A stretch of DNA of 33,742 nucleotides, from positions 1 through 33,742 of IMG/VR virus record IMGVR_UViG_3300017645_000114. One strand, 5' to 3'. A program made the position numbers and the translations under genes. Below, one piece after another: positions 1 to 33,742 of this stretch (position 1 is the stretch's first letter; each line of letters starts with the position of its first letter). This stretch comes from a virus (lineage: Duplodnaviria > Caudoviricetes). The notes under the pieces are model-generated. The model was not told where the DNA came from. It did no database searches and worked only from the letters and a program-made list of their open reading frames with translations.

Positions 1-2
1 AG

Positions 3-1841
3 CGGCGCGGCGTCCCGCCGACCATGACCGTCGTCACCGGCCGGCATCCGCATGTCCGAGCGCAGATGTGGTGGCGGCTCGACAATCCCTGCCGGGACGC
101 AACGCGGTTGCGGGGCCTGTGCGCGAATGTTGCTGCCGCGATTGGGGGCGACCCATCGGTTCTCAACCCGAGCCGCGTTCTCCGCCTCGGCGGATCGGTC
201 GCCTGGCCGACCAAGGATGGCCGCGTCCTCGAACGCACCGAAGTGCATGTGCCAGCCGATGGGCGCCCGGTCGAATACGTCTTCGAACAGGTCGCCCGCG
301 CCTTTGCGCCCGAACCCGCCCCGTTAATGACCGCTGCCAATCACCAAAGCGAAGCCGTCTCATCAGCTTCGCCAGTGGCTGTCGCCTTGCGCTCGGACGG
401 CGGATTGGCGATCGGAAGCCTTTCTGTCGAGGGCGCTGTCGCTGCCGTGAGGCGCGGCGACCGTTGGCACGATCACGTCGTGCGCCTCGTCGCGCACTGG
501 ATCGCCCGCGGCTGGTCGGACGCCGAGATCCTGGCAACGGCGGAAGGCCTCACACTGCCCGGCTGGGCTCATGACGATACGCGCCGCGACCTCTCCCGCA
601 TGATCGCGGGGGCGCGCCGGAAGTGGAGCATTCCGAACCCGGTGCATGAGGTCGGCGACGAAAGCCCGCCGGCGCCGATCGAAGCCGCCTGGGTGCAGAA
701 GATCGACGCGGCGATGATCCCGCGTCGGCGCTGGCTGCTCGGCCGGTCGCTGCTACGCGGACATCTCACCGTCGAGGTGGCGCCGCCCGGCGCCGGCAAA
801 TCGACGCTCGCGGTCGAACAGGCGGCTGCCGTAGCCACCGGCCGCGAGATCACCGGCCAGACGGTGCACGAGACCACGAAGGCCTGGGTCTGGAATAACG
901 AGGACGACAGCGACGAGCTGCGTCGGCGGCTTGCTGCCGTTCTCCAGCATTGGTCGATCCCGATCGAGGAAGTGCGGGGTCGCATCGCCCTGAACTCCGG
1001 CGCCGATCGCGCGCTCATGGTTGCCCGCATCGCCAAGGACGGCTCGGTGATGCGCACGCCGGATGTCGATGCGCTGGTTGAGCGCATCCGTGCCGACGGC
1101 ATCGGTTTGCTTGTCGTCGATCCCTTCGCCGAAGTGCATACGGTGGAGGAAAACGACAACGCTCATATTCGCGAGGTCGCGGCACTCTTCCGCGAAGTCG
1201 CGCGACGCGGCGATTGCGCCGTCCTGTTGATCCATCACACCTCGAAGCCGGCAGCCGCATCCTCGGATGCCTTTGCCGGCAATCAGAACGCCGCCCGTGG
1301 TGCCTCGTCCCTCACCGGTGTCGCCCGCGTCGTCCAGACGCTGTTCGCGATGTCAGCGCGGGACGCGGAGAAGTTCGGCGTCATTGAGCACGAACGCCGC
1401 CTCTGGGTGCGCCTGGACGATGCCAAAGCCAACCTCTCGCTCGTTGACGGCGAAGCCTCCTGGTTCCGCCGCGTCGGCGTCATCATTGCGAACGGCGACG
1501 AGGTCGGCGTGCTCGTTCGGGGCGAGCCGTCGCCGCCCGAACCGACGGCGTCCGACGGCGAAACCGAAGCCGCGGTCATCGCCGAGATCGATCGGGCCTG
1601 GCGCATCGGCGAACCCTATGGCTCCCGGCCGCAATGCGGCGAGCGCTTTTATGGCCGCTCGCTCGCCCGCCGGCTCGGGCGATCGTCATCAAGCGTCTCC
1701 TACGCCGTCGATCGGCTGATGATCCGTGGCGCCATCGAGGACGCGGTCTTCAATCCGCGAAACAAGGCGAAGGGCCTGCGTCTCGTCCCCTTCGATGAAA
1801 GACCGCGCCCGCGCGACGAGGAGGCATCCCATGAGCGGTGA
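3..1841 (+). CDS. Phage primase (RepB-like)-AAA_25/RepA-type helicase fusion, 5'-truncated by window edge
   Basis: Frame is open from base 3. RepB-primase-like motif RVLRLGGS..K, Walker A APPGAGKST, Walker B LLVVDP, LIHHTSK and ARGASSL motifs typical of AAA_25 helicases. Confidence 0.85.
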   Translation, partial: RRGVPPTMTVVTGRHPHVRAQMWWRLDNPCRDATRLRGLCANVAAAIGGDPSVLNPSRVLRLGGSVAWPTKDGRVLERTEVHVPADGRPVEYVFEQVARAFAPEPAPLMTAANHQSEAVSSASPVAVALRSDGGLAIGSLSVEGAVAAVRRGDRWHDHVVRLVAHWIARGWSDAEILATAEGLTLPGWAHDDTRRDLSRMIAGARRKWSIPNPVHEVGDESPPAPIEAAWVQKIDAAMIPRRRWLLGRSLLRGHLTVEVAPPGAGKSTLAVEQAAAVATGREITGQTVHETTKAWVWNNEDDSDELRRRLAAVLQHWSIPIEEVRGRIALNSGADRALMVARIAKDGSVMRTPDVDALVERIRADGIGLLVVDPFAEVHTVEENDNAHIREVAALFREVARRGDCAVLLIHHTSKPAAASSDAFAGNQNAARGASSLTGVARVVQTLFAMSARDAEKFGVIEHERRLWVRLDDAKANLSLVDGEASWFRRVGVIIANGDEVGVLVRGEPSPPEPTASDGETEAAVIAEIDRAWRIGEPYGSRPQCGERFYGRSLARRLGRSSSSVSYAVDRLMIRGAIEDAVFNPRNKAKGLRLVPFDERPRPRDEEASHER

Positions 1842-2061
1842 AATCGGTCATGCCATGCCGCTGCGGAGGTCGCGGAGGTTGTCCTCTAAGTGGCTGATTT
1901 CATTGAAGCGCGGAAGTCGCGCGGAGGTGCGGAGGTTTGACCGCAAGCCATTGATTCCATTCAGGGCGCATGCGGCGGCGGAGGTCCCCCCTAATACCCC
2001 CCTTGGCGCGTGCGCGCGCGCAAACGCCGCGCGCTCGCGCTTTCAGGACATCGCCCGATGA
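1831..2061 (+). CDS. Small basic hypothetical protein (76 aa) running through the repeat array
   Basis: GAGGAGG RBS at 1818-1824 before ATG 1831. The stop overlaps the next start (ATGA at 2058-2061). No recognisable domain. Confidence 0.4.
   Translation: MSGEIGHAMPLRRSRRLSSKWLISLKRGSRAEVRRFDRKPLIPFRAHAAAEVPPNTPLGACARANAARSRFQDIAR
1863..1985. repeat. Iteron-like GCGGAGGT repeats with two IHF-consensus sites; putative replication origin
   Basis: GCGGAGGT at 1863, 1872, 1921, 1929 and 1978, plus GCGGAAGT at 1910. YAANNNNTTGATW match at 1944-1956 (exact) and 1887-1899 (1 mismatch). Period about 57-58 bp, directly after the primase-helicase. Confidence 0.6.
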
Positions 2062-2714
2062 GCGCCGATCGCTTCGCTCAGGCCGCGGTCGATCGGCTCG
2101 ACGAAATCGCGCATGCGATGGAGCGCAAGTGGGGCGCCGATCGCCTTCCGAAGCTTGTCGATCCCACGCTCGCCGCGCGCTTCCATGCGCAGGCCCAGAA
2201 GCTCAACGAGGCGCTTCGCTCGGATCGTCCCGATGCCGTCGCCACGCAGGCCACGGCGATGCAGCGGGCCTGGAACGCTCTCGATCAGGCGGCGACGGCG
2301 GGCGGCAAGGAGCCGCTTTCGTTGACCGTTTGGGAAACCGCGATCCCTTCGACCGGCGAGGTGATCGCGATCGTGCGAACCGCCGAGGAAGCCTCGGCCA
2401 TTGCCCGCGAGCGAAACGGCGCGGTCTACACGCTCGCCGAAGTCGCCGTCGCCATCGACGCCTTCGGCGATCAGGTGCGTGCCGTGAAGACGACGTTTCC
2501 CGGCGCGGCCGTCACCGCGGTGCGACCCGCGGCGCTGCCAATTGGTTCGGCACCCACGCGCGCAGAACCCCCGAAGGCGACGCCTGGCGTTTCTTCCGCC
2601 CGAGGGCGACGACGCCGATCGGCCAACGTCACCGGCTTCTTCGCACCGCTTCCCGAATCCCCTTCGTCAAAGCCGCCGATCGATTGGGAACGCGGCGATG
2701 ACATCCCGTTCTGA
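2058..2714 (+). CDS. Phage hypothetical protein ending in an SSB-like acidic tail (DDIPF)
   Basis: ATG 2058 coupled to the upstream stop; host-like codon usage; C-terminus WERGDDIPF. Confidence 0.7.
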   Translation: MSADRFAQAAVDRLDEIAHAMERKWGADRLPKLVDPTLAARFHAQAQKLNEALRSDRPDAVATQATAMQRAWNALDQAATAGGKEPLSLTVWETAIPSTGEVIAIVRTAEEASAIARERNGAVYTLAEVAVAIDAFGDQVRAVKTTFPGAAVTAVRPAALPIGSAPTRAEPPKATPGVSSARGRRRRSANVTGFFAPLPESPSSKPPIDWERGDDIPF

Positions 2715-2731
2715 ACAATCCGGAGGATCTG

Positions 2732-3265
2732 ATGTTCGCCGCTGCCCTTGCTGAATCAACACCACCGCCGGCGCGGAGCATCGCCGTGCTCCCACCGCGC
2801 GCGATCCTCGCGCTTGATCTCGGATCGCGTTGCGGATGGGCTGTTCTTCCGCGTTCCGGTCGCATCGCGTCTGGCGTGAGCGAATTCAAGCCAAGCCGCT
2901 TCGAAGGCGCCGGCATGGCGTTCCTTCGCTTCGAGCGCTTCCTTGGCGACGCATCCGAAGCCTCCGGTCCGTTCGGCGCCGTCGTGTTCGAGGAGGTGCG
3001 GGCGCATGCCGGCACGCTCGCCGCGCAGGTTTATGGCGGCTTCCTCGCCCATCTCACCGCATGGTGCGAGCGGCATTCCGCGCCCTATCTCGGCGTCCCG
3101 GTTGCGACGATCAAGCGCCACGCCACCGGCAAGGGAAACGCGTCAAAGGACGAAGTGATCAAGGCCGTGCGCGCACGCGGCCACACGCCTGCCGACGACA
3201 ACGAAGCCGATGCGCTCGCCCTCCTTGATTGGGCTATCGCCAATCGGATCGGAGGCAACCCGTGA
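2732..3265 (+). CDS. Phage RuvC-like Holliday junction resolvase
   Basis: GGAGG RBS. Motifs ILALDLG..GWA, FEEV, ATGKGNASK and DDNEADALAL of the RNase H-fold RuvC family. Confidence 0.85.
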   Translation: MFAAALAESTPPPARSIAVLPPRAILALDLGSRCGWAVLPRSGRIASGVSEFKPSRFEGAGMAFLRFERFLGDASEASGPFGAVVFEEVRAHAGTLAAQVYGGFLAHLTAWCERHSAPYLGVPVATIKRHATGKGNASKDEVIKAVRARGHTPADDNEADALALLDWAIANRIGGNP

Positions 3266-3519
3266 ACGCTTCCTTGCTCCTTCGCCACGCCGAAGCGATC
3301 GTCCGTGGCCGTCGCGACGACTACGGCGATCCGGCAATCTTCTTCGAAGCCGTGGCGAAGCGCTGGTCGCTCACGCTCGGCGTGCCCGTCACGCCGCGGC
3401 GCGTGGTGCTCTGCCTTCTCGACCTCAAACACCAACGTCTCGCCCATGATCCGGCACACGCCGACAGCATCGCCGACACCGCAGGTTACGCTGCCATCCT
3501 CTCGGAGCTCGAACGATGA
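3262..3519 (+). CDS. DUF6378-like phage protein
   Basis: GTG start overlapping the upstream stop, GGAGG at 3251. Motifs R.DDYGDP..F..A..WS, LK..RL and DS..D.AGYAA. Confidence 0.75.
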   Translation: MNASLLLRHAEAIVRGRRDDYGDPAIFFEAVAKRWSLTLGVPVTPRRVVLCLLDLKHQRLAHDPAHADSIADTAGYAAILSELER

Positions 3520-3962
3520 ACCCTACCGAAGTCGAGGACCGCTTCGAAGAGGCGGCGGCCACGTTGCGCCGCCTTCCTGCTGTCCGCGTGCCTGGATATT
3601 TCAGCACTTGGCCACCAGTCGTCCGAAACATCCACGAAGCCTTCGGATGGGAGCCGGCGCACTTCGCCCGCATCCCGCCGACGGCCGATGCGATCGCGCG
3701 CATGGAGGAAACCTTCACTTGGCTAGCCTGGCTCGATGGCGACGACGCTCGCATCGTGTGGCTGCGGGCGGAAGGCGTTCGGTGGAAGCCAATCTGCTGG
3801 CGCATCGGCATATCCCGAGCCACCGCATGGCGACGCTGGGCAGCAGCGCTGATCACCGTCGCGAATCGGCTTTCCGCGCCACCAAAGCAGACGAAACCGA
3901 AGGGTGCTGCCAAGACCATCACCGCAGATCGCCGCAATGACCGGCGCGAGGGCGTGGCTTGA
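3516..3962 (+). CDS. DUF6362-like HTH protein, probable late-transcription regulator
   Basis: EDRFEEAA.TLRRLP..GYFSTWP N-terminus and sigma-region-4-like HTH (IVWLRAEGVRWKPICWRIGISRATAWRRW). Last gene of the replication module. Confidence 0.75.
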   Translation: MNPTEVEDRFEEAAATLRRLPAVRVPGYFSTWPPVVRNIHEAFGWEPAHFARIPPTADAIARMEETFTWLAWLDGDDARIVWLRAEGVRWKPICWRIGISRATAWRRWAAALITVANRLSAPPKQTKPKGAAKTITADRRNDRREGVA

Positions 3963-4075
3963 GCGCCGTTTGCTTGGCGCTGTTCGTTGAACTTTGGGCG
4001 CGACACTTGAAACGCTTTTCGGCATCATTCTTGGCATGATCGCAGGACGCGCGCCCGGCATCCCCCGCCGGCCAT

Positions 4076-4195
4076 AGGTTCTTTCCGGCGATCAGCGGAT
4101 GCGGGCGGCAAAGGCCCGATCAAAATCTAGCGACAGATGCGAATTCCGGTTGCGCACCCCTCCCATTGCGCACCCGCGGGGTGCGCAGGTGCGCG
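4076..4195 (+). other. Putative cos packaging site (cosQ/cosN-like plus downstream repeats)
   Basis: GGTTCTTTCCGGCGATC (4077-4093) resembles lambda GGTCCTTTCCGGTGATC. GGGCGGCAAAGG (4103-4114) resembles the lambda cohesive end GGGCGGCGACCT. TGCGCACC direct/inverted copies at 4151-4195. The terminase is GpA/Nu1 type. Confidence 0.6.
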
Positions 4196-4215
4196 AATCG
4201 GTCGATGCTTGGGAA

Positions 4216-4244
4216 TGGACGTTTTATATCGAACCTGATATAGA
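4216..4244 (+). promoter_or_regulatory. Sigma70-like promoter and palindromic operator of the TA operon
   Basis: TGGACG (4216-4221), 17 bp spacer, TATAGA (4239-4244). Perfect inverted repeat TATATC-N6-GATATA at 4225-4242. Confidence 0.6.
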
Positions 4245-4249
4245 GGCAC

Positions 4250-4579
4250 ATGAAGCCGGTTTCTTTCGTGGGAGACTCGCTCGACGCAATCCGTTCTTTT
4301 CCTGACGGAGCGCGCCGAGAGGCAGGTTTCCAGATCGAACGGGTTCAGCGTGGCCTTGACCCAGACGACTGGAAGCCGATGAAAACGGTCGGCGCCGGCG
4401 TCCGGGAAATCCGCGTTCGAGACGCCGCCGGCGCCTTCCGCGTGATCTACATCGCTACGCTCGCAGATGCCGTCTACGTGCTTCACGCCTTTCAGAAGAA
4501 GTCGCAGGCGACATCGAAACGCGACCTTGACCTTGCAATAGCGCGGTTCAAGGACTTGATGCGAAGGGCCGAGCGATGA
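4250..4579 (+). CDS. higB: Type II TA toxin, RelE/ParE (HigB/Gp49-like) family
   Basis: Motifs DWKPMKTVGAGVREIRVRD..GAFRVIY and VYVLHAFQKKSQAT; toxin-first gene order. Confidence 0.9.
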   Translation: MKPVSFVGDSLDAIRSFPDGARREAGFQIERVQRGLDPDDWKPMKTVGAGVREIRVRDAAGAFRVIYIATLADAVYVLHAFQKKSQATSKRDLDLAIARFKDLMRRAER

Positions 4580-4860
4580 AAGAACAGAAATTCAAAAGCG
4601 TCTGGGATGCCATCGAAGATTCCCCCGCCGACGCCGCCAATTTGAAGGCGCGATCGGACGTGATGATCGCCATCCGCGAGGTCGTGGAGAACTGGAAGGT
4701 GACGCAGGCCGAGTCTGCCAAGCGGCTTGGGATAACTCAGCCGCGCCTCAACGATCTCTTGCGCGGGCGGATCGACAATTTCAGCCTCGACGCCCTTGTG
4801 AATCTTGCTGCGCGGGCCGGACTATCGGTCCGCGTGAAGATCGCGAGATCGGCGGCTTGA
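4576..4860 (+). CDS. higA: XRE-family HTH antitoxin (HigA-like)
   Basis: SVWDAIED N-terminus and HTH TQAESAKRLGITQPRLNDLLRGRIDNFSLDAL; ATGA overlap with the toxin. Confidence 0.9.
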   Translation: MKEQKFKSVWDAIEDSPADAANLKARSDVMIAIREVVENWKVTQAESAKRLGITQPRLNDLLRGRIDNFSLDALVNLAARAGLSVRVKIARSAA

Positions 4861-4890
4861 ACTTGTGGTCGGATGCGTCGACCCAGACGT

Positions 4891-5190
4891 TTACGGATCA
4901 ACTTCGAACTCTCGCACTCGTGTCTGGTCAAAGACGCCGTCGAAAGCGTCGTCTGGAAGATCGGAGCCAAAGACATCGAAGGCGGTCTTGACCTCAGGGT
5001 CGATGAGCGCCCTTTCCAATGTCGAACGCAGAACCCTGGCCTTCTCCGGCTTGTTGCGGAGTGTCTTGGCCAGGGCGCGGATCAGTTCTGCATCGGCCCT
5101 CGTCGCCTGAACTTCTATGCGCACAAGCCCGCGCGCAGCCGCGCGGCGGGGGTGCGTGCTCGTCGCCTGAATTTGCGACTTGCTGGCCAC
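4891..5190 (-). CDS. Antitoxin-like small protein (99 aa), apparently orphan
   Basis: GTG at 5190 with GGAGA RBS and a perfect TATAAT at 5223-5218. RHH-like N-terminus (RGLVRIEVQA..DAELIRALA) and acidic tail (DLPDDAFDGVFD) typical of antitoxins preceding PIN toxins. Confidence 0.6.
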   Translation of the reverse strand: MASKSQIQATSTHPRRAAARGLVRIEVQATRADAELIRALAKTLRNKPEKARVLRSTLERALIDPEVKTAFDVFGSDLPDDAFDGVFDQTRVREFEVDP

Positions 5191-5267
5191 GGATCGGTCT
5201 CCGATCTGAACGTTCCGATTATAAAACTGGAACATCGCTGAAAGTCCAAAGGATTCCGGCCACAGCC

Positions 5268-6011
5268 ATGATGACGATCGAGACCCGGCTGGTTGACCGG
5301 CTGATCCTCTACGTTCGTAACGCGCGGACCCATTCGGATGATCAGATCGCGCAGATCGCCGCGTCGATCGTAGAGTTCGGGTTCGTAAACCCGATCCTGA
5401 TCGGATCGGATGACGTGATCGTCGCCGGGCATGGCCGGCTGCTCGCCGCAAGGCGACTGGGATTAGCCGAAGTGCCGGTGATCGTTCTCGATCATCTGAG
5501 CGAAGCGCAGCGACGCGCGCTCGTGATCGCCGACAACAAGCTCGCGGAGAATGCGGGCTGGGACGAGACCATGCTGCGCGCCGAACTCGCGGCGCTTCGC
5601 GACGAGGATTTCGATCTCGATCTTCTCGGCTTCGCCGAGGCCGAGCTTGGTCGCCTTCTCGATGCGATGGACACCGAGGCGCCGGCTCCGGCAGAGGCAT
5701 CGACCGAGCAAGCGGAAGCCGTATCCTCGACGCTCGCCGAGCGCTTCGGCATTCCGCCCTTCAGCGTACTCGACGCGCGAAAGGGGTGGTGGCAGGACCG
5801 TAAGCGAGCCTGGATCGATCTGGGAATCCGATCCGAGCTCGGTCGCGGCGGGGCGCCAGGCGGAAGTCCGCGTCCTCTCGACCGCGCCAAGATGGGCCAG
5901 CCATCGCCGATGTCGCGACCTAACGCTGCGCCTGGAGGATCACCCTTGCCCGCCACCGATTATTCGCGCTCGAAAGCGCGTGGGGATGGTCGCGGGCGGG
6001 CGCTGCCATGA
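5268..6011 (+). CDS. ParB/Srx N-terminal domain protein with methyltransferase-associated C-terminal segment
   Basis: ParBc motifs RNARTHS..QI..IAASI.EFGF.NPIL, IVAGHGRLLAA and IADNKLAENAGWD, followed by LAERFGIPPFSVLDARKGWWQDRKRAW. Confidence 0.85.
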   Translation: MMTIETRLVDRLILYVRNARTHSDDQIAQIAASIVEFGFVNPILIGSDDVIVAGHGRLLAARRLGLAEVPVIVLDHLSEAQRRALVIADNKLAENAGWDETMLRAELAALRDEDFDLDLLGFAEAELGRLLDAMDTEAPAPAEASTEQAEAVSSTLAERFGIPPFSVLDARKGWWQDRKRAWIDLGIRSELGRGGAPGGSPRPLDRAKMGQPSPMSRPNAAPGGSPLPATDYSRSKARGDGRGRALP

Positions 6012-6808
6012 CCAACCTCACCTTCGTAAAGGGCGACCGCGATCCCGATGCGCTTGATCCGGTGAGCGCGGCGATCCTCGAGGTGGCCTCAACCGGCACT
6101 TCGATCTTCGATCCGGTCCTATGCGAAATCGCTTACCGCTGGTTCTGTCCGCCGAGTGGCGTGGTCCTTGATCCGTTTGCCGGCGGATCGGTTCGCGGCA
6201 TCATCGCTTCACGTCTTGGTCGACGCTATGTCGGCATCGAATTGCGGCCCGAGCAGGTTGAAGCAAACATCGCCCAGCTTCATCTCGCCAACGTTCCGGC
6301 GCCGGAATGGCGCGCAGGCGATGCCCGGAACGTCTCAGCCCTGGCTGCCGATGTCATGGCGGACATTCTATTCTCTTGCCCGCCCTATTGGAATCTCGAA
6401 CGATATTCGGACGATCCCGCCGACCTTTCGAACATGGGACGCGACGAGTTCCTCGCCGCCTACTCGGCGATCATACGCGATGCGGTCGCGCGTCTCCGGG
6501 ATGATCGCTTCGCAGTATGGGTGATTGGCGATATTCGCGATGACCGCGGCTGCTACGTGAATCTGCCCGGCAAGACCGTCGATGCCTTCGAGGCCGCCGG
6601 CGCGCGGCTCTACAACGACGCGATCCTCGTGACCGCCGTTGGCTCGCTGCCCGTCCGGGTCGGGCGGCAGTTCGAGGTCTCGCGCAAGCTCGGTCGGACG
6701 CACCAGAACGTGATGGTCTTCATCAAGGGCGACCCGCGCAAAGCGACCGAAGCCTGCGGGTTGGTCGAGTTCGGCGAGATCCAATCCGAAGAAGGACAAG
6801 AGCTTTGA
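6008..6808 (+). CDS. SAM-dependent N6-A/N4-C-type DNA methyltransferase-fold protein
   Basis: Motif I VLDPFAGGSVRG, YVGIEL and motif IV FSCPPYWNLERY; ATGA coupling to the ParB gene. Confidence 0.85.
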   Translation: MTNLTFVKGDRDPDALDPVSAAILEVASTGTSIFDPVLCEIAYRWFCPPSGVVLDPFAGGSVRGIIASRLGRRYVGIELRPEQVEANIAQLHLANVPAPEWRAGDARNVSALAADVMADILFSCPPYWNLERYSDDPADLSNMGRDEFLAAYSAIIRDAVARLRDDRFAVWVIGDIRDDRGCYVNLPGKTVDAFEAAGARLYNDAILVTAVGSLPVRVGRQFEVSRKLGRTHQNVMVFIKGDPRKATEACGLVEFGEIQSEEGQEL

Positions 6809-7575
6809 CGCAGGGTGGCGCATCGGCATCGCGCGCGGCTCATGCCCGCGAGGTAGCCGGTTCAATTCCGGCCCCTGCTCCCATCGTCATCGAGCACGAA
6901 GGCGTGCTCGTCGTTCGTGACGATCTTTATCCGGGCGGTACGAAGGCCCGCTTTCTCGGGCTCGTCTTCGAAGGCGCCGACGAGGCGGTCTATGCCAGCC
7001 CCGCGGAAGGTGGCGCGCAGACGGCGCTGGCGACGGTCGCAAGGCAACTGGGAAAGCGCGCGACGATCTTCGTTGCGCGACGGAACAAGCCGCATGATCG
7101 CACGCTCGAAGCCGCTCGCCTCGGGGCGAAGGTCATCGAGGTCGAACCCGGTTATCTCTCGGTCGTTCAGGCCCGCGCACGCGAATACGGCGCACGGACA
7201 AGTGCGAGGCTTGTGCCCTTCGGCGTCGATATGCCCGAGGCGATCATTGCGATTGCTGCGGCTGCGCGCGCGACGGGGATCGAGCCGGATGAGATCTGGT
7301 GCGCTGCCGGTTCCGGAGTGCTTGCCCGCAGCCTGGCCAGGGCTTGGCCGCATGCGCGGCGCCATGTCGTTCAGGTGGGGCGCACACTCAGCCCGTCGGA
7401 CGTGGCCGGCGCCGAGATACATGTCTATCCCTTGGCGTTTGGCCGCGAAGGGCGTTGCCGCCCGCCGTTTCCATCCGATCCACACTACGACGCGAAGGCC
7501 TGGGAGCTATGCGCGGCTCGGAAGGGTCCGGGCCGCGTCTTGTTCTGGAACGTCGCTGGACCGTCGAAGCCGTGA
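6805..7575 (+). CDS. PLP-dependent enzyme (fold type II, PALP / ACC-deaminase-like), phage type
   Basis: VVRDDLYPGGTKAR (PLP lysine), YASP..GGAQ.ALA, EIWCAAGSG and YDAKAW..VLFWNV. TTG start overlaps the MTase TGA, with GAAGGA RBS at 6791-6796. Confidence 0.8.
   Translation: MTQGGASASRAAHAREVAGSIPAPAPIVIEHEGVLVVRDDLYPGGTKARFLGLVFEGADEAVYASPAEGGAQTALATVARQLGKRATIFVARRNKPHDRTLEAARLGAKVIEVEPGYLSVVQARAREYGARTSARLVPFGVDMPEAIIAIAAAARATGIEPDEIWCAAGSGVLARSLARAWPHARRHVVQVGRTLSPSDVAGAEIHVYPLAFGREGRCRPPFPSDPHYDAKAWELCAARKGPGRVLFWNVAGPSKP
6809..6883 (+). tRNA. tRNA(CAU), initiator-Met-like with non-canonical identity bases, embedded in the PLP-enzyme ORF
   Basis: Acceptor GCAGGG/CCCTGC with C1xU72 mismatch; 3-bp D-stem with A14, G18, G19, A21; anticodon stem CGCGG/CCGCG, loop CTCATGC; variable loop AGGTA; T-arm GCCGG-TTCAATT-CCGGC; encoded CCA at 6881-6883. 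Confidence 0.75.
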
Positions 7576-7673
7576 TCATCCTAGCAATGCGTCCGGCCGT
7601 TGATCTATCGCAATGACCTCGCTGTTCTCATTGACACAGTTCGATGTGGGCACGTTCGAGAACGGATTTCGAG

Positions 7674-8243
7674 ATGCCACAGGATCAAACGCGTTACGAT
7701 GGGGTGTCGATTACCCTCCATTGGATCGTGGGAATTTCGATAGTCGCGGTCGCCGCGATTGAACTTCTGCGTGGAGAAGTTTTTCCGAAGGGCAGCTACT
7801 TTCGTGAAGCTCTGAAAGCCCTTCACGATCCGGCGGGCACTGTTGTCTTTGGACTCGTAATTTTGCGTCTAATGTGGCGCTCGGCGCATTCACCGCCGGC
7901 CATGCCAGAGACTATGCGCAGTTGGGAGAAAGTTGCGGCCAAACTCACCCACTACACGCTATATACGATGATGGTGATTATTCCACTTAGTGGCATCGCA
8001 TATACGTTGGCACGTGGCAGGTCGATTGATTTCGGGCTTTTTCAGATCATCTATCCCCTCGATCATGTTTTCAGTCGGAGCGCGACACGAACACTGAAGG
8101 GAATCCACGAGTTTCTCGGACAGGCGGTGCTGGTGCTTGCGTTTGTCCACGCGGCAGCTGCTCTTTGGCACCATTATTTTCGCAAGGATGATGTGCTGAC
8201 TCGCATGCTACCAATGCCAAGCGGCAAGTTGCCGGAAAGATAA
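7674..8243 (+). CDS. cybB: Di-heme cytochrome b561 (CybB/YceJ family), moron
   Basis: RY...ITLHW, LH...G, AKLTHYTLY, IHE and HAAAALWHHYFRKDDVLTRMLP; four hydrophobic helices; AT-richer than the flanks. Confidence 0.9.
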   Translation: MPQDQTRYDGVSITLHWIVGISIVAVAAIELLRGEVFPKGSYFREALKALHDPAGTVVFGLVILRLMWRSAHSPPAMPETMRSWEKVAAKLTHYTLYTMMVIIPLSGIAYTLARGRSIDFGLFQIIYPLDHVFSRSATRTLKGIHEFLGQAVLVLAFVHAAAALWHHYFRKDDVLTRMLPMPSGKLPER

Positions 8244-8288
8244 TTGAGTCGTGATCGAATGCATCCTTCGTCGATGCGACAAGAGACG

Positions 8289-8555
8289 ATGAGGAACCCT
8301 CTTTTTGTAGCTGCGCTCACTGCGGCCCTTTTGATCGAATCCTCTGGATCGTCGACTGCACAAACGCCAGCTGAGGCATACCGCAAGGGCTGCGGCGGTT
8401 GCCATTCATCGGAAAGATCATTGCGACGCATCCCCAAAGCGTCGGAACCCGAGCGTCGAGCATGGATTGAGAATTTTACGTCGCAGCATCCATGTGAACG
8501 CGACGACTTGAAACCGTTGATCGTGATTTATTTACTAGAAAAGTCGGCACCTTAA
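8289..8555 (+). CDS. Small exported mono-heme c-type cytochrome-like protein
   Basis: Signal peptide MRNPLFVAALTAALL...STA followed by a CXXCH motif (CGGCH). Confidence 0.65.
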   Translation: MRNPLFVAALTAALLIESSGSSTAQTPAEAYRKGCGGCHSSERSLRRIPKASEPERRAWIENFTSQHPCERDDLKPLIVIYLLEKSAP

Positions 8556-8586
8556 GCGCAGACGAATGTCGAAAGTCCATTCATAT

Positions 8587-8620
8587 AGCCACAGCCCGGA
8601 AGCTCCGGGCCGCGGCTTTT
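8587..8620. terminator. Probably bidirectional intrinsic terminator between convergent genes
   Basis: AGCCACAGCCCGGA-AGC-TCCGGGCCGCGGCT stem followed by TTT, between stops at 8555 (+) and 8648 (-). Confidence 0.65.
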
Positions 8621-8647
8621 GGACGGCGCTGGACTGCGAAGTCGTAA

Positions 8648-9379
8648 TCAAGCGGCAATGCGGCCTGCTTCAAGGGCGATGACGCAGAGATCGCGGTAGC
8701 GCTGCATCGCTCGCGGACTGGTCGATACCGGATTGATCTCAATCGCCTTGAGCCCTTCGATGTCGCCGGCCCTTGCCATCTCGGTGAGCTTCGCGAGCTT
8801 CGGCCGGAAGCGCTTGTGCGTCTCGGCGCTGAAGTCCGGCGGCTCCGGCAGCTTGCCCTCGCGCGCCGCGGCTTCAACCGACGCACGTTTCCCGTCGCGA
8901 GGGCGCGTGGCAGCCGCCTCGGGTTTGGCCGCCGCCTTGCGGCTCGTTTCGGTGGCCAATTCGGCCTTCGCGGTGTTGGCGCGTTTCGGAGCAGCTAAAG
9001 CAGCCTTCACGCGGAAGGTGAAGCCGTCCTTGGTCTTGATGATCTCGACCTCGTCGGGCTTGTGGCCAGCCGCCTTCGCGGCGCGCTGCGCATTGAACTT
9101 CTTCGCATAGGTCTTCATTGCAGACTCCTTTTCTTCGGTTGGAATGTCATCGGTGACGAGTGCCGATCGGCCGCTGGCATCGATCGCGTAGATCAGCGCC
9201 CGCCTTCCATTCGGATGAAGTGCCGCGAGGTTCGCCGCCTCGCGACGCGCGTCGGCAAGGGTGTCCGCGGAGGCGCGCGCGTACTGCCCGACCCCAAGGA
9301 AGAGAGCGAGATCGAAACGAACCGCGTTCGCGATGATCGCGGCGTTTGCGGCATCCGCCGGGTGCGGCTTGCGAGCCAT
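8648..9379 (-). CDS. Basic Ala/Lys-rich phage hypothetical protein with a second in-frame start at 9118
   Basis: GGAGG RBS before ATG 9379; internal AAGGAG-N6-ATG (MKTYAKKFNAQRAAKAAG); phage-like codon usage. Confidence 0.7.
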   Translation of the reverse strand: MARKPHPADAANAAIIANAVRFDLALFLGVGQYARASADTLADARREAANLAALHPNGRRALIYAIDASGRSALVTDDIPTEEKESAMKTYAKKFNAQRAAKAAGHKPDEVEIIKTKDGFTFRVKAALAAPKRANTAKAELATETSRKAAAKPEAAATRPRDGKRASVEAAAREGKLPEPPDFSAETHKRFRPKLAKLTEMARAGDIEGLKAIEINPVSTSPRAMQRYRDLCVIALEAGRIAA

Positions 9380-9487
9380 TTGTTGTCCTCCACTTGATCT
9401 TGCCTGCACTCACTCAGGCTCGACCGGCGAAGGAGAGCAACTGCCAAGTCACTGGAAATACGAGCATATCGGGAGCGCTGGAGCAGC

Positions 9488-10066
9488 ATGGGTCTCTCCC
9501 GCCGGGCTTATGCACGCCATCGGGGCGTGGCGGAGAACGCTGTCCGCAAGGCGCTATCGAGCGGCCGGATTTCAATCGAGCCCGACGGCACGATCGATCC
9601 GGTAAAGGCCGACGCCGCTTGGGCGCGGGCAACTGATCCGGCACAACAGCGCAAGAGGCGCGAGCCTCAACCCGCCGAGGCTGCCACTCCATCCGCCACC
9701 CGCCCGGTTCCGATCGCCGCCGTCGATGCGGTGCGCGAGACCCTGCGCGAAGCCGGCGAGACGCCGGCCGCCGGCGGCATGAACTATGTGACGGCGCGAA
9801 CGGCGAACGAGGTCATCAAGGCGCAGGAGCGCCGCATCCGCCTCGGCAAGCTCAAAGGCGATCTCGTCGATCGCAATCGCGCGATTGCGAGCGTGTTCAC
9901 GCTGGCCCGTCGTGAACGGGATGCCTGGGTGCAATGGCCCGCGCGTGTCGCCGCGCTGATGGCGGCCGAGCTTCGTGTCGATCCGCACGTCATGGAAACG
10001 GTTCTGGAACAGCATGTCCGACGGCATCTCGCCGAGCTCTCGGACGTCCGGGTCGAACTCAGGTGA
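9488..10066 (+). CDS. Terminase small subunit (Nu1-like)
   Basis: N-terminal wHTH MGLSRRAYARHRGV.E.AVRKA...GRI and C-terminal KLKGDLVDR...RDAW..WPARVA; directly precedes TerL. Confidence 0.85.
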   Translation: MGLSRRAYARHRGVAENAVRKALSSGRISIEPDGTIDPVKADAAWARATDPAQQRKRREPQPAEAATPSATRPVPIAAVDAVRETLREAGETPAAGGMNYVTARTANEVIKAQERRIRLGKLKGDLVDRNRAIASVFTLARRERDAWVQWPARVAALMAAELRVDPHVMETVLEQHVRRHLAELSDVRVELR

Positions 10067-12014
10067 GGCCTATGACGGCGAGGCCGACATTGTCCGCGCC
10101 TGGGCGCGAGGGCTCGCACCCGACCCATCGCTGACGGTTTCGGAATGGTCGGATCGCCATCGCATCCTGTCGTCGCGCGCATCGTCCGAAGCGGGTCGGT
10201 ATCGAACGGATCGCACGCCCTACATGCGGGCGATCATGGACGCGCTGTCGCCATCGCATCCGGCGCGGCGGATCGTGTTCATGAAGGCCGCCCAGGTTGG
10301 CGCGACCGAAGCCGGAAACAACTGGATTGGCTACTGCATCCATCAGGCGCCGGGTCCGTTCCTCGCGGTTCAGCCGACCACGGATCTCGCCAAGCGGCTG
10401 TCGCAGCAGCGGATCGAGCCGCTGATCCAGGAATGCCCGGAACTACGCTTCCTGATCATGCCGTCGCGGTCGCGCGACAGCGGCAACACCGTGCTCGCGA
10501 AGCGTTTCGCCGGCGGGCAGCTCGTGCTCACTGGCGCGAACAGCGCCGTCGGCCTCCGATCGATGCCCGCCCGCTGGCTCTTCCTGGACGAAATCGACGC
10601 CTATGTGGGCGACGTGGACGGCGAAGGCGATCCGATCGCGCTCGCCGAAGCGCGGACGCGGACGTTCGGTCATCGCCGGAAGGTGTTCATGGTGTCGACG
10701 CCGACCATCCGCGGCCTCTCGCGTATCGAGCGGGAATATGAGGCGAGCGATCGGCGACGGTACTTCGTACAATGCCCGCATTGCGGCACGATGCAGTGGC
10801 TTCGCTTCGAACGGCTGCGCTGGGACAAGGGCAAACCCGAGACCGCCGAATATGCTTGCGAAGCTTGCGAGCGGGGGATCGCTGAGCATCACAAGACGGC
10901 AATGCTCGCCGGTGGCGAGTGGCGGGCGACGGCAGAATGCCCCGATCCGCATGTCGTCGGCTTTCATATTTCCGGTCTCTATTCGCCGGTCGGTTGGCTG
11001 TCCTGGGCGCAGATCGCACGCGAATGGGAAGCGGTGCAGGGAAATGATGCGGCGCTGAAGGCCGCAAAGAATACGCTGCTCGGCGAAACCTGGCAGGAGC
11101 GCGGCGAGGCCCCCGACTGGAAGCGGCTCTATGAGCGGCCGAGGGATCATGCGCTTGGCATCGTCCCGGCTGGCGGCCTTGTGCTCACCGCCGGCGCCGA
11201 CGTTCAGCCCGACCGTATCGAGATCGACATCTGGGCTTGGGGACGCGGGCTCGAAAGCTGGCTCGTCGATCATGTGGTGCTTGAGGGCGCCACCGCCGGT
11301 TTGGATGTCTGGAACGAACTGACAAAATTGCTCGGCGCCACATGGCAGCACCAGGGCGGCGCGGTGATGCAGATCGCGCGCCTTGCCATCGACTCGGGCG
11401 ATGGGCGCACAACCTCGCAAGTCTATTCGTGGGTGCGTCGTTTCGGCGGTGTTGCCGTGGCGATCAAGGGCGTGGATGGCTTCGACCGTTCCGCCCCCGT
11501 CGATGGCCCAAGCTATGTCGATGCCACCGAGGATGGCCGCAAGATTCGCCGGGGCGTGAAGCTCTGGAAGGTCGCAGGCGCGGTCTTCAAGTCGGAGACC
11601 TATCGCTTTCTTCGGCTTGAGCGCCCGACCGATGAGGAGTTTGCCGAAGGCATCACGTTCCCCGATGGCTTCATTCACCTGGCCAACGGGATCACCGCCG
11701 AGTGGGTCAAGCAGCTGACGGCCGAGCAGCTCACCACCGTTCGAGATCGCCGCGGCTTCTCGAAATTGGAATGGCGTCAGATGCGCGAGCGCAACGAGGC
11801 GCTCGATTGCCGGGTCTATGCGCGGGCCGCCGCCTGGCTGCTCGGCATCGATCGCTGGCTCGACACCAAATGGCAGGCGCTTGAGCAGCAGGTCGCGGCG
11901 GATCGTCCGAAGGAACACGCGGCGGGACAGGTCAGGCCGCACACGAAGCCCGGCGAGAAGCGCCGGTCAGAGTGGCTGGGTGGCCGCGACGGCGGCAAGG
12001 GATGGCTGAAATGA
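10014..12014 (+). CDS. Terminase large subunit, GpA family (start uncertain, 9975 or 10014)
   Basis: RTPYMRAIMD, KAAQVGATE, LRSMPARWLFLDEID, STPT, CPHC Zn motif, TAGADVQ and RNEALDCRVYARAA. Confidence 0.95.
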   Translation: MSDGISPSSRTSGSNSGEAYDGEADIVRAWARGLAPDPSLTVSEWSDRHRILSSRASSEAGRYRTDRTPYMRAIMDALSPSHPARRIVFMKAAQVGATEAGNNWIGYCIHQAPGPFLAVQPTTDLAKRLSQQRIEPLIQECPELRFLIMPSRSRDSGNTVLAKRFAGGQLVLTGANSAVGLRSMPARWLFLDEIDAYVGDVDGEGDPIALAEARTRTFGHRRKVFMVSTPTIRGLSRIEREYEASDRRRYFVQCPHCGTMQWLRFERLRWDKGKPETAEYACEACERGIAEHHKTAMLAGGEWRATAECPDPHVVGFHISGLYSPVGWLSWAQIAREWEAVQGNDAALKAAKNTLLGETWQERGEAPDWKRLYERPRDHALGIVPAGGLVLTAGADVQPDRIEIDIWAWGRGLESWLVDHVVLEGATAGLDVWNELTKLLGATWQHQGGAVMQIARLAIDSGDGRTTSQVYSWVRRFGGVAVAIKGVDGFDRSAPVDGPSYVDATEDGRKIRRGVKLWKVAGAVFKSETYRFLRLERPTDEEFAEGITFPDGFIHLANGITAEWVKQLTAEQLTTVRDRRGFSKLEWRQMRERNEALDCRVYARAAAWLLGIDRWLDTKWQALEQQVAADRPKEHAAGQVRPHTKPGEKRRSEWLGGRDGGKGWLK

Positions 12015-12220
12015 GCTGGTCGCAGGCCGAGCTTGATGCGCTGAAATCCGCCTACGCCAGCGGCACGCTCCGCGTGACCTATGACGGCAAGACCGTCGAA
12101 TACGCATCAGCCGATGACTTGATGAAGCGCATCCAAAACATCGAGAGCGCAATCAGCTTGGCCGCCGGCAATCCGCGGCCGGTGGCGGGCTTTGCCTCCT
12201 TCGGGCGTGGCGATCGATGA
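12011..12220 (+). CDS. gpW-like head-tail joining protein
   Basis: MSWSQAELDALKSAYASGTLRVTYDGKTVEY, between TerL and portal. Confidence 0.85.
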   Translation: MSWSQAELDALKSAYASGTLRVTYDGKTVEYASADDLMKRIQNIESAISLAAGNPRPVAGFASFGRGDR

Positions 12221-13758
12221 CCGGCGCGCGATTGCTTCCTGAGCCGTCGCTGATCGACCGCGCGGTTGCGATCGTCGCGCCGCGCGCCGCCGTAAAACGG
12301 CTGATCGCGCGCCAGGCGATCGAAGACCTGACGAAGCGCGCCTATGACGGCGCTGCTGCCGGCCGGCGAACGGATGGCTGGCGCTCGGCGGGCGCATCGG
12401 CCGATGCGGAGATCGCATCGGCAGGCGCGGTTCTGCGCAATCGCATGCGCGATCTGGTGCGGAACAATCCGCATGCGGCCAAGGCGGTCAGCGCCTGGGT
12501 AAGCAATATCGTCGGCTCGGGCATCTGCCCGCGCGCTGCGACCGGCGACGAAGCCCTCGATAAGCGCATCAACGATCTTTTCGAACAATGGTCGGAGGTC
12601 TGCGATGCCGACGGCCGCAACGACTTTCACGGGCTCACGACGCTCGCGGTCTCGGGAATGGTCGAGGCGGGCGACATCTTCGTCCGCCGCCGTATTCGCC
12701 GCGCCGGCGATGGCTTGCCGGTGCCGCTGCAAGTTCAGCTCAACGAAGCCGATCATCTCGACGAGTCGAGGATCGACGGCCGGCCCGACGGCAGCCGCAC
12801 GGTGCGCGGGATCGAGTATGACCCGATCGGTCGCCGGCTCGCTTATTGGCTCTTCCCGGACCATCCGGGTGACATCGCGGTGCCGCTCTCGCGCGGCTTT
12901 GCCTCGGTTCGTGTTCCCGCCGATGGCGTCGTCCATCTCTTCAGACGCGACCGCGTTCAGCAACGCGGGGTTCCTTGGGGCGCGCCGGTCATGCGGGCGC
13001 TCCGTGATCTCGACGATTGGACGAATGCCGAGCTTGTCCGGAAGAAGACTGAGGCCTGCCTAGTCGGCATCGTGACCGGAGGGGACGACGCCGATCAAGG
13101 CGTGGCCCCGTCGGTGGTTGATGCTGACGGCAAGACCATCGAGCAGTTCGAGCCCGGCCTGATTGCCTATGCGCGCGGCGGCAAGGACATCAAGTTCAAT
13201 CAGCCGGCGGCGACCGCGGGGGTGAGCGAATGGCTCCGGGCGCAGCTTCACATCATCGCCGCGGGATTCTGTGTTCCTTACGAGTTGCTGACCGGCGATC
13301 TCAGTCAGGTGAACTATTCGTCGATCCGTGCGGGGATCGTGGAGTTTCGCCGCATCGTCGAAGCGATCCAGTGGCAGATCGTCATTCCGGTCTTTTGCCA
13401 GCCAATCTGGGACTGGTTCATCGAGGCGGCCTATGTGGCTGGTCTGGTTCCGGCGCCGAAGATTGCAGTGAATTGGTCGCCGCCGCGCTTCGAATATCTG
13501 AACCCGCTCGATGATGCCCGCGCCGATCTCATGATGCTGCGCATGGGCGCCACGTCGCTGCCCCGCGTCATCGGCCGCCAGGGAGAAAACCTCGACGACA
13601 TTCTCGCGGAGATCGCCGCGACCAACGCCAAGCTGGATGACCTTGGCATCGTTCTCGACAGCGATCCGCGCAAGGTCACGCAGCAGGGCCTTTATCAGCA
13701 GGAACCGGCGGCCGACCCGAGCGCCGCGAAGCCAAAGCCACCCGCCAAGGAATACTGA
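12217..13758 (+). CDS. Portal protein, lambda family
   Basis: AYDGAA.GRR, LRNRMRDLVRNNPHA, RGVPW.AP, LTGDLSQVNYSSIRAG and W.PP..EY..P motifs. Confidence 0.95.
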   Translation: MTGARLLPEPSLIDRAVAIVAPRAAVKRLIARQAIEDLTKRAYDGAAAGRRTDGWRSAGASADAEIASAGAVLRNRMRDLVRNNPHAAKAVSAWVSNIVGSGICPRAATGDEALDKRINDLFEQWSEVCDADGRNDFHGLTTLAVSGMVEAGDIFVRRRIRRAGDGLPVPLQVQLNEADHLDESRIDGRPDGSRTVRGIEYDPIGRRLAYWLFPDHPGDIAVPLSRGFASVRVPADGVVHLFRRDRVQQRGVPWGAPVMRALRDLDDWTNAELVRKKTEACLVGIVTGGDDADQGVAPSVVDADGKTIEQFEPGLIAYARGGKDIKFNQPAATAGVSEWLRAQLHIIAAGFCVPYELLTGDLSQVNYSSIRAGIVEFRRIVEAIQWQIVIPVFCQPIWDWFIEAAYVAGLVPAPKIAVNWSPPRFEYLNPLDDARADLMMLRMGATSLPRVIGRQGENLDDILAEIAATNAKLDDLGIVLDSDPRKVTQQGLYQQEPAADPSAAKPKPPAKEY

Positions 13759-13772
13759 TCAGGAGGCACGCG

Positions 13773-15812
13773 ATGCCTGAAGCAGCCCTTCGGGAGCGCC
13801 GCGAGGCGCTGCCGATGCAGACCCGGCTTGCGCCGGTTTCTTCCATCGATGCCGATTCCCGCACGATCGATCTCGTCTGGACAACGGGAGCCGCCGTCCG
13901 CCGGCGCAGGTACGATTGGGAAAGCGGACGGGTCCTCAACTACGACGAAATTCTCGTCGTGTCGGACAAGGCGGTTGATCTGTCCCGCCTGAATTCCGGG
14001 GCGGCGGTTCTCGATAGCCACAACGTCTGGTCGACGCAGTCGCAGGTCGCCGTGGTCGAACGGGCATCGATCGCCGGCGGCGAAGGTAGGGCAAGCATTC
14101 GCTTCCCGAAGGCGGGAGTCGACGAAGCGGCGGACCGCATGTTCGCGCTCGTTGCCGACAAGATCGTCCGCAACGTTTCGGTTGGCTACGCGATCGACAA
14201 GGTTCGCATCGAGAAATCCGAACAGGCCGGCGATGTCGAGAAGTGGTTCGTCGAACGCTGGACCCCCTACGAAATCAGCTTCGTGACGATCGGCGCCGAT
14301 CCCGGCGCGCAAGTCAGGTCGGGACCGCCCGACCGCCTCTTCCCCTTCGAGATCACCAACCGGGTGAAGCCCGACAATCAGGAGAACCAAGCCATGTCGC
14401 AGCACGATGACGTGCCGGGCAACACGCCGGCCGCCGAACCGCAGGAAGCTGCCCCTGATGCGACCCGAGACGCCACGATCGCGAATTCGGTCAATGCGGA
14501 TCAAGTGCGCGCCGAGGAGCAGGAGCGCATCACGACCATCACCGGGCTGGTCGATCAGTTCAAGCTGGACCGATCAGTGGCCGACGATCTCGTGAGGCGA
14601 AACGTATCGATCCCCGATGCGCGCAAGGTCATTCTCGACAAGCTCGCCGAGCGGGATGCACGCGGCACCGGGCATTCGCAGATCTCCATGCCGGCGGGCG
14701 GCCTCGACGCCACCGTGACCCGTCGCGAGGCCATTGCCGAAGCAATCCTTCATCGCGCACAGCCGCAATCCTTCCAGATGACCGACCGCGCCCGAGAATA
14801 TCGCGGCATGCGGTTGCTCGATGTCGCGAGGGATTGCCTCGAAGCCGCTGGTACGCGCACCCGCGGCATGACGCCGAACGAGATCGCCTATCAGGCGACC
14901 CGCGCCGCCGGCTTGCAGTCGACTTCCGACTTCCCGCTAATCCTCGCGGCAATCGCTGGCAAGCGCCTTCGCCAGGCCTATACCGGCACCCCGCGAACCT
15001 TCCAGCTGTGGGCGCGGGGCACCACGGCGACCGACTTCAAGCCGATGTATCCGACCCAGATCGGGCGCTTCCCGGCGCTGAAGGCTGTGATGGAAGGAGC
15101 CGAGTTCAGCTACGGCTCGATCGCCGAAGGCCGCGAGTCCTACCAGCTCGCCACCTACGGCCGCATCGTTGCACTCACCCGGCAGGCGATCATCAACGAC
15201 GATCTGCGCGCCTTCGACCGTGCGCTCGGCACCGCCGGTCAGCGCGCCGCCGACCTAGAATCCGGCATCGTCTACAACGTGCTTCTCGCCAACGCCGCCC
15301 TCGCCGACACCGTGGCCCTCTTCCATGCCAACCACGGCAACGTTGGCACCGCCGCCGTGATTGGCGAAACCGCGCTGTCGGAAGCCTGGGAGAAGATGAC
15401 CCAGCAGAAGGACCTCGGCGACGGCGCCGGCGCGGACAAGGAATACATCGACGCGCGCCCGCGCTTCATCCTGGTCCCGCCCGGCCAGCGTTCGATCGAG
15501 GCGCGCAAGATGATCGCGGCGACCACGCCGGCGAAGGCCTCCGACGTGAATGCCTTCACCGGCTCGCTGCAAATCGTCGAAGAGCCTCGGTTGTTCAAGA
15601 CCGGTGGCCCGCAGCCCTGGTATCTCGCAGCCGATCCCAACCTCGTCGACACGGTCGAATACGCCCATCTCGAAGGGCAGACCGAGCCGTTCATCGATCA
15701 ACGGGCCGGCTTCGAAGTGGATGGCGTTGAGATCAAGGTGCGGCACGACTTCGCCGCCAAGGCGCTCGACTTCCGCGGCCTCTTCTACAACGCCGGCGCC
15801 AATCCGGCCTGA
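13773..15812 (+). CDS. Prohead protease-major capsid protein fusion
   Basis: N-terminal HK97-type protease (LDSH, NVSVGY, W.PYEISFV..GAD) and C-terminal capsid (STSDFP, TYGRIVALTRQAIINDDL, KVRHDF.A...DFRG). Confidence 0.93.
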   Translation: MPEAALRERREALPMQTRLAPVSSIDADSRTIDLVWTTGAAVRRRRYDWESGRVLNYDEILVVSDKAVDLSRLNSGAAVLDSHNVWSTQSQVAVVERASIAGGEGRASIRFPKAGVDEAADRMFALVADKIVRNVSVGYAIDKVRIEKSEQAGDVEKWFVERWTPYEISFVTIGADPGAQVRSGPPDRLFPFEITNRVKPDNQENQAMSQHDDVPGNTPAAEPQEAAPDATRDATIANSVNADQVRAEEQERITTITGLVDQFKLDRSVADDLVRRNVSIPDARKVILDKLAERDARGTGHSQISMPAGGLDATVTRREAIAEAILHRAQPQSFQMTDRAREYRGMRLLDVARDCLEAAGTRTRGMTPNEIAYQATRAAGLQSTSDFPLILAAIAGKRLRQAYTGTPRTFQLWARGTTATDFKPMYPTQIGRFPALKAVMEGAEFSYGSIAEGRESYQLATYGRIVALTRQAIINDDLRAFDRALGTAGQRAADLESGIVYNVLLANAALADTVALFHANHGNVGTAAVIGETALSEAWEKMTQQKDLGDGAGADKEYIDARPRFILVPPGQRSIEARKMIAATTPAKASDVNAFTGSLQIVEEPRLFKTGGPQPWYLAADPNLVDTVEYAHLEGQTEPFIDQRAGFEVDGVEIKVRHDFAAKALDFRGLFYNAGANPA

Positions 15813-15838
15813 CGCAGCGAATCGTAAGAACCAACCTC

Positions 15839-15865
15839 AAGGGCCACGCATCGCGCGGCCTTTTC
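15839..15865 (+). terminator. Weak intrinsic terminator after the capsid gene
   Basis: AAGGGCCACGC-ATC-GCGCGGCCTT stem with one mismatch, running into TTTT. Confidence 0.5.
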
Positions 15866-15883
15866 CATTTCAGGAGACTCGTC

Positions 15884-16234
15884 ATGAAGAACTTCGTTCA
15901 GGCGGGCGACACCATCACCGTCGCTGCGCCCTACGACCGGACTTCCGGCCAAGCCGCTCAGGTGGGGCAGCTCTTCGGCGTCTGTACGGCAGACGCACTG
16001 AGCGGCGCCGACGTGGCGCTCAAGACCAGCGGCATCTTCGATCTCAACAAGATCGGCTCGCAAGCTTGGACGGTCGGCCAGTTGATCTACTGGGACAACA
16101 CGAACAAGCGCTGCACCAACGTCGCAACCGGCAATCTGCTGATCGGCGCCACCGTGTCCGCGGTAGACAATGCCGCCGGCAGCACGACCGGCCGCGTTCG
16201 GCTCAACGGCGTGACGCGCGCCAACGAAGCCTAA
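15884..16234 (+). CDS. DUF2190 capsid cement/decoration protein
   Basis: MKNFVQAGDTITVAAP, GIFDL.K, W..G..IYWD and GRVRLNG; CAGGAG RBS. Confidence 0.9.
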   Translation: MKNFVQAGDTITVAAPYDRTSGQAAQVGQLFGVCTADALSGADVALKTSGIFDLNKIGSQAWTVGQLIYWDNTNKRCTNVATGNLLIGATVSAVDNAAGSTTGRVRLNGVTRANEA

Positions 16235-16554
16235 TGAAGTCGGCCTTCGCCGCGGCGATCGACGCGATCTTTCGCGACACCAATGTTGCGGAAGATGCAC
16301 TCTGGCGAGCGGGTGGCGCGGGCGGCGGCGTTGCTGTCCGCATCGTGCGGAAGTCTCCGGACGAGATCGTCGGTTTCGGAAACAGCCGGGCGGTTCTGCC
16401 TACGGTGTTTATCGATACTCGTGTGTCCGAACTCCCCGCGCCGGCGGTGGGCGATACTGTGGAGATCAACGGCGATCTCTTCGACATTATCGGCACGCCG
16501 ACGCGGGATAGCCTCGGGCTCGTATGGACCTGCGAGGGGTCAGCGCACTCTTAA
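16234..16554 (+). CDS. Head-tail joining protein (gpFII-like)
   Basis: MKSAFAAAIDAIFRD...P..GDTVEI...P.RD..GLVW; TAATG coupling with DUF2190. Confidence 0.8.
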   Translation: MKSAFAAAIDAIFRDTNVAEDALWRAGGAGGGVAVRIVRKSPDEIVGFGNSRAVLPTVFIDTRVSELPAPAVGDTVEINGDLFDIIGTPTRDSLGLVWTCEGSAHS

Positions 16555-17600
16555 TGTCTGTGCTGGTGATGCATATCCGGCATGTGGGCATGCACATGCT
16601 TCAACGGGGCGTGGCGATGAGGATGTGTATGCGGCTCGCCGGGCGGATCGTCCGGACTATGCTCGTGCTGGTGATGGGCATCATGGACGTGTGGATGAAC
16701 ATGCTCCATCGCCTCATGAAAATGTTCGTGAGCGTGATGCTCGGTTACGTGAAGCCAGACACCAACCGCCATCAAGAAGCCGGCACACAAAATTTGAACT
16801 GACAAGGGCTCAGCCAGTGCAACAACCGCAACAACTGCTCCGATAAAGGGTGCCGTCGAAAAATACGCGCCGGTACGGGCAGTCCCAAGGTGCCGAAGGG
16901 CGACAACGAAAAGCGCCAAACTCACGCCGTAACCGAGGAACCCCACGGCACCGGCAACAAGTAGCGGTCCGATTGTGGGTAGGGATGCTCCCGCTGCTAC
17001 TCCAAGTATCAGATTCACCGGCCCGGCGATCAGCCCTTTCAAAGATACGATCTGGAGGGGATCTGACAGTGAAACCTTCCGAGTGAGGTTGTTGTCGAGG
17101 CCCCAGGCCACGCAGGCGCCGACAATTGCGATTGGACCGAGTAGTCCCGTAAGCGACGGTGTTCCCGACCACGAGAGGACCGCCGCACCCATCACGAGCA
17201 AAGCCATCCCGACTGCTATCCGGCGATCGAAGTTCTCGTGGAAAAGGAACCAAGCCATAAGAGCTGTCGCGACGCCTTCCAATGTGAGCAAGAGAGACGC
17301 CGAGGCGGCGTCGGTATGCATCAGGCCAACCATGAGCAAGATCGGCCCGACCACCCCGCCAACCCCAATCGCGCCGGCGAGCCAAGGCAGGTCCTTTCGC
17401 GTAAGCCGCGCCTCCTGGGCGGCACTGGTGCTGATCCGTCTCGTGATCAATCGCAGCAGCGCCACCCCAAGACCGGCGCCGCAATAGAGCAGGCCGGCGA
17501 GGATCAACGGATGAACGGTTCCGAGCAGCAGCTTCGCAGCCGGAGTGGACGCCCCAAATAGGGCAGCAGATATCAGGGCATAGAGAACAGCTCGGGTCAT
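16551..17600 (-). CDS. DMT/EamA-family transporter with His-rich C-terminal tail (moron)
   Basis: Two EamA repeats (AALFGASTP.AK, LLL.LE...TA..AW..F.E, WGLDNNLTRKVS, YFSTAPF.G); 25 His in the last 66 residues; antisense to the late operon. Confidence 0.9.
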   Translation of the reverse strand: MTRAVLYALISAALFGASTPAAKLLLGTVHPLILAGLLYCGAGLGVALLRLITRRISTSAAQEARLTRKDLPWLAGAIGVGGVVGPILLMVGLMHTDAASASLLLTLEGVATALMAWFLFHENFDRRIAVGMALLVMGAAVLSWSGTPSLTGLLGPIAIVGACVAWGLDNNLTRKVSLSDPLQIVSLKGLIAGPVNLILGVAAGASLPTIGPLLVAGAVGFLGYGVSLALFVVALRHLGTARTGAYFSTAPFIGAVVAVVALAEPLSVQILCAGFLMAVGVWLHVTEHHAHEHFHEAMEHVHPHVHDAHHQHEHSPDDPPGEPHTHPHRHAPLKHVHAHMPDMHHQHRH

Positions 17601-17655
17601 CAACGAGGCTTAGCATGAGGCGCCGTAATGGTCGCCCTTCGAACATCGTCATGTC

Positions 17656-18297
17656 ATGCGGCTAACCCTCAAATCTGACGAGCTTGGGCAAGTACTCAAG
17701 CCCGCGTACGAGGACACGGACAAGGCCGTGGCCCGGGCCATGGACGATGTCCAGACTGGGCTCAAGGACGAACTGCGGCAGCAAGTCATTGGAGTAGGCC
17801 TGGGTGCCCGCCTGGCGAAGACGTGGAGGGGCAAGCGCTTCCCCGAGGCGCGCCCCAGCATCAATTCCGCCGCCTATGTTTGGTCGCGCGCTCCCGACAT
17901 CGTCGACGCCTTCGAGCGCGGCGTTCCGATCGTGGCGCGCAACCGCCGCTTCCTCGCGGTCCCCACCAAGGACGCAGGCGTTAGCCACACGACGGTGAAG
18001 AACCGGCGGCTGACGCCCGCGATCTGGGAAACCGAGACCGGCGTCAAGCTGCGCTTCGTTCCGCTGTCCGGCCACGCGCTGCTTGTGACCGACGCATCCT
18101 ACGTGAGGCAACCCGCGCGATGGCGCCGGCGCAAGAAATTCGCGCCGATCCGAACACCGCTCAGCGGCGGACGACGCTTCGTCGTCATTTTTGTTCTCGT
18201 TCCGCTGGTCAAGCCTGGCAAGCGGCTCGATGTCGAAGGCGCAGGCGACCGTTGGGCTGATCGCGTGTCCGGCCTCATTGCGCAACATTGGAGGTAG
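17656..18297 (+). CDS. DUF6441-like neck/tail-completion protein (gpZ position)
   Basis: LK.ELR.Q....GLG.RLAKTWR, S.NSAA.VWSRAP.I..AFERG and IFVLVP.V motifs; synteny. Confidence 0.75.
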   Translation: MRLTLKSDELGQVLKPAYEDTDKAVARAMDDVQTGLKDELRQQVIGVGLGARLAKTWRGKRFPEARPSINSAAYVWSRAPDIVDAFERGVPIVARNRRFLAVPTKDAGVSHTTVKNRRLTPAIWETETGVKLRFVPLSGHALLVTDASYVRQPARWRRRKKFAPIRTPLSGGRRFVVIFVLVPLVKPGKRLDVEGAGDRWADRVSGLIAQHWR

Positions 18298-18300
18298 GAC

Positions 18301-18735
18301 ATGGCGAGCCGGCGAGAGCAGGTGATCGGCGCGATCAAGGCGCTTGTCACCGCCGCCCTGCCGTCCGCCGACGTGAAGCGCAACCTCGACAAGCCCGAGC
18401 GTATTCCGCCTGGCGGACTCGTCATTATCCGCGACGGAGATCCGGGCGAACCGGACGTTCTGCTGTCGCCGCTTACTTATGTTTATGCCCACCGCGTGCC
18501 GATCGAGGTCGCCGCCTTCGCGTCGGCGGCGCTCACGCGAGAGGAAGCAGTCGACCAAATGCTGAGCGCGATCGGCGCGGCAGTCGCCGCCGATCGGACG
18601 CTTGGCGGCCTTTGCGACTTCATCGAGCCCGAGGCGCCGTCTTCTGACGATCTGGAAACGGCGGGCGCGATCTCCGGCCGATGGGCCGACACGGCAATCG
18701 TCGCCCACTACGCGACGCCCGATCCGCTTACCTGA
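18301..18735 (+). CDS. Tail terminator (gpU-like)
   Basis: MASRREQV, PERIPPGGLVIIRDGDPGEP...LSP and ADRTLGGLCD; precedes the tail tube. Confidence 0.8.
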   Translation: MASRREQVIGAIKALVTAALPSADVKRNLDKPERIPPGGLVIIRDGDPGEPDVLLSPLTYVYAHRVPIEVAAFASAALTREEAVDQMLSAIGAAVAADRTLGGLCDFIEPEAPSSDDLETAGAISGRWADTAIVAHYATPDPLT

Positions 18736-18756
18736 AATCTTCTCAAGGAGGCTTCC

Positions 18757-20046
18757 ATGGCCCGTGCCCGCGGGGCCAATGCTGTCATGGCATTGGCCTT
18801 TGAATCGACCTATGGCGTCCCACCCGGTTCCGGCTTCAAGAAGGTGCCGTTCGTGTCCTCCGCACTCGGCGAGGAACAGAACCTCATCGAAAGCGACCTG
18901 CTTGGCTACGGCCGCGATCCGCAGCAGCCGGCGCGCGATGTCATCAACAATGACGGCGATGTGGTGGTCCCCCTCGATCTCCGGAATTTCGGGCACTGGC
19001 TCAAGCTGCTCTTGGGAGCGCCGACCACGACGCAGGGCGTGGCGGCGACCGGCGCCATCACCTTCAGCGCGCAGCCCGCGAACAACAGCACTATCACCAT
19101 CAACGGGACTGACTTTACGTTTGTCAACGGCACGCCTGCCGGCGCCGACGAGATCAAGATCGGCGCGACGCTCGCCGAGACGCTCGCCAACGCGGTGCTC
19201 GCGCTTAATGCCAGCACTGACATTGATGTGGACGACGCCACCTACATCGTGAGCATCGCCGGCACGGCGATCCTGATCACTCACAAGACCATCGGAACAA
19301 GCGGCAACAGCTTCACGGTCGCTGCGAGCTCGTCGCCCGCCTCGAACGGCACGCCTTCGGGGGCAACGCTCGCGGGCGGGTCGGCGAGCGGCCCTTACAA
19401 CCACGTCTTCCTTTCCGGGGCGCTCGCGCTGCCGTCTGCTGCGATCGAGGTCGGCATGCCGGACGTGCCGAGCTACGGCATGAATTTCGGGGCGATGGCG
19501 AACACGCTTTCGGTTCAGCTTCAGCGCTCCGGCCTTCTCAACGCCACCATCGGCATCATCGCGCAGGGCGAAACGCGATCAGGCTCGTCCGGCGCGGGTT
19601 CTCCGATCGAGTCCGTCATCGAGCGCTTCACGCAGTTCACCGGCCAGATCAGGCGGAACGGCGTGCCGCTCGGAAATGTCGTGTCCGGTCGGTTCAACTA
19701 CTCGAATGGGCTGGACAAGGTGGAGGTCATCCGCCCGGACGGCCGTATCGCCGGCGCCGATCCCGCCATGCTGGCCGTGAACGGCGAAATCGCCGTGCGT
19801 TTCGCCGATACCGCGCCTCTCGATTTGGCCGTCGCCGGCACCGCGATCGAGCTGGTCTTCGAGTGGCAGATCGCGGCCGGAAAGCTTCTCCGGCACACCG
19901 TCCATAACGTGTTCCTGCCGAAGCCGAAGCTGCCGATCACCGGACCGACCGGCGTGCAAGCGAGCTTCAGCTGGCAGGCTTCGGAACACCCAAGCCTGCA
20001 AACCACCTGCGCCGTCACGCTCATCAACGACGTGGCGTCCTACTGA
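18757..20046 (+). CDS. Major tail tube protein with an inserted beta-rich domain
   Basis: MARARGANA.MALAFESTYG, LGEEQ.LIESDLLG.GRDP and LPKPKLPITGP.GVQA.F.WQA; AGGAGG RBS. Confidence 0.9.
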   Translation: MARARGANAVMALAFESTYGVPPGSGFKKVPFVSSALGEEQNLIESDLLGYGRDPQQPARDVINNDGDVVVPLDLRNFGHWLKLLLGAPTTTQGVAATGAITFSAQPANNSTITINGTDFTFVNGTPAGADEIKIGATLAETLANAVLALNASTDIDVDDATYIVSIAGTAILITHKTIGTSGNSFTVAASSSPASNGTPSGATLAGGSASGPYNHVFLSGALALPSAAIEVGMPDVPSYGMNFGAMANTLSVQLQRSGLLNATIGIIAQGETRSGSSGAGSPIESVIERFTQFTGQIRRNGVPLGNVVSGRFNYSNGLDKVEVIRPDGRIAGADPAMLAVNGEIAVRFADTAPLDLAVAGTAIELVFEWQIAAGKLLRHTVHNVFLPKPKLPITGPTGVQASFSWQASEHPSLQTTCAVTLINDVASY

Positions 20047-20071
20047 CCCGTCATCCAACGGAGATACCGGC

Positions 20072-20512
20072 ATGCTCAGGCTCGCCGCGCAGCAGCGCGA
20101 ACCCTATTGGCTCGACCTTCTTCCCGGCGTCCGGATCAAGGTGCGGCCCGTCACCGTCGCGGCGATCATCGCCGCCAGGCAGGCGGCAGCAGAGGCGATG
20201 CAGTCCCAGGAGAGCGATGGTCTCTTCATCGGCAGCGCCGCCTTCACGCGCCGCGTCGCGCGATGGGGAATCCTTGAATGGGATGGCATCGGCGACGTGA
20301 ATGGCGAACCGGTCGGCCCGACGCCCGAGAATATCGATGGACTGCTTGAACTCTGGGAAGCGTTCGATGCGATCGACCGTCTCTATGTGGCGCCTGCGCT
20401 GATCGGGACGCAGGAAAAAAACGCATCCTCGCTCTCGCCGAGTGGCACTTCGGCGGGGGCGAAGCCTATTGCGCGGCGTGCCCGCAAGCTTGCGCAGGCT
20501 GTCCCTACCTAG
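20072..20512 (+). CDS. Tail assembly chaperone (gpG-like)
   Basis: EPYWLDLLPGVRIKVRP, ILEWDGIGD..G and EKN slippery-site codons; lies between tube and tape measure. Confidence 0.85.
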   Translation: MLRLAAQQREPYWLDLLPGVRIKVRPVTVAAIIAARQAAAEAMQSQESDGLFIGSAAFTRRVARWGILEWDGIGDVNGEPVGPTPENIDGLLELWEAFDAIDRLYVAPALIGTQEKNASSLSPSGTSAGAKPIARRARKLAQAVPT

Positions 20513-20733
20513 AGAACGCGCCCCAAACCGACGACGGCCGGGCCGCCTGGGAAGTCTTTCGCCGCTCGTCCGGCCAGGTTCGCGCGGTCATGAGCGGCGT
20601 ATACGGCCTCGACTTCGCGGCGGTCCTTTTGCTCGCCGATGCCATGGGCTCGCTCAGTCCGATCCTTGTCGACGCTCTGCCTGAGATCGAGCCGCTCGTG
20701 GTGCGCGCCTATGCCAAGGAAATCGAACCTTGA
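20416..20733 (+). CDS. -1 frameshift extension of the tail chaperone (gpGT-like; full product 20072-20733)
   Basis: A AAA AAC heptamer at 20416-20422. The -1 frame is open for ~104 codons (KRILALAEWHFGGGEAYCAACPQACAGCPY...GLDFAAV...LPEIE) to TGA 20731-20733, overlapping the TMP start. Confidence 0.85.
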   Translation, partial: KKRILALAEWHFGGGEAYCAACPQACAGCPYLENAPQTDDGRAAWEVFRRSSGQVRAVMSGVYGLDFAAVLLLADAMGSLSPILVDALPEIEPLVVRAYAKEIEP

Positions 20734-23700
20734 CCGACCGCAACGTCTCGATCCGCATTGGCGTCACCGGAAAGGATGACGTTCGACGCGCCTTCGAAGA
20801 AGTCGGCAAGGCGGGCCAGGACGCTTTCAATCGTACCACCACGGCGATCGACGCCGCGGGTGCGGCGACCGACCGCGAAACCCAGCGGCTTCAGCGCCTG
20901 GCGCAGGCCGCGCGGCAAGCGGCCAGCGCCGACGATGCCCAGCGCAAGTTCAACGCTTTCATGGGAATCGGGACGGCCAATGCCGGCTCGGCGCGCGACT
21001 CTGCCAAGGTGTTCGAGGAAGCCGCGAAGGCAACCGAGAACCTCGAAGCGCGCACCAAGGCGCTGCGCGCGCAGATCGATCCGCTTGGCGCCGCCCAGGC
21101 AAGGCTCAACGCCGAGATCGCCGAAGCGAACGCGCTGTTCAAGGCCGGAACAATCTCGGCGCGGGAACAGGCTGCGGCGCATCAGCTGGCCCAGAACCGT
21201 TTCAACGCCACCGCCCATGCGCTGAAGAGTGTTGGCGATGGATCGCGGCTTGCGAGCTATCAGGTCGTCAATCTCGGCTACCAGTTGAACGACGTGGTCG
21301 TCGGCCTTGCCAGCGGCCAACGCCCGCTGACTGTGCTTCTTCAGCAAGGCACCCAGATCGCGCAGGTATTCGCCGGTTCTGGGATGGGTGTCGGCGGCGT
21401 GCTCAAGGAGCTCGGCCGCATCGTGCTCGGGCTGGTGTCGCCCACGACGCTGCTGGTCGCCGGCCTCGCGGCCATCGGCGGCACCGCGCTTTATGCTTAC
21501 AACAGCTACATCACGGCGCAGAAGGAGCTTCAGGTCGCGACCGCCGGCGTCGGACGGGCCGCCGGCGCCACCGTCGACCAACTGAACCGCATCGCCGAGA
21601 GCGCCTCCGCGGCGGGCCGCATCTCGCTTGCAGCGGCGCGCGACATCGAGGTGGCGTTCCTTCGCACCGGCCGGATCGGCGTCGACCAGTTCGCCAGTCT
21701 GATCACCGCGGCGAAGAACTATGCGGCAACCACCGGCCAGGATATCGAGGCTGCCACAAAAGAGCTCGCTGCCGCTTTCGCCGATCCGGCCAAGGGCGTC
21801 GATCTGCTCAACGCCAAGGTCGGCGGCTACGACGACCGCACGCGGCAGCTTATCAAGACGCTCAGCAGCCAGAACGATCTCACCGCAGCGCAAAGGCTCC
21901 TGTTCGATGCCCTGAAGCCGTCTTTGATCGATGCCGCCGAGGCGACCACGGCGCTCGGCCGGGCCTGGGATTTTGTGACGCGCAACGCGTCGAACGCGCT
22001 GGATGCCATCGGCCGCGCCATTGATCGCGCCACCGATCCGACGCTGCAACAGCAGCTCGAGGAATTGCAGAAGGAGCGCGCCAGGGTCACTGGCCCTTGG
22101 GGCGCTCGCTATCTGTTCGAGCGCCCGCTCGCGACCATCGACGCCGACATTGCCAATGTCCGCCGGCAGATCGACGAGCTTCAGCGGCGTGCCGATCGGG
22201 CGAAGGTCGATGCGCTGGCTGCCCGCACGTCGGTGCTCGCAGGCGAAGTCGCACGCAACGTCACGCCAGGTTTCAACGATCTGCAAGGGCTGCGGCAACA
22301 GCAGGCCCTCCTCGCCGGTGCGCTGAACGATCCGCTGGCGCGGCAGAAGGTCGCCGATCTCGAACAGGTGGCGGCGGCCTACGACGCCGTGACGCGAGCG
22401 GTTCAGACGTGGCTTGCCCCGGCCGAGAAGGCCCGCCGGCTCGATGAACTGGAAATCCGGGCACTCGAAGCGAAGACGCCGGCTCAGCGTGCGGCCATCG
22501 CTGAAGAACGGCGTCGGATCGAACTGTCGGGGCAGGTCGTCACCACGGCCACGGCCGAAGCCGAGATCACGCGCGCCGGCGACAAAGCGCGCGCCGAGGC
22601 TATCAAGACCATTCGGGAGCAATCCCTCGCGCTCACGGTCAACGCGCGCGCCTCGCTCGATGTCGCGAACGCCTATCTGCAAGGCGCGGCAGCGGCACAG
22701 CAGGCCGAGGCGAAGCGCAAGGCGCTGACCGAGGCGATCCGCAACGGCGTCGATGTCGAGACGCGGATGCGCGAGATCCTGCGCGACGAGATCGCACAGA
22801 CCGCAGCGCAATCCGCGAAGTCGGTCTCGGACCTTGGCGCCCAAGCCGCCGCGCAGAGGCGACTGAACGATGCCATCGCGTCCGGTTCGATGACACTCGA
22901 ACAGGCGCGTCGCCAGATGCAGGTCGAGCAGTCGATTCGCCCGCTGCTTGTCGCGCAGTCGCTCGCCGAAGGTGACGCAAAAGCGACGCTCACGCGCGTC
23001 ATCGATGCGCTCCGCGCCGCCTATGGCAGGCTCAATGCCGAAGAGGCGCGGAATGCGGCGCTCGGCCAGATCGAAACCCAGAAGGACCAGATCGCGCTTC
23101 TCCAGCGGCAGATTGCGCTCGCCGGGACCAACGAGTCGCGCGCCGCGATCGAGATCGCGCAGCTTCAGGCCAAACAGCAGCTCGTTCAGCGCGGGATCGA
23201 TCTCAGTTCGCAGGAAGCCCAGGCCATCATCGCCAACGCCGGCGCGATCGAGCGCCTGAATCAGTCCCTTGCGCTGGCGCGGGCGTCGACCCAGGCGCTG
23301 ATGGGACTGACCGATACCGTGTTCAACCGCTTCGCCGACTTGATCGCCCAGGGCAAGACCGACTGGAAATCCTGGGCGGATGCCGGGCGGGCTGCGATCC
23401 TCGACATCAACAAGGAGCTTTTGAAGCTCGCCCTTCTCAATCCATTGAAGAACCTTCTGTTCGGCACCAACCTGCCGACCATGTCGTCGGTCGGCGGCAT
23501 CATCGGCTCGCTCCTCAAGGGCCTGAAATTCCACGAGGGCGGGGTTGCGGGCGTCGACGGGCAGCCGATCCTCTTGCCGTCGGCCGTATTCCGCCACGCG
23601 CCGCGCTTCCATGACGGCGCCTTCCTCTCGCCCGATGAGATCCCGGCGATCCTTCAACGCGGCGAGCGCGTCCTGAGCCGGCGGGAGGCGCAAAGCTACA

Positions 23701-23837
23701 ACGCGCGTGGTTCGTCAGGATCGCCCGTCGTCAACGTCACAATTCAGACGCCGAACCCGTCGGCCTTCCAGGCGAGCCGGACGCAGCTTGCCGCCGACCT
23801 CTCCCGCGCGGTGCAGATCGGCATGCGAGGAAGATAG
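20730..23837 (+). CDS. Tail tape measure protein
   Basis: 1035 aa, Ala/Gln-rich and helical; NLGYQLNDV..GLASGQ.P..VL.QQG.QI motif; C-terminal FH.GG...PDE.PAILQRGERVL. Confidence 0.93.
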   Translation: MTDRNVSIRIGVTGKDDVRRAFEEVGKAGQDAFNRTTTAIDAAGAATDRETQRLQRLAQAARQAASADDAQRKFNAFMGIGTANAGSARDSAKVFEEAAKATENLEARTKALRAQIDPLGAAQARLNAEIAEANALFKAGTISAREQAAAHQLAQNRFNATAHALKSVGDGSRLASYQVVNLGYQLNDVVVGLASGQRPLTVLLQQGTQIAQVFAGSGMGVGGVLKELGRIVLGLVSPTTLLVAGLAAIGGTALYAYNSYITAQKELQVATAGVGRAAGATVDQLNRIAESASAAGRISLAAARDIEVAFLRTGRIGVDQFASLITAAKNYAATTGQDIEAATKELAAAFADPAKGVDLLNAKVGGYDDRTRQLIKTLSSQNDLTAAQRLLFDALKPSLIDAAEATTALGRAWDFVTRNASNALDAIGRAIDRATDPTLQQQLEELQKERARVTGPWGARYLFERPLATIDADIANVRRQIDELQRRADRAKVDALAARTSVLAGEVARNVTPGFNDLQGLRQQQALLAGALNDPLARQKVADLEQVAAAYDAVTRAVQTWLAPAEKARRLDELEIRALEAKTPAQRAAIAEERRRIELSGQVVTTATAEAEITRAGDKARAEAIKTIREQSLALTVNARASLDVANAYLQGAAAAQQAEAKRKALTEAIRNGVDVETRMREILRDEIAQTAAQSAKSVSDLGAQAAAQRRLNDAIASGSMTLEQARRQMQVEQSIRPLLVAQSLAEGDAKATLTRVIDALRAAYGRLNAEEARNAALGQIETQKDQIALLQRQIALAGTNESRAAIEIAQLQAKQQLVQRGIDLSSQEAQAIIANAGAIERLNQSLALARASTQALMGLTDTVFNRFADLIAQGKTDWKSWADAGRAAILDINKELLKLALLNPLKNLLFGTNLPTMSSVGGIIGSLLKGLKFHEGGVAGVDGQPILLPSAVFRHAPRFHDGAFLSPDEIPAILQRGERVLSRREAQSYNARGSSGSPVVNVTIQTPNPSAFQASRTQLAADLSRAVQIGMRGR

Positions 23838-23839
23838 CC

Positions 23840-24430
23840 ATGCCGCAACCCTTCCTCGATATCACCTTTCCGAACGCGGTCGCTCGCGGCGCGACCGGCG
23901 GGCCGGGGTTCTCGACGAACGTCGTGACGCTTGGCTCCGGATCGGAGCGCCGTAACATTCAGTGGGCGAACGGACGCGGTGAATGGAACATCTCGACTGG
24001 CATCCGCACGCGGGCAGAAATGCAGGCGGTCATCGCCCACTTCTATGTCGTCAAAGGACGTGGCTACTCCTTCCGCTTCAAGGATTGGAACGACTATCAG
24101 GCGGCCGATGCGGCGATGGTCCAGACCACGCCGACCGTCTGGCAGCTGGTCAAGCGCTACAACGTCGGCGGCTATGAGCACGTCCGCGCGATCACCAAGC
24201 CGGTCTTGGGAACGGTTGCAATCAAGGTCGGCGGATCGCCTGTCACGCCGTCGGCCATCGATTATCTCACCGGTCGCGTGACGTTCGGCAGCGCGCCCGG
24301 ATCGGCGCCGACGGCGACCCTCGAGTTCGATGTGCCGGTTCGGTTCGATACCGATAAGCTGCCGGTTCAGGCGAATGCCTGGGACCAGCAGATCGTCCCG
24401 CAGATCAATCTGATCGAGGTCAACGAATGA
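23840..24430 (+). CDS. Distal tail protein, DUF2460 (RcGTA g12-like)
   Basis: GGPGFST.VV...SGSE.RN..W, FRFKDW.D and EFDVPVRFDTD. Confidence 0.9.
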   Translation: MPQPFLDITFPNAVARGATGGPGFSTNVVTLGSGSERRNIQWANGRGEWNISTGIRTRAEMQAVIAHFYVVKGRGYSFRFKDWNDYQAADAAMVQTTPTVWQLVKRYNVGGYEHVRAITKPVLGTVAIKVGGSPVTPSAIDYLTGRVTFGSAPGSAPTATLEFDVPVRFDTDKLPVQANAWDQQIVPQINLIEVNE

Positions 24431-25317
24431 AGACGCTCGATGCGGGGCTTACCGCGCATCTCGCCGGCGGCGTCACCACGCTTTGCCATTGCTGGCGGGT
24501 TCAGCGGCGGGATGGCTCGGTTCTGGGCTTCACCGATCATGATCGGGATCTCGTGATCGATGGCACCACCTACAAGGCGGCAAGCGGGTTCACTGCGACG
24601 GCGATCGAGGATCAGCTCGGTCTCGCCGTTTCGAATCTTGATGTCGACGGCGCGCTGTCGTCGGCGGCCATCACCGAGGACGATCTCAATGCCGGCCGCT
24701 ATGACGACGCGGCGGTCACGATCCTGCGGGTCAACTGGCAGGACGTGGCGCAGCGCGTGATCCTGCGCTCCGGCTTCCTCGGCCATGTCACCCGCGGCGA
24801 AACAGCCTTCTCGGCCGAGCTTCGCGGCCTTGCCGCAAACCTCGACCAGACCGCCGGCCGTGTATTCCAGCGATCCTGCGCCTGGGAGCTCGGCGATTCA
24901 CGTTGCGGGATCGACCTCGGCGCCGCGGCCCATCACGGCAGCGGAACGGTCGCAGGCGTCATCGGCAACTTCGACTTCACCGCCAGCGGGATCGGCGCGT
25001 TCGCATCCGGCATTTTCAGTCGTGGCAAGATCGTTTGGGCAACAGGGAGCAATGCCGGCCTCGAAATCGAAGTGAAGGCGCATTCTCAAGGCGCACCCAA
25101 CGCGCGGCTCTCGCTGTTCCTGCCGATGCCGCGCCCGATCATGGTCGGCGACACGTTTTCGATCACTGCGGGCTGCGATAAGCGCTTCGAGACCTGCCGC
25201 GATCGGTTCTCGAACGTCGTCAATTTCGGCGGCTTCCCGCACATGCCAGGCAACGACTACGCATTGTCTTACGCACGCCAAAGCGACCGCAACGACGGCA
25301 AGTCGTTCAATGACTAG
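24427..25317 (+). CDS. Baseplate hub, DUF2163 (RcGTA g13-like)
   Basis: TTLCHCW...R.DG..LGFTDHDRDL, C...LGD.RC and GCDK.F.TC..RF.N..NFGGFPH.PGND. Confidence 0.92.
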   Translation: MKTLDAGLTAHLAGGVTTLCHCWRVQRRDGSVLGFTDHDRDLVIDGTTYKAASGFTATAIEDQLGLAVSNLDVDGALSSAAITEDDLNAGRYDDAAVTILRVNWQDVAQRVILRSGFLGHVTRGETAFSAELRGLAANLDQTAGRVFQRSCAWELGDSRCGIDLGAAAHHGSGTVAGVIGNFDFTASGIGAFASGIFSRGKIVWATGSNAGLEIEVKAHSQGAPNARLSLFLPMPRPIMVGDTFSITAGCDKRFETCRDRFSNVVNFGGFPHMPGNDYALSYARQSDRNDGKSFND

Positions 25318-25750
25318 CCGGGCCGACATCATCGCTGCGGCGCGTGCCTGGGTCGGTACGCCCTATCGCCATCAGGCTTCGCTAAGAGGCGTTGGCTGCG
25401 ACTGCCTCGGCCTCGTCCGCGGCGTCTGGCGGGATGTCTACGGAGACGAGCCCGAGACGCCGCCGCCCTATACGCGCGATTGGGCCGAAGCGCGCGGCCG
25501 GGAAACGCTGGCCGAGGCAGCCGGCCGGCACATGGTCCCGGTGGGGATCGACGCGATCCGCCCCGGTGATGTGTTGCTCTTCGCCATGAAAGAGCGCGCG
25601 CCAGCCAAGCACTGCGTCATCATGACGGCGTCCGATCGCATGGTTCACTCGATCGAAAGCCATCCCGTCGCGGAAGTCACGCTCTGGGGCGGCGGCGACC
25701 GATCCCGGCGTCTCCGCTTCGCGTTTTCCTTTCCCGATCTGACGGACTGA
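25310..25750 (+). CDS. Tail-associated NlpC/P60 peptidase (RcGTA g14-like)
   Basis: ARAWVGTPYRHQAS..GVGCDCLGLVRGVWR and PGDVLLF...AKHC. Confidence 0.92.
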   Translation: MTSRADIIAAARAWVGTPYRHQASLRGVGCDCLGLVRGVWRDVYGDEPETPPPYTRDWAEARGRETLAEAAGRHMVPVGIDAIRPGDVLLFAMKERAPAKHCVIMTASDRMVHSIESHPVAEVTLWGGGDRSRRLRFAFSFPDLTD

Positions 25751-25755
25751 TCTTT

Positions 25756-28700
25756 ATGGCGACCCTTGTCCTCACCGTCGCGGCCACGGCCCTGACGCAG
25801 GGCGCGGCTGCCTGGATCACCACGATCGCGGGTGCGGTTGCAGCCGTCGCCGGCAGCTACATCGATGCCCGCCTGTTCGCGCCGGGACCGCAGAAGGTCG
25901 AGGGGCCGAGGCTGGACAGCCTCAAGGTCCAGGCATCGACCGAAGGCGCCGCCATTCCCGAAATTGCCGGCCGGGTGCGGCTCGCTGGCCAGATCATCTG
26001 GGCAACCAAGTTCAAGGAGGTCGCCAAGACCGAGACGAGCGGCGGCGGAGGTGGAGGCGGCAAGGGTTTTGGAGGCGGGGGCGGAGGCGGCGGAGCGACG
26101 GTCCAGACCACCACCTACACCTATTATGCCAGTTTCGCGGTCGGACTTAGCGAGGGTCGGATCGACCGGGTCGGGCGTGTCTGGGCCGACGGCAAGCCGC
26201 TCGACATGAAGGGCGTCACGATGCGCCTGCATCGCGGCGGCTTGGGACAAGCTCCGGATTCCCTCATCGAAGGAAAGGAAGGAGCCGCCAATACGCCCGC
26301 CTATCGCGGAACCGCTTATGTCGTCTTCGACAACCTTGAGATCACCCAGTTCGGCAACCGCCTGCCGCAGCTGACGTTCGAAGTCTTCCGTCGCGTCTCG
26401 CCGTCCGACGGTTCTGGCCTCGAAGATGTGGTTCAGGCAATCACCGTGATCCCCGGAGCCGGCGAGCGCGTCTATGACACGGTCGTTCATGCGCGCGATC
26501 TGGGCGGCGGGGCGACGACTCAAGAGAACCAGTTCGCCGGTCACGACTCAGCCGATTGGCATGTCGCGCTTGACGATCTCGAATCCTCGCTCCCGAATGT
26601 CGGCACCGTGTTTCTGGTCGTGGGCTGGTTCGGCGATGATCTCCGCGCCGGAAATTGCACGATCCGGCCGAAAATCGAAGTCTCGGCAAAGGCGACGAGC
26701 CCGAACGCCTGGAAGGTGCATACGCTGACGCGCGGCACGGCGTTGGTCGTGAGCACGGTGGACGGACGCCCGGCCTATGGCGGCACGCCGTCTGACGATT
26801 CGATCGTGCGGGCGATCCGCGACCTCAAGGCGCGCGGTCATTCGGTCATTTTCTATCCGTTCGTGTTCATGGACATCGCCGAGGGCAACACCCTCACCGA
26901 TCCGTGGACCGGAAGCATGGGCCAGCCGGTCTATCCCTGGCGGGGGCGGATCACCTGCGATCCGGCGCCCGGTCAGCCCGGAACGGTAGACAAGACCGCC
27001 GGCGCGGCATCGCAGATCGATTCATTCTTCGGGACCGTGGCGGAGTCCGACATCAGCGTCGCGGTCAACGGTTCGAGCAATGCCGTCACCACCGGCTATT
27101 CAGGACCGAGCGAATGGAGCTTCCGCCGCTTCATCTTGCACTACGCGAAGCTTTGCGATGCCATCAACGCGGTCGAACCGAACGCCGTTGACGCCTTCCT
27201 GATTGGCTCCGAACTCAAGGCGCTGATGGCCGTCCGCGACAGCGCTACGAATTTTCCGGCCGTGGCCAAGATGAAAACGCTCGCTTCGAACGTGAAGGCG
27301 ATCCTCGGTTCCGGCGTCAAGATCGGCTATGCCGCCGATTGGTCCGATTACAACACCTACAATCCCGGCGACAGCACCGGTGATCTGTTCTTTCATCTTG
27401 ATCCGCTCTGGTTGGACGGCGCCATCGATTTCGTCGGCGTCGATCTCTACGCCCCCTTGTCCGATTGGCGCGACGGCAACGCGCATCTCGACGCCGTCGG
27501 AGGCGGGGCTTCGATCTACGATCTCGACTATTTGCACAGCAACATTGAAGGCGGCGAGTTCTTCGACTGGTTCTATAGCGACGCCACCGCGCGCGACACG
27601 CAGACGCGCACGACGATCACAGACGGAGCCTATGGCAAGCCTTGGGTCTATCGCGCCAAGGATTTTCGGAACTGGTGGCTGAATCAGCACTACAACCGGC
27701 CGGGCGGCACCGAAAGCGGATCGCCGACAGGATGGGTGCCGCAATCCAAGCCAATCTGGTTCACCGAGGTCGGCGTCCCGTCGGTCGATAAGGGGACCAA
27801 TCAACCGAACCTCTTTTACGATCCGAAGTCGTCCGAGAGCGCCTTCCCCTACTACTCGCGCGGCACGCGCGACGACCTGATCCAGCGCCGCGGCATCGAG
27901 GCAGTCGTTTCCTATTGGAACGCACCCTCCAACAATCCGATCTCGTCCGTCTATGGCGGTCCGATGATCGGCCTCGCCGCGGTCTGGACATGGGACGCGC
28001 GTCCCTATCCGGCCTGGCCGTCTCGCACCGACGCGTGGGGCGATGGTGATCTGTGGCCGCGCGGGCATTGGCTGAACGGCAAGATCGGGCTTGCCGATCT
28101 CGCCGCGCTGGTTGCGGAGCGCTGCGAGCGCGTGGGCTTTGCCGCCTACGACGTAAGCGCGCTGACCGGGATCGTGGTCGGCTACATCCGTGACCGGCCG
28201 ATGAGCCCGCGCGCCGAGATCGAACTCTTGATGAATGCCTTCGCGTTCGATGCGGTGGAAAGCCAGGGCGTCATCCGCTTCCTGCCCCGTGGCCGCGCGG
28301 CAGTCGCGGCGTTCGAACCGGACGATTGCGTGCTGGCGGATTCTGGCGATCTCGTGAACCTCACCCGAGCGCAGGAAACCGATCTGCCGGATGTCGTCTC
28401 GATAACGTTTATCGACGGCAGCAGGAGTTACGAATCCGGGACGGTCTCGGCGAGCCGCATCGCCGGCTATTCGGAGCGGCGAACCGATATTACGGTCCCG
28501 CTTGTCATGGACGACATCCAGGCCCAGCTCATTGCGGATCGCGCCTTGGCCGAGGCCTGGATCGGAAGGGAAAGCGCCAAGCACGCCCTGCCGCCCGATC
28601 GGGTCGCGCTCGATGTCGGCGACGTGGTCAATCTCGTCATCGACGGGCAGGCGCGCGAGTTCCGCCTCACACGGATCAACGATGCCTGGGCGCGCACGAT

Positions 28701-29718
28701 CGAATCGCAGAGATCGGAAGGCGCGATCTATGCCCCGCCGCTGCCCGGCAACACGATCCCGGTATTCGATCCGCCGCCGGTTTATGGCCAGGCAATCCTC
28801 GAATTGCTGGACTTGCCGATGCTGCGCGACGGCGACATCGGCTACGCCCCCTATGTCGGCGCCTCGGCCTCGCCTTTCGCCGGCATCTCGCTCATGGACA
28901 GTCCGACCGGCGACAGCTTTGCGCTTGATACGGTGCTGCCAGTCCGGGCCGCGATCGGCGAAACGATGTTCGATTTCTGGTCGGGGCCGACTGACTACTT
29001 CGATGTCGTCAATACGCTGCGCGTGAAGCTCTATTCGGGCGAACTGGCGAGCGTCCCAGAGGACGCGGTGCTCGCCGGGCGCGCGAACGCCGTCGCGATC
29101 AGGAATGCGGCCGGCGATTGGGAAATCCTCCAGTTCTGCAATGCAACGTTGGTCGATCCCGGCGTCCATGATCTGACGAAGCTGCTCCGCGGCCGGCTCG
29201 GCACCGAACACGCGATGCGCTCGCCGGTGGCCGCAGGCGCCCGGATTGTGGTGCTCGACGGCGCCATCACGCAAATTCAGGCGGCGCTCGCCGAGCGAGG
29301 CGTCGCGCGGTTCTACAAATGGGGACCGAGCGGGCTCGATCCGACCGACGTTGCCTGGCAGCAGGCGACCTTCACCGCGCGCTGCGTCGGCCTGATGCCC
29401 TGGTCGCCGGTGCATGTCGCCGGCGCCCGCAACGTCTCCGGCGATCTTTCGATCTCTTGGGTTCGGCGCAGCCGCTTCGGCGGTGCCTGGGCGGACGGCG
29501 CCGACGTGCCGCTGAACGAGGAAAGCGAGCGCTACGAAATCGACATCCTCGACGGCCCGGATGTCGTGCGAACGCTCGCCGTGACTTCGCCGACCGCAAT
29601 CTACACCGCCGGGCAGCAAGTTGCTGACTTCGGTGCTTCGCAGTCGTCGATCGCGGTGAAGGTCTATCAGCTCTCGGCCATCGTCGGCCGCGGCTGGCCC
29701 ACGAGCGCGACGCTCTAA
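25756..29718 (+). CDS. Baseplate multidomain protein 'megatron' (GTA TIM-barrel, RcGTA g15-like)
   Basis: EGPRL..L.V..STEG, PAYRGTAYVVF, YGGTPSD, FLIGSEL, YAADWS, KPIWFTE.G, WDARPYP and LLRGRLGTE. Confidence 0.93.
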   Translation: MATLVLTVAATALTQGAAAWITTIAGAVAAVAGSYIDARLFAPGPQKVEGPRLDSLKVQASTEGAAIPEIAGRVRLAGQIIWATKFKEVAKTETSGGGGGGGKGFGGGGGGGGATVQTTTYTYYASFAVGLSEGRIDRVGRVWADGKPLDMKGVTMRLHRGGLGQAPDSLIEGKEGAANTPAYRGTAYVVFDNLEITQFGNRLPQLTFEVFRRVSPSDGSGLEDVVQAITVIPGAGERVYDTVVHARDLGGGATTQENQFAGHDSADWHVALDDLESSLPNVGTVFLVVGWFGDDLRAGNCTIRPKIEVSAKATSPNAWKVHTLTRGTALVVSTVDGRPAYGGTPSDDSIVRAIRDLKARGHSVIFYPFVFMDIAEGNTLTDPWTGSMGQPVYPWRGRITCDPAPGQPGTVDKTAGAASQIDSFFGTVAESDISVAVNGSSNAVTTGYSGPSEWSFRRFILHYAKLCDAINAVEPNAVDAFLIGSELKALMAVRDSATNFPAVAKMKTLASNVKAILGSGVKIGYAADWSDYNTYNPGDSTGDLFFHLDPLWLDGAIDFVGVDLYAPLSDWRDGNAHLDAVGGGASIYDLDYLHSNIEGGEFFDWFYSDATARDTQTRTTITDGAYGKPWVYRAKDFRNWWLNQHYNRPGGTESGSPTGWVPQSKPIWFTEVGVPSVDKGTNQPNLFYDPKSSESAFPYYSRGTRDDLIQRRGIEAVVSYWNAPSNNPISSVYGGPMIGLAAVWTWDARPYPAWPSRTDAWGDGDLWPRGHWLNGKIGLADLAALVAERCERVGFAAYDVSALTGIVVGYIRDRPMSPRAEIELLMNAFAFDAVESQGVIRFLPRGRAAVAAFEPDDCVLADSGDLVNLTRAQETDLPDVVSITFIDGSRSYESGTVSASRIAGYSERRTDITVPLVMDDIQAQLIADRALAEAWIGRESAKHALPPDRVALDVGDVVNLVIDGQAREFRLTRINDAWARTIESQRSEGAIYAPPLPGNTIPVFDPPPVYGQAILELLDLPMLRDGDIGYAPYVGASASPFAGISLMDSPTGDSFALDTVLPVRAAIGETMFDFWSGPTDYFDVVNTLRVKLYSGELASVPEDAVLAGRANAVAIRNAAGDWEILQFCNATLVDPGVHDLTKLLRGRLGTEHAMRSPVAAGARIVVLDGAITQIQAALAERGVARFYKWGPSGLDPTDVAWQQATFTARCVGLMPWSPVHVAGARNVSGDLSISWVRRSRFGGAWADGADVPLNEESERYEIDILDGPDVVRTLAVTSPTAIYTAGQQVADFGASQSSIAVKVYQLSAIVGRGWPTSATL

Positions 29719-29745
29719 CCCACCTTTCATCTTCGGGAATCGATC

Positions 29746-30810
29746 ATGCCGACGCCACGCTTCGGCCTGCCCTTCATTGCGCAAGGGCAGGCGCAGAAGG
29801 AGGTCACGCACAACGACGCGCTGGTGCGCCTCGATGCGCTCATCGATCTCTACATCATCGATCGAGATCTGGCGGCGCCTCCCGGCAGTCCAGCCGATGG
29901 TGACGCCTACCTCGTGGCCGCAAGCCCGACCGGCGCATGGGTCGGCCAGGCCGGGAATATCGCCTACTGCATCGATGGCGGGTGGCGTTTCTATGTGCCG
30001 GTGAAGGGGCTCGTCGCTTACGTCGCGGACGAGCAGACGATCATCGTCTTTACCGCAAGTGGCTGGGTAAGCCTCGTCTCCGCCCTTGCGTTCCAGAACC
30101 TCTCCAAGCTCGGCATCCTGACTGCGGCGGACACGACCAATCGCCTCGCGGTCAAGTCCGACGCCGTGCTTCTGAGCCACGACGACGTGACGCCCGGAAC
30201 GGGCGATCTGCGCGTTACGCTGAACAAGAGCGCGGCCGGCAAGGATGCCGGATTCATCTTTCAGGACGGCTTCAGCACGCGGGCGCTGTTCGGCCTGCTC
30301 GGCGATGACGATTTCACGATCAAGGTTTCGCCGAACGGATCGACGTTCTTCACCGGCCTGGTCATCGACAGGAGCACGGGCCAGTTCAAGCTGCCGATCG
30401 ACCCAAAGTTCTCCGCCTATACCAATTTCGATAACTACATCGCCGCGAACACATGGACCAAGGTCCAGTTCAACAATGCGGACTCCAACGATCAGAGCGC
30501 ATTCGATGCCGGCAACAACCGCTTCGCTGCACCCTTTGCCGGCATTTACACCTTCGGCTTCTCGATCCGCTTCAAGGCGAATGCCACGGTCCCGACGAAA
30601 GTCATCGCGGCCCTCTACAAGAATGGCGTCGAGCTCGGCCGCGGTCGCGCCGTGTCCGGCGCGCCGGTCGATGATGTCACGACCTACAATTTGACGGTTC
30701 TCACGTCGCTCGCCGCGAGCGACCAGATCGATGTGCGCGTCAATTTCGCAACCAACGACGGCTACATCGAAGCCGACCAATCGCATTTCTGGGGCCACTA
30801 CGTGTCCTGA
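29746..30810 (+). CDS. DUF2793 tail fibre / receptor-binding protein with a C1q/TNF-like C-terminal domain
   Basis: LPFI..GQAQKEVTHNDAL..LD and LFGLLGDDDF.IKVS..GS.F, then C1q-like KVQFN...ND..AFD...RF.AP..GIY.F. Confidence 0.85.
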   Translation: MPTPRFGLPFIAQGQAQKEVTHNDALVRLDALIDLYIIDRDLAAPPGSPADGDAYLVAASPTGAWVGQAGNIAYCIDGGWRFYVPVKGLVAYVADEQTIIVFTASGWVSLVSALAFQNLSKLGILTAADTTNRLAVKSDAVLLSHDDVTPGTGDLRVTLNKSAAGKDAGFIFQDGFSTRALFGLLGDDDFTIKVSPNGSTFFTGLVIDRSTGQFKLPIDPKFSAYTNFDNYIAANTWTKVQFNNADSNDQSAFDAGNNRFAAPFAGIYTFGFSIRFKANATVPTKVIAALYKNGVELGRGRAVSGAPVDDVTTYNLTVLTSLAASDQIDVRVNFATNDGYIEADQSHFWGHYVS

Positions 30811-30836
30811 TCCCACCCCCTGAAACGGAGGCGCGC

Positions 30837-31097
30837 ATGGACCTGCAATGGTGGATCACGGTGATCGGAATCCCGGTCGTGGGAGCGCTGTTCTGGCTTC
30901 GCTTCCACGATCGCGACGATGTCGACAAGGCGATGCGCGGGCTGAAGGACGAGCTCGCGAACTACAAGCTGCTAGTTGCCACGAGTTTCGTCTCGGTCAC
31001 CTATCTCAAGGAGGTCGAGGGGCGGATCATGGCTCATCTCGACAAGATCGAGAAGAAGATCGATCGCGTGATCGACCAGCGATACGCCGGCGAGTAG
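30837..31097 (+). CDS. Small membrane protein (N-terminal TM helix + coiled coil) preceding the endolysin
   Basis: GGAGG RBS; WWITVIGIPVVGALFWL helix; LDKIEKKID heptads. Confidence 0.7.
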   Translation: MDLQWWITVIGIPVVGALFWLRFHDRDDVDKAMRGLKDELANYKLLVATSFVSVTYLKEVEGRIMAHLDKIEKKIDRVIDQRYAGE

Positions 31098-31124
31098 CGC
31101 TCCGTTTCCCAAGTTCACGAACCC

Positions 31125-31163
31125 CGACGAAAGCCCGCCATCTCGGCGGGCTTCGTCGTTTCT
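31125..31163 (+). terminator. Intrinsic terminator-like hairpin upstream of the endolysin RBS
   Basis: CGACGAAAGCCCGCC-ATCTC-GGCGGGCTTCGTCG followed by TTTCT. Confidence 0.7.
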
Positions 31164-31175
31164 GGAGACCCCAAG

Positions 31176-31706
31176 ATGCTCCCACAACGCTATGGCTGGC
31201 TCGCGCGCGAGCCCGGCCCGAGAATGCTTGTCGAAGCGCTCAAGCTCTTCGGCACGATGGAGAAGCCCGGCAGCGCAAACAATCCGACGATCGTTGCCTG
31301 GGCGAAGGAAGTCGGCGGCGAAGTCGCCGATGCCTACAAGGCCGACAGCATTCCGTGGTGCGGCCTGTTCATGGCGGTGGTGGCGAAGCGGGCCGGCAAG
31401 GAAGTGCCCAAGCATCCGCTTTGGGCGCTGTCATGGTCAGCCTTCGGCGCGAAGTCGCCGGCCGCAGCGCTGGGCGACGTTCTCGTCTTCGTCCGCAACG
31501 GCGGCGGCCATGTTGGTCTCTATGTCGGCGAGGACAAGACGGCCTTCCACGTGCTCGGCGGCAACCAGTCCGATCGCGTTTGCATCACCCGAATAGCGAA
31601 GGCTCGCCTCTATGCGGTGCGGCGCCCGCTCTATCGCGTCCAGCCCGGCAACGTCCGCCCCATCTACGTCGATTCGGTCGGTGCCCTTTCGCTGAACGAA
31701 GCCTGA
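31176..31706 (+). CDS. TIGR02594-family (CHAP/NlpC-like) endolysin
   Basis: E.PG.ANNP.I..WA, D.IPWCGLF and GHVGLY.GE......VLGGNQS. Confidence 0.88.
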   Translation: MLPQRYGWLAREPGPRMLVEALKLFGTMEKPGSANNPTIVAWAKEVGGEVADAYKADSIPWCGLFMAVVAKRAGKEVPKHPLWALSWSAFGAKSPAAALGDVLVFVRNGGGHVGLYVGEDKTAFHVLGGNQSDRVCITRIAKARLYAVRRPLYRVQPGNVRPIYVDSVGALSLNEA

Positions 31707-31837
31707 TCTTTCCGCCCGTTTCCGCCGCTTTCCGCCTCGGTACCGAGCGCCAGCGCGTGATGTGTTCCGGCGACCGGTGACGCGGTGATCCCGTGCTCGG
31801 CCGGGTCTGTCGAGCAATCTGGACATCGAGGTGAACC

Positions 31838-32008
31838 ATGAACTGGGACAGCATTCAGCAACTCGTGCGCATCGTCGCATATGCCGTCGGCGGTTATCTG
31901 CTGGGGGATGCCGTGGCCAATAGCGAGCAATTCCAGGCCGCCGTCGGCGGACTCGTGAGCGTTGGGGCATTTGCGTGGTGGTTCTACTGGGAGCGCAAGC
32001 GGGCCTAG
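31838..32008 (+). CDS. Small two-TM holin-like protein (56 aa; below the ORF-track cutoff)
   Basis: GAGGTG RBS; MNWDSIQQLVRIVAYAVGGYLLGDAVANSEQFQAAVGGLVSVGAFAWWFYWERKRA; between endolysin and spanins. Confidence 0.75.
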   Translation: MNWDSIQQLVRIVAYAVGGYLLGDAVANSEQFQAAVGGLVSVGAFAWWFYWERKRA

Positions 32009-32025
32009 CGGAGGGAAACAGAAAA

Positions 32026-32253
32026 ATGAACTGGCTCGCGGCCCTGTCGGTCCTCGCCAAACTCGTTCTCGCCATCCTCGAAATGGCGCGCGAGCGGAAG
32101 GCGAAGGATGCCGGCAGGGCCGAGGCCCTCGCGGAGGCCGCCACCCATGCGCTCGATCTCATCCGCAAGGCGCGCGATGCGCGCCGCGCTGCTGCCGATG
32201 CCGCTGCTGATCCTTCCCGGCTGCGCGACGACGACGGCTTCCGTCGGGACTGA
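32026..32253 (+). CDS. Inner-membrane spanin (Rz-like)
   Basis: N-terminal TM helix, Ala/Arg-rich helix and C-terminal RLRDDDGFRRD; GGAGG RBS. Confidence 0.7.
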   Translation: MNWLAALSVLAKLVLAILEMARERKAKDAGRAEALAEAATHALDLIRKARDARRAAADAAADPSRLRDDDGFRRD

Positions 32254-32392
32254 TTCGGTCGCCTGCTCGACGTTCGAGCCGATCCGGTGGTCGTCGCGTG
32301 ATACCGACGCCACGATACGGCAGGCGAAGGAGCACAACGCGGCGTGGGCGTCGCTCTGCCGCTCGCCGCATGGCCACTCTGTAAACCGTTGA
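32177..32392 (+). CDS. Outer-membrane spanin lipoprotein (Rz1-like), overlapping Rz in the +1 frame
   Basis: MRAALLPMPLLILPGC lipobox, then C..F.PIRWS..DT..TI.Q...HNA.W..LC. Confidence 0.75.
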   Translation: MRAALLPMPLLILPGCATTTASVGTDSVACSTFEPIRWSSRDTDATIRQAKEHNAAWASLCRSPHGHSVNR

Positions 32393-32590
32393 TCCGTCTC
32401 TTGAAGAGGGCTCTTCCAGCTGTGAACTGAAGGCCGCGGCCGGCGCTTTACCCCCGGACTCCCCCAAGAATTTGCGTTAAAGAGGATGGGCTCGTCGCGG
32501 GAGAGATTCGGAGCTTGGCCGCCATAGCCGGCAACGCCTAGTGTTAGGGTCGATCACGCGCAACCGAACCTAACGACTGGGCTGGGAAGA

Positions 32591-33742
32591 ATGCCTGTAG
32601 CGACCGTAAAGCAGCTCTGCACGCCGAGCAGCCTCGTAACGAGCGACAGCCTGGTCGAACAAGTCGCTCAGATTGAGGACTTCGCGTCCGGAAAGATCAG
32701 CGGCGAAGAGTTCTTCCGCCGCAACTATTTCACCGACGGGCTGCGGCGATTGGTCGAGCGGGGCTTTGAACGCCTCGCTGGCAAGACCGACGATGGCGCA
32801 TTTTATCTGACCCAAGCGATGGGCGGCGGCAAGACGCACAGCTTGATCGCTTTTGGCCTGCTCGCGTCCGATCCCGAGCTTCGGAAGAAGGTCCTCCCTC
32901 GTTTGACGACCGGTGGTGAGTTCGGAGCCGCCAAAGTCGTCATTTTCAACGGCCATCAGAACCCTGACAGCCTGCTCTGGGGGTATATCGCCGAGCAGCT
33001 CGGGCACGCCGAAGTCATGGCGCCTTTCTGGCGTAACGGCGCACGCACTCCCGGTGTGGACGAATGGGCGGCGGTTCTCGGCGATGAGCCAGTTTTGATC
33101 CTTCTCGATGAGCTGCCGAGCTACCTGCAAATGGCGCAGGGCGAGCCGGTCGGGAACACCACCCTCGGCGACCTAACCATTGGCGCGCTGGAGCGCCTCT
33201 TCAACGCACTCCCGCGCTGCCCTCGGGCCTGCGTCGTCGTCACCAACCTAAAGGACGACGTTTATCTCGATGGCTCTGGACAGTTGCGCACGCTGATCGA
33301 GAGCCTGACCAAGCACTACGATCGCAATGCACAAGCCATCACGCCGGTTCAGCAGAACACGGGCGAGGTGTTCGCGATCGTGCGGAAGCGCCTCTTCGAT
33401 AATCTGCCTGCCGCTGATCGCGTTGATGAGGTCGCTCAGGCATATGTGGATGCCCTTCAGAAAGCGAAGCGAGTCGACACAATCGCCACGACGCCCGAGA
33501 CATTCATCGAGCGGATTCGCGAAACCTACCCCTTTCACCCCTCGATTCGGGACATCGTCGCGCGGTTTGCCGAGAACCGGGGATACCAAAAGACGCGAGC
33601 CCTCATTCGAATGCTGCGCCATGCCGTGCGCAGCGCCCTTGCGTCCAATGACAACGCATTCCTCATCGGGCTTCAGCACCTCGATTTCAACGATCAGGGG
33701 ACGATGGAGGAAATCCGCAAGATCAATCCCGCCTACGCGAAT
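32591..33742 (+). CDS. DUF499-family AAA+ ATPase (anti-phage associated), 3'-truncated; absent from the ORF track
   Basis: Open for 384 codons to the window end. FF..NYFT.GL, Walker A LTQAMGGGKTHSLI, LWG.IAEQLG, Walker B LILLDELP.Y, IVRKRLF, YPFHP and YQKTR. Confidence 0.88.
   Translation, partial: MPVATVKQLCTPSSLVTSDSLVEQVAQIEDFASGKISGEEFFRRNYFTDGLRRLVERGFERLAGKTDDGAFYLTQAMGGGKTHSLIAFGLLASDPELRKKVLPRLTTGGEFGAAKVVIFNGHQNPDSLLWGYIAEQLGHAEVMAPFWRNGARTPGVDEWAAVLGDEPVLILLDELPSYLQMAQGEPVGNTTLGDLTIGALERLFNALPRCPRACVVVTNLKDDVYLDGSGQLRTLIESLTKHYDRNAQAITPVQQNTGEVFAIVRKRLFDNLPAADRVDEVAQAYVDALQKAKRVDTIATTPETFIERIRETYPFHPSIRDIVARFAENRGYQKTRALIRMLRHAVRSALASNDNAFLIGLQHLDFNDQGTMEEIRKINPAYAN

Follow-up and report, generated by a model that had tools for sequence, protein, structure and literature searches.

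Rickettsia palindromic elements are selfish, short, structured DNA sequences that are translated within tolerant parts of unrelated proteins, and the attP cores embedded in some phage genes (Mx8 int, the repressor gene of mycobacteriophage BPs) are translated, exact copies of the 3′ half of a host tRNA. For a whole tRNA within a bacterial open reading frame (ORF) we found one published case, in which selC, the gene for tRNA-Sec, is nested in the selB ORF of Alphaproteobacteria; that report describes it as the first bacterial example (Mukai, 2021; PMC8124441). The literature that we searched, with subscription journals largely outside its reach, contained no tRNA nested in a phage ORF. Here we describe a tRNA(CAU) that is read in frame as the N-terminus of a pyridoxal phosphate (PLP) enzyme in a phage. 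Judged from sequence, what is new is this N-terminal nesting in phages, together with putative in-frame tRNAs in the genes of four or more further families of phage proteins.

The window, that is, the whole 33,742-nt stretch of DNA analysed, is a partial lambda-like phage genome in which replication genes are followed by ParB, methylase-fold and PLP enzyme genes and then by terminase, portal, capsid and tail genes (Table 1). The ParB gene start was set by the profile match, the ORF finder having placed it at 5019. An ATGA overlap couples the ParB and methylase-fold genes, and the TTGA overlap at the next junction likely provides translational coupling of the methylase-fold and PLP genes. Directly upstream of the ParB gene lies a Gp49/RelE-like and HTH_37 gene pair (4250-4860, + strand), probably a toxin-antitoxin module, and the interval between the PLP gene and terminase (7644-8555, + strand) holds genes for cytochrome b561 and for a small protein with CxxCH. 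Among the 40 ORFs scanned in this partial contig there was no integrase. Between 3900 and 7800 we detected no promoter-like site and four terminator-like sites, against 3.3 expected by chance. Our literature search returned nothing on the ParB-methylase-PLP module; in Erythrobacter phage R6L, the methylase and PLP enzyme are fused.

Table 1. Positions of the features discussed, in the window (plain numbers) and at related loci (locus prefix)
Feature	Position	Strand	Basis
ParB-N-domain gene	5268..6011	+	PF02195; phrog_15396 from residue 84 of the ORF starting at 5019
N6/N4 methylase-fold gene, upstream partner	6008..6808	+	PF01555, phrog_12517, phrog_498
Shine-Dalgarno-like GAAGGA, 8 nt before TTG	6791..6796	+	sequence
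Fold-type-II PLP enzyme gene, 256 aa, TTG start, tRNA as codons 2-27	6805..7575	+	PF00291 (E 2e-9), phrog_7093, Foldseek
TTGA overlap of PLP start and methylase stop	6805..6808	+	TTG 6805-6807, TGA 6806-6808
tRNA-encoded residues 2-19, predicted disordered	6808..6861	+	pLDDT <50 for residues 1-19
tRNA(CAU), initiator-derived phage type, 75 nt	6809..6883	+	ARAGORN, Rfam RF00005; anticodon 6841-6843
Invariant Pro26 codon, tRNA bases 73-75 after 6-nt in-frame deletion	6880..6882	+	36 aligned proteins; L001/L012 ends
GTG (Val34), rejected alternative start	6904..6906	+	3′ of invariant P26, H31, G33 and strand 27-31
Terminase small subunit, TTGA overlap then in-frame tRNA(CAU)	L121:603-1274	-	PF03592
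Terminase small subunit, TTGA overlap then in-frame tRNA(CAU)	L146:1150-1818	+	PF03592
Portal-linker tRNA loci	L453, L455, L456, L467, L458, L399; e.g. L458:1118-1266		in-frame whole tRNAs
tRNA(CAU) in Mu-F head protein, codons about 70-95	L362:220-1566	-	
tRNA(CAU) in C-terminal tails of Cro-like genes	L359, L405, L107, L123		
tRNA-like sequences in long open frames	L105:3-2423	-	
tRNA-like sequences in long open frames	L102/L137; L094/L118; L099:952-1707; L361		

A preliminary description of this locus had recognised a 75-nt tRNA immediately after the methylase TGA, in the frame of the PLP gene, and had proposed Infernal-type scoring. Both programs agree with that placement: ARAGORN, run on all 33,742 bases, returned a single tRNA, at 6809-6883 with anticodon CAT, and Rfam RF00005 scored it at 44.6 bits (cut-off 29; E = 7e-8), with the universal bases present. 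Other features of that description hold in part. All four arms had been said to pair, but C13·U22 (6821/6829) is mismatched, leaving the D stem with only three pairs; 17/18 family tRNAs have C13-G22. Similarly, the sequence clears the family cut-off as a cloverleaf, but the lowest-energy predicted fold of the 75-mer is a rod, with the cloverleaf 9.1 kcal/mol higher. An encoded CCA is indeed present, but its C74 and C75 form, with C73, the invariant Pro26 codon and are not the family's original CCA: comparison of the L001 and L012 ends indicates that a 6-nt in-frame deletion of the original 3′ end left the window's U72, C73 and CCA. These bases therefore represent no designed identity change. 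Three other loci with the window-type 3′ end have no encoded CCA. The unusual end bases stem from the deletion and a private point change, and the suggested decoy or nuclease-resistant role cannot be read from them, though other members of the family may have one. The window tRNA also scores below those of L010 (60 bits) and L031 (58.8 bits). We conclude that it is a weakened, drifting member of its family in which the protein frame is intact; from its sequence, it may still be a chargeable tRNA, with our expectation leaning slightly against this.

The PLP frame runs for 256 codons without a stop, straight through the tRNA. The PALP domain, fold and conserved lysine motif of fold-type-II PLP enzymes are present, with K47 invariant, and Foldseek matched the predicted structure to the D-cysteine desulfhydrase/ACC deaminase fold (E = 9e-12); a sequence search of the PDB gave no match. 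The predicted model has a mean pLDDT of 87.6, with residues 1-19 below 50 and the strand at residues 27-31 confident. Many homologues without the tRNA carry unrelated N-terminal extensions, so this position is tolerant, and the 24-residue leader encoded by the tRNA is probably inert. Upstream of the TTG, the GAAGGA duplex has a predicted energy of -2.6 kcal/mol, versus -3.9 to -5.9 kcal/mol at the other 30 tRNA-bearing loci. The GTG at 6904, which had been described as the only later start, is the first in-frame ATG, GTG or TTG after the TTG. Initiation of the enzyme there, which had been put forward as an observation that would count against a dual role, is unlikely, as it would remove P26, H31 and G33, invariant in 36/36 aligned proteins, along with strand 27-31.

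A protein search yielded 2011 homologues of the PLP enzyme, with the tRNA-encoded peptide at the N-terminus of 22 of the 37 that were fetched, and at 80 viral loci the junction carried a tRNA in 16, a remnant in one and neither in 63. Three collections (19, 56 and 20 stretches) were scanned, without regard to frame, for a T-loop lying 40-70 bases ahead of the RDD..GG.K motif. Once three loci lacking the motif had been dropped and duplicates merged, 101 distinct loci remained; the tRNA is present in 31, of which one is identical to the window, and missing from 70. Hosts named for relatives comprise a Pseudorhodoplanes MAG together with an unclassified proteobacterium. The tRNA is in frame at all 31 loci (window included), in four lengths: the common one, one shorter by 3 nt with a different D arm, one shorter by 6 nt at the 3′ end (the window's) and one longer by 12 nt. 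No more than three independent indels underlie these lengths; L064, a tRNA remnant, adds a 48-nt deletion that keeps the frame, and has a frameshift further on. An ATG or TTG occupies the stop overlap at 30/31 tRNA-bearing loci, the exception having CTG there and ATG as the next codon, and 60/70 tRNA-less loci start at the same overlap. The tRNA-bearing ORFs exceed 240 codons in 30/31 cases; that of L179 stops at 194. Individual tRNAs deviate: L198 has an altered anticodon, the 72-nt copy of L015 scores under the Rfam cut-off, and the T stem of L186 (1439-1522; 36.3 bits) is weakened by a 12-nt in-frame insert that places a small hairpin in the variable region.

In a quick LG+G4 tree of the enzyme core (47 selected rows), the tRNA state requires four changes, and a single clade of tRNA-bearing enzymes was rejected (AU p = 2e-12). 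The window's enzyme core is sister to P0003, a protein called without the extension (a gene call only). The sequences suggest that the junction cassette likely moved between enzyme lineages by recombination; repeated loss is also possible. In the 72-nt class, joining the 7 bases before the insert to the 5 after it reproduces the opening 12 bases of the L030 gene, which has no tRNA. This match is consistent with a clean insertion, and the 72-nt class may represent a second insertion. Two PLP homologues, P0035 and P0061, have a different T-arm-like N-terminal peptide, possibly from other tRNA insertions or remnants. In L253 (6-3834), a host-type fMet gene and an exact repeat, 46 nt long, of its 3′ part bound a 3.8-kb segment that contains the 3′ part of the methylase gene, the nested tRNA and the PLP gene, an arrangement that looks like a remnant integrated at fMet.

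At fourfold sites the nested tRNA varies far less than the genes around it. Across 17 loci less than 93% identical, diversity at these sites is 0.091 in the tRNA (8/15 sites invariant) and 0.448 in the enzyme body (4/118 invariant; p = 6e-8). When five 72-nt loci are added, diversity is 0.20 versus 0.45 and the excess of invariant sites is not significant (p = 0.10). Compared with the upstream methylase gene (11 loci), the values are 0.108 and 0.42; in neither flanking gene does any stretch of 17 sites drop under 0.25. Because the loci share ancestry, the p-values exaggerate their independence, and low diversity would also follow if the cassette had spread recently. Further, the fourfold sites of the tRNA are A/T-rich in a G/C-rich gene (53% vs 21%), and among 18 distinct 75-nt tRNAs the number of changes per position is 0.25 in stems and 0.23 at universal loop bases, versus 2.5 in free loops. 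The cloverleaf is the best predicted fold in 9/18 and lies within 4.4 kcal/mol of it in 16/18, the outliers being the window (+9.1 kcal/mol) and L198 (+11.5 kcal/mol). The inverted U15:A48 pair is as the preliminary description gave it and covaries in relatives (U-A 13, G-C 4, A-A 1; n = 18). Double changes at 28:42 and 29:41 distinguish the 72-nt from the 75-nt class; among the 18 distinct tRNAs of the 75-nt class no stem pair has changed on both sides, and covariation accordingly rests on 15:48 and the difference between classes. The comparison of homologous junctions that had been proposed as a check of the dual role thus comes out in its favour for frame and stem constraint, and in this limited form for covariation. 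These patterns indicate that the tRNA is under selection of its own at the level of the family, a conclusion that is weak for the window's copy.

Bacterial initiator tRNA-fMet combines the CAU anticodon with G2-C71, C3-G70, G30-C40 and G31-C39, a C1·A72 end, A73 and A11-U24. We checked these features against the host-type genes of genomes carrying relatives. The window tRNA shares the anticodon and the G2-C71, C3-G70, G30-C40 and G31-C39 pairs; it has C1·U72 and C73 at the end of the acceptor stem, where C1·A72 occurs in 8/18 family tRNAs and A73 in 14/18 (A72/A73 being recorded in 14/18). A11-U24 is absent from all 18, each of which has C11-G24. C29-G41, which had been listed as a departure from fMet, is a weaker one than supposed: in two genomes carrying relatives it breaks no rule of three G-C pairs, because the host-type fMet there has A29-U41. 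The alignment score is 52.5 to host-type fMet and 42 to the other host CAU tRNA, and because of this closer match the nested family looks initiator-derived. The window tRNA, with A4-U69 and G5-C68, also fails the E. coli TilS rule for lysidine modification of tRNA-Ile2 (C4-G69, C5-G68; PMC2500205). An att site or attP core was rejected on account of mismatches throughout against the fMet genes of two relative-carrying genomes.

The same type of tRNA(CAU) is nested, in the same frame, in portal, terminase small subunit, Mu-F and Cro-like genes, and once two Gln tRNAs take its place; these non-PLP copies score 52-64 bits (Rfam). The terminase genes of L121 and L146 repeat the layout of the PLP gene, with an upstream stop, a TTG overlap, the tRNA and then the domain (a later TTG exists in L146 and none in L121); no CAU tRNA was found in 31 terminase relatives scanned of 80 fetched. 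In the portal family, 18/22 loci have a variable linker between conserved blocks. Whole, stop-free, in-frame tRNAs occupy five of these 18 linkers and 13 are without; the five comprise two different CAU tRNAs and, in L458, a tandem of Gln(UUG) and Gln(CUG), while L399 has a third CAU tRNA at the linker site. One portal gene with a nested tRNA (L411:1060-2667, - strand) also contains an in-frame LAGLIDADG domain, probably an intein. In the set retrieved by pattern, each of the seven copies nested in non-PLP genes with domain support measures 75 nt, and of the 121 others 39 have a length divisible by three, in a post hoc comparison. For 39 non-PLP tRNAs, the lengths of the flanking open frames did not differ by frame (p = 0.61 upstream, p = 0.19 downstream); nesting is therefore a minority state of the tRNA family.

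Several candidates were set aside. Frames over the tRNA in L138, L338, L377, L380, L449 and L145 are apparent false extensions before a downstream start, a verdict that in L377 and L449 relies on domain position only. Long frames through the tRNA in L105, L102/L137, L094/L118, L099 and L361 have weak or no domain support and were not counted; that of L105 is open for more than 800 codons, with a ParB-like domain just 5′ of the tRNA. Viral contigs L340, L346, L358, L368, L369, L423, L425 and L432 have short CAU tRNA-like genes (72-73 nt) with a tiny D arm.

An open frame over an fMet-type tRNA is common, mostly a false gene call, and alone proves little: of 138 family tRNAs, 95 are open in the nested frame and 67 and 47 in the two remaining frames, and databases hold thousands of short translated tRNAs. 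A profile of the tRNA-encoded peptide gave 4384 matches among 1.84 billion proteins, which we did not use as evidence; the top 150 have a median length of 93, only one of the 30 longest has a clean Pfam domain (P0256, LuxR-type), and the 12 inspected are translated tRNA arrays or repeats. In a soil metatranscriptome, three exact contigs fall on the module, none over the tRNA, and a contig of one relative spans the junction at depth 2.8; we did not count these as expression because DNA could explain them and the contigs show no ends.

Because the frame is kept, the fourfold sites are near-frozen and initiation at 6904 would cost the enzyme invariant residues, the nested-tRNA family likely encodes both products, enzyme and tRNA. 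The dual mRNA/tRNA element of the preliminary description is thereby upheld at the level of the family, through frame conservation and RNA constraint, with the window's own copy weakened. We think it rather probable, from the arrangement of the sequence, that each transcript gives either the enzyme with a tRNA-encoded leader or a tRNA whose excision severs the ORF from its start codon. Ribosomes arriving by coupling at the TTGA overlap would read the tRNA as a disordered leader, unfolding the cloverleaf as they pass. An untranslated transcript would fold; RNase P would cut one base after the start codon, the 3′ end would be trimmed and the tRNA freed, destroying that copy of the ORF. The split between products would be passive, and the insertion would have survived because this one frame of an initiator-type tRNA is naturally stop-free and the N-terminus of the enzyme tolerates extensions. 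We favour a passive split over a selected switch because the tRNA is optional and occurs wherever a protein tolerates the insert.

The preliminary description had proposed that processing cuts the ORF off its start as a switch on the enzyme. The severing follows from the geometry; a regulated switch is possible only, and we hold it to be unlikely. Under this explanation, faltering initiation, for example when the host initiator tRNA is cut, would free the cloverleaf, restoring a CAU tRNA and shutting off the enzyme. The geometry does make the products exclusive, with RNase P expected to cut a single base past the start codon, and a terminase gene came to have the same layout at its start; Mukai (PMC8124441) proposes alternation for selB/selC, and phage tRNAs have been proposed as counters to anticodon nucleases (PMC10264068). 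Yet most homologues lack the tRNA, nested copies also lie within linkers mid-gene or in the C-terminal tails of other, unrelated proteins, as tolerated sites predict, and we found no tie between the tRNA and the enzyme's job. It is also noted that, as a rule, phages avoid carrying an fMet tRNA if the anticodon itself is the target (PMC10264068).

That the element is a mobile insert or decoy in the shape of a tRNA, with a fold preserved so that it can spread or titrate host enzymes and not for decoding, is in our judgement quite unlikely. This explanation would account for the entry of several different tRNAs, including the tandem Gln pair, into one portal linker, for inserts that end at or close to CCA, for the flanks of the 72-nt insert that match the start of the tRNA-less L030 gene and for the absence of the host fMet pair A11-U24 from all 18. 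Retention of the CAU anticodon in 17/18, conservation of the universal tRNA bases and the mostly free-standing state of family members speak against it.

That the tRNA is dead throughout, an old insertion persisting as harmless coding sequence, is improbable. Decay in the copies of the window, L198, L186 and L064 fits this account, which may hold for the window's copy alone and not for the family; the frozen, A/T-rich fourfold sites and the pattern of stems versus loops do not. Use of the tRNA only, with the enzyme starting downstream at GTG 6904 or a non-standard codon, is very improbable: a GTG or ATG stands at the Val34 position in 19/31 loci, and in L253 an ATG follows the CCA at a distance of five bases, but such a start loses the invariant residues and core strand, there is no ATG, GTG or TTG within 13 codons before the RDD motif in 4/31 loci, and all indels keep the upstream frame. 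Finally, the proposal that the methylase-fold and PLP enzymes use the tRNA as their substrate or aminoacyl donor has only physical linkage in its favour and is scarcely credible, given that the tRNA is absent from 70/101 junctions, that no other tRNA lies within 3 kb in tRNA-less viral loci and that the same type nests in portal and terminase genes.

A broader picture is one in which phages routinely hide working tRNAs in protein genes, essential portal and terminase genes included, by way of the one stop-free frame of initiator-type tRNAs, and in which an overlap close to a gene start senses translation, setting free a spare CAU tRNA once ribosomes no longer cover the mRNA. We regard this as a speculation with some chance of being right, and the odds against it. 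Related tRNA-bearing and tRNA-free loci, found side by side, provide test pairs for competition between RNase P and the ribosome on one RNA, and for the question of why single tRNAs are retained by phages. Annotation is affected too: a gene caller that does not allow a tRNA and a coding sequence to overlap would truncate or split such genes.

Set against known systems, the PLP enzyme has the same fold as D-cysteine desulfhydrase (PDB 4d99) and an ACC deaminase homologue (1j0a), with a TM-score of about 0.67, but is shorter and 17-18% identical. Free-standing phage fMet-type tRNA(CAU) genes belong to the same sequence family (138 distinct members retrieved); they are mostly intergenic and most often 76-77 nt long, whereas the nested non-PLP copies are 75 nt. 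Unlike Rickettsia palindromic elements, the insert here is a complete tRNA that is itself constrained, and unlike attP cores it comprises the whole tRNA and has no long exact match to host fMet. It is an entire tRNA on the same strand as a real ORF (PF00291), with the frame kept in 31/31 loci. The resemblance to selC/selB is close: in both, a whole same-strand tRNA, its length mostly a multiple of three, lies in an ORF beside a stop/start overlap, is conserved yet not essential, with remnants in some lineages, and has led to processing and translation being proposed as alternatives, both cases being bioinformatic only. By contrast, selC is C-terminal, chromosomal and the partner of its host protein, whereas the phage tRNA is N-terminal, apparently initiator-derived and without an evident link to the enzyme, and phage nesting, unlike that of selC in selB, recurs in several unrelated genes.
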